Below are positions 1-64,000 of a DNA stretch of 64,000 nt, piece after piece. Positions within the stretch are counted from its first letter, which is position 1. Each line of letters opens with the position of its first letter. This DNA is from Eledone cirrhosa (taxonomy: Eukaryota). The stretch spans positions 3,534,001-3,598,000 of the forward strand of contig OZ024747.1 in assembly GCA_964016885.1 (NCBI GenBank). Direction: 5' to 3'. Made by a program: the position numbers and the translations under genes. The notes under the pieces are model-generated. The model ran no database searches, was not told the DNA's origin, and worked only from the letters and a program-made list of their open reading frames with translations.

Positions 1-59
1 ATGAGATAGTGTGGTTTATAGAATTTACAAACCCTCACTCCAAATCTCAGCCTCATAGA

Positions 60-235
60 CCTTAGAAAATGCAGGCCCCAGTGGACAGAATAGAGAAGGC
101 GTTTCTCTGGAGGTTGGTCAGAGAGACACAATAGAAAAGTCATTCCAGCTTGCAAGGTTCACACCTGTGGTTAGCCAAGTCCGTGCCGATGATGGTGAGT
201 CAGGAGGTGGTGTTTTGTCCAACACTCTACAGATA
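60..235 (-). mobile_element. Decayed CRE-clade 3' fragment
   Basis: Homologous to 38280-38440 (gtggacagaatagagaag.cgttt…cattccagct…cacacctg). Confidence 0.55.
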
Positions 236-267
236 CTGCTGATCTACCACCATTTCTGATACTAAAT

Positions 268-672
268 AATTGTTTCTACTATTGGCACAAAGCCAGCAAT
301 TATCCCAGTACATTACTGGTACTTTATTTTATCGACCTTGTAAGGATGAAAGGCAAAGTTAACCTCGGTGGGATTTGAACTCAGAATGGCAAGGGCCGTA
401 ACTCTATATGTCAAAGCATGGCGTCCGACCCTCTACCGATTTGATACTAAATAATTATTTCTAGTATAGGCACAAGACCAGTAATTTGGGGGAGGGGAAA
501 GTTGATTAAATCGACCCCAGTATGTTACTTATGCTTTATTTTATCGACCCCGTAAGGATGAAAGACAAAGTTAACCTCGGCAAGATTTGAACTCAGACCG
601 TAAAGGGCCACAACTCTATGCTGCAAAGCATGGTGTCCGATCCTCTACCGATACTGCCAATCTACCTCCCTT
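268..672 (-). mobile_element. Two tandem tRNA-derived SINEs with Meta-domain-like core
   Basis: Minus strand has A/B boxes (ggcagtatcggtagag…ctgagttcaaatc) followed by gaggttaactttgcctttcatccttacggggtcgataaaataaagtaccagt. Confidence 0.75.
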
Positions 673-1039
673 TCTGATACTAAATATTGAATATAAAACA
701 GTAATTTAAACAAAAGATATGATGTCGATGTGTATTTAAAACTGTATGTACATAAACCAAGTTTGTGTTTTCCAGTCTTGAGTTCTATTTTAACTGTAGT
801 AACTATATCGTTGAATAACTGTGTTGCTTTAATTTACAAGTGTGTTTAAGTTGTGTGTGTTTAAGTTGTGTGTGTTTTAGATGCGTGTGTTTAAGTTGTG
901 TGTGTTTAAGTTGTGTGTGTTTAAGTTGTGTGTTTTAGATGTGTGTTTAATTACTAGAAAAGAATCTCACTATTTTGGGACTATTGTATGTTTTCTCTTG
1001 TGTGTATATCTTCAGTTGCTTTTGTATTTGTTGTTGTTG

Positions 1040-1683
1040 TAGTGGTAGTGGTGGTAGTGGTGGTGGTGGTAGTGGTAGTGGTAGTGATAGTGGTGGTGGT
1101 GGTAGTGGTGGTAGTGGTGGTAGTGGTGGTAGTGGTGGTAGTGGTGGTAGTGGTGATGGTAGTGGTGGTGATGGTGGTGTTGGCGTTGGTGGTGGTAGTG
1201 GTGGTAGTGGTGGTGGGGGTGATAGTGGTGGTGGAGGTGATAGTGGTGGTGGTGGTGGTGGTGGTGGTGGTGGTAGAGGTGGTGGTGGTGGTGGTGGTGG
1301 TAGAGGTGGTGGTGGTAGAGGTGGTGGTGGTGGTAGAGGTGGTGGTGGTAGAGGTGGTGGTGGTGGTGTGGGGGGGTAGAGGTGGTGGTGGTGGTGGTGG
1401 AGGTGGTGGTGGTGGTGGTGGTGGTGGTGGTAGAGGTGGTGGTGGTGGAGGTGGTGCTGGTGGTAGAAGTGGTGGTGGTGGTGGTGGTGGTGGTGGTGGT
1501 GGAGGTGGTAGAGGTGGTGGTGGTGGTGGTGGTGGTGGTGGTGGTGGTGGTAGAGGTGGTGGTGGTGGTGGTGGAGGTGGTGGTAGAGGTGGTGGTGGTG
1601 GTGGTGGTGGTAGAGGTGGTGGTGGTGGTGGTGGTGGTGGTGGTGGTGGTGGTGGTGGTGGTGGTGGAGGTGGTGGTGGTGGA
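1040..1683. repeat. (GGT)n compound microsatellite
   Basis: Direct inspection. Confidence 0.95.
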
Positions 1684-1802
1684 GTTTAGGATCAGATTTG
1701 ATCTGGTGGTTGTTGTTGTTGTTTCACTGTTGTAATTCCTTTCTAACATTCCAGGGTTGTTACTTCTTGATTCATTAAATACTGAAGTTTTTTTTAGTAT
1801 TG

Positions 1803-2374
1803 GAGGGTGGGAGGGGAGAGGAGGCAGTGATAGAAGGGGAGGGGGAGAAGGAGGAGGGAGATATATATGGGAGGGGGAGTGAGGAAGTGAGAGAGAGAGA
1901 GGGAGATATATGTGGAAGGGGGAGTGAGGAAGTGAGAGAGAGAGAGGGAGATATATATGGGAGGGGGAGTGAGGAAGTGAGAGAGAGAGAGGGAGATATA
2001 TATGAGAGGGGGAGAGGGAGAGAGAGTGAGAAATGGAGAGAGAGAGGGAGAGAGAGAGGAAGGGAGGAAGAGTGTTTTAAGAATAGCTCTAGATATATTT
2101 TGAACTGGAAGTAACAGCTCTCACTCAGCATGGATGGACTGAGGGACTGAGGGAGAGAGAGTGTGTGTGAGAGAGAGAGTGAGAGAGAGAGATATATAGA
2201 TAGAGATAGAGAGAGAGAGGGAGGGAGAGTGTGAGAGAGAGAGAGAGAAAGAGAGAGATAGAGAGAGAGTGAGAGTGTGTGAAAGAGAGAGTGAGAGAGA
2301 GAGATAGATAGAGAGAGAGAGAGAGAGAAAGAGAGTGTGTGTGAGTGAGAGAGATAGAGAGAGAGGGAGAGAGA

Positions 2375-2405
<31 letters not shown>

Positions 2406-2557
2406 TGTGTGAGTGAGAGAGAGAGTGTGTGAGAGAGTGTGTGTGTGTGAGAGAGAGAGTGAGAGAGAGAGATAGGTACATAGAAAGAGAGAGAGTGAGA
2501 GTGAGAGAGAGAGAGTGTGTGAGTGAGAGAGAGATATATATAGAGAGAGAGAGAGAG
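1803..2557. repeat. GA-rich / (GA)n(GT)n low-complexity tract
   Basis: Direct inspection. Confidence 0.9.
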
Positions 2558-2869
2558 CCACATTTATAACAAATATGATTCATCCATTCATATCTCTCTA
2601 TTGCAACAACGACAACAACGACAACGACAACGACAATAACAAGATCATTGGAAGAGAGAATAAGAGAACAAAACAAAATTTCCTATAATGGATTTCAAGG
2701 AGAAATAATTGGGAAGGTGAAGGGAGGGAAATGGTGGTCAGTTGGACAAGTATAGAAACATTTATATTTGGACAGTGTGGAGAGATGGCAATCCATATGC
2801 ATGAAACTTATCAAAAATAGCTTGGAGTAATGCCTCGGTGATATATATTGACGTGCATTCAAACACATA

Positions 2870-2972
2870 CATATAAATGTATGTATATATATTTATATAT
2901 ATATATATATATATATATAAATGTATGTATATATATATATATATATAAATATATATATATATATCTATTATA

Positions 2973-3040
<68 letters not shown>

Positions 3041-3124
3041 CGTATATATATATATACATATATATATATATGTATATATATATATATGTATATATATATA
3101 AATGTATGTATATATATATAAATG

Positions 3125-3175
<51 letters not shown>

Positions 3176-3180
3176 GTATG

Positions 3181-3211
<31 letters not shown>

Positions 3212-3242
3212 GTATGTATATATAAATATCTATATATACATA

Positions 3243-3276
<34 letters not shown>
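2870..3276. repeat. (TA)n microsatellite
   Basis: Direct inspection. Confidence 0.95.
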
Positions 3277-3405
3277 GGAAAAAGTATGACCTTGAGCTCT
3301 GCCGTCGGGGTCATACTTTTTCCTATTTCCCACTCTACTACCCTAAGTATTGAGTACTCTGGTGCGTTAAGGTCCATCTGGTTCCTTACCACAATTCCTT
3401 TGTTA
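3277..3405 (+). mobile_element. Short (TA)n-inserted fold-back repeat (family G)
   Basis: Same 3' end; 5' inversion ggaaaaagtatgacc/ggtcatactttttcc. Confidence 0.65.
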
Positions 3406-3427
3406 TATATATATATATATATATATA

Positions 3428-3620
3428 TGCCAGTTGAAGGAAGACGTGGTAGAGGTAGACCACGAAAAACATGGGCGGAGGTGGTGAGAACAGACCTCAG
3501 ATCATTGAAGCTCACGCTGGAGATGACGAGGGACCGTGACGGGTGGAGAGATGCTGTGCTGAATAAGACCCGTCCCACCCTTGCAAGCAGGGAAAAGCGG
3601 ACGTAAAATGATGATGATGA
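3428..3620 (+). mobile_element. RTE-clade LINE 3' end with (GAT)n tail
   Basis: [23 protein letters not shown]...RDRDGWR followed by gatgatgat. Confidence 0.75.
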
Positions 3621-4122
3621 TATATATATATATATATACAGAGAGAGAGAGAGGGGCGGAGAGAGAGAATCATTTGCTGACTGACTCACTCACCCATGCA
3701 TACATATATACATAGATGCATGGATATATACATACATAGATACGTACATACATACATATATATGTGTGCGTGTAGGAGAGAGACAATGAAATATACAGAG
3801 ACACACACATACACAAATATATATATGTGTGTAAGTGTGTGTGTGATAGAGAGAAAGATATAGTGAAATAAATACACGCATACACACATATATATATATG
3901 GCTGGGGAGGGAGATAAAGACATACATACACACACATATGTACGCACACATACAAAGATATATGCATGTAGACATACATGAGCACGTAGAAAAAAGAACT
4001 GGTCTAATATTATAGTGTAGCTATTCTGAGAGACTTTGGACAAAGTGCTTATCTCAATTCCTAGAGTAAATACAATGATAGAATGTGGACAATTGTCTGA
4101 TGTAAGGAGTGAGGGGGGGGGG

Positions 4123-4272
4123 GCACATTTGAGGCACTGTGGTGCCACTGACTGTGGGGGACATATGGGGCACTGTGGGGGGACATATGGGACACTGTGG
4201 CACCACTGACTGGGGTACATATGAGGCACTGTGGCACCACTGACTGGGGTACATACGAGACACTGTGGCCCC
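4123..4272. repeat. Degenerate minisatellite, 20-35 bp units
   Basis: Repeated ggcactgtggcaccactgactggggtacatatg. Confidence 0.75.
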
Positions 4273-4596
4273 AAATTTCCAGTTCAAATACTACCCAAAC
4301 TAACTATGTCCCATCATTTGTTGGTGGGTTTTTTTTTGCTGATGATCTCAAATACGAAATATCATTATAATTGTCATCATCATCATCTCTGTGTGTACTA
4401 AGTTCAAAATATGCCATAGTTTATTTTGCCTTTTATGCCATCCAATAAATAAGTACCAGTCATATACTGGTGGAACTTCTATGACCCCTGACAGAAGGCA
4501 ATAATAGAGTTGTTAGATAATTGAACAAATTGTTCTGGATCTCTGCACACTGAGATCAAATCCTGTCATAGTCACCAATACTAAGAGTGAATTACG

Positions 4597-4713
4597 ATCT
4601 GAGTTCAAATCCCACCAAGGTTGACTTTGCCTTTCATCCTTACGGGGTCGATAAAATAAAGTACCAGTAATGCACTGGGTAATTGCTGGCCTTGTGCCTA
4701 AAGTAGAAACAAG
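4597..4713 (+). mobile_element. Meta-like SINE fragment
   Basis: ctgagttcaaatcccaccaaggttgactttgcctttcatccttacggggtcgataaaa. Confidence 0.7.
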
Positions 4714-4729
4714 TATATATATATATATA

Positions 4730-5228
4730 CACAGGATAACAAATTATTGTTATAGGTAGTCCACTTAGATGTAGTCCAGTTATGGTACTCCGAGTAGTGG
4801 ATAGTATTAACGCTTGGCTAAGTTTGACTCAACAAGACGTTTCCATAGTGATGCTCCGAGTACGCGGAGATTTCTATGTAGTTTACACTTGGAGTAATAA
4901 TAACTCAAGAAAGAAAAGTGACATGGTTTGCTATACAATAAGGGCTTTATTCACATTGCTGACCATTGTTTCACTGAACTGGTAGGTCTAGAGATCGCTA
5001 CCCGCCTGTTTTTGCGTCAATCGATCACCAATACATAGTTATAACCAGTCAGTTCATCAGAGCGTGCGAGATGAACTGACTGGTTATAACAAAGTATTGG
5101 TGATCGATTGACGCAGAAACAGGCGGGTAGCGATCTCTAGACCTACCAGTTCAGTGAAAGTGAAACAATGGTCAGCAATGTGAATAAAGCCCTTATTGTA
5201 TAGTGAACCGTGTCACTCTTCTTTCTTG

Positions 5229-5229
<1 letters not shown>
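4730..5229. mobile_element. Fold-back element (about 155-bp inverted arms 4905-5058 / 5070-5229, 11-nt loop), probably a Penelope-like pLTR
   Basis: Near-perfect inverted repeat with a few substitutions and one 6-bp indel. Bounded by (TA)n on both sides; CTGATGA on the minus strand at the loop. Confidence 0.6.
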
Positions 5230-5231
<2 letters not shown>

Positions 5232-5275
<44 letters not shown>

Positions 5276-5290
5276 TATATATGTATATAC

Positions 5291-5349
<59 letters not shown>

Positions 5350-5452
5350 TATATATATATATACATATATATATACATATATATATATACATATATATAC
5401 ACATATATATATATACATATATATACATATATATATATACATATATATATAC

Positions 5453-5507
<55 letters not shown>

Positions 5508-5530
5508 TATATACACATTTATATATATAC

Positions 5531-5563
<33 letters not shown>

Positions 5564-5693
5564 CATATATATATACATATATATATATATATACACATAT
5601 ATATACATATATATATATATATACATGTATATATATATATACATATATATATATACATATATATATATATACATATATATATACATATATACA

Positions 5694-5745
<52 letters not shown>

Positions 5746-5789
5746 CCATTATATATATATATGTATATATATATATGTATATATATATA
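5232..5789. repeat. (TA)n microsatellite
   Basis: Direct inspection. Confidence 0.95.
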
Positions 5790-5848
5790 AAATAATTAAG
5801 TCAAATATGTAAAATTTGGCTTCGTTTATTATAAATTATAGATATACA

Positions 5849-5900
5849 GCTATATATTTTTCGGTGACAGCCATCATTCGCTGTGACCTCTTCAGGCAGT
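5849..5900 (-). ncRNA. Degenerate hammerhead motif (family F); inverted degraded copy at 6025-6076
   Basis: Minus strand: GC-CTGAAGA-GGTCACAGC(loop)GCTGTCACC-GAAAAATATATA|GC. The plus-strand copy has GAAA changed to AAAA. Confidence 0.5.
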
Positions 5901-6362
5901 CCGAATTGGTGTGGAAAAGACAGGTACACATGTTGTTGAAGTTTGTTTCACTCCATCAATACATCGATATTTCCATCTCCTGGGTGTGTTGTTATTCCTC
6001 TGAGGAACTGGAATCATAATTCAGACTGCCTGAAGAGATCACAGTCAATGATTGCTGTCACCAAAATATATATAGCCAAATTTGACATGTTTGACTTAAT
6101 TATTTTACATTACTCCGCAGTAAACAAACCAACTGCGTACTTCGTCGAGTGCTCCAATTTTTTTCGATTTACAGAGGAATTTCTGGCATGTTTACATGCC
6201 TACATATTAGATATATGTATATATATATACACATTGGTGTAGTCTCGGTTACACACTCTGTATTTATACAGATATAACTTTATTAACATACATACACACA
6301 TATATACACACACATATATATATACACACATAGATATATATATACACACACACATGCACATG

Positions 6363-6393
<31 letters not shown>

Positions 6394-7158
6394 CATCATC
6401 ATCATCGTTTAACGTCCATCTTCCACACTAACATGGGTTAGACAGTTTTGTTCCATTTGATGCGGGAATGGTCTGGAGACAATGCCTTGCTCGCACAGAA
6501 GCGTCTCTGGCAGGTTTTTTACAGCTGGATGTCCTTCCTAACACCAACCACATTTACAGTGTGGACTGTTGTGTCATTGACACAGTGGACAGAACGGGAA
6601 AGGGAGGGTGTGGCAGTGGGGTGTACATTGAGTTAAAAGGTGCAATATATATATATACATACACGCACACACACACACACATATATAAGAAGTGATTTTA
6701 ATGTAAGTAAAATATCTGAATGTATGTTGCTCTGTTCTCTATACTGCAACACTCTCTGAATTGTTAATATGTAATAAAAGTTTGCTTGTTTTTTTTTTTT
6801 AATGTTCTATTTAAAATTAGATAAGTTTTCTTGAAAATGACATTAATTCAGAGAATGTATGAGCAATGCTGCAGCAAATGTAAATGTTCATATATGGGAG
6901 GAGATAAGAGTTATCGAGTGTTTTCTCCCAATATCTGTACTTTGTTCAATTAGATTCTAGAAACATTTTACCTGAAGCTAGCAAATAAAGTTATTTCTAA
7001 AGAGAGAAATATTGCTTTTATATTGACAAAATATCATAGACTTCACTTTTTCTTTCCTTTTATTTTCTTTCTTTTTTCTTATATTTTTCTTTTATTTTTT
7101 CTTTCTCTTTCTCTTTCAGATTTCCTTTTTACAATTTCTTGTGTCTTGAAGCCAAAAC

Positions 7159-9537
7159 ATGTTACAAGTATATATATTATTGATTGTGAGTGTCATGTGT
7201 GAAACTGTTGATTTGACTTACCACGTGAAGGAAGGCAAAAGTCCTGGAACTATTGTTGGAGACATTTCATACGAGCGACATTTATTGGATAGTGTACCTC
7301 CTCAAGATCATGGTGTTATTACATATAGCCAACTACATGAAAGTCAAAATGGTGACATACAGCTGTTTAATGTCTCCAAGTCAGGAAAGCTCTACACTGC
7401 TATGAATTTAGACGCTGAATCTCTTTGTAAATATAATATTGAGTGCTTCAGAATGGTTGAAATTGCTGTGAAGCAAGAGGAATTCTTTTTGAAAATAATT
7501 GAAATAAAAGTAATTATTGATGATATTAATGATAATAAACCTGAATTTTCCCAACATCAAGTAGATCTTCAGTTTTATGAAACTGATGGCAAAGGAACAA
7601 CGAAATCAATACCAAATGCTATTGACAAAGATGTTAGTGTGTTGAATTCCCAGATAACTTATGTACTTCAGAATACAAATGATCCCTTTAAATTGTCTGT
7701 GTCAGAGAGTGTGATAGGCACATCAAAAAATGAAATAATTCTGAAGCAAGGACTTGATAGAGAAGTAAAAGATTTTTACCTTTTGGAGGTTATTGCAAAT
7801 GATGGTGGCTCGCCACCAAAACAAAGTATTTTAAAAATACGAGTAACTGTTACAGATGAGAATGACAACAGGCCTGTCTTTACACAGAATATCTATAATG
7901 TTTCATTAAATAAGAAAAATAGAAGAGTACAGCTTGTAGTTACTGTGTTAGCAGAAGATAATGATGTAGGTCAGAATGGCAAAGTTTCATATAGTTTTAA
8001 TTCCAAAACACCAGATTCTGTCATGTCTTATTTTGAATTGGACCCTAAAAATGGCAGGATTTTACCTCACAAAATTTTTCCTTTTGAAAAAAGACAAACC
8101 TATAAACTTTTCATTGATGCCACAGATCATGGCAGTCCTCCATTGAGTTCTACTGCAATTGTGATAGTTAATGTGCTAAACCAACAGAACAATGCTCCAA
8201 GAATTGATGTAAAATTTGTTTCTAAATCTGAAGGAAATCTTGTTAGCATTTCAGAAGGAGTAAAAGTTGGTAGCTTCATTGCTTATGTGAAAGTTATTGA
8301 TAATGACAATGGGCACAATGGAGAGGTTAGTTGTCTTCTAAAACATGAGAAATTTATGCTTCAAAGTCTAGGAAAAAATAAGTATAAAGTCGTTATTAAA
8401 AGTCTTGTCAACAGAGAATTAGAAAGTCACATGGATTTAAATATTGTTTGTGAAGATAAGGGATTTCCATCCCTAAGGACAGTGAGAAAATTTTCTATCA
8501 AAGTGATAGATGTTAATGATGTACAACCATACTTTACAAAAAGCACATTTAAATTTTTAACTTATGAAAATGAAGAACCCAATTTTCCTGTTGGGTTTAT
8601 TAATGCTACAGATCCTGATTTAGGCCTGGGAGGACAACTATCATATTCTTTGTTTGATGAACATGGCTATGTCCTTCCATTTAAGATTTCCAATTTTGGA
8701 TTTATTACAACAGCTCAATCTTTGGATCATGAAAAGCAAGATGTATACCGATTCAAGGCTTTGGTCAAAGATAATGGAACTCCCTCTCTTAACAACACAG
8801 CTAATGTAGTTGTTGAAGTTATGGATAAAAATGACAATGCTCCTTATTTTACATTCCCTAGTTTAAGCCCCTTTAGTCTAGATGTCCATTACCATCCCCA
8901 GACAAAAAGTGACATCACTGTGTTGAGAGCCTCTGACAGAGACAGTCATGCAAATGCTTTTTTGACTTATGAAATACTTGGAGGCAATAACAAACAATTA
9001 TTTACAGTCAACCCTTACACAGGAGTTTTATCTTTCTCTCGTACTGTATATCAAAATGATGCTGGATCATACGATTTAAAATTAGCTGTCAAAGACAGTG
9101 GTACACCAGTTTTATCAGCCACAACTACATTGTCTTTGACACTAACTGTTAGTAATACAACAGCCAGGATGTACACATCTGAGGACACAGAATCAGACAA
9201 CAGAATACATATTAATTTGATGATTATTATAGTAGTAGCAGCAGTGATAGTTTCTGTTGCTATTGTAGTTTCTGTGATAGTTTGTGTTGTCCACAGGAAA
9301 AATCAGAGGGATGCTAAATATGGTTATGGTGTCAGTACAAATAATGATTTTGTTGGAGAAAGGAGACCATCAGGCTATATATCTGAATCGATGTCATCTC
9401 AATATAATACACCAGTGACCATGATCTCTGACCACAATTCAACAAGAATCTCTCGGACTGTTCAATCTGGCTATAAACCAGGGCAAAGTTGGAAAGGATC
9501 TTCATCTGGGCTGCATAACCAAGATGTTACACACCAG
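7159..9537 (+). CDS. Protocadherin gene 1, large coding exon (signal peptide, EC1-EC6, TM, juxtamembrane tail)
   Basis: Cadherin motifs DINDNKPEF, LDRE, DENDNRPVF, DVNDVQPYF, LDHE, DKNDNAPYF; EC1 C-x5-C (CKYNIEC); TM IIIVVAAVIVSVAIVVSVIVCVV. A pyrimidine-rich acceptor ends at 7119, 39 nt before the ATG. Phase-0 donor CAG|GTGAAT at 9537/9538; the track ORF reads through the intron to 9573. Confidence 0.95.
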
Positions 9538-10469
9538 GTGAATATCATTTTTTTACTTTTGGATTTTTCTTAGTATTTTATTGATATTTCAGAAAAAAAA
9601 TGTTTTATTAAAAAATTTGAAAATATTTTCACATTGAACCTGTACTATTTGTATAAAGCAATTGTACTTTTTATTTATTTCAGCTTTATTGATGGGGATT
9701 AGTGGGGTTTATTAAGTAGAGTTAGATGAAAATCCTAATTAAGTTTCTTTCGTCATTTCATTTTCATCGACTAACATTTACATCAGTCATTTTCCTCAGC
9801 TGTAAGTTGGAAATTAATAGAAATGAAATTAGAACGATTTGGCAAAATTGATCTAGAATGATTAGGCGATTATTTACAATTATTTTCTGGACAATTATTG
9901 TACTAGATGATATTTGTTTGGGCTTGAAACCGTTTCTTAGCGTTTAGCTTCCAATAATATATTTTACTTAGTAATCAATGGCTTATCTCCCATCTACTGC
10001 CCTCTTTTGTAGGTAATGAATTGATAAGACAAAAATGCCATCATTCAGACCAGGAACATTACATTTTGTCATAAACAGTCGACTCATTCTGTTAGTACCA
10101 TTTCAGTACCATAGTAATTATAAATATTTATATGAATGTGTATGTGTGCTTTAAATTTATCTTTGAATATAGATTAATTTTTTAAAAATTTATCTAAAAA
10201 AATAATTTTTAAGAGAATTATATTTCCTAGAAATAATTGCTATTAAAAAGTAAAAAAAGGTAAATTAAAAAAAAGAATATTACTTTTTATTTGTTTTTTC
10301 TTCTAAATTCTTATTTCTATGAACCAATTGCTTTGTATCGAACTTATACACATTATTTCTAAAATTGTCTGTAGTTCTTATAACTAGTAGCACAAAGCTA
10401 TTTGGTTCATAACACTCTATTCCCCACTTTTATATTGAATTCTATGTTTCAATATATCGGTTCCAACAG

Positions 10470-10632
10470 ATAAGTGTTCAAGAGGCAGCTGTGACAGCTG
10501 GGGCTCGTAAAGAAGAACAACGTATGTTAATGACATGTGAGCACTTCAATGAAATGTTAGCAATATCTTCTCCAACTAACAGTGGTCATGGATCCACAGA
10601 AAGAAACACCGTTCACTATGAGACACTTCCAG
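10470..10632 (+). CDS. Protocadherin gene 1, second coding exon (cytoplasmic)
   Basis: Acceptor ttccaacAG, donor CCAG|GTATGT. The 163 nt are open in phase 0: ISVQEAAVTAGARKEEQRMLMTCEHFNEMLAISSPTNSGHGSTERNTVHYETLPG. NSGHGS resembles the DSGHG motif of protocadherin tails. The phase-1 end fits the next exon. Confidence 0.85.
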
Positions 10633-12653
10633 GTATGTTCTGAACATTTTCAGCTACTCTATTGTTGAGAAATAATTGAATCAAACATTTTCAGGTTTCA
10701 GATGGAGAGAAATTGTTATTTGCTACACTTCTTTTAGATTATTTTTACCCTTAATATCTTCAGGATATTTAATGCATTAACAACTTTTTAATTGCATTTT
10801 CTTTTCATTATTTCATAATTTCTCTGATGACTGAGAAATTAAATTTTTCCAAATTAATTATTTTATTTTTATAATAAACAAAACTTTATATAGTTAAAAG
10901 CAAATTAACAAAAAAAAAAAAAAATAATAATAAAGAATAATAACAAACCCAAGAAAAAAAAACTCATAACATTTATTTGTTTGTTTTAAAACACAGCATC
11001 TAGTTTATCAGTGTATTGTATTAAATAGCTGTTGGCTGCTTTGTTAGTTCCGTGTTGCTGTTGTATAACAAGGCAACATAATATTAGATTCTTTCATTAT
11101 AGATATTGCGGAGGTAAAACTTTACTAAGGTAAAAGGATTATCAAAATTGTTGATTTCACGTTAAATTAACAATGATTTTCTTCAACATTTTCTAACAAT
11201 GCTGTTACTCATGACCCTTAAACAAACTAACACAATTCAACTTCCTTATATGACGTCATCTGTACAAAGGTTCTCTTATGTTAACATACAGTTGTTGTCC
11301 CTGGTTTGAATGCTGGCTAGTTTCTTATTTTATTTATTTTATTTCATTTCATTCCAGTTTTTTTGAAGTTTTTGTTCCTCATATTACTGCTCACTTTCTA
11401 TACATTCCAATAAGATCTGCTGTATATTGTATGTAGAACCACTGAAAATACCACTTACAAAAGTACTTCTTTAGTTGTGATATATTAACAAAGATTTTGA
11501 ACCCGACATTTAAGATGTTTAAGATGGAGAATCAAACATTATTGGTTAAATTAAAGGGCAGTCATCCCTAAATGGTTGACAATGATACAACACTGCACTA
11601 TGAGATGTAGTTAGATGTGTCACAATATACTAACATTAAATAGTATTTTCATCACTCATTAACGTTAAATGCAAAATAAAAGAGATGTTTCAAAGTATTT
11701 AAGTTTTTTTGTGCTTTGAACAAAGCCTTTGAATAAGGTCAGTGACTATTCCTGGTTTCCTTGGCACTAGGAGACTAAGAATACAAGACTCTCCCTGAAC
11801 AGGATACCAGTCTATTATAGGTTTATCTTCCCTAGAACTCATTCTGAGTTGAGTGTACTGGAGCAATGTGAAATAAAGTGTTTTGCCCAAGAACACAATG
11901 TAGCATCCTCTCCATGAATTGAACCAAAGACATTATGATCATAACTCCAACAACCTAACCCTTGGGCCTTCACACATATTCTTCAACTGCTATAGTTTTA
12001 TTCTTGTTCAACTGCTAGGTTAGAGTAAGACACAGAAGCAACTATAGTCTGCTTCCATTCTCCCTATAAAATAAGCTGGAATACTGAAAAGTTTTGTTTC
12101 ATTGACTTGTAGTGTTAAGCATAAATTTGCCCATGGCCCTAGAAATGAGAGTATAGAGATAATCCTGTGAATGATTATTAGAATAATGAATAATTTCTCC
12201 TATGGAAACAATAAAATAAAATGGACATCACTAATTAAAACAAAAGAACAAAAAAAGGTCAAATAATTAACTTTGTTTATACCACTTGTATGAAATAAAT
12301 GATATAATGGAAAATAAAAAATACGTTGGAGTTATTTTTACCCATTTTCTTCAAGTTTATATTTGGCACAATATTCTAATTTCGATGTAAAATAACATTT
12401 ATTAATAATCAGTTTAATTGATCTGACATTGAATAAATTATGTTGTTGTTCATTAAATTTATTCAAAATGAATTAATTTTAGGCGAGGAAGATCTTAAAT
12501 CCTCATTGTTGATTCTAAAAAGAAAAAACATTTTCTCTAAAATTTTACTTTATTTAGAATGAATTTTTTTTACAAATTTTGTGTAGATTTCTGAGATGAG
12601 AAATGATCATTGTTATAAACTGATTTATTTAGACATATGTTAACACCATGATT

Positions 12654-12702
12654 GTTATAAGCACATTTCAGCCATTGTTGCTTACAGCTATCTTCAGGTG
12701 AC
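12654..12702 (-). ncRNA. Old degenerate hammerhead-like motif
   Basis: Minus strand: GTCAC-CTGAAGA-T-AGCTGT...ATGGCT-GAAA-TGTGCTT|ATAAC; stem I is decayed. Confidence 0.3.
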
Positions 12703-13899
12703 TATCCTTTTTGGTAATGGTCTCAGTATAAAACACTTCAAATTTACATTATAAATGTCCAGGGGAATTTAACCACTAGGTTGTGCATCAAAGGCTATCA
12801 CTTAATTGTTAATTATTTTCCTGTGGTAGACAAATGTTATTTTTTAAACCAATGTCCCTCTACTTTATAAATATCAAAGTCTTTCCAGTTGGTTTATTGG
12901 TGCTTTTGAATAGTTCCAAGCCAACTCTGATCCATAGATATATTGCATTCCAGTAGTTGGCTGAACAACCATGTGTGATAAACAGATCTATTGTTTCAGA
13001 TATACCATGGCTTTTCCTAGCTGAAGACCCATCATTGTGGTTAGTAATACATTCTATCATATGTAAATTATATAGAGTCCAGTGTTGTAGTCTGAAGATG
13101 CATTATGTTCAGTTTAGTTTATCTTTATTTGCTTTTCAGTCAACTTGTTTATCATTGTTTACAATGCGCCATACTTTCTGCAACAATTTAGCAATTCTAT
13201 TGTGTGTTTCTTTTTAAGATGGTTCTGTATTTTGTTCCTATGATGTTTTCATTCTTCAGCATTAGATATGACCTTTCCATTATTCCAGTTCTTGTTTATC
13301 TCTTGGTAAAACTACTTTTGTTCTCTGTGGATCATTCAATCCTGACTATATTGTTCTAACCATTGTTGAAATCTTCTCATTTTGCTTGCTTGAGCCATGA
13401 ATCTCTGCTTAAATTCCTCTATTATATCATGAGCCATTTTTTATCATCCTATATTGTTTTTCAAGGATCAAACATTATGATGTATTTTTCAAACTCTCTA
13501 TTTTGCTTTTCTTTCCTAGAATACTAAAATATCTATGATGTCTTTTGAAGTTATTTTTGATCTGTCTTTTCCAATATGACTCCAATTTTTTAGTTTTTTT
13601 GTCTCTTGTAATTCCTAATTTCTCTTTTATACAAAATTCAAGCATCATTTAGTATCTTGTTTGTCTGTGTTATATTATCAATTCCAATGTATTCTAGGAT
13701 TCTATTAAATTTCTCTGTGATTACATTTCATCTGTCTATAATGCGTTTGTTTGTTTTTAGTTTTGTAGTTTCTTACTGCTCTCAATTTTCTCTTTTATGT
13801 GAATGTTTTCCCTTGCCACTATTTTTAATTCTGTGTACATTGATGATGAGGTTATAATTTCAAGATAGCCAAAATAAATTTAGTGTTTGGAAGATTATG

Positions 13900-14400
13900 C
13901 TACACAGTTTAGGAATATAAAAATATCAGTATTAAAACCAAGCAGTCACATTCTCCATACTTCTCTATGCCTGTTAGACATGGACTTTTTGCAGCAAACA
14001 TACCAAAGATATAAGTCACTTTCACACCACATGTCATCCCAGAATATTACATTTTAAGTGACAAGAAACAGTTCCAGGCATAGAAATGCTCCAATTTGCA
14101 AAATTTCCTTCAATACAAACCCTATTGGAAAAGAATCTAATTTGCTGGACAGGTCATGTCATCTTGATACATGATATGTGCATAGCAAAGCAACTCCTAT
14201 ACAAGGAGCTTGATACACAGAAGAGAATAGCTGGTGATCACAAAAAGTGTTACAAGGTTGGCCTGAAAGTAAGATTGAGTATTGGCATAAAATGCTGGGA
14301 ATAGCTTCCTTAGGAATCCAGAACAGGCCCCTTATAATATACCCTCATCAACAAAGGGTTAAATATCCTTGCAAGAGGATGATTTCTGACAGTGGAAACC
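13900..14400 (+). mobile_element. Old RTE-clade LINE fragment (intron of gene 1)
   Basis: PSIQTLL...WTGHVI...IAKQLLYKEL...KR..G..KKCYK fits the RTE post-RT pattern; contains stops and frameshifts. Confidence 0.6.
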
Positions 14401-15679
14401 CAATAAGGCTGCACAAAGCCCGATCAGCCAGTAAATCAAATGAAGCCATAGACAACATGTGGCTTTCACGTGGTTTTCATGTGGCCATTATTCCCATTCC
14501 AGAGTCAAACTCACCAATTATTTATAGACACATAAACCCAATTAATCATGTAACCATAGCAATGATCATCATTGATTGCTTTTGGAGGAATATCATCTTT
14601 AATTTCTCAATAGATAAATTGTCTTTCTTGCATTTTTTTTCAGTGAAGAATAAATTTTCTCTGCTTTTCTCATGGCTTCGAATTATGTCTTAGTTTTCGT
14701 TGTTAGTTCTGGTCTTTGTCTAATTGGATTGGTCTAGTTAGATTGGTATAATTGTTACAACATCAGACATGATGACATTCAGAATTTCTTCTGCTTCTTT
14801 ATGTTCTGTGTACAAATCCTGTTGAAGTCAACTTTGCTTTGTTTCCTTTCAAAGTTGATAAAATAGAGTACCAGTGAAGGTACATGGTCTACTGATAAGG
14901 GTGATGGACTTATGATCATAATGTTGAAGATTTATTCCTGGACTGTGTTGTGTTCTTGAGAAAAAACTTAATTTCACTTTGCTGCAGTATACTTGGCTGA
15001 AAATGAGTACAAGCAATAGCTGGGCTGGACTGGCATCCTGTCCAGGGGTGGGTCTTGTACTCTCAGTCACTTCACACCACAGAAACCGGGATAAGTACTG
15101 GCCAGTTGAGCCTCCTTGCTTAAAACAGGCATCAGACGTTTGTTTAGAAGCATGAATTGTTTCATCAGCTGATACTGATGTCTCTCGGTCTTCTAAAAGG
15201 AAACAGACTATAGCTGAGAATACCAAATATACCTTTATAGACCTGCTTGTGCTTCCAGAATGGATGAAGTCATATATCCCAATGGTTATAAAAGAGAGAA
15301 GCAGTGACTTTAGATATTAAATTTGAAAGGTAATCTGTTCAATGCAAAAAAATTGAACATTTTACTTCATTCCATCATCTGGTTTTAGGTAGTAATGGAC
15401 TTACTTATAAGCTAAATAAGCTATAGCTTAGGACCACACACACCTGAGGGGAGGGAGGCTGCGTTTTTATATATATTTTTTATTTTATTAGTTTTTATTT
15501 TTAACATTAAATTAACAAAAAAAATATATATCATTTATTCTTTATCATTATCATACATATAAAAAAAAACTACATTATTTTAGAGAAGGGCCTCAAATTT
15601 CATATAGCTTAAGGACCCAGCAGATCTCTTCAAGAGAGAGGGAGAGAGGGAAGGGAGGGAGAAAAATATATAAAGGAAG

Positions 15680-15830
15680 AATCGACCCCAGTACTAGACT
15701 GGTACTTTTTTTATCAACCTCGAAAGGATGAAAGGCAAAGTAGACCTCAGTTGTTTTGAACTCAGAGAGCCCAACCAAACTCTGTAAAGCATTCTATCTG
15801 ATGTTCTAACGACTCTACTAATTCACAACC
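15680..15830 (-). mobile_element. Meta-like SINE
   Basis: Same core in reverse. Confidence 0.65.
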
Positions 15831-16347
15831 TTGCAATTATTGGGGAAAAACATTGGAAAATCTACGAGATAATCCTACATTATATTAATCATTATCAATA
15901 CGGAATTCCTGAGTTTATGTTTAACATATTACAAATACAGATGAAAAGCAATGAACATATTTATGAAGGAAGTATGACAGTAATGACAGTTTTATGTTCC
16001 TTTCTTCTTTTCAAGATAATTATAATAAAATACAGCTTAAAACAAATTCGTTTTTGTTTTTTTGTCCTTTCTTCAACATAACCATAATTTACACGTTCAA
16101 AGACCCACCTCTGTTCCATTTTCTGACAGAAATATGCTTTATTATGAAAGTTATGTGGAGAGAAAGTCAGGCAGTGGTAGGAGCATTGGATTGTAGTTCT
16201 GCCTATAGAAGGCGTTGCTGGGCCCATGCTCAAGTAACGTTCTCTATTGATTCTAATAAAGAGTGCACCGTGAGTCGTACAATACAATTTCACAGATCAT
16301 GTAGTCATTCTATTATAAATAAATCTATCTAACTTTTTCTCACAATT

Positions 16348-16408
<61 letters not shown>

Positions 16409-16410
16409 AG

Positions 16411-16441
<31 letters not shown>

Positions 16442-16455
16442 GATTAAATATATAT

Positions 16456-17378
16456 GTTTCTATTTATTGCCACAAGGGCACAAAAGAAGGGGACAAATAC
16501 AAAGGGGGGAGTTTACACAAAAGAACGAGTAAAAAAAACAAATAACAAATATAAAAGACAGACAGGCAGATAAATAGATAGATAGATAGATAGATATGTT
16601 TCTTTATTAGCCACAGGGGCACAAAAGAAGGGGACAAATACAAAGGGGGAAGTTTACATACAATAAAAACGTGTAAAATATTAACACAAATGCAATTTAA
16701 AAATTGGTCGATTTTCCCCAATAGGAGGAGATAGTTCATATGGGTAACACATACCCCGGAAAAAATGTGCAACCCTCATCTCCAGGAGTACGAAGAGTTT
16801 GTACTCCTTTCCTCTCCTCCTCCTTTTCCTCAACCTACAGGCTGATATAGAGAGAAGGCCCATTCACTCGGGCCATTCTTGCCACTTTCACCCACCTTTC
16901 ATAAAACTTGCTGGGGTACAGCACCTCTCTCTCCATCGTGATTTTTCTTCTAAAGTGGTATTTGAAAAAAAGAATCAGTTGTTGGCCGGAGAGAAAGGTG
17001 TCTGACCTCAGCCCTTTCAACCTTGTCCACCATACAACCTCTTTCGCCATAGCTATCACACAAAGGAAAACCGCCGCTCCTTCGTTTTTGAAGGAGGGTG
17101 GCGGTTTGATCATGACAATGGACTTGGTGGTCAACCGGATTGGTCCCACCCGCGACAATAGTTGTTCTACATAGCCCCACAGGTCGGTGATGCTCGGGCA
17201 GTGTATGAATGCGTGCGCGACGGTTTCTTCATCTTGCACACACCTCGGACAGATCTATATTGCAGGGTCCCTGCCCGGGCGCCCATGTCTGTAGAGCTTG
17301 TCTCGAACTGGTGGAGCTCCTCGGTAGCACTGCCAGGCCAGGGACTTTTGGAAGTTGTCCATCGGTCCCAGGCGGAAG
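16456..17378 (-). mobile_element. 5'-truncated L1/Tx1-clade LINE fragment
   Basis: Minus strand encodes the zinc-knuckle region CPRC..DEETVAHAFIHC and the C-terminal helical region typical of Tx1 ORF2. The 3' terminus is duplicated (about 16456-16518 and 16597-16658). Confidence 0.75.
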
Positions 17379-17722
17379 ATAGATAGATAAATAGGTAGAT
17401 TTGTGGATGTATGGGTAGATGAATATTTGGATAGATAGATAAATAGATTGATAGGGAGAGAGAGCGAGAAAGATCTATATATAAAGAGAGAGAGAAATGA
17501 AAGTTGTTAATAACTCAATTAAAATGTCTAAATTAAGCCCCTGTTAAAAAATATGACCTAAAATATCTTCCCAAAGATAATAAAATCTGATGATTATAGG
17601 TAAAAATATTATGAAAATGTCTCCTACCTTTATTTGGTTTTGTTGGTGTTGAGTATTTTATTTATTTCTTTTAAATGTGACAACAAAGGAAAATCAATTT
17701 CTTGACTTTCTTTATTAAAGAT

Positions 17723-17962
17723 ACCACCACCACCACCACCACTGGACCACCACCACCACCACCACCACCACCACCACTGGACCACCACCACCACCACCAC
17801 CACCACCACCAGCACCACCAGCACCATCAGCACCACCACCAGCACCACCACCAGCACCACCACCACCACCACCACCAGCACCACCACCACCACCACCACC
17901 AGCACCACCACCACCACTACCACCACCACTGGACCACCACCACCACCACCACCACCAGCACC

Positions 17963-17993
<31 letters not shown>

Positions 17994-18123
17994 CCAGCAC
18001 CACCACCAGCACCACCAGCACCACCAGCACCATCACCACCACCACCAGCACCACCACCACTACCACCAGCACCAACACCACCACCACCACCACCAGCACT
18101 ACCACCAGCACCACCACCACCAA

Positions 18124-18154
<31 letters not shown>

Positions 18155-18323
18155 ACTGTCACCATCACCAATCACCATCACATCACTATCATCATCATCA
18201 GTATCACCACCACCATCACCACCATCACCACCACCACCACTACCATCACCGTCACCATCACCACCATCACCATCACCACCATCACCACCACCATTACCAT
18301 CACCATCACTATCATCATCATCA
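17723..18323. repeat. (CAC)n/(CAT)n microsatellite
   Basis: Direct inspection. Confidence 0.95.
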
Positions 18324-18473
18324 TGTGTAGTTAATTAGTTCTATTGTATTGAAGAGGGAGACCATTTATCTAGAGTAAAATACTGACTTTAATGGTTTCC
18401 TATTGTCTTGTTGATGCCCATGGGAATATTTCATCTCCACACTACTACACACTCTTATATAGTCAAATATTTT

Positions 18474-18902
18474 CATCAAGTCTTTACTGCCATTATACAG
18501 GTGTATTGAAGTAGGGCCTGGCTTGGTAGACAGGACCGGGGTGTAGGAGGTGGGCTGGCTACTCAAGGACAACCACACAGTAACAACAACAACAACCACA
18601 TCAAGTCTTTACTGCCATCATACAGGGGTATTGAAGTAGGGCCTGGCTTGGTAGACAGGACCGGGGTGTAGGAGGTGGGCTGGCTACTCAAGGACAACCA
18701 CACAGTAACAACAACAACAACCACATCAAGTCTTTACTGCCATCATACAGGGGTATTGAAGTAGGGCCTGGCTTGGTAGACAGGACCGGGGTGTAGGAGG
18801 TGGGCTGGCTACTCAAGGACAACCACACAGTAACAACAACAACAACCACATCAAGTCTTTACTGCCATCATACAGGGGTATTGAAGTAGGGCCTGGCTTG
18901 GC
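18474..18902. repeat. 125-bp tandem repeat, about 3.4 copies
   Basis: Units start at 18474, 18599, 18724 and 18849 (catcaagtctttactgcca…). Confidence 0.9.
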
Positions 18903-19704
18903 TTGGTAGGGTGGGTGGTGTTGGGGTGGGAGCTGGGGTGGAGTGGGGTGATGGGTGGCTACTCTAGGACAGCTACATACTAACAACATCAACAACAACA
19001 ACAACCACACTAACAATAACAACAACCACACTAACAACAACCACAACAACAACAACCACACTAACAACAACAACAACAATCACATTAACAATAGCAACCG
19101 CCTAAACACAAACAATCCTGACAACAACACCAAACAATAAATCTATATGAGTAATAGACAGTGAATTAAATATAGGATAGAAAGTGGTAGTTGTTCCAGT
19201 TCTTTGAGTTCAAATCCCACCAAGGTCAATTTAGTCTTTCATCCTTTTGAGGTCGAAAAAATAAGTGTGAAATAAAATGTTTACCATGAAAATACAACAG
19301 TAAATATAGAGTAATGTAAATGTTGAAGCTTTAAGATGCCCAAGACATGCTGTATTTCATGATAACACCCCTCTGACTCCATCAGGAGTTATCAGTCCAT
19401 ATATATGAGTGATATTCTTCTTTGATGCAGTTTTTAACCAGTGAGAAGTTAATCTTCATAGGAATATCAACAAGGATGTACATTCTGGTATAGATACTAC
19501 ATCTCCATTTTACATATAACATTTACACTCTTCCATATATTTTAAATTAAGGTTTTATAGATTCAACAGATGAGTAATATGCTGGAATTTCATGTAGTAT
19601 TTTCAAGGAAAAATTTAAATCTTTACATGAGTATAAACTGTGATTAAAATATTTCAATAAATCTTTTTAATGTTAAATATTTTTTTTGTATTTCTTCTTT
19701 GCAG

Positions 19705-19967
19705 GTGTGAAAGGTGTCCAACTGAAAGTGACCCCTGATGCAGACAGAAAAACCTTACCTCAGGTTCTTAGCCGACCTAGAAATAGCAATCTTGCCATTA
19801 GCTCTTCTTACCAACCAAATGCTAATCAATTTAGTCAAACTAATAATGTTATAAATCTAAAGACAACCCAAGTGGATAACTCTAACATGCCTCCAACCTG
19901 GAATCTACCTATGCGGAACAGTTTTACAGCATACAATAAACCTTTACCCAAAGTACCATTTTCATGA
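19705..19967 (+). CDS. Protocadherin gene 1, last coding exon
   Basis: Strong acceptor tttcttctttgcAG. The phase-1 join (G|GT) continues in the frame of ORF 19686-19967: GVKGVQLKVTP...WNLPMRNSFTAYNKPLPKVPFS*. Confidence 0.8.
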
Positions 19968-20934
19968 TTAAACAAGTCTTTTGTTTGAACGCCTTTCCTG
20001 CCTGCAAACATACTTAAATGAATGTTTAGTTTCATACAGCTAGGCCTTTATTATTAGATAGCATCATTAAACTGTTACTGCACAAAACAAATCATATTAT
20101 GCTATACAACATTTCAGACTACACAACAAGAATATATAGCGTTAAAACCAATATTGCTAATGCATTCTGACATAGCGAAGCATAAGGTATGAAGATAACT
20201 TTCTGCTGACTTTAAAGAAATGCATTTCAGTCTTCTTGTATGGTTATAATATTTTCACTTACACATATACATTTATAGTGAAAGGATTTTTTTCTCTGAC
20301 TTTTCATATTAATATCTGAAAACTTCATAATATTATACTCTTAACTCATTAATTAAGTGCCAGCAAAAGATAGAAATTTCCACAGGCTATAAGATTCAAT
20401 ATAATTATTCATTAATTATTTATTTCATATCACCATCACCACCACTACCATCATCATCATCATTATCATCATCATTGTCATCATCATCATCAACTTTATT
20501 GCTATCAACATTTCAAACATCATCAATATTATCTTCCTCATCACCGTCATAATCATCATCACCGTCATTGCCGTCATCACCGTCATTGCCATCATCAGTC
20601 ACATTGTCATCATTATCATAGTTGTTGTTGTGGTTAAATAAAAAATATTATCATTATCATTATTATTATTGTTATTATTATTATTATTTGCAATATTATT
20701 TAGGTTTTGGGCATTTTCAATCATCTCAAAATTGATTCTGTTCCTAATTTTGCTAAATTTTAATTTTTTATCAAATTATTATTATTATTATTATTATTAT
20801 TATTTTACTATTATTATTATTAATTTATTTGCTTTTCTCTTCTTCTTTTTTCTTACCCTGTATGAACTCTATATTTGTAAGGAATGTGGTGCACCCAACC
20901 CACACACACATTATACACACACACACACACACAT

Positions 20935-21465
<531 letters not shown>

Positions 21466-22080
21466 TGTGTGTGTGCGTATTCCTTTTTTAATTTGCAGAA
21501 GTAAGGTTATTTAAATTGGAATGAAATATTTGAGATCAATATTTTTCAATTAGAAATACATAAAAATTGTATATTATTTATGCTATCTATGTAAGCATAT
21601 CCATGCCAAATACTAGCATTAAAAAGTGTATGGATTCTAGTTTAAAATATAAAATTCTCATTTTTTTCCCTTGCAAAACAAAACAAGAAACAAAACAAGA
21701 ACTTCAACCAGCTCTTGAAATTTTCCCAAAAAATATTGCAATTTTCAAGTTTTCAAAAGATTAGATTGAGCAGCATCAAACTTCAGTTGGACAAAGAGAG
21801 AAAAGTATATCATTTCTCACTCTTACTGTAGACAATTGTCAAAGACTTGCTAGCCAACTATCTGCCATTTATCTTTGTCAATAGAGAGAAAGAACCCATT
21901 GGCTACAAGTAAGTTGAATTCTTTATTTCCATATTTATCTATTATTATATGTATATATATATTTATAGTTATATGTATATATATGTATATATATATATTT
22001 ATATGTATAAATATGTATGTATATATATGTATATATACGATATTAAATAAATGGAAACTATATTTATAAAACCATATTTA

Positions 22081-22142
22081 TTTCATTATATATATTTCAG
22101 GGATATCATATTAACAATATGCTATGCCTTCTTCAGACAAAA
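22081..22142 (-). ncRNA. Type-I hammerhead ribozyme (family B, mirror copy)
   Basis: Exact inverted copy of 22330-22391. Confidence 0.7.
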
Positions 22143-22329
22143 TACAATATAGACAGTTTTATAGATAAATAGATTTGACATACCGTTCAACATCGACTTG
22201 TATTTGAAAAAGTTGATTTGGCAAATCAACTTTTTTGAAAAGTTGATTTGCCAAATCAACTTTTTCAAATACAAGTCGATGTTGAACGGTATGTCAAATC
22301 TATTTATCTATAAAACTGTCTATATTGTA

Positions 22330-22391
22330 TTTTGTCTGAAGAAGGCATAGCATATTGTTAATATGATATCCCTGAAATATATATAATGAAA
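22330..22391 (+). ncRNA. Type-I hammerhead ribozyme (family B)
   Basis: TTTTGT-CTGAAGA-AGG...CATATT/AATATG...CCT-GAAAT-atat-ATA|ATGAAA. Confidence 0.7.
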
Positions 22392-22767
22392 TAAATATGG
22401 TTTTATAAATATAGTTTCCATTTATTTAATATCGTAAATATACTCCAAATACTTGTTGAGTGCTTTTATATCAGTTATAAATATTTACTAGTTGTAACCC
22501 AACAATTTTAAATATAACTTTCCATATATGTGTATATATATATATATTTACATATATATATATATATATATTTATAGTTATATGTATATATATGTATATA
22601 TATATATTTATATGTATATATATGTATATATATATGTATATATATATATATATATGTATATACATATATATATGTGTATACATACACTCCACCACTCCAC
22701 CTCTCCACCACTCCACCACACCAACACTCCACCACTCCATACAAACATGGAGACGCAGACATAAAAA

Positions 22768-23095
22768 TAATTGTTTCTACTTTTGGCACAAAGCCAGCAA
22801 TTACCTCAGTGTATTACTGGTACTTTAGTCTGTCTTAAGCCAGAAAGCTCATTTTGCCGGTGCCTATCCCAGTGTCATGGCATGAAGTGACTGAGAGTAC
22901 AAGACTTCCCCCTGGATACGACACCAGTCCATCGCAGGGTTAAACCCCCAGCTATTGCTGGTACTTCATGTTATCGACCCTGTAAGGATGAAAGTTAACC
23001 TCGGCAGGATTTGAACTCAGACCGTAAAGGGCCGTATCTCTATGCTGCAAAGCATGGCCTCCGACCCTCTACCGATACTGCCAAACCACCGCCAG
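22768..23095 (-). mobile_element. Composite SINE (Meta-like SINE interrupted by a second SINE segment)
   Basis: Tail at 22768-22828 and head at 22965-23095 flank a segment with ctggatacgacaccagtccatcgcagg. Confidence 0.6.
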
Positions 23096-23540
23096 ACATA
23101 AAAATAATTATGCTTATGATGTTGATGAAAAAAAAATGTCTTTGCAACTAAAATTTCAACATAAAATTTCTTTGTAGTTATTACCATTTTTTTCTCTCTC
23201 TTAATCACTCTCTCTCACACACTCTCTCTCACTCTCTTACTCTCTGACAAACACACTCTCTCACCCTCTCTCTCACCATATGTGTTTTAGTATGTATTTA
23301 TATTATTATTCATTTATTTAATAGTTTGTTTAAAACTATATTCAAATTATGTCAATTAATTTAAATAGTTAGTCTCTAACCCCCCTCTCTCTCGCACCCC
23401 CTCCCAACCATCTCCCCCCCTTTCTCTCTCACCACCCCATATCCCCCCCTCCCCAACACCATCTCTGTGTTTCAGAAAATGGCTATGAATAGTCCAATGA
23501 TAGATCAGACAGTTATAGACTTTGGACATTCAATGGACAG

Positions 23541-23558
23541 TGGTGCCACCTAGTGCTA
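23541..23558 (-). promoter_or_regulatory. CTCF-like binding site
   Basis: Minus strand reads TAGCACTAGGTGGCACCA; plus-strand GTGCCACCTAGTG fits the CTCF core GTGCCMYCTRGTG. It sits in a short unique island between the two genes. Confidence 0.55.
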
Positions 23559-23582
23559 TTATTGCACAGGGACGGTAACAAC

Positions 23583-23755
23583 CACACACACACACACACA
23601 CATACATACACTCACATGCTTCACATACACATATATATATGTACATATATATGTATATATATATGTATATATATATACACATGCGTATATATATATATAT
23701 ATACACACATGTATGTATGTATATGTATATATATATATACACACACATGTGTGTG

Positions 23756-23787
<32 letters not shown>

Positions 23788-23809
23788 TACACACATGTAT
23801 GTATATATG

Positions 23810-23848
<39 letters not shown>

Positions 23849-24030
23849 GTGTGTATATATATGTATATATATACATATATATACACACATGTATGTATAT
23901 ATATATACATATATATATATCATCAATTAATGTCCATTTTCCATGAAAGGAAGAGAGAGAGAGTGAGAGAGAAAGAGAGAGAGAGAGGGGGGAGAGAGAG
24001 ATGGACAGAACGTAAGAGACAAACAAATGA

Positions 24031-24111
<81 letters not shown>

Positions 24112-24305
24112 TAGATAGATAGATAGATAGATAGATAAAGAAAGAGAGAGACATAGAGACAGGTGGAGAGAGGTAGAGACAGGTAGAGACATAGAGACAG
24201 GTAGAGAGAGAGAGAGAGAGAGAGACAGGTAGAGAGAGAGAGAGACATAGGGACAGGTAGAGAGAGAGAGAGAGAGACATAGAGAGAGGTAGAGAGAGAG
24301 AGAAG
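23583..24305. repeat. (TA/CA)n followed by (GACA)n(GATA)n(GA)n
   Basis: Direct inspection. Confidence 0.9.
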
Positions 24306-24546
24306 AGATGAGAAGAAATCAAAGTTCAAACCTTCAACAGTCAAAATACACTAATAAATATAAGTTGATTCTAAAATTGGTTTCATTCCTTCAATTATGG
24401 TATTTAATTTGAAACCAGAATTACATGGCTTCAAAGCAAAAGCTTATAAATTAGGTTTGCCTGCAAATATCTAATAAAATTTCAAGATGTGAATAGCAAA
24501 CTTATATATCTCTGTCTCTCTCTCTTTCCCCTACACTCTCTCCCTT

Positions 24547-24616
<70 letters not shown>

Positions 24617-24630
24617 GTGTGTATATATAT

Positions 24631-24690
<60 letters not shown>

Positions 24691-24836
24691 ATGCTAGCGT
24701 GGAAAATGGACGTTAAACGAAGATGATGATGATGATGATGTGTATATATACATATATATATTATATATATATATTATATATATATATATATAGTATATAG
24801 GGGTGTTTGTGTTTGTGTGTTTCTGAGTGTAAGTGT

Positions 24837-24868
<32 letters not shown>

Positions 24869-25318
24869 CTGTGTGTGCTTGTGTGTGTAAGTGTGTGTGT
24901 GGGTGTGTGTAAGTGTGTGTGTAAGTGTGTGTGTGTGTAAGCGTGTGTAAGTGTGTGTGTGTGTGGGTGTGTGTAAGTGTGTGGGTGTGTGTAAGTGTGT
25001 GTGTGTGTGATTGTGTATGTCTCAATGGAAAGAATTGTGTTTCACTTTGTTAAACATGATATATACTATTTCATTCTTGCTTTTCTTCTATTTAATCCTT
25101 CTTTCTGACTCTCTCTCTCTCTCTCTCCCTCTCTCTCTCTCACTCATTCACTCACTCTCCACCCCTCCACCTTCGACCATCACTGCTTTATTTTCCTTTT
25201 AATATCTAATTTTGTGCCATGAAGTGTATACTATCCTTTGCGGCATATCTTTACAGGACAGTTTATCATTAAATTACATTTTCAGAAGGGGGGGGGGGGG
25301 GGGGGGGGTGCAATCATC

Positions 25319-25324
<6 letters not shown>

Positions 25325-25349
<25 letters not shown>

Positions 25350-26035
25350 CAACACATATAAACACAGGGACACACATACACATATATATTTACATATATA
25401 TATATATACAAAGAGAAACATAGACCCACACATATATTTATATATACATACATAAACAAGTGCAGACACTCACATGCAACACATAAAGACATACATATAC
25501 ATACACATACACTACACATAGATGCACATAGCACATATACACACACACAAATGCATACAGATACACATACATGCTCATACACACACAACACATACACAGC
25601 ATATAGAGATATTTACATACACACAACACACAGCTCTTATACATGCACACATAGTCACACACAATGACACATAACACATACACACAACCCACACAGCTCA
25701 CACAGTCACACACATGCCACATACATCACACACACAAACACACACTCCACTCACACACACCACACACAGTCACACACTCACACACACAACACAACCCAAA
25801 CGCCACAAGCATCACACACTGTCACATACACACACAAGACAAACACCACACACAGTCAGACACAACCTCACACAACACAACACAACATACACACACAGTC
25901 ACACACAACTTCACACAACACAACACCACATACAACACACACAGTCAGACACAACCTCACATACCACAACACAACACAACACAACATAACATACACACAC
26001 AGTCACACACAACACCACACCACATACAACATACA
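25325..26035. repeat. CA-rich low-complexity tract
   Basis: Direct inspection. Confidence 0.9.
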
Positions 26036-26263
26036 CCATTCCTCATATTGGGAGAAGTAGCTAATAAATATCCAGCTATTTCTTAATACTTGTTTTCCAT
26101 CTGTGAACTCGTCTGTAAATATTATATAGTAATATAGTAATAGATACTTTCATTAGAATTTCAAAAATGTAATTCTGATTAAAAATTGATCAAATTGGCA
26201 AAACAATTCACCATCGAAAACCACAGATATAATAGAAAACCCAATCATAATTTTTTTTTATAT

Positions 26264-26377
<114 letters not shown>

Positions 26378-26706
26378 GGTTTAGGAATATATTCCTAAAC
26401 CTATAACGGCTCTGTAGTATACCAGTTATCCTACATCGAACTAAAACCACACTGTCATACAAAGGGCAATATATCTGCATATCTGGGCACATTGATATAT
26501 TTGTCAACGAAACTGTATATATATATGTATGTATGTGTATATATATATGTGTGTATATATATATATATATTGTTATGCTTTGGGAGGGTCATGTTGCCAA
26601 TAAGAAACACACGCACCAGTTGCTTTCACTTCAATTTATTATAAATTAAATTTATAAATTTCCGGTTGGCTGGTTGGTTCCACAACCAGACAATTGTTCA
26701 TATATT

Positions 26707-26749
26707 GTCAAAGTTCTTTCGTCACACATTCTGTGACCTCTTCAGTGAC
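26707..26749 (-). ncRNA. Minimal type-I hammerhead ribozyme (family A, inverted arm)
   Basis: Reverse complement is GTCACTGAAGAGGTCACAGAATGTGTGACGAAAGAACTTTGAC. Confidence 0.75.
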
Positions 26750-27786
26750 TGGGAATTATTTTCTTTGTTTTTTGTGCCTCTCCTTTGTTCTGTCCTATGC
26801 CATCTTGTGTTTGTGTGTTGTGTGCTTAGTCTGTGCATGTGTTACATCCGGGTGTCTGTGTGTGTTTATATTTGTTTATTTATTTGTTTATTTACATGTT
26901 ACTGGTTGGTTGTTTGTTCTATGTGTGTGTGTGTTTTCATTTTGTCCTTAATTGTAAGTTGTGATGTTGCGGTTCCATTCATGTTTTCTATTTAATTTTG
27001 GTTGGAGTTCATTTATGTTCATTGCCTCTGTGATTTGTCTAAACATTGCGTCTTTTCTGTGTGTAGATTCTATTTTTATTTCTATGTTCTCTAATTTACC
27101 CTTATGTTCTATTTTAGCATGTTGGTGGAGTACAGATGATTCTTTACTATCTTGAAGCTCCAGCAAATAGCTAACTCCATCCACCAGAGTATTAGAGTTA
27201 CTATAGACTACCCAAGCAAACACCCCAACCATCGATTACCTGTACTAGACACAGAGCTCTGGTTAGATACCATTAATAACAATAAACAAATCCTCCATTC
27301 ACATTATGCCAAACCCATGACTTCCAAATATCTGATCCACCGTATAGGGGAACGGATAAAGGAGCACTGGCAGGAGCTTCAAGATAGTAAAGAATCATCT
27401 GTACTCCACCAACATGCTAAAATAGAACATAATGGTAAATTAGAGAACACAGAAATAAAAATAGAATTTACACACAGAAAAGATGCAATGTTTAGACAAA
27501 TCACGGAGGCAATAAACATAAATGAACTCGAACCAAAATTAAATAGAAAACATGAATGGAACAGCAACATCACAACTTACAATTAAGGACAAAATGAAAA
27601 CACACACACGCATAGAACAAACAACCAACCAGTTACATGTAAATAAACAAATAAATAAATAAATATAAACACACACAGACACCCGGATGTAGCACATGCG
27701 CAGACTAAGCACACAACACACACAAAAACAAGATGGCGTAGGATAGAACAAAGGAGAGGCACAAAAAACAAAGAAAATAATCCCCA

Positions 27787-27829
27787 GTCACTGAAGAGGT
27801 CACTTAATGTGTGACGAAAGAACTTTGAC
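27787..27829 (+). ncRNA. Minimal type-I hammerhead ribozyme (family A)
   Basis: GTCA-CTGAAGAG-GTCAC(loop)GTGAC-GAAAG-aa-CTT|TGAC: stem I GTCA/TGAC, stem II GTCAC/GTGAC, minimal stem III. Confidence 0.75.
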
Positions 27830-28222
27830 AATATATGAACAATCGTCTGGTTGTGGAACCAACCAGCCAACCGGAAATTTATAAATTCCTAAATTTATAA
27901 TAAATTAAAGTGAAAGCAACTGGTGTGTGTGTTTCTTATTGGCAACATGACCCTCCCAAAGCATAACAATATCAGTTTCAACACACGTTTTCAGATAAAG
28001 AATCTTGCTAAACAAATTCAGAAACGAAATATATATATATATACAATACATAAACAGAGAAAGCCTTAAGCGATACTCTGACCAACTCCATCTCACTCAA
28101 CAAACATTAGGATATACCTAAGTATTATCCCAATTTAGTGTTTGGGGTGCTAACTAATCAGTATTTCGTGGATAGCTGGTTGTATTATTTTATATGAGAC
28201 ATTATTAAATAAATATCTTTTT

Positions 28223-28352
28223 CCTTCTAGACGGCCGTTTCGTTATAAAATTTCTACAATTTGGGATAAATAATTTCCAGGTTATGTAGAAACTTGTATA
28301 TAATCCATAGTTTTATACACAAGCGGGCTCTTATAAACTCATCAGTGGATGG
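28223..28352 (-). ncRNA. Type-I hammerhead ribozyme with large branched stem II (family D)
   Basis: Minus strand: CCATCCA-CTGATGA-GTTTATAA...TTATAAC-GAAAC-GGCC-GTC|TAGAAGG. Palindromic loop 3, two internal hairpins in stem II, two mismatches in stem I. Confidence 0.65.
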
Positions 28353-28559
28353 CCAAATAATATCGATATAAGAATTATATCGACATTAATAGATTAGTGT
28401 TGGTCTCCCTCAGCGCTAAGAAGAGACTGGTAGATTCTAAAATCCAGCAGTCCTCCCAAAGATAAAATACACGCTGTCCCCAAGAGGGTAAGGGGAGATC
28501 TTCTTAAAATAAAACAATATACACACTGGGCAACATATATATATATATATATATATATG

Positions 28560-28614
<55 letters not shown>

Positions 28615-28694
28615 GTGTGTATATATGATATATATATATCATCATTATCATCATCATTTATGAATACATATATAAATATCTATCTATCTATCTA

Positions 28695-28742
<48 letters not shown>

Positions 28743-29067
28743 TATACACACGCACATACAGATTAGAAGGTTTATTACAAGATTGAGTTACATGTGACAT
28801 TACATATCTGTAACAACAACAACAACAGCCACAATGTTTCACAGGAGAAGAAGTAAATAACAAAACAAGATGTCCTCCACATAGTCACAAGTAATTTTGG
28901 CTTATATAAACAGTGAAGATGAATGGCTCAGTGGTCAGTGTTTTAGATTCACAATTGTGAGGTTGTCACTTCGATTCCTAGGTTGGATGTTGTGTTGCGT
29001 CCTCGATTAAGACACATCATTTCACATTGGTATTTCATGTTGGTCCTTCTGCCAGGAGTTGACACTA

Positions 29068-29900
29068 GGAGATAGTATCAGCACCAGGAAAGATCAATGG
29101 AAGTATTGTTTCCTCAGTCCGATCTGATGGGTTCTCCCTTATTTGGGAGACAGTATCAGCAACAGGAAAGATCAATGGAAGTATTGTTTCCTCAGTCCGA
29201 TCTGATGGGTTCTCCCTTATTTGGGAGACAGTATCAGCAACAGGAAAGATCAATGGAAGTATTGTTTCCTCAGTCCGATCTGATGGGTTCTCCCTTATTT
29301 GGGAGACAGTATCAGCAACAGGAAAGATCAATGGAAGTATTGTTTCCTCAGTCCGATCTGATGGGTTCTCCCTTATTTGGGAGACAGTATCAGCAACAGG
29401 AAAGATCAATGGAAGTATTGTTTCCTCAGTCCGATCTGATGGGTTCTCCCTTATTTGGGAGACAGTATCAGCAACAGGAAAGATCAATGGAAGTATTGTT
29501 TCCTCAGTCCGATCTGATGGGTTCTCCCTTATTTGGGAGACAGTATCAGCAACAGGAAAGATCAATGGAAGTATTGTTTCCTCAGTCCGATCTGATGGGT
29601 TCTCCCTTATTTGGGAGACAGTATCAGCAACAGGAAAGATCAATGGAAGTATTGTTTCCTCAGTCCGATCTGATGGGTTCTCCCTTATTTGGGAGACAGT
29701 ATCAGCAACAGGAAAGATCAATGGAAGTATTGTTTCCTCAGTCCGATCTGATGGGTTCTCCCTTATTTGGGAGACAGTATCAGCAACAGGAAAGATCAAT
29801 GGAAGTATTGTTTCCTCAGTCCGATCTGATGGGTTCTCCCTTATTTGGGAGACAGTATCAGCAACAGGAAAGATCAATGGAAGTATTGTTTCCTCAGTCC
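29068..29900. repeat. 78-bp minisatellite, about 10.7 virtually identical copies
   Basis: Unit ggagacagtatcagcaacaggaaagatcaatggaagtattgtttcctcagtccgatctgatgggttctcccttatttg. Confidence 0.95.
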
Positions 29901-30629
29901 AATGTAACAAGTTCCATCTCATTTGGTAAGTGAATAAGGTCTGAAATCTTGTTGATTCAGATCATATAAACATTAAATAAAGTAGTGTTAGATATACTTA
30001 TATCAAAGATGGGATAGGCATGGCTCGAATGTCTTATGCCTTAAATCATAGATTTGTTTAATTGAGTCTGACCTAGATTAGATAACTACAACTACAACAA
30101 CAACTAGAAGAAGATCAGAATAACCCTCTGTTGGTTTTGATGATGAATGTTCCTGTTTACATTAACATGTAAGTGGCCAGGTATTCCACAGACACATGTA
30201 CCCTTACAGTAGTTCTCAGGGAGATTCAGTGTGAAACAGTGTGTGACAAGGCTGGACATGTACAGCCTATTTAACAGGATAGCAAGCAATTTTTGTCTAC
30301 ACAGACTCTCTCTAAAGGTGTGGGCTGGCTAAGGTGAATGACACTTGCTCAGGATGCCATGCTTTAGGATTGAACCCATGACCTAGTGATTGCAAAGTGA
30401 ACTCCTTAACCATCTGGTCATGCTGTGCCAACACAACAACATGAACAACAACAAATAGGCCTTAACATGGTAATTTCACTTTTTAGAAGTTGTTGTATAT
30501 GAAAAGGAGACACATTAGATAATGTAGCCCTAGGTAGACCCTCCTAAAAGAAGGAGTGTTCACAGCTAAAATATTTATGACCATAAGTCTGCTCAAGACT
30601 GACCTGGGATAAACAATAACAACAACAAT

Positions 30630-30850
30630 AATTGTTTCTACATTTGGCACAAGGTCAGTCATTTTGAAAGGGAGGGGAAAGTCGATTAGATTGACCTCAG
30701 TGCATTACTGGTACTGTATTTTATTGACTATCTGAGGATGAAAAGTATAACTAACTTCGGCAGGATTTGAACTCAGAATGTAAAGGGCCATAACAATATG
30801 CCGCAAAGTATGTTGTCTGACGCTCTAACGATACTACTGCTAATCCACTT
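30630..30850 (-). mobile_element. Meta-like SINE
   Basis: ggcacaagg…ggatgaaaag…ggatttgaactcag. Confidence 0.65.
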
Positions 30851-31982
30851 CTCGAACAACACCAACAACAACAACAATGACAACAATAGCAATAATAAAG
30901 ACAAATACAAAATCAACAACGATGACAACAACAATAACAACAAGAACACCAACTACAACAATAAGGACAGCAACAACAACAAGAACAGCTACAACAGCAA
31001 TTATAACAATGATGATGACATCAACATAACGATAACAACAACAACAACAACAACAACATGACAACAATAACAACAATAATGACATCAACATGAGAACAAC
31101 AAAAACCATAATAACAACAACAAGAATAAGAAATGGAATGAAGAATATTTTATAATATTGCATGTGGTTTGATATTCTTTATTGTCGCATGTTAAAGAAT
31201 CTTTACCCTTGAGGCAAATATAGACCCCCCCCTCTACTATTTCCTGTTGTTGAGTGACGAATTGAAATTATTAATTCATCTTTTACAATCCATTTTCTCT
31301 GAGAAATTCACTTGGATTTCACATTTTCATATGTATACACACACACACATACACATACACACATACACACATACATACATACATATATATATATGTACAC
31401 ACACATTCACACATATAATCATATATACACACATACACACATTTACACACATGCACAGATAAATGCACACACACATGTATATATATATATATGTGTGTGT
31501 ATATATATATAAATATACACATACACAAATACACACACATTCACACTCAGAAGAATACAAACACAAATGCACACATTCACACAGCTACACAGATACACAC
31601 ATACACACACAAACACATATACACATACACAGATACCTACACATACACACATGCACATACAATTCATGCACATATACACATACAAATTTACACAAATACA
31701 CAGGTAAATATAGAGGTATATATATATATATATATATACACACACATATATACACACACATATATATATACACATATATATATATACTCACATATATACT
31801 CACATATATATATGCATATATATACACACATATATAGGCATATTCACAGACACTAAATCAATAGATATTCAAAAATACACATGCATAAATACAGATATAT
31901 GTGTGTGAGTGTGTGTATATATATACACATATATATGTATATATATATATAGCATATAGACAATATGCATATAGACAATATG

Positions 31983-32265
31983 CCCCCACACCCTCCCACT
32001 GCAAGGTGGTCGTGGAGGTGCCACGGCAAAAAAGCACCCAGCCCACACTGTAAAGTGGACGTGTAGGCGCCACGAAAAAGCACCCAGCACTCACTGTAAA
32101 TGAGGTTGGTGTTAGGAAGGGCATCCAGCTGTAGAAATCAAGCCAAATCAGTTCCTGTATGAGCAAGGCATGGTCAGCCGACCAGACACTGCACACAACA
32201 GGACAACCTGTCTAACCCATGCTAGCATGGAAGAACGGACGTAAAACGGTGATGATGATGATGAT
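31983..32265 (+). mobile_element. RTE-related non-autonomous element (related copies at 6393-6610 -, 46150-46320 +, 49800-49987 +)
   Basis: ggttggtgttaggaagggcatccagctgtagaa core, plus the shared tail cccatgctagc.tggaa…ggacgt.aaa.(gat)n. Confidence 0.65.
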
Positions 32266-33249
32266 ATATGTTTATCAGTGGCGAAGGGTAACCTGGAAAG
32301 CAGGGTATGCAGTCCAATCGCCATGCCGGAAAGCCGCATGTAGTGTTATCTAGTGTGTGTGTGTTGTCTTTTTTTGTGTCTACAATTTAGCAAGCAGCCA
32401 AAATTCTGTTTGCATCAACCAACGCAATTGATCAACTCAAGATTCTATAACGCATGCACACATCCTTTGCCCCTGATGTTTATATATATATGCACACATA
32501 CACACACGCACAAATATATATATATATAAGCATACATACACATACATAGACACATGTTCTCAAGAGATTTCACTTATCTCCCTTTAACATTAGTAAATTT
32601 AACCGAAACCACTGTGGACAGAACCAATGGAGAGCTGAATCTTGGGAAGACTGTTATAAATATTTCTCAATTAGAGAGATTCCCCTAGTGACATATCCTA
32701 ACACTCCCTCCCATAGCATGGGAATATCTCTATGATGAGAGCACATCTCCTATTGATTCATTTACAATATCCTACTATCTTTATTGATTTTTATTTTCAT
32801 TGATTTTTTGAATTTTTTTATTTTTATTTTTATTTTTATTTTTATTTTTATTTATTTTTTATAATTTCTCTTTTTTGTTAAATGTTTTGAGACTTGGGCA
32901 CATGTTTCTGGAAATTTAACACAGAAATTAGCAACAACAACAACAATGATGATAATAATAGTAGTAATAGTAGTAATAATAATAATGATGATGGTGATGA
33001 TGATGGTGATGATGAGTAAGGCTGCTAACACTAGAATGAAAATACAGAATTATAGGTGAAAGTTTGGAAGCAGAAAATATGTAGAGCATAGTAATTGTGT
33101 GTACATACACACACACACACAAACACACTATCACACACATATATATGTTTAGATAATATATATATATATATATATATATAGATATATATATATATATATA
33201 TATATCTATATATATATATATATATATATATGAAGTATATTGAAATGTC

Positions 33250-33710
33250 AGTTATATGATGCCTGTGTGAGATGCTGCATGGTAGTGAGACATGGGTAGC
33301 AACTGCAGAGGATATGCAACGGCTGGAGAGAAATGAAGCAAGCATGCTCCAATGGATGTGCAATGTCGACGAAGCATAGATGAGTTGAGAGAGAAACTGT
33401 GTATAGGAGAGATAAGCTGTAGTGTGCGGGAGAGAAGACTGCGTTGGTATGGCTATGTGATGCGCATGGAGGATGATTGCTGGGTAAAGAAGTGCCAAGA
33501 AATCCCAGTGGAAGAAGACGCAGTAGAGGAAGACAACAAAAAACATGGATGGAGGTGGTGAGAGCTGACCTCAGATCGCTGAAGCTTACAGAGGAGATGA
33601 CTTGAACCATGACGAAAGGAGAGATGCTGTGCTGAAGAGGACCCATGCCACCCTTGCAAGCAAGGAAAAGTAAGCATAAAATGATACTGCTGATGATGAT
33701 GATGATGACG
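33250..33710 (+). mobile_element. Decayed RTE-clade LINE 3' fragment
   Basis: ELREKL..GEISCSVRERRLRWYGYVMRM; same 3' end and (GAT)n tail as 3428-3620. Confidence 0.75.
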
Positions 33711-34003
33711 AGTAAAACTTAAGACAAAATCTCGATTTTGGGAAATATAAGCTGGATAGGCATAAACAACATTGACCATTCCAAGACATTGGAATAATCA
33801 ATATTGGAAGAATTACAATTCTTTCATCAGGGTAAGAATTCTTTGGAATAAGAGAAGTTGAATATTCCCCACAAAAAAATATTTTGGCCTAAGTTTTCAT
33901 ATATTTTATTACCTCTCTGAGAAGATAAATTACTAATAGATCACATCCTTTCATTGAATTGTCTCCGTATTAGGAACAATTAACTTTATAAATTGATATA
34001 TAT

Positions 34004-34727
34004 ATCATCATCATCATCGTTTAACGTCCATCTTCCACGCTTGCATGAGTTTGGACGGGAATTTTCCCACTTGAGGCAAGATTGGTTGTCCTGCTCATAT
34101 AGGACTGTCTGGTGGGTTTTCTACGGCTGGATTCCCTTCCTAACACCAACCACGTTTACAGTGTGGAACTGGGAGGTTTTTACCATGTTACCTACACGGC
34201 CACATTACAGCGTGGACTGTGTGTTTTTTTGTCGTGACACCTACACGACCTCATTTATTTCGGACTGGATGTTGTGGTACCAACATAACTTTACATTGAA
34301 AGAGGCGGTGTGGATGGGGTGGGGGTAGTGGGACGGGGGTGTATTTCTGTTAGATGTGCCTACTGACTGTAGGTTTCGCTTTGTACTTAGCCAAGGCGTG
34401 TCTTCTGTATTACTGTGTAGCGCCAAAAATCTCGGTCCAGTGATATTGTCTTGGAGAGGTGTAAGTGTGTGAGGTCGAAATTTATCAAGTTGTCCCAGGT
34501 TTTTCTGGGTCTGCCTACTCCGTGGCTACCGTCTATTTTTATCGCCCTGCAATTTTTTATACATATGTCGTCTTTCATGCGCATCACGTGACCGTACCAA
34601 CGTAGCCTTCTCTCGAGTAAACAACATCTAATCCCTCTTATTCCTAATTTCTCCCTTAGTTCGTTTATGCTTTGCCGTTCACGTATATTACTATTACACA
34701 TCCAGCGGAGCATGCAAGCTTCGTTCC
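34004..34727 (-). mobile_element. RTE-clade fragment plus RTE-related non-autonomous 3' module
   Basis: ORF 34387-34713 MLRWMC...ERRLRWYGHVMRM...GRPRKTW. The downstream module has ggttggtgttaggaaggg.atcc and a (GAT)n tail. Confidence 0.75.
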
Positions 34728-35304
34728 TATATATATATATAATCGTCTAACCCATACTAGCGGGGAAAAATGTATGTTAAATGGTGATGATGATGATGAT
34801 GATATATATATATTACACATATATATATTATATATATTGTATATATATTATATATATTATATAAGCTTATATATATATTTATATATATAAGTTTATATAA
34901 TATATATAATATATATACAATATATATATAATATATATAATATATATATGTGTAATATATATAAACCTATATATATATATGATGATGATGATGATATATA
35001 TATATAAACCTATATATAAACCTATATATATATATATAAATTACTGGTAGAATAGTGAGAAGCACCCAACCATGCAAGTCAACAAAACAAGCTTGATCCC
35101 TATTGAGCAATTTCACTTTTTGGTTTGTAGTCTGTGGCTCTGCTTAATAGCCTCAACTTTGGATAGTTTATATAATATTATCAGTAATATGAACACACAC
35201 ATATGTGTGTGTGTGTGTGTGTGTCTGTCTGTCTGTGTGTGTGTATGCGTGTGTGTCTGTGTAAGTGTGTATGTATGTGTATGTTTGTGCGTATGTATTG
35301 TTTA

Positions 35305-35415
35305 GCTAATCCCGCCGAGGTTGACTTTGCCTTTCATCCTTACGGGGTCGATAAAATAAAGTACCAGTAAGGCACTGGGTAATTGCTGGCCTTGTGCCTA
35401 AAGTAGAAACAATTA
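35305..35415 (+). mobile_element. Meta-like SINE fragment
   Basis: Nearly identical to 4608-4713. Confidence 0.7.
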
Positions 35416-35789
35416 TTATTTTAATTATTAATATTAACAGCCCAGAATTTGGATAGCTTATGTAATATTAGACACCCCATATATATATATATACAAGTGT
35501 GTGAGTGTGTATGTTTGTGTGTGTGTATGGTTATTACTATTATTATTATCATTATTTTATCAAGATGGTTGATTACCAGTATTGGTTGAATGCTGAACAA
35601 AATGCTTAGCAATATTTATTAAAGGAACTGGAAGGAATTATGTACATTGTAAAGAATTATAATTATTTTTATAGCTTTGAAGCTGTATCAGTGGATCAAC
35701 ATCCCAGGAGTTTTGACATTATTGGATGCTCTGCTCCTGACCCTAAACTCCTGGCCCTTCAGTCCCTGGGATAGCTTCACGTTTTAATA

Positions 35790-36240
35790 ATTTCTGATTT
35801 AGGTACAAGGCTGACAATTTGAGGGAGAGGAAAGTCAATCAAATCGAACCCAGTGAATTGATTTTACTTTATTTTATTGACCTCATCAGGGTGAAAGGCA
35901 AAGCTAAGCTCAGATTTGAACTCAGAACGTAAAGGGACATGACTCTATGCTGCAAAACGTTGTCCAATGCTCTAGTAATACTGCCTATCTACCATCCTTA
36001 TACAAATATATATTGGTTTCTTATATAGGAACAAGGCCAGCAATTTTAGGGGAGGGGAAAGTCGATTAAATCGACCTCAGTGTGTGACTGGTACTTTATT
36101 TTATTGACCCCCCCCCCCGTAAGGATGAAAGGCAATGTTAACCTCAGCGAGATTTGAACTCAGATCATAAAGGGACATAACTCTTTGCTGCGAAGCATGG
36201 CGTCTGACTCTCTACCAATGCTGCCAATCCACTGCCCTTG
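35790..36240 (-). mobile_element. Two tandem Meta-like SINEs
   Basis: Same arrangement as 268-672. Confidence 0.7.
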
Positions 36241-36629
36241 TGCTGATACAAATAATGTTGAATACTTTTGCTTATTGTTGTAATAATATTGCCAGAAATA
36301 ATAATAGAACACACTCATTGTTTGGTTGGTTTTCGCTTCTGTATCTTTTATATCTCCATAGTTAATTTAGTTGGCAATCAATGTTTAAAAATACAGATAT
36401 AAATATATATATATAGTCTATAAAAGTTCTTTCATTGCACATCTGCAACATCAACAGTGGCACTATTATGTTCCCTCCTATTGTATTGTAATGTCTACAC
36501 CATTTTTATATATATATATAATTGGCTTTGTCACAGTTTTCATCTGCTAAATAGCACTCACAGGACATTGCTCAAGCCACCATTGCTGAAATGGTACTTG
36601 AAATTCTGTGGAATATTCAGCCACTTGAA

Positions 36630-36940
36630 GCATGATTCAATGGATGTGCAATGTTAATGTAAGATAATGACAGAGCTAGGATGAACTGAGAGAAAAATTG
36701 TGGATGAGATAAATCAGAAGTAATGATCAAGTAATGACTGCATTAGTATGGACATTTAATGTGAATAACTGGTAATAACTGGTTGAAGAAGAGCCAAGAA
36801 ATCCCAGTGGAAAGAAGCCATAGTAGAGGTAAACCAAGTTGAGGTGGTGTGAGCTGATCCTAAATTGCTGAAACTTAGAGTGGAGATAACAAAGGAATGC
36901 AACATGTGGAGAGTTACTCTGCTAAAAAGGACCTGTTGAT
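36630..36940 (+). mobile_element. Decayed RTE 3' fragment
   Basis: Similar to 33340-33640 (aagaaatcccagtggaa…gaggtggtg.gagctga). Confidence 0.55.
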
Positions 36941-37259
36941 AAGTAGTTTTCACAGACTCTTATCGGATTACCTTTAACAATTTATTGTTATCCTATATAT
37001 ATATATTTCACATTGCTTCAGTTTAGTCAGCTGTAGAAATGAGTTGCAATGACACAGGTGCCAAGCTGTATCGGCCATTGCCTTTCCCTTGAACAACATC
37101 GGTGGCGTGGTGAGGGGAGGCTGGTATGCTTGGGCGACTGTTGGTCTTCCACAAACAACCTTGCCCAGACTTGTACTTTGGAGCGAAACTTTCTAGGTGC
37201 AAATCCCATGGTCATTTGTGACTGAAGGGTGTCTATACTTATATATATATATATATATA

Positions 37260-37457
37260 TAGGAATGAGTAGGACCCCAACGGCTAATTCTGGACTAAAA
37301 TGAGTCTAAACTTTTAGTCCAGAATTAGCCGTCGAAACGGCTTGAGCTCAGCCGTCGGGGTCCTACTCGTTCCTATTACCCACTCTACTACCCTAAGTAT
37401 TGAGTACTTTGGTGCGTTATGGTCCACCTGGTTCCTTACCACATTTCCTTCGTTATA
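37260..37457 (+). mobile_element. Short (TA)n-inserted fold-back repeat (family G)
   Basis: Shares its 3' end (…agtattgagtact.tggtgcgtta.ggtcca.ctggttccttaccaca.ttcctt.gttata) with 3277-3405 and 39636-39829; the 5' part is a nested inversion. Confidence 0.65.
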
Positions 37458-37618
37458 TATATATGCATATAACCAAAGATTAATATGGTTCATTGATTAC
37501 TCAATGAATATAGTTTTACAATAGATTAAAACCACTCAACAGTAAAAATTTTCCTGGAGATTTTAATATTATTCAAAATATTAACAAATGAAGATATTCA
37601 CATAATCAAAATATATGC

Positions 37619-37676
37619 TTTATTATATATTTCGAAGGTACTGCGTTGTTTTTTCAGTACGTCCTCGTCAAATAAA
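37619..37676 (-). ncRNA. Hammerhead-like motif with C3U core variant (family E)
   Basis: Minus strand: TTTAT-TTGACGA-GGAC-GTACTG...CAGTAC-CTTC-GAAATATATA|ATAAA. Confidence 0.55.
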
Positions 37677-38239
37677 ATATATGATTTGATATATGACATA
37701 TCTCTACGGTCTTGATAGTTCAATTCCTGTATTGGCAGTGATTTATTTCATCAAATCTCAACATTTATATACCACAAATAATAATATGATAAACTTAACG
37801 AAGAAAAGGACGTGGAGCGCATGAGAGATATAAGGGAGGGTGTAAAGAAGAGGAAGGCAAGAAAAATAAAAAAATAAAATAAATACATACATAAATATTT
37901 AAATGAATAAAAATAAATAAATGGATGGATGAATTGAGGAAGAAGAAAGGAGCAATAACGACAAAAGAGAGGGAACATAAAATATATGGGGCGATAGATA
38001 GGAAAAACCGTTGTTTTCAAATATTAGGTCAATTGAGGCAACCAATCAATTACCATAAACCATTGAATATCTCTTGTATTTGATTATGGTTAAGCTAATT
38101 ATATATGTATATATATGTATATTATATATGCATATATATATACACACATATACACTGATGTATTCTTCTTAGATGAATCTGTTTAAACTATACTTGAAAG
38201 GGAATGTAGATTACTAGTTTTTTTAACCTGACTGATAAA

Positions 38240-38470
38240 ATGACAAGTCAGTCCATCATATTGGTGGCCTCCCCACGGCTTCGGTGGACAGAATAGAGAA
38301 GACGTTTCCCCGGAGGACGGTAAGGGAGACACGCTGGAAAAGCCATTCCAGCTCGTGGGACTCACACCTGCGGCCGGCCAACTCAGCACCTATGGTGGTG
38401 AGTAGGGAGGTAGCCATAGGACCAAAGACACCAGAAGTCTCCACTGCCAAGGGTACAACTGCAAACCTGA
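38240..38470 (-). mobile_element. CRE-clade non-LTR retrotransposon 3' fragment (restriction-like endonuclease)
   Basis: FAVVPLAVETSGVFGPMATSLL...LFQRVSLTVLRGN matches the RLE C-terminus pattern. Confidence 0.7.
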
Positions 38471-38913
38471 ATATATATATATATATCATCTTTATCATCA
38501 TTTCTAATCAATGTCTAATTTATGACCCTTTTGGTTATGAATGACCATGGAATTTGCTTCTAGAAAGACACAAGTCCAAGCAAGGTTGTTTGTAGAAGTT
38601 CAGAAGTCGCCCATGCCTGTCTCCTCTCTCCATGCCATCAATGTTCTCCAAGAATCAAAACCACCTGGTCCAAAAATCGAACTCACAAACTTCTGATTGC
38701 AAGCCAAATACACTTACCACTAAACCATGCCTCATTTATTTGTGTCAAATGTTGGAAGTTTAAATATATTCTAACATAAATATATAGACGAATATATAGA
38801 ACAACACACAACATAAAAAATAACATACTTACACATGCCACATGTATGTGAACATTTATATACGTATATAGTGAGAGACTGCGAGACATATTGATATACT
38901 TATATATATATAT

Positions 38914-39466
38914 ATCATCATCATCATCATCATCGTTTAACGTCCATGTTCCACGCTTGCATGGGTTTGGACGGGAGTTTTCCCACTTGAGGCAAGAGTG
39001 GTTGTCATTGCTCGCATAGGACTGTCTGGCGGGTTTTCTACAGCCGGATGCCCTTCCTAACACCAACCACATTTACAGTGTGGGGCTGGGAGGTTTTTAC
39101 CGTGTTGCCTACATGGCCACATTACAGCGTGGACTGTGTGTTTTTTGTCGTGACACCTACACGATCTCATTTGTTTCGGCCTGGATGTTGTGGCACCAAC
39201 ATAACTTTACATTGAAAGGGGCGGTGTGGATGGGGTGGTGGTGGTGGGACGGGGGGGGGGGTGTATTTTGTTAGAGGTGCCTACTGACTGTAGTAGGTTT
39301 TACTTTGTATTTAGGTAAGGCGGGTCTTCTCTATTAATGAGTACCGCCAAAGGTCTCGGTCCAGTGACATTGTCTTGGAGAGGTGTAAGTGTGTGAGGTC
39401 GGAATTTATCAGCTCGTCCCAGGTTTTTCTGGGTCTGCCTACTCCGTGGCTACCGTCTATCTTTAT
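38914..39466 (-). mobile_element. Second copy of the RTE-related element at 34004-34545
   Basis: High colinear identity to 34004-34545. Confidence 0.75.
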
Positions 39467-39635
39467 TTATATATATATATATACTCACATGTAGCAACAT
39501 ACTAATGCAAGCATAAAGTAGACCTTTGAAATCCACAACAGTAATATAAACATACATATATTATTAAAAACACAAACACACACATAAACGCACATACTAT
39601 ATATATATATAAATGTATATATATATATATATATA

Positions 39636-39829
39636 TAACGAAGGAAGTGTGGTAAGGAGCCAGATGGACCATAACGCACCAGAGTACTCAATACTTTGAG
39701 CAGTAGAGAGGGTAGTAGGAAAATGTTCAACCCCGACAGCAGAGCTCGAGCCATTTCGACGGCTATTTCTGTCCAGAAATAGCCGTCGAAATGGCTTGAG
39801 CTCTGCCGTCGGGATTGAACATTTTTCTA
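39636..39829 (-). mobile_element. Short (TA)n-inserted fold-back repeat (family G)
   Basis: Reverse copy of family G, with a hairpin of about 55-bp arms centred on gacggctatttctg-tc-cagaaatagccgtc. Confidence 0.65.
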
Positions 39830-39894
39830 TATATATGTATATAAATATGTTGTTGTTGTAGCTGTTGCTGTTGTTGCTGCTGCTGTTGTTATAC

Positions 39895-39972
<78 letters not shown>

Positions 39973-40558
39973 TATATATATACACACATGCATATACATA
40001 CATATATATACATACATACATAGACACATATACATACATAGAAAACACTGACATTCACATATGCCATATATATATAAAGCAGGTAGTTTGGTGTTTGTGG
40101 AAGGAAAAGTAGGTGAGGAAGACGAGAAGTTAATTCAAATTGTTATTTAAAAATCAAGTGAATATTTACACTATGTTGAACACAAAATAAATGGCTATTT
40201 GAAATATTTTTATGAATATCGCTTTATTTATATTTTTCCCCACATCTATATTTTTCTTCATTAGTTTTGCTTTTTTTTAAAAATAAAAAGAAGAAAAGCT
40301 ATAAAAAATAAAATTATTGGATTTGATAAAAGTTAGTTTTGGTATGTGTGGTTATTGTTGTTGATGTTGTTGTTGTCGTCATCATCATTGGTAGTGGTGG
40401 TGGTTGTGGTGGTGGTGGTGGTGGTGATGATGGAGATGGTGTTTGTTGTTGTTGATATTATTATTATTATTATTATTATTGTCTATTTTTTTCTTAAAGT
40501 CATATTTTTTTTACTTTTCAAAAGTGTAGAATAAATAACTAAATATGAAAAAATACAT

Positions 40559-40618
<60 letters not shown>

Positions 40619-40929
40619 AATATACATGTAAATGTATACATGAAAATATATACACATAAAATTGCGAAAAAAAAATAGAAAAAGAAAGCTGAAATAAAAT
40701 AAACAGTATTCTAAGATAACATTAGGAGAGTAAAAACTTAACTTGAATAAAAATATGCATGTACGTGATGTGATGGGTATTTATAAGATTATAAATGACT
40801 CTTTTAATGTCTTTATTTTATTATTATTCCTATATTTTTCACTATTTTCCTCATTTTATTTCAGTTTATTATTTTTTAGTGATTTATTTTATTTTATTTT
40901 ATTTTATTTTCTACATTAAATCTACTTTT

Positions 40930-41040
40930 GTGAAGCAGAAATCCAAAGCTGCCTTTCTATTTCCCTTCCATGGGAACCATAAACAGCCTGTCATTGGCTG
41001 CACTACAATTTATATACAACCACTGTACTTCATAGGATTT
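40930..41040. promoter_or_regulatory. Candidate upstream regulatory island of gene 2
   Basis: Non-repetitive island with an X-box-like CTTCCATGGGAAC, an inverted CCAAT (ATTGG 40993-40997) and ACTACAA, about 0.8 kb before the putative TSS. Confidence 0.3.
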
Positions 41041-41044
41041 CAAA

Positions 41045-41489
41045 CATCTCTCTTTACCTCTCTCACACTTTCTCTCTGTCTCTCTCTCTCATTTACTCAG
41101 TCTCTCTCACTTTCTCTCTCTCTCTCTCATTTACTCAGTCTCTCTCTCACTTTCTCTATCTCTCTCACTTTCTCTATCCCTCTCACTTTCTCTCTCTCTC
41201 ACTTTCTCTATCCCACTCACTTTCTCTATCCCTCTCACTTTCTCTATCTCTCTCACTTTCTCTCTCACTCTCACTCTCTCTCTCTCTCACTTTCTCTATC
41301 CCACTCACTTTCTCTATCCCTCTCACTTTCTCTATCCCTCTCACTTTCTCTATCCCTCTCACTTTCTCTCTCACTCTCACTCTCTCTCTCTCTACCAGTT
41401 CAACTTTTTCTCTCTGTGACAGTAGTCTACCTCAATCTCTTTTTCATTTCTTTTTTGTTTATCGCTCTCTCTCACACACACTCTCTATT

Positions 41490-41550
<61 letters not shown>
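41045..41550. repeat. (CT)n-rich polypyrimidine tract
   Basis: Direct inspection. Confidence 0.9.
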
Positions 41551-41553
<3 letters not shown>

Positions 41554-41783
41554 GATATTTGTTCTCATTCTGTTTCCTTCCTTCTTTCTCTCTTTTTTTA
41601 TTTTCTCCTTTTCTTCTATTTATATTTTTAAATAGGTTTACTGTCTCTTAACAGTCTCTCAATGTTTATTCTTTCTTTCATTCTTTTTTCTTTCTTTCTT
41701 TCTGTCCTTCCTTCTCACTCATCCTCGCTCCCACTCACACACACACTCACTCAGAGTGTACACCCTCCCTCACTCCGTCGCTC

Positions 41784-41914
41784 AGTCTCCATATCCACAC
41801 ATCATCAATAGACCAAGCCAACATAAAACAGCAGCCAGCATTCACTGTAGAACTCTACAGAAGGATACACACCATTCAACTAAACAACACTGGACAGGAT
41901 CTGGACAAAAATTT
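41784..41914 (+). other. Probable non-coding first exon of protocadherin gene 2
   Basis: Unique-sequence island among microsatellites with an Inr-like TCAGTC at 41782-41787, no ATG, and a donor TTT|GTGAGT at 41915. The gene 2 coding exon starts with an acceptor, so an upstream exon is required. Confidence 0.5.
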
Positions 41915-42091
41915 GTGAGTTTCTTTTCAGTTTTTCAACCACTTCAATCTTCTTCTTCTTCTTCTTCTTCTTCGTCTTCCTCTTCATTTTCTTATTCTTC
42001 TTCTAACCAATTCTCTCTCTCTCTCTCACTCTCTTTACGTCTCTCTCTTCTCTTCTCTCTCTAGATATAGATATATTTATGTAAACTACAG

Positions 42092-42132
<41 letters not shown>

Positions 42133-42529
42133 TATAAGTACAACAACTTTCTTAGATATATTGGCAGTACCAAACAAGATATAAAAACTGACAAACACAC
42201 ATACATATATGTGTGTGTATGTGTGTAAGTTTTTGTGTGTGACTATGTGAGTCTGTTTGCTTGTGTGTGACTATGTAAGTGTGTGTGTGTATGTGTGTAG
42301 CTATGTGTATGTTGTGTGTGTGTTTGTGTGTGTATGTGTGTAGCTATGTGCGTGTTTGTGTGTGTATGTGTGTAGCTATGTGTATGTTGTGTATGTGTGT
42401 AGCTATGTGTAAGTGTGTGTGTGTGTGTAGCTATGTGTATGTTGTGTCATTTGATGTGAGAAATATCCATATAAATACACTGACTTACATTTTCTTAAAA
42501 AATTCTTCCAAAAAGTCAATTACGCACGC

Positions 42530-43945
42530 ATATACACATACATACACACACATATACATACACATATATACACACACATACATATACACACATACACATA
42601 TACACATACACACACATACACACATACACATACATACACACACATACACACACATATATACACATACACATATACACACATATACACACATATACACACA
42701 TATACACACAGAGATATACAGACACATACACACACCTACACATACACATATACACACACATACACGCACCTACACATACACATATACACACACATACACA
42801 TACATACGCAAATACACATACACATACATATGCAAATATACATACACACAGTCACACAGACACACACACTGTCACACAGACACACACACACACTGTCACA
42901 CAAAGACACACACACTGTCACACAGATACACAATCACACTGTCACACAGACACACACTGTCACACAAAGACACACACACTGTCACACAGACACACACACA
43001 CTGTCACACAAAGACACACACACTGTCACACAGATACACAATCACACTGTCACACAGACACAGACTTCCCTCTATACCCAGACACACAGACACTTTCATA
43101 TACATGTATAGAGGGCACATACACACACATACACATACACACATTCATGCACATACACACACATACACACACATACACACACATGCCTATGTACAGACAT
43201 ATACGTTCAAATTGACCAGTGGGCCTTATGATATGACCACTTCTAAACTGAAGTCACCACCACCATCACCACCATCACCATCATCACCACCACCATCACC
43301 ATCACATCACCATCACCAACATCATCATCATCACCACCACCATCACCATCACATCACCATCACCAACATCATCATCATCATCATCATCACATCCCCACCA
43401 CCATCACACCACCACCACCACCACCATCACCAACATCATCACCACCAGCATCACCACCACCATCATCATCACCATCACCAACATCACCACCACCATCACA
43501 CCACCACCACCACCACCATCACCAACACCATCACCATCACCATCACCAACATCACCACCACCATCACACCACCATCACACCACCACCACCACCACCATCA
43601 CCAACACCACCACCATCACACCACCACCACCACCACCACCACCACCATCACACCACCACCACCACCACCATCACCACCACCATCACACCACCACCACCAC
43701 CACCATCACCAACACCACCACCATCACACCACCACCACCACCACCACCACCACCACCACCATCACACCACCAACACCACCACCATCACACCACCACCACC
43801 ACCACCATCACACCACCACCACCACCACCATCACCACCACCATCACACCACCAACACCATTATCACCACCACCACCATCACCACCACCACCACCACCACC
43901 ACCACCACCACCACCACCATCACCAACACCATCACCATCATCATC
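42530..43945. repeat. (CA)-rich then (CAC/CAT)n tracts
   Basis: Direct inspection; explains ORF 42279-44003. Confidence 0.9.
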
Positions 43946-43974
43946 ATTATTACTGTTATTGATCTTACCTTTAC

Positions 43975-44250
43975 GTTCTGAGTTCAAATCCCACCGAGGT
44001 TAACTTTGTCTTTCATCCTTACGTCGTCGATAAAATAAAAGTACCAGTCACGTACTGGGATCAACTTAATTTCTCTTCTCCCCATATAGCTGTCCTTGTG
44101 CTTATAGTAGAAATTATTATTATTAATATTATTGGCGGAGCATTGCATCATGTAGTTATACGTTGTGAGTTCAAATCCTACCAAGGTTAGTATTGTCTTT
44201 CATCCTTACGAGGTCGCTAAAATAAAGTACCAGTAATACACTGGGATTGA
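43975..44250 (+). mobile_element. Two tandem Meta-like SINE fragments
   Basis: tgagttcaaatcc…tttcatccttacg…aaaataaagtaccagt twice. Confidence 0.7.
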
Positions 44251-45112
44251 TAATAATAATAATGAAATTATTGTGTACAGTGCTCGGGTGCACTACATCT
44301 CATCAAAGGTGCATGTATAGAAGATAGAATAATGTAGAAATGTGAGGGAAGTGTAGGGTATGATTGGTTGAATAGACTCTCCCACAGAACTGTGGACTTG
44401 GGTCTAAATCAGAAGCTGTTATTATTGTTGTTGTTATAGTTATAATTATCACCATCACCATCACCATCCTCACCACCATCACCATCACCATCACCATCCT
44501 CACCACCATCATCATCATCAGCACCATCCTCACCACCATCATCATCATCACTGTCACCACCACCATCATCATCATCATCACCATCACCACCACCATCATC
44601 ATCATCACCATCGTCATCATCATCATCATCATCATCATCATCACCATCGTTATTATCACCATCATCATCATCGTCCTTATCATTATCATCATCATATCAT
44701 CACCACCACCACCACTGTCATCATCATCATCATCACCATCACCATCATCATCACCATCATCATCACCATCACCACCACCACCACCATCACCACCACCACC
44801 ACCATCATCATCATCACTGTCATCGTCATTATCATCAGTTTTATTCATTATATATGTTACTAAGTAAAATTAAAGATTAGTGAAAAAAGTATTGAAGTGA
44901 ACTTTAGAAATCGAGTTTGTGTTTGTGTGCTAGTGTTAGGTATTAGAGATGGTGGGGACCCTGGTCTGGGGTTCCTGGACAGGAGATACATGTAGGGGCT
45001 TTTACTAAACTTTTGTCTAACCCATGCTAGAGTGCAAGAAGGGATGTTAAACAGTGTTTATGATGATATACATACATACACACACACATATATATATATG
45101 TGTATATATATA

Positions 45113-45265
45113 TAATATATTTTTCAGGTTAGAAGATACATCCTTATTTTGAAAAAAAAGTTTTTTTGGGAAAAGGGTATTTAAGATGTGTATTCTGTGT
45201 ATAAGCAGGATTTATCATCAATTTTAGGGGTACAAAAATGTTTCTTATACATGGAAAATATTGTA
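45113..45265. mobile_element. Decayed Tc1/mariner (pogo/Tc2-like) MITE
   Basis: Imperfect TIRs atatttttcaggttagaagatacat / atgtttcttatacatggaaaatattgta. Confidence 0.45.
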
Positions 45266-45529
45266 TATTATTTTATAATTTAAATAGATAGTAACTTGTT
45301 GAGACATTTTCAAATTTTGAAACTAAAATATTTGTTTTAACTTTTTAATGTTCCTTTAAGTGAAACATTTTTTTAAAGAATCATAATGTAAATTCTTAAC
45401 ACACACACTAACATGTGCATGTGAACATACATACACATATATACACCTATAAACACACGCACACATATATACACACACAAACAAAAACACAAACATACAC
45501 CCAGAGACACCCACATACATATATATATA

Positions 45530-45805
45530 ATGTCCTACGCCATCTTGGTTTGAAAAACAAGATGGCGTAGGACAGAACAAAGGAGAGGCCCAAAACAAAG
45601 AAAAGAATCCCCAGTCACTGAAGAGGTCACAGAATGTGTGACGAAAGAACTTTGACAATATATGAACAACCGTCCGATTGTGGAACCAACCAACCAAACG
45701 GAAATTTATAAATTCTTTTATAAATTTAATTTATAATAAATTGGAGTGAAAGCAACTGGTGCGTGTGTTTCTTATTGGCAACATGACCCTCCCAAAGTAT
45801 AACAA

Positions 45806-45810
<5 letters not shown>
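45530..45810 (+). mobile_element. Solo pseudo-LTR of the same Penelope-like family
   Basis: Near-identical to 27725-27970. Begins with a short inversion (tgtcctacgccatcttg...caagatggcgtaggaca) and lies within (TA)n. Confidence 0.8.
45614..45656 (+). ncRNA. Minimal type-I hammerhead ribozyme (family A, solo pLTR)
   Basis: GTCACTGAAGAGGTCACAGAATGTGTGACGAAAGAACTTTGAC. Confidence 0.75.
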
Positions 45811-45837
<27 letters not shown>

Positions 45838-45881
45838 CATATATATATATATATATTCATATATATATATATATATATATA

Positions 45882-45919
<38 letters not shown>

Positions 45920-46381
45920 TATATATATATATATGAATATATATATATGTTCATACATATTCATATATATATATGTTCATACATATTCATATATATATAT
46001 ATATATATATATTCATGGAGGCACATGGCAAAAGGTTGTGAGTTCATTTCTCAGACCGGGTGATGTGTTGTTTCCTTGAGCAAGACACTTTATTTCACAT
46101 TGCTCCAGTTTACTCAGCTGTAGAAATGAGATGATGGAGTCCCTATCATTCCACTACAAAGTGGTCGTGGAGATGCCACGGCAAAAAAGCACCCAGCACT
46201 CACTGGAAATGAGGTTGGTGTTAGGAAGGGCATCCAACTGTAGAAATCAAGCCAGAATCAGTTCCTGTCCCACCCTTGCAAGCAGGGAAAAGCGGACGTA
46301 AAATGATGATGATGATGATATATATATATGAATATATATATATGTTCATACATATTCATATATATATATATTCATATATAT

Positions 46382-46442
<61 letters not shown>

Positions 46443-46936
46443 TATATATATGAATATATATATCTGAATATATATATGAATATATATATATATGAATATA
46501 TATATATATATATAAATATATATATATATGTGTGTGTGCATTGCATCTCTATATATATTTATATATATATTGGTTGTCATGTGTAATGTATATTTTTGGT
46601 GGGTATATCAAATATCGATTGTTTGGTGTGATATTTTGGTATGTATGTGTAAAACTTTTATGAATGTTGATTCTTATATACACCGGTTGTCATGATGAAG
46701 AAATTGTGGTTTATGTTGTTGTTTTTTGGGTGGGTGTATTGTGGGGTTTTTTCAGTTTTCTATTTTTGTTTATACTGTATATTAATGGTGAGTATTTATT
46801 GCTGATGCAAATAATCAATAGGGTAGTGTGTAGAAGATCATGGTTATTAATATATATGAGAATGTATGTGTGTGTATAATTACTTACATATACACACACA
46901 TGCATTATATATACACATAAATATACATTGACACAA

Positions 46937-46983
<47 letters not shown>

Positions 46984-47689
46984 CATTGACACAAATAAAT
47001 ATACATATATTTTCCATACATATACATGTAAGTATATATATATATGCATGTGTATGTGTGTATATATATGTATCATCACATCATCATTGTCATTTTAACA
47101 TCCACTCTCTCATTCTATATATATATTTTATACATATATATATATGTATTTTTTGTACCTCTGAACTATATGTATATATATATACATATACATACACATT
47201 TATATATATATATATGTGTGTGTGTGGAACGAAAATGATTTTAAAAAAAAGGATTTGAAAAGTGTACCTTGTATATATAAAGCATCTTTATAGCATGTAC
47301 AAAAATTGATGTTAAAATTTGATGTTAGCAAAGCCAGCTTTCTCTGTGTTGGTTTATCAAAACATTGGTTTGGGTCACTTCTGTATCTCTTGCTTTAGCA
47401 AGGACATACCTACATGCACACATAGATACTTACATACGTATGTCATAGTTACTGCAGATTATTATAGAAACAATGTACAGCTGCAGCCTGATGACATCCA
47501 TTATCACTATACCAGTAATTGGTTCAGGATGATGGTTGTTTTGCCAGTAGGGTCGGATTATGGTTTTGAAGAAAGCTAACAAATTTCTACAGGAAAAATA
47601 AAGAATAACAACTCCCAATGAGTTTTAATTTACTATACTTCAAAGAATATAGTTTTGTTTCAACCTCATACCTTAAAATATTAACCTAA

Positions 47690-47990
47690 ATAAACTTCTT
47701 CTTCCACTTATTCCTGAGATGGTCATGGGGGCAGAGTCCTCAAACACTCCTTCCAAAGTGTCCTCTCAGAGTAACCATCTCCAACTGATCCTGCTGGATC
47801 TCCAAGCGAGATCAACCAAGCTCATGGATGTTGACCAACCATCTTGTGCAAGGAGTACTTCTGCGTCTCCTGCCAGTTGGTTTTGCCCATAAAATCTGTC
47901 CAGCGATTCTTTCCCAAGACAATCTAACCACATGTCCATAGTATCAGCGCTGTGATCTCTTGCTATTCATAATAATGCTGTTGGTGTATG
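47690..47990 (-). mobile_element. Old RTE-clade 3' fragment
   Basis: Minus strand YGHVVRL...PTGRRRRSTPCTRW. Confidence 0.45.
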
Positions 47991-48079
47991 ATGTGATCTT
48001 GGTTTTCCTATTTTCAACATAATTTTATGACAACTTCATAACAAAATGTCGGCCTGAGAAAATGCTTCTCTTTATAATA

Positions 48080-48265
48080 ATTGTTTCTCCTTTTGCAACA
48101 AGGCCAGCAATTACCCCAGTGCATTACTGGTGCTTTATTTTATCAACCCGTAAGGATGAAAGGCAAAGTTAACCTTGGCGGGATTTGGACTCAAAACGTA
48201 AAGGGCCGTAACTCTGTGCTGCAAAGTATGGCGTCTGACGTTCTACCAATACGGCCAATCCACCA
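48080..48265 (-). mobile_element. Meta-like SINE
   Basis: Full head and core in reverse. Confidence 0.7.
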
Positions 48266-49711
48266 TTTCTCTTTATAATAATGTTTATAACAAGAAGATA
48301 TTATGGAGTAGGTTGAGCTGATTTAATTTGGACCCAAATTGGTTTTGGACAGCATGTTATAGCTTTGATCTGTCCTACCATAGCATCTCTAACATTCAGA
48401 AATGCGAGTCTCACTAACAAATTGTGACATATGAAAAGGAATAGTGTTTCTCAGCATATGTATGTGTGTGCATACCCCTGTGCATGTGTTTGTGTGCTTT
48501 TTCTGTTTGTGTATGTGTGCGTGAAGGAGTTCACGTATGTGTGTTTATATGTGTATGAGTGTTTTTGTGTTTTGTCTGTGAATGTATGCATGCATGTTTG
48601 TGTGTATATGCGTGTGTTATTTTTTGTTTGTGTGAGTGTTTGTTGTTTTGTGTTTGTGTGTGAAAGAGTTTGTGTGTGTATGTGTGTATGTGTGTGTATG
48701 TGTGTATGTGTGTGTATGTGTGTATGTATGTGTGTATGTGTGTGTATCCATGCAATATTTATATAACTATGTGTAGCCTTGTAGATATATTTGTGAGTCC
48801 CATATGTGAAGAAACAAGTTTTAAAACTGTCAATTGACATTTGAAATTTTTATTTCACATGTCAATGAAATTTATAATACATCTAACTACATATATCTAT
48901 ATTTTATGTATTCTACATCAGTAAACTGTCATATATGTTGCGTTTAATTTCATTTATTTCATATTTTTATCTATTTTACATTCCCTTCTTTCCTAATATC
49001 ATTATTTCACATCCATCCCTTTGCTTTCATTTTTTACTTTCACTTTTTTTGCAAAACTGAATTAGAAATTTGCCTGGATTTTAATATAGAAATGGATTTA
49101 AAAATAAGAAAGAAATTATATTTTCTATCAGTCCCTACCACATTAAATCATTTTAACTATTGCTTACTGTATTTTTGCTTGTTAAATGTAAATAAACAAC
49201 AGGGAACATACTTGCAGTATAGTGTGACCAACTCATTTGTTTTTTGTTCAAAATACATATTTTGAAGCAATACATGTTTGGAGATTAGGATCATTTTAAA
49301 AAACATTTTTTTGTATTTGTATGTAATTCGTAGTTGTTGAAATGAAGTTATTTTCCTGTAGAATATCTATGACATTATCCTGATTGACATTAATTTTAGC
49401 ACAACATGAAATTGGAAGGCAAAATATAAAGGTTTCTGAGCTTACATTTATTTATCCCATGTTTTAAATATTTCATCAGTACAATTGTGATCTACACCTT
49501 TGAAAATGTATCACTGCAAAATCTTACAATTTTATCCTTTATTAAGAGAGATATGAGGAAAAAATGTGGGTGTTGTTGTTGGCATAAATAGTAATAATGC
49601 CATACAGATCCTGTAAGTTAGCCAACATATTCAAAATATCTCAATCAATCATTGATCCTGTTCAGGGTGAAAGCAGCGATTCTTTGCTTAAACTTTAATC
49701 TGTTATTTTTA

Positions 49712-49770
<59 letters not shown>

Positions 49771-50009
49771 CACCAAGCCAATACTACACTGTGTTAGTGC
49801 TGGTGTCATAATAAAATACATCCAGTCTATGCTGTAAAGTAGTTGGTTGGCATTAGGAAGAGCATAGAGTCATAGAAGCCATGGCAAAATAATATGTTCA
49901 TCTGACCTGTCTAGTCAGAGAACATGACAACCTGTCCAAACCATACCAGCATGGAAAACATAATACTGTGATGATGATGATGATGATATATATATACATA
50001 TATATATAT

Positions 50010-50325
50010 GAAGGTACATGGCTTAGTGTTTAGAGCTTTGGCCTTACAATCGTGAAGTTGTGAGTTTGATTCCGGGACCAGGCTGTATGTTGTGTTCTTG
50101 AGCAAGACACTTTATTTCATGTTGCTCCAGTTTACTAAACTGTAGAAATGGATTGTGACATCACTGTATTGGCCTTAACCTGACCCTTGATCAACATTAG
50201 TGGCATGGAGAGGGTAGCTTTGTGTGCATGGACAACTGCTCAACTTCCCAGCCTTGCCCAGACTTGTATCTCTTCCTAGATGCAAATCCCATGGTCTCTC
50301 ATAACCGATGGGGCTTTTTACCCTC
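50010..50325 (+). mobile_element. tRNA-derived SINE, second family (related copies at 46017-46130, 37005-37235, 14875-15130, 28915-29030 +; 11750-11975, 30110-30425, 38520-38735 -)
   Basis: A box catggcttagtg, B box gtttgattcc, core gtgttcttgagcaagacactttatttca. Confidence 0.65.
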
Positions 50326-50347
50326 ACAATATATGTATTATATATAC

Positions 50348-50391
<44 letters not shown>

Positions 50392-50609
50392 CCCATGCTA
50401 GCGTGGAAGATAGACATTAAACGATGATGATGATGATAATATGTATATATATATATATATATATAGATAGATAACAGATTAAAGTTTAAGCAAAGAATCG
50501 CTGCTTTCACCCTTAACGGGATCTTCTGAAACTAAAAAAGTCAATCTGTGAACGCAGAAGTAAATATTTCAAAAAAACGTTGCAACCGAAGGAAGACAGG
50601 AAGACGATA

Positions 50610-50882
50610 CTTTGGTTTGTGGAAATGTTCCCTGGCAAAGAACGGGAAAAAACAAAGAATACGTCATTATTTGGAGCGGAGAAAACAATTACACACAAAG
50701 ACAAAACCACGTTTAGGGTATAAATGAAGTCGTAGACTAATATTCTATTAGGTGGTTCATGGAGACGTTCTCTGGCAATGAATGGAAATAATACATCATT
50801 ATGTGGAGCGGTGAGAACAATTACACGCAAAGACAAAACCATGTAAATGGTATAACAGAAGTCGTAGACTAAAATTCTATTT
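50610..50882. repeat. About 132-bp direct tandem duplication within an unclassified repeat
   Basis: gttc.ctggcaa.gaa…acaattacac.caaagacaaaacca…gaagtcgtagactaa.attctatt twice. Confidence 0.75.
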
Positions 50883-51510
50883 GCTCTACGGTTCTTATAT
50901 ATTTGATATATATTTATCCTTATCGAGCTCTCTTTGGATTTTAGTCTTCAAATTTATTATTATTACTATTATATATATATGTATATATATATATATATAT
51001 ACAGAGATAGATAGACGTGGATATGTTTGTATGTATTTGTGCGTGTGCATACAAATATGAGTGTTTGCACACTAGTATATTACATATGTAAGTGTGCAAG
51101 TATGCTTTCGTGAATATGCATGCATGTGTCATATTCTGAAATAAAACCATTTGAGAAAAGACTCCCCTCCAAAAAAATTATGGAAAAAAAAATAGCAAAT
51201 TAACAAACAAACTAAAGATAAACTTAGCAACATAAACCCCTCCCCCTCAAAAAATAATAAAAACACAAAAATGTTTTGGCTTAGAAGATATTTATAAAAA
51301 TGGACAAATTGATTTTTATCTTAGCATAATATTACAATATTACTATTTCTGTGTGTTTTCGCTCATCTCATATGTTGCCTTCGAAAAACCAAGGAAAATA
51401 TAGTCAAATTTCCAAAATATTATTATTAGTAAATGCTAATATTGATAATAACATTGATGAGGATAATAATGACAATAATAACAACAATAATAATAGTAAT
51501 AATGATAACG

Positions 51511-51547
<37 letters not shown>

Positions 51548-52134
51548 GAAGAAGAAGAAGAAGAAGAAGAATGATAGTAATCATAATAATGATAATTTTG
51601 ATGATGATTGATAAAATCAACAACAACAACTACAACAACAATAATGATGATGATTATAATGATAATGATCATCATCATCATTAAATCATCATATTAACAA
51701 TTTTATTAACTTATTTATATATTTTTAAAACGTTTTTTCCCCTTTTCATAAAAGAGATAGTGTTTCAATGAAAATAGGTCCTTCCTATTCCGTTACAAAT
51801 CTCTTGAAATTTGAAGTTCTCTCTTTTCCTCTTCTTCCATTTCTTCATCTTCTTTCTTTCCTTTTTCCTATTTTTTTTTTATTTTTAATTTTTATTTTTA
51901 TTTTTATTTTTTTTATATTTTTTATTTTTATTTCTATTTTCTCTATCATCCATAAATATCACACAAACCTCATCTTTCTCTGAGGGCAAAACCATCCCTG
52001 ACACATTGGAATGTCTCATAAGGTTTCTGTTGATGTTGTTGCTATTGTTGCTGTAACTCTTGCTATTGGTGCTACTGTTGTTGTTGTTGTTGCTACTGCT
52101 GTTGTTGTAAGTGGCCTTGTGACTTTGTGGCTAT

Positions 52135-53012
52135 GGAAATGATGATAATAATGATGACAACAGCAATAGTGGTAATGGTGGTAGTGGTGGTAATGGTGGT
52201 GGTGGTGGTAATGATGCTGGTGGTAGTGGTGGTGGTGGTAATGATGGTAATGGTGGTAGTGGTGGTGGTAATGGTGGTAGTGGTGGTGGTGGTAATGGTG
52301 GTAGTGGTGGTGGTGGTAATGGTGGTAGTGGTGGTAGTGGTGGTAATGGTGGTAGTAGTCGTGGTGGTAGTGGTGGTAGTGGTGGTAATGGTGGTGGTAG
52401 TCGTGGTGGTAGTAATGATGGTGGTGGTACTGCTGCTTCTGGTAATGGTGGTGATGTTGATGTTGATAATGGTGGTATTGGTGGTGATGATGATGGTGAT
52501 GGTGATGATGGGGATGGTGATAGTGTTGATGATGGTGATGATGATGATGGTGATGATAGTGATAGTGATGGTGATAATGGTGTCAGTTGTGATGATGGTG
52601 ATGGTGATAATGGTGTCAGTTGTGTTTGTTATTGTTGTCGTTCTTGTATTTCAATGCCAGAGGTAAAGTATAATAATGTTGATGGTGATGATGATGGTGA
52701 TGATGGTGATGGTGATGGTGATGGTGATGGCGGTTGTGGTGATGGTGATGGTGATGGTGGTGGTGATGATGATGTGGTGGTGATGTGGTGGTGATGGTGA
52801 TGGTTATGATGATGGTGGTGATGATGATGGTGATGGTGATGATGGTGATGATGATGAAGATGATGGTGGTTATGATGATGGTGATCTGGCTGATGATAAA
52901 TTGATGTTGATAATGATGATGGTGGTGGTGATGATGATGATGGTGGTGATGATGATAATGATGATGATGGTGGCGGTGATGATGATGATGATGATGATGA
53001 TTGTGGTGGTGG

Positions 53013-53050
<38 letters not shown>

Positions 53051-53100
53051 GTGGCGGTGATGATGATATTGATGATAAGGCGGAAGTTAATGATGACAAC
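52135..53100. repeat. (GGT)n/(GAT)n compound microsatellite
   Basis: Direct inspection. Confidence 0.9.
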
Positions 53101-53274
53101 GATCTTCATCATCAGTGTCCTCATCATTATAAACTTCATCCTCATCCCTGGCAGCAGCAGCAGCAGCAGTTTTGTCATCATCATCATCATCATCATTATG
53201 CTAAGCAGTAAGGGAGACAACCTGCAGCAACAACAACAACAATAGAGGAAATATGTTGAAGCAATAATCATAAA

Positions 53275-53600
53275 AATGTTTCTACTTTTGGCACAAGGCC
53301 AGCAATTACCCCAGTGTATTACTGGTACTTTATTTTATTGACCCCGTAAGGAAGAAAGGCAAAGTTAACCTCGGCAGGATTTGAACTCAGAATGACAAGG
53401 GCCGTAACTCTATGCTGCAAAGCATGGCGTCCGACCCTCTACCAATACTGCCAATCCAACCCTCTTGTCTGATGGTAATAATAATAGTTTCTGATTTAGG
53501 TGCAAGGCCAGCAATTTGGGGAAGAAGAAAATAAATATCAACCCTAATACGTTACTGGTATTTCATCTTATCAGCTTCGGTAGGAATTAAACTTGAGCCC
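53275..53600 (-). mobile_element. Meta-like SINE plus a degraded second copy
   Basis: Full head and core in reverse at 53275-53465. Confidence 0.7.
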
Positions 53601-53648
53601 TTAGAATGTGAAAAGCAGACCCTAATACCACTCAGTACACTAATGGCA

Positions 53649-54000
53649 CTGACAATCCCCTACCCTAGCTAATTTCTCTAAGGGTTGGCCTGACAATCCC
53701 CCACCCTAGTTCATTTCTCTAAGGTTCTGCCTGACAATCCCCCACCCTAGTTCATTTCTCTAAGGTTCTGCCTGACAATCCCCCACCCTAGTTAATTTCT
53801 CTAAGGTTCTGCCTGACAATCCCCCACCCTAGTTCATTTCTCTAAGGTTCTGCCTGACAATCCCCTACCCCAGTTAATTTCTCTAAGGTTCTGCCTGACA
53901 ATCCCCCACCCTAGTTAATTTCTCTAAGGTTCTGCCTGACAATCCCCCACCCTAGTTAATTTCTCTAAGGTTCTGCCTGACAATCCCCCACCCTAGTTAA
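53649..54000. repeat. 41-bp minisatellite, about 8.6 copies
   Basis: Unit ctgacaatcccccaccctagtt(c/a)atttctctaaggttctgc. Confidence 0.95.
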
Positions 54001-54783
54001 TGTGTGTCTGTGTATATGTATGCATATGTATGTATATGTATGTATGTGTGCATGTCTGTGTGTGTATGTCTATATGTGTGTATGTCTATATATGTGTGTG
54101 TATGTCTATATAAGTATGTGTCTGCATGTGTATGTTTTTGTGTGAGTGTGTAAGTGTGTATGTGCATGTGTGTGTATGTGTACGTGTGTATGTGCGTGTG
54201 TAAGTGTGTATGTGTATGTCAGTGTAATACAAGTGTGTATGTGTGTGTATGTGTAATACAAGTGTGTATGCATGTGTGTATGTATATGTAAGTGTAATAC
54301 AAGTGTGTATGCATGTGTACATGTGTATGTGTATGTAATACAAGTGTGTATGTGTGTGTATGTGTATGTAATACAAGTGTGTGTGTATGTGTATGTAATA
54401 CAAGTGTGTATGTGTGTGTGATTGTGTATGTAATACAAGTGTGTATGTGTGTGTATGTGTATGTAATACAAGTATGTATGTGTATATTCCCTTCCTATTT
54501 TCCTCCACTAAATCACAAACGAACAAAAAGACAAGTTTTCAGAAAGAAAAAATATAAAATTGATAGGAAAAGGAACATAATTTTAATGTTTTTTATTTAC
54601 TTTATATTACACAGTATTTATTTATTTTATATTTACCTTTGTTGTTGTTGTTGTATAGTTTCTTCTATTTATATTACTAAAAAAATAATTTATTTTTGTT
54701 ACTGTTATCATTATTGTTGTTTGTTGTTGTTGTTGTTACTTTTGTAAAATTCAAATGGTGAAACTGTTTAAATCAAACTAAAC

Positions 54784-54852
<69 letters not shown>

Positions 54853-55285
54853 AGGGAGAGAGAGAGAGAGAGAGAGAAATGTATAGATAGACAGAGAGCA
54901 AGAGAGAAGGAGAGGGTAAAGAAAGAGAGGAAGAAGAAAGAGAGGAAGGAGAGAAAGAGAAACACGAGAAAAGATAGAAGAACAAATATGTGAATAAAAC
55001 AAAATAAAATGAGAAGAAATATAAAAAAAAATGAATAAATAAACAAATTAAAGTTTTTTAAAAATATAATAAAAATAAAACAAAAGTAAAATTCTAAAAA
55101 ATAAAACAAAAGTAAAAAATCATGTGAAGATAAAGGTAGAAGAGAAGCAATTGTTATCTGTGAAATATTCTCCAAGGTATTTTGTCAATATTCAAAAGTT
55201 TTTGGTAATTATATAGTATTAGGTTCTCCAACAACAATAAACTGAGGAAAACCTGCTTCAGGTTGTAAATAGATAACAAAAGAAG

Positions 55286-55848
<563 letters not shown>

Positions 55849-56596
55849 ATAGAAATTTAAGATGGAAGAAAGGGTGAGAAAGAGAGAATAAGAGAAAAAA
55901 GATAGAGTTACATTTTGATAGACTGTAGAAAGAAAGGGGAGGAATATGGATGATTGATATATATATATATATATATACACATACATACATACATATATAC
56001 ATATATGATGATGATGATGGCTGCCCCCTCGTTATCGAGTATGGTCATTGCACGATATACCATTATTAATAATTATCAATTAATTCTATCGTGCAATGCC
56101 TGTGCGTGAAGATATTTTTTAAAGTGAAGAAAGACTGTGCACTGAGCCAATCCCACTCTCTGAGCGACAGTAGCTATAACTCGAAAAGAAGAAAAGATCA
56201 ACATCATTGGTAACTACTGAGTTGCAGGTTTTATGTCGGAGTTATCCCAGTTTCCTGAGTTGTCTTCTCCTAGAAGAATGCCCAGACAAAGGCATATACA
56301 CATATACACATATACACATATATACATATATATATATACATATATATATACTCACCTCACACAAACACTGTGAAAGGGAGAGAGAGGGGAGGGAGGTAAA
56401 GAAAGAGAGGGAGGAAGTAAAAGAGAGAGAGTGTGTATGTGTGACGTGAGTATATATATATGCAGAGGTTATATTTAATTTGTTGGGATTCAACAAGCTT
56501 AAACATTTTTATAACTGATATAAAGCACTCAACAGATAAGTGGAGTAAATATTCAATATATTAATAAATGGAAACTATATTTATAAAACCATATTT

Positions 56597-56660
56597 ATTT
56601 TATTATACATATTTCAAGGGCAACCAAGGCAAATTATGGTGCGCTTTCATCAGATAAAAT
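56597..56660 (-). ncRNA. Type-I hammerhead ribozyme (family B, inverted arm)
   Basis: Inverted near-identical copy of 56993-57056. Confidence 0.7.
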
Positions 56661-56992
56661 ACAGATTTGTTTTATAAATAAATATTGACATACCCGGAAA
56701 AAAAAACAACCTTAACGGTTGGAGCTTCCTCGATAGCTATCCAGGAAGCTCCAACCGTTGTATCTAGGTATGTGTGTGTGTATATATATATATATATATA
56801 ACGTCTGTGGTGTCAAGACTGCGGAGACCATAAATCAGGATAATATATATATATATGCAGAGGTTATATTTAAATTAGGTTAAAGAGGTTTTAGAGGTTA
56901 TATTTAATTTAGGCCACTATCCAGGAAGCTCCAACCGTTAAGGTTGTCTTTTTTTCCGGGTATGTCAATATTTATTTATAAAACAAATCTGT

Positions 56993-57056
56993 ATTTTATC
57001 TGATGAAAGCACACCATAATTTGCCTTGGTTGCCCTTGAAATATGTATAATAAAAT
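56993..57056 (+). ncRNA. Type-I hammerhead ribozyme (family B)
   Basis: ATTTTAT-CTGATGA-AAG...ACCA/TGGT...CTT-GAAAT-atgt-ATA|ATAAAAT; 7-bp stem I. Confidence 0.75.
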
Positions 57057-57198
57057 AATTATAGTTTCCATTCATTAATATATTGTATATATATATATAT
57101 ATAATAGAGTATATGTTGCTACATGCACAAGGTGCTAAGGGACACATGTATTGTCCAACCATATGCCAATGTGGTTCAAATTCTCCGAATGAAAAGAT

Positions 57199-57280
57199 CC
57201 TTCTGACGAGAGTTTATCTTTGCAACGGATGCCGTATGGACTCCGTTTAGTTTTGAGACTCGAAACCGATTCGGTAAAGG
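57199..57280 (+). ncRNA. Type-I hammerhead ribozyme (family C), complete stems
   Basis: CCTT-CTGACGA-GAGTTT...(AACGGA/TCCGTT)...AGACTC-GAAA-CCG-att-CGG-TA|AAGG. All three stems and the full core are present; predicted cleavage after GUA at 57276. Confidence 0.85.
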
Positions 57281-57348
57281 TAACCATAGTAACTAAAGTT
57301 AATTTTTTAAAATTTATTTTGAAAGTTTTTCTTATTTGCTAAACCTTG

Positions 57349-57387
<39 letters not shown>

Positions 57388-58230
57388 GTGTACTTAAATA
57401 TTTAACTTTGAAAAAATATATGTGAATAAAATTGGAAAAATTTGATGCATGCATGAAAATGGAAGAGAGAGAGTGTATGTTACATTGTTATATACACATG
57501 TGGGTATATATCTATGTCAGTTGTGTGTGTGCTTGTGTGTGTCTGTGTGTGTCTGTGTGAGTGCGTGTGTATGTCAGTTGTGTTTGTGAGTGTGTGTGTC
57601 TGTGTGTTGTGTTTGTGAGTGTGCGTGTCTGTGTGAGTGTGTGTGTATGTCTGTGTGTGTTGTGTTGTCTGTCTGTGAGTATGTTATATGTTTATATACA
57701 TATGTTTGTATGTGTGTATATTTGTTGTTTTGGTGTGTGTGTGTTGAGTTGTGTGTGCATTGTGTTTTGTTTGCATATGTGTGTGTGTACCTTTATGTGT
57801 ATGTGTGAGGTGAGTAATTAGATGAGGTTGTGATATATTTGAGAAAGAAATCTAGGGTGAAAGAGAGACTGTTAGAGGGAGAGAGAGGGAGTAATAGAGA
57901 GATCGAGTGAAGAGGGAGGAAGGGGAGTGAGAGAGGGGGGGGGAGTTAAAAAGAGAGAGAGGAAAAAGGAGGAAGGAGGGAGGAGTGAGATTAGAGAGAG
58001 AGAGAGAGAAAGGAGAGTAAAATTAAGAGAAAGAGAATGTAGGAAAGAAAGAAAAGTGAAAGAGGGAGGTGGAGGAAGGGAGAATGAGGGAGTGGAAGGC
58101 AGAGGAGAAAAGATGGGAAGATAGAGAAAGAAGAGAGAGAGGGGGATTACAAAACCAGCTACTCCAGTACACTTACAGGTATCACCATCATCATCATCGT
58201 TTAATGTCTATCTTCCACGCTAGCATGGGT

Positions 58231-58557
58231 TATATATATATACATACATACATACATACATACATACATACATACATACACATATACATACATACATACA
58301 TACATACATACATACACATACATACATACATACATACATACATACATACATACATACATACACATACATACATACATACATACATACATACATACACATA
58401 TACATACATACATACATACATACATACATACATACATACATACATACATACACACACACACATACATACATACATACATACATACATACATACATACATA
58501 CATACATACATACATACATACATACATACATACATACATACACATATACATACATAC
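58231..58557. repeat. (TACA)n microsatellite
   Basis: Direct inspection. Confidence 0.95.
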
Positions 58558-59496
58558 TGTATATACATCTCACATGTGTGTATGAGTCAATGTTTGTAAG
58601 TTCTATTTATATATGTGTATGTATATTTCTGAAAGTGAGTGTATATATCTAAGTCAATCTCTGTGTGTATATGTATGTGTGTATGTGTGTGTGTTTTTAT
58701 GAATGTGTGTTTTTATGAATGTTTATATGTAAATGTGTCTATGTAAATATATGTTTAATGTGTGTTAGTGTGTGTGTTAATGTGTATATGTGTATATGTT
58801 AATATGTATGTTAATGTATATGTGTTAATGTGTATATGTGTATGTGTTAATGTATATGTATATGTGTATATCTCTTAATGTTAATGTATATGTGTTAATG
58901 TGTATATGTGTATGTGTTAATGTATATGTATATGTGTATATGTGTATATCTCTTAATGTTAATGTATATGTATATGTCTTAATGTATATGTGTATATGTA
59001 TTAATGTATATGTGTTAATGTGTGTGCTTTGTTGTGTTTCCCTTGAGAAACTTGATCAGAAAGTAGCAGGAGGACACAGATTAAAGAATGTAAAAACACA
59101 TCACTATAGAAATAAATTAACATAAGACAGCCCTGACAGGATCAGATAAAGTCTACTGCAGCTAGGCTTGTGATTTCAGTGCCATCAAATTCAGATGGTA
59201 CTCAAGAGATTCCTCTGGAAACAGTGGAACACAGGAGACAATGAAGAGAATGGTTTCATTTCAACATCATATTAGTTTAACAAATAGTAATTGTGAATAA
59301 GAGAGAATTTATCAGTGAAAACAGATGCAAACCTCTCATTGTGTCTAATAATTGACCAAACTTATAATGTTGTCACAGGAAATTTGCAGTTAGCCTTAAA
59401 GAAGTTTTCTATTTTTTCTATTTCAGATTTATTCAGTGTAATTCCTGTGAATGATTGAGTCACAGATTCAATATCCATTACAAGAAATATATAAAA

Positions 59497-61902
59497 ATGA
59501 TTGTGAAAATATATGTTGCACTTCTATTAAATACAATGTCATGTGGGTTTGATCTGTCATACCATCTAAAGGAGGCTCAGAGGCCAGGAACTTATGTCGG
59601 TGACCTTGCTACAGATACAAACCTCTTAGATAAAATTACTGTAAAGGACCGTAGTGCAATTTGGTTCAGTCAGCTTCACCAGAAACAGTCTGACAGCAAT
59701 TCCCAGTTGTTTAATGTCAGCAAATCGGGTGAAATTTATACAGCTCAAAGGCTGGATGCAGAATCACTATGTAAATACAACTCGCCCTGTTTTAAAATGG
59801 TGGATATTGCTGTACAGAATCAACTTGCTTTCATCAAAATACTTGAAATGAAAGTCACAATCGAAGATGTCAATGATAACTATCCTGAATTTCCCACAAG
59901 AGAGATAGTTCTTCAGTTTTCTGAAGCTGATAAGAAAGGGACAAGTAAACCGATTCCAAATGCTATTGACAGGGACGTTGGTGTTCTCAATTCCCAGATC
60001 AAATATCAGTTAAAAAAACAAGGAAGCGAACCATTCATCCTATCGATTGTTAAAAAAGTGGATGGTAGTGCTAAACTTGGAATTGTTTTAGAGCAAGGTG
60101 TTGATCGAGAGACAAAAGATAATTATGTTCTTCAAATTATCGCTGAAGATGAAGGATTGCCACCAAAGAGTAGCTTTCTAAATGTGAAAGTATTGATTGA
60201 AGATGAAAATGATAATTCTCCACTCTTTAACCAAAATATTTACAATATTTCTATAAATAACAACCATCAGAAAAATACGCCTATTGTACATTTAACTGCT
60301 AATGATTTAGACATTGATCAGAATGGTAATGTCTCTTACCATTTTGCTTCAAAGACATCAAAAAATGACCGAATTTATTTTAAATTAAATGAAGCCACTG
60401 GTGAAATATTTTTGCAAAAAAATCTTTTGCAAAAGGCCAAAAAGTTGTATAAGTTATTTGTTGAAGCTACTGATGGGGGAAGTCCTCCTTTAAGTTCCAC
60501 AGCCATTGTTCTAGTCTATGTCATCAACCAACAGAACAATGCTCCTGTTATAGATATGAACTTTATTTCTCGATCAAAAGAAAATAATGCAATGGTTTCT
60601 GAAGCAATCAAAGTTGGAGGATTCATTGCATTTGTTAAAGTCACAGATGAAGATGTTGGTAGGAACAGTGAAGTAACATGTGACCTTCAGCATGAAAAAC
60701 TTCAGCTAAGAAGCCTTGGAAAGAATAAATATCAAATAGTTGTAAAGAATTTAATTAACAGAGAAACAGAAAACTATATTGAAAGTACAATATTTTGTGA
60801 AGACAAAGGATCTCCTCCTTTAAGAACTGAGAGAAAGTTTTCTATCAAAGTAAAGGATGTCAATGACATACAGCCTCAGTTTACCAAAGATTTATTCAAA
60901 TTCTTGACCTATGAAAATGAAGAACAAAATTTTCCTGTAGGTTTTGTCAATGCTACAGATGAGGATTTGGGACCTGGAGGTCAGCTGAGTTTTTCTTTAT
61001 TTAATGAAAGAAGTATCATTTTACCTTTTAAGATTTCTGATTTTGGATTCATTTCTGCAACTCAATCTTTGGATAGAGAGCGACAGGATATCTACAAATT
61101 TAAAGTTTTAGTTAAAGACAATGGAAAACCTTCTCTTAACAACACAGCTAATGTTATCGTTGAAATTATGGATAAAAATGATAACACTCCTTATTTTACA
61201 TTTCCTAGTGTTAACCCTTTCAATCTAGATGTCCATTACCATCCTCAGAGTAAGAGTGACATTACAACATTAAGAGCTTCTGACAGAGATAGCCATGTAA
61301 ATTCATTTCTCAGCTATGAAATACTTGGAGGCAATGATAAACAGCTATTTAAAGTTAACCCTTACACAGGAGTGTTGTCTTTCTCTCGTACTGTTTACCA
61401 AAATGATGCTGGATCATATAATCTAAAATTAGCTGTCAAAGACAGTGGTACACCAGTTTTATCAGCCACAACTACATTGTCTTTGACACTAACTGTTAGT
61501 AATACAACAGCCAGGATGTACACATCTGAGGACACAGAATCAGACAACAGAATACATATTAATTTGATGATTATTATAGTAGTAGCAGCAGTGATAGTTT
61601 CTGTTGCTATTGTAGTTTCTGTGATTGTATGTATAATTCATAAAAGAAATCAAAAGGAGAGTCATTATGGTGCTGCCCAAGACTATGTTGGTGAAAGACG
61701 GCCATCGGGATATGTTTGTGAACAAGACTCTCCAAAATATGATGTTCCTGTTGCAATTTTATCGGATCCAAAACAACAAGCAAGAAATACTCAAGCAAAT
61801 CTGATCAGACATGCTTGTCAACCTGATTATAATCCAGGACAAAGTTGGAAAGGATCTTCCCCTCATATTCAAGTTCAAAACAGAACAGCTGACTCAAGGC
61901 AG
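59497..61902 (+). CDS. Protocadherin gene 2, large coding exon (signal peptide, EC1-EC6, TM, juxtamembrane tail); 3' exons not resolved
   Basis: Paralog of gene 1 (DVNDNYPEF, VDRE, DENDNSPLF, DVNDIQPQF, LDRE, DKNDNTPYF, same TM). Acceptor ttttttctatttcAG ends at 59426; ATG in aaaATG context at 59497. Phase-0 donor CAG|GTAAGT at 61902/61903, homologous to the gene 1 donor. Confidence 0.95.
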
Positions 61903-61949
61903 GTAAGTGCTTTTAGCATTTCTTCAAATCACTTTTCCTTGTTCTAGAA

Positions 61950-62113
61950 CAGATATGGCAACCTTTCTCAAGCAGTGGCCACATAGGATCTGGCTTATCA
62001 TATGGCAGGCTACAATACTAAAAAATATCCAAGGTAATTTTCAAATGAGGTGTGCTATTTAGGAAGCCAAAGGGGCCCCATGTGGCAGAAGGACCCCAGT
62101 TTGCCCATGACTG
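61950..62113. mobile_element. hAT (Charlie-like) MITE
   Basis: Termini CAGATATGGCAACCT and AGTTTGCCCATGACTG; 8-bp TSD TTCTAGAA/TTCTAGAG. Confidence 0.6.
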
Positions 62114-64000
62114 TTCTAGAGGTTGAGTAGGTATGTCTCTATTGATTGATATAATGTCTTTTATGATGCTAAAACTCTGTGACATTAGTTAAGTGACTCA
62201 TCACAAATTATGAAAACTGTCATTTGTTCTATTTTTTCAAATAATCATGTCTATTGTATTCCCACTATAACTATTATTATATCTAAAATAATAAAATTGT
62301 AACTAACCCCTAACAGAAGTCCCTTCTTGATTCCTATACATATAGTGTTATGTTATAAACTTTCTCCCTAAACCACATAAAGTAAGGTCTAATGCATGAG
62401 CTCAGCAGAGGATATTTAGTTTATGTAACAAAATACAAAGGAGAATGATGTTCAAAGAGTTTCTTTTACTTTCCCCAGGTTTGTGAAAGCATTTGTACTT
62501 AACGGTTAAATTAATATAAAGACTTGATAATAATAAATACGACAGGGAACAGTATCTCTTCATAAAACATATTTAGACTTTGATGGACTGGACTAGTCAG
62601 AGTTAGGGTTCTTTGCCAGAATCATGGTGCCATATCAGGGACACAACAGGACAGTGGTAAGTTGGCATCAATTCAACCAGCTGTGTCTTCCAACCTTTAC
62701 TAAACTCACTCCACATTTTACTCTCTAAAATAATGAAAATAAAAAAATTTTTTCACAGTCAAGTTAGTTAATGTCAGCAATTTTATTACAGTCACTTAGT
62801 AATATTATCCATATTATCCATCACTTAGTAATATTATCCATATATAACATGTTTATATACAATAAACATTTAAGTAGCTTTGATGCCAAAAACTATACTT
62901 TTTTGGTAACGAAACATTTTTTATTTTTATCTATTTTCCTCAGTGAATATATCACTGAATTTCCATTATGTTCTGGGAGTGTCATACAGTATTGTTTCAA
63001 GGTTTGTTAATTTTTCATCAGTGACATTCACTTGAAACTGGCCTGAAATAGACTAGAGTCAATGTAGAATTTTGCGTGATGTTTGCTTACTGGAGATGTT
63101 CATTTGCATATAGCAAACAGAAAACATCGGCTGGAGATGTTCATTTACATATCATCATCAGTTGTTGATTCTGGGAAAATAAGTACATCAGAATCTCCAT
63201 GACTCTAGTAGTTGTAAAGTTCTGATAAGTATTTGGTCCCCCCCTTCATATTGTCTTCACTATCCATGAGGAGGTTTACCTTGTCTGTCCAGCTAAGTTT
63301 CAGCTTATGGGGTTTCATCAAATATTTCAATAGTTAGAAGACCCTTTCTTTGATTTTGGGGGATCGTGTTTCAAAACCCTCTTTTTATTTCTTCTTTTTT
63401 TTTGGTCTTTTCGTCTCTTTTCTGGTATGTGGGATTGTGAAAATATTATCTCTCTGTAGTTAATGTTATATAAGTTCATCTATAAACAGATACCAAAAAC
63501 TAAAATACATATATACATATGACATACTACTAATAGAAATATTTAACCCTTTAGCATTTACATTACTCTATATATGCTATTGTATTTTTGCATTAAAGGC
63601 TTTATCTCACATAATTATCTCACATAATATCGAATCTATGAGATTTTTATATGATTTATTTTGAGAACAATACCTTAACATCAGTATGAGGAGCGGGTTG
63701 GGGCTAGTTTGAACAGAAAGAGATGAGAGAATTCAGGCCGAATATGGCCAGTTTAAATTGGTAAAAATCCAAAAAGTCATGGCAGCTAAACAACATATTA
63801 TATTTCGACAGTACGGTTTTGAAATTCTCATGAATGGAGAATATATTTATGAAGTTTTAATATTTTGATATTTAAAATGTTTTAAGAGTCATAATGATTT
63901 TTTTACCAATTTCCAACAGGTTTAAGGCCATATACCTTCAAAACAGATAAAATCAAGAGAAATTTCACCTCTAAAGTGAAACTGTTGTAATATTCACCTT

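What the first reader, a model, noticed from the sequence alone, without database searches (positions are those of the whole stretch)
9077..9278. 202-bp perfectly identical tract shared by two otherwise diverged protocadherins (EC6 end to TM)
Seen: 9077-9278 equals 61424-61625 with no mismatch, including all third codon positions. EC1-EC3 differ at roughly half of their residues by eye, EC5-EC6 are similar but carry synonymous differences, and identity collapses after the TM. Established: vertebrate clustered Pcdhs show gene conversion homogenising membrane-proximal domains, with EC2/3 diversified for trans specificity and EC5/EC6 mediating cis-dimers. Inference: recent or recurrent ectopic conversion in an independently expanded cephalopod cluster, suggesting a convergent variable-tip/common-base design with promiscuous cis-multimerisation.
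Basis: partly seen in the sequence, partly recalled or inferred. Interest (0 to 1): 0.75.

Follow-up and report, generated by a model that had tools for sequence, protein, structure and literature searches.

The report
Octopus protocadherins swap shared membrane-anchor module
Two old, very different nerve-cell adhesion genes of an octopus-type animal share an identical 202-letter piece coding for the membrane anchor, as do about ten neighbours nearly letter for letter, most likely because these genes keep overwriting that one piece in each other (gene conversion), a process known from vertebrate protocadherins.

Summary
Confirmed: 9077-9278 equals 61424-61625 exactly, inside the large first exons of two six-cadherin protocadherins (A, B) otherwise 47-85% alike by domain. 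It is not a private pair: 12 genes (11 of 24 found on C7 1.97-5.16 Mb) share this late-EC6/stalk/transmembrane module, with 10% four-fold-site difference versus 50-61% in EC1-EC5 and the tail. Ten have one-to-one Argonauta orthologs with the same module carrying Argonauta-specific residues, and short-read contigs of three other species read other silent letters across their copies. So it is recurrent gene conversion, not cross-species invariance or an assembly artefact. Conversion in coleoid protocadherins was suggested in print, regional conversion is established in vertebrates, and this scan found it before in this genome's tight arrays. New here: short conversion islands with partner sets that persist among old, widely spaced genes.

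The parts
7159..9537 (+). Protocadherin A, large exon 1 (signal peptide, EC1-EC6, stalk, TM, start of tail); donor site CAG|GT after 9537
   Evidence: ortholog P0001 (O. bimaculoides) and P0002 (Argonauta)
10470..10632 (+). Gene A exon 2 (own cytoplasmic exon)
   Evidence: tblastn with the P0001 tail, 91%; AG/GT ends
19705..19967 (+). Gene A exon 3 (own terminal cytoplasmic exon, to stop)
   Evidence: tblastn with the P0001 tail, 89%
59497..61902 (+). Protocadherin B, large exon 1; donor site CAG|GT after 61902
   Evidence: orthologs P0006, P0014
9077..9278 (+). Converted module in A: EC6 strand F (second half), strand G, stalk, TM (aa 640-707)
61424..61625 (+). Same module in B, identical to A
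8128..8739 (+). Second conversion island in A (EC3 end-EC5 middle, aa ~324-527), shared with C7:2.384 and C7:2.515, not with B; identical runs up to 209 and 211 bp
   Evidence: collapsed unitig 8131-8739
60445..60945 (+). Second conversion island in B (EC3 end-EC5 start, A-numbering aa 314-479; coordinates approximate), shared with C7:3.368; 347-bp and 148-bp identical runs
9087..9141 (+). 14-bp inverted repeat (13 Watson-Crick + 1 G.U) at the 5' end of the module; largely dictated by the codons of VKDSG/TLSLT; no covariation
9227..9268 (+). Second predicted hairpin, in the TM-coding part (coordinates approximate)

Best explanation
The 202-bp tract is one exact overlap within a late-EC6/stalk/transmembrane module shared by twelve old octopod protocadherin paralogs, and it is most likely kept alike by recurrent interlocus gene conversion among a fixed set of partners. 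Shown: the identity, its silent-site depth, the 12-gene sharing, one-to-one orthology of the flanks, species-specific letters spread across paralogs, and further islands (EC4-5, EC2-end/EC3, tail) with different partner sets. Inferred: an island that is still near-identical stays a substrate for ectopic recombination while the saturated rest of the exon has escaped; conversions into the ectodomain tip and the cytoplasmic tail are likely removed by selection because these parts are gene-specific, whereas strands F-G, stalk and TM are interchangeable. The module therefore likely marks tolerated interchangeability, not a selected cis-dimer surface.
For: Four-fold-site difference among the 12 genes 0.10 in the tract vs 0.50-0.61 in EC1-EC5 and 0.57 in the tail; 12 non-member C7 genes show 0.57 in the same tract. 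10 of 12 members have an Argonauta ortholog by EC1-3 and tail; in the tract 8 of 10 Argonauta copies have V641 and 6 of 10 S661, found in 0 of 10 copies here; within-species paralog distance (0.042, 0.034) is below ortholog distance (0.050) only in aa 640-707 and (marginally here) 600-707. Silent letters 9120 C, 9153 T, 9183 G stand in 10, 11 and 9 of the 11 C7 members while all laid depth of runs X16 and X9 reads the other letter; 9168 G stands in 4 of 12 members including A and B, and in none of the laid depth of X4, X16, X9. In X16 one 113-nt unitig of depth 79 (other pieces 10-31) differs from the tract at 6 places. For the EC4-5 islands AU tests reject the ortholog tree (p 1e-4, 1e-8) while EC1-3 and tail reject the species tree (p from 5e-4 to 8e-58). 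All 55 C7 member pairs lose identity at aa 702-715, the TM end; A's tail is 100% and 90% identical to its orthologs. Sharing among 52 loose genes peaks at aa 680-695 (23 genes, six separate sets) and is nil at the three sampled positions aa 140-170. Short-read unitigs of A end 30 nt inside each tract boundary (8811-9106; 9249-9800; 0 differences).
Against: No rise of GC3 in the tract (0.14 vs 0.17-0.22), unlike fugu (PMC1852091 passages), though this is in effect one sample of about 36 sites. The tract changes a little less between this genome and Argonauta (0.050) than in 7 non-member orthologs (0.059-0.118), so some extra constraint is possible. Why stalk+TM is shared more than EC5 is not explained by tolerance alone. 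Gene B's own 3' junction was not seen in run X1 (all laid depth at 61633/61636 read other letters). Summed contig depth is not a copy number, and run X1 may be the assembled sample. The members were first collected by similarity to the tract, although two independent motif scans completed the C7 set. Whether the 12 are one clade is undecided (5 changes on the EC1-3 tree, AU p 0.10).
Confidence: 0.85

Rival explanations
1. Conversion is the process, but selection favours it: a shared strand-G/stalk/TM defines subfamilies that associate laterally in the membrane, or are trafficked or cleaved alike, through the TM or stalk rather than the vertebrate EC6 cis face.
For: Six separate partner sets each share stalk+TM; the largest persists in Octopus and Argonauta; slightly slower change between species; PMC7082078 (passages) leaves TM- or tail-based cis association open for delta-protocadherins.
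Against: Self-perpetuating homology predicts stable partner sets without selection (inference); non-member genes keep their own stalk/TM equally well between orthologs (0.88-1.00); EC4-5 islands show the same persistence with no membrane role. No binding data.
Confidence: 0.2
2. One reading: homogenised base gives promiscuous vertebrate-type EC5/EC6 cis-dimers.
For: EC6 is the most alike ectodomain (aa identity 0.88 among members, 0.71-0.79 among others); the tight arrays do show variable EC2-3 and constant EC5-tail.
Against: Cis face is strands A, B, D, E; strand G is the opposite, glycosylated face (PMC5106212 section 15); tract starts in strand F. Positions matching L557/V562/R597 are D in 64, R or K in 69, S in 66 of 70 genes here; L557D is one of the inactivating mutants. 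EC5 is not homogenised among the 12.
Confidence: 0.08
3. A selected RNA structure or ADAR editing substrate (or a DNA hairpin that triggers breaks) in the tract constrains or drives the identity.
For: Tract folds at z = -3.98; the two best-folding of 47 windows of B and two of the three best of 47 in A lie in it; chance of all five third-position pairs being Watson-Crick about 0.01 (post hoc); site 9098 (Ser/Asn, A/G) lies in the stem; editing is reported enriched in octopus protocadherins (bioRxiv 10.1101/714394, passages).
Against: No covariation across 37 non-redundant genes (column permutation p 0.46 and 0.27); most pairs are fixed by the amino acids; silent sites in and around the stem differ between species, and 9130 C>T turned a G-C into G.U across the members; EC4-5 island of A has no such hairpin; only a sub-threshold Rfam match (18.2 bits vs 50). 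It cannot by itself make paralogs share species-specific letters.
Confidence: 0.07
4. Assembly or polishing artefact made the two copies identical.
For: Near-identical paralogs invite cross-mapping; B's 3' junction unitig was not seen in X1; no long reads were available.
Against: The assembly keeps the 12 copies distinct at many sites; unitig ends match A's boundaries exactly; X1 shows both letters at 9168 (33.5 vs 89.1 depth, assembly 4 vs 8 genes); same architecture in four other species' proteins.
Confidence: 0.03

Closest known systems
Regional gene conversion in vertebrate clustered protocadherins (fugu PMC1852091; Xenopus/mouse PMC4978886; Noonan 2004 seen only as cited)
   Same: Large first exon with EC1-6 + TM; 3' part homogenised at silent sites among paralog subsets; EC2 least converted; discrete boundaries.
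   Different: Here a short island bracketed by saturated divergence on both sides; partners are non-adjacent, interleaved over 1.5 Mb with non-members, and differ from module to module; genes keep one-to-one orthologs; own tail exons; no GC3 rise; vertebrate cis residues absent.
Coleoid protocadherin clusters (PMC9068888, PMC6339937, PMC9795677)
   Same: Multi-exon genes in head-to-tail clusters, whole-gene duplication; homogenisation by gene conversion suggested in one sentence each in PMC9068888 and PMC6339937.
   Different: The passages read give no tract-level or domain-level analysis; PMC9795677 dates expansions from pairwise distances and has 0 occurrences of 'conversion', so its dates may be biased by the process shown here (inference).
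Non-clustered delta-protocadherins (PMC7082078)
   Same: Cis-interface signature of beta/gamma clustered protocadherins not conserved.
   Different: Delta genes are dispersed and are not reported, in the passages read, to share converted modules.

Membership tests
Protocadherin | Six cadherin repeats, TM and tail start in one large exon | tested here: met
   best named homologs are octopod protocadherins
Coleoid clustered protocadherins | Head-to-tail cluster of whole multi-exon genes with own tail exons | tested here: met
   24 same-strand genes found on C7 1.97-5.16 Mb; gene A's own exons 2-3 in the window
Vertebrate alpha/gamma clustered protocadherins | Variable exons spliced to shared constant exons | tested here: not met
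   A has private tail exons; ortholog tails differ gene by gene; PMC9068888 passage agrees
Vertebrate beta/gamma clustered protocadherins | EC6 cis-interface residues L557, V562, R597 (gammaB2 numbering) | tested here: not met
   D585/R590/S625 in A by alignment to 5SZR (D585 sits beside a 3-residue gap); frequencies in 70 genes and 76 proteins of other species
Vertebrate beta/gamma clustered protocadherins | Cis-dimer formation and homophilic trans binding | not testable with these tools
Vertebrate clustered protocadherins | Stochastic CTCF-dependent promoter choice | not tested
   no expression or chromatin data examined
Interlocus gene conversion / concerted evolution | Silent-site identity in a tract between otherwise diverged paralogs, flanks not duplicated | tested here: met
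Interlocus gene conversion / concerted evolution | Paralogs group by species in the tract, by ortholog outside | tested here: met
   AU tests for EC4-5 islands; shared species-specific residues and letters for the EC6-TM tract; no AU test was run on the 68-aa tract itself
GC-biased conversion as in fugu protocadherins | Raised GC3 in converted region | tested here: not met
   0.14 in tract vs 0.17-0.22 elsewhere; arrays show no consistent rise
Conserved structured RNA element | Covarying base pairs or Rfam match | tested here: not met

The most novel reading that the evidence does not exclude
Old octopod protocadherins are organised in long-lived, module-specific exchange clubs: selection keeps a shared strand-G/stalk/TM within each club as a membrane-level subfamily code (lateral association, trafficking or shedding through the TM instead of the vertebrate EC6 cis face), while shared EC4 or EC3 blocks between genes with unlike EC1/EC2 would give planned cross-reactivity in trans.
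Probability: 0.2. Interest if true: 0.75.

Novelty: new variant of a known kind. Interest (0 to 1): 0.48.

Why it matters
It turns a one-line suggestion in the cephalopod genome papers into a mapped, cross-species pattern: conversion also acts on the old, widely spaced protocadherins, in short islands with stable partners. That warns against whole-gene trees and distance-based dates for this family, and it names natural chimeras (A/2.384/2.515 with one EC4-5; twelve genes with one stalk/TM) with which to ask whether cephalopod protocadherins use cis-multimers at all, an open question for convergent neuronal self-recognition.

Tried and rejected
Segmental or recent whole-gene duplication: rejected, EC1-EC5 silent sites near saturation and no flank homology. 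Cross-species invariance: rejected. Family-wide RNA hairpin: a codon-usage null looked significant but it wrongly lets Ser/Leu codon boxes swap; the column-permutation null shows no covariation. Rfam: one sub-threshold match. Distance effect among C7 members: none (Spearman 0.15, p 0.27). Outside donor for A's private letters just 5' of the tract: none among 70 genes (nearest 5 of 45 differences). Monophyly of the 12: undecided. Expression/editing: no RNA holder listed; only contigs were laid, so no test. Noonan 2004 and Albertin 2015 are not held; Albertin 2015's supplements may discuss conversion. The repeat finder was swamped by microsatellites. Look-up of earlier findings by the tract sequence returned nothing.

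Full report
Observation. The two stretches are identical over exactly 202 bases and mismatch on both sides. They lie in the large first exons of two protocadherins, A (7159-9537) and B (59497-61902), with six cadherin repeats, a TM and the start of a tail. A has two private tail exons at 10470-10632 and 19705-19967. By domain A and B are 50-60% identical in EC1-EC4, 76% in EC5, 85% in early EC6, 100% in aa 640-707 and 47% in the tail; 0 of 36 four-fold sites differ in the tract against 13 of 26 in EC5; the longest silent-identical run is 64 codons against at most 36 in 100,000 permutations. Homology does not extend into flanks. The best named relatives are Octopus and Argonauta protocadherins.

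It is a many-gene module. The window is G000:C7:3534001-3598000; a search with the tract region found ten further genes at 87-96% (40 of 217 candidates scored). Two motif scans from EC5 and EC1 completed a set of 24 same-strand genes on C7 1.97-5.16 Mb; a third scan counted 163 matches genome-wide and listed 100. I fetched 70 genes: 52 from the loose clusters on C7, C2 and C1040 and 18 of the roughly 90 listed genes of the two tight arrays on C2; several dispersed C2 genes were not fetched. Eleven of the 24 C7 genes plus C2:337.48 carry the module, interleaved with non-members. Among these 12, four-fold-site difference is 0.10 in the tract, 0.30 in early EC6, 0.50-0.61 in EC1-EC5 and 0.57 in the tail; 12 non-member C7 genes give 0.57 in the tract (C7:2.703, frameshifted, and C2:336.86, cut short by my start choice, were left out of the group averages). 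Among the 52 genes, 70 of 1326 pairs share an identical run of 60 bp or more; sharing peaks at aa 680-695 (23 genes in six separate sets), is nil at aa 140, 155 and 170 in EC2, and the A-B run is the shortest of 25 runs of 200 bp or more. All 55 C7 member pairs lose identity at aa 702-715.

Other islands, other partners. A shares EC3-end to mid-EC5 with C7:2.384 and C7:2.515, about 1 Mb away (runs of 180-211 bp), and B shares 347 bp with C7:3.368; 3.042/3.106/3.150/3.272 share EC2-end/EC3 blocks. So the loose cluster is not a simple variable tip on a common base; the two tight arrays are (EC2-3 variable, EC5-tail near constant), in line with earlier notes of this scan on other pieces of the genome (unchecked AI notes).

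Concerted evolution across species. By EC1-3 and tail, 10 of the 12 members have a one-to-one Argonauta ortholog among the 43 relatives compared (the search listed 120 of 347 hits, clustered at 90%, so Octopus labels are those of cluster representatives). In the tract 8 of 10 Argonauta copies have V641 and 6 of 10 S661, against 0 of 10 here. For the EC4-5 islands the trees group by species and reject orthology (p-AU 1.3e-4 and 1.3e-8), while EC1-3 and tail do the reverse. At DNA level, silent letters 9120 C, 9153 T and 9183 G are in 10, 11 and 9 of the 11 C7 members, whereas all laid contig depth of runs X16 and X9 (two other organisms) reads the other letter, which C2:337.48 also keeps; 9168 G is in 4 of 12 members including A and B and in none of the laid depth of X4, X16 or X9. 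One X16 unitig of 113 nt and depth 79 differs from the tract at 6 places, against 7-9% for A-like pieces elsewhere. The tool warns that summed depth is no copy number; the pattern, not the ratios, carries the argument. New silent letters that spread over many paralogs within one lineage are what recurrent conversion predicts and what selection on a conserved element does not.

Artefact check. In run X1 of the same species label, A's unique unitigs end at 9106 and start at 9249, 30 bases inside each boundary as a 31-mer graph requires, with 0 differences. Against: X1 may be the assembled sample, B's own 3' junction piece was not seen, and no long reads were on hand. B's flank residues and the shared module recur in its Octopus and Argonauta orthologs.

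Function. In the model of EC5-EC6 (pLDDT 83) strand F is aa 636-645 and G aa 653-664, so the tract is half of F, G, the stalk and the TM. In mouse gamma-protocadherins the cis face is strands A, B, D, E, mutants L557D, V562D and R597D break it, and strand G carries O-mannose on the opposite face (PMC5106212, sections 15 and 18 read, plus passages). Aligned to 5SZR these positions are D585, R590 and S625 in A, and D in 64, R/K in 69, S in 66 of 70 genes. Delta-protocadherins, which lack this signature, show no ectodomain cis binding, though TM- or tail-based association is left open (PMC7082078, passages). A vertebrate-type cis-dimer is thus unlikely to be what the tract preserves; binding itself is untested. 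My reading, inferred: islands that stayed alike keep recombining, conversions into gene-specific tips and tails are purged (A's tail is 100% and 90% identical to its orthologs), and F-G/stalk/TM is the most interchangeable part. A selected membrane-level role remains possible.

A side lead. The tract folds unusually well (z -3.98), with a 14-bp stem at 9087-9141 and a TM-coding hairpin; these are the best-folding windows of B. But pairing is mostly set by the amino acids, 37 non-redundant genes show no covariation (p 0.46), the EC4-5 island of A has no hairpin, and a silent change weakened one pair across the members. I keep it as a low-odds lead for ADAR editing or break formation.

What is known. 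Regional conversion of the 3' part of variable exons, with EC2-3 spared and GC3 raised, is established for vertebrate clusters (PMC1852091 and PMC4978886, passages; Noonan 2004 only as cited). For coleoids, homogenisation by conversion is suggested in PMC9068888 and PMC6339937 (passages); PMC9795677 (passages) dates expansions without it. Five searches of the held library (listings only, apart from the papers named) showed no domain- or tract-level study of conversion in cephalopod protocadherins; Albertin 2015 and its supplements, and Wang and Ragsdale 2017, were not seen. No date for the Octopus-Argonauta split was found (bioRxiv 10.1101/2025.05.16.652989, passages), so the age of the partner sets is given only as older than that split.

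Verdict. Real; a good example of recurrent interlocus conversion; the process is known in kind, the pattern of short islands with long-lived, module-specific partners among old one-to-one genes is a new variant. Interest 0.48.

Noticed in passing
L042 (G000:C2:337.48 Mb): A member of the module set on another scaffold keeps the letters read in other species at 9120, 9130, 9153 and 9183-equivalent sites: it seems to have stopped exchanging with the C7 members.
   Followed up: partly
G000:C2 237.7-253.6 Mb, C2 332-339.5 Mb, C7 1.97-8.6 Mb: Protocadherin clusters lie on two large scaffolds here, whereas PMC9795677 and PMC9068888 report one chromosome in other octopods; translocation or scaffolding not tested.
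   Followed up: no
L049, L052, L056; L044, L045, L050; L065-L067; L083, L084; L074, L075: Five further, separate sets share their own stalk/TM haplotype (identical runs 116-476 bp), one of them interleaved with the main set over 1.8 Mb.
   Followed up: partly
L055 (G000:C7:2.70 Mb): The 5' part of this paralog is split over reading frames (frameshifts or assembly errors); Octopus and Argonauta proteins P0026 and P0022 that resemble it near the TM are full length.
   Followed up: partly
L040 (G000:C7:3.272 Mb): This member carries a two-residue insertion and several private changes in the stalk despite the surrounding homogenisation.
   Followed up: no
window 29068-29900: 78-bp tandem repeat, 10.7 copies, 99% matches, open in three frames.
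   Followed up: no
window 16835-17254 (-): Fragment with a weak zf-RVT hit (E 0.0009, below cut-off), probably a decayed LINE inside gene A's second intron.
   Followed up: partly
window 18503 and 18753: 149-bp exact direct repeat 250 bp apart in gene A's second intron.
   Followed up: no
window 9459-9558: A third well-folding window (z -3.4, 40 shuffles) spans gene A's exon 1 donor site.
   Followed up: no
P0006/P0014 tails vs window 298-369, 53304-53378 and others: The annotated last exon of gene B's orthologs weakly resembles a repeat scattered through the window, suggesting an exonised SINE-like element.
   Followed up: no
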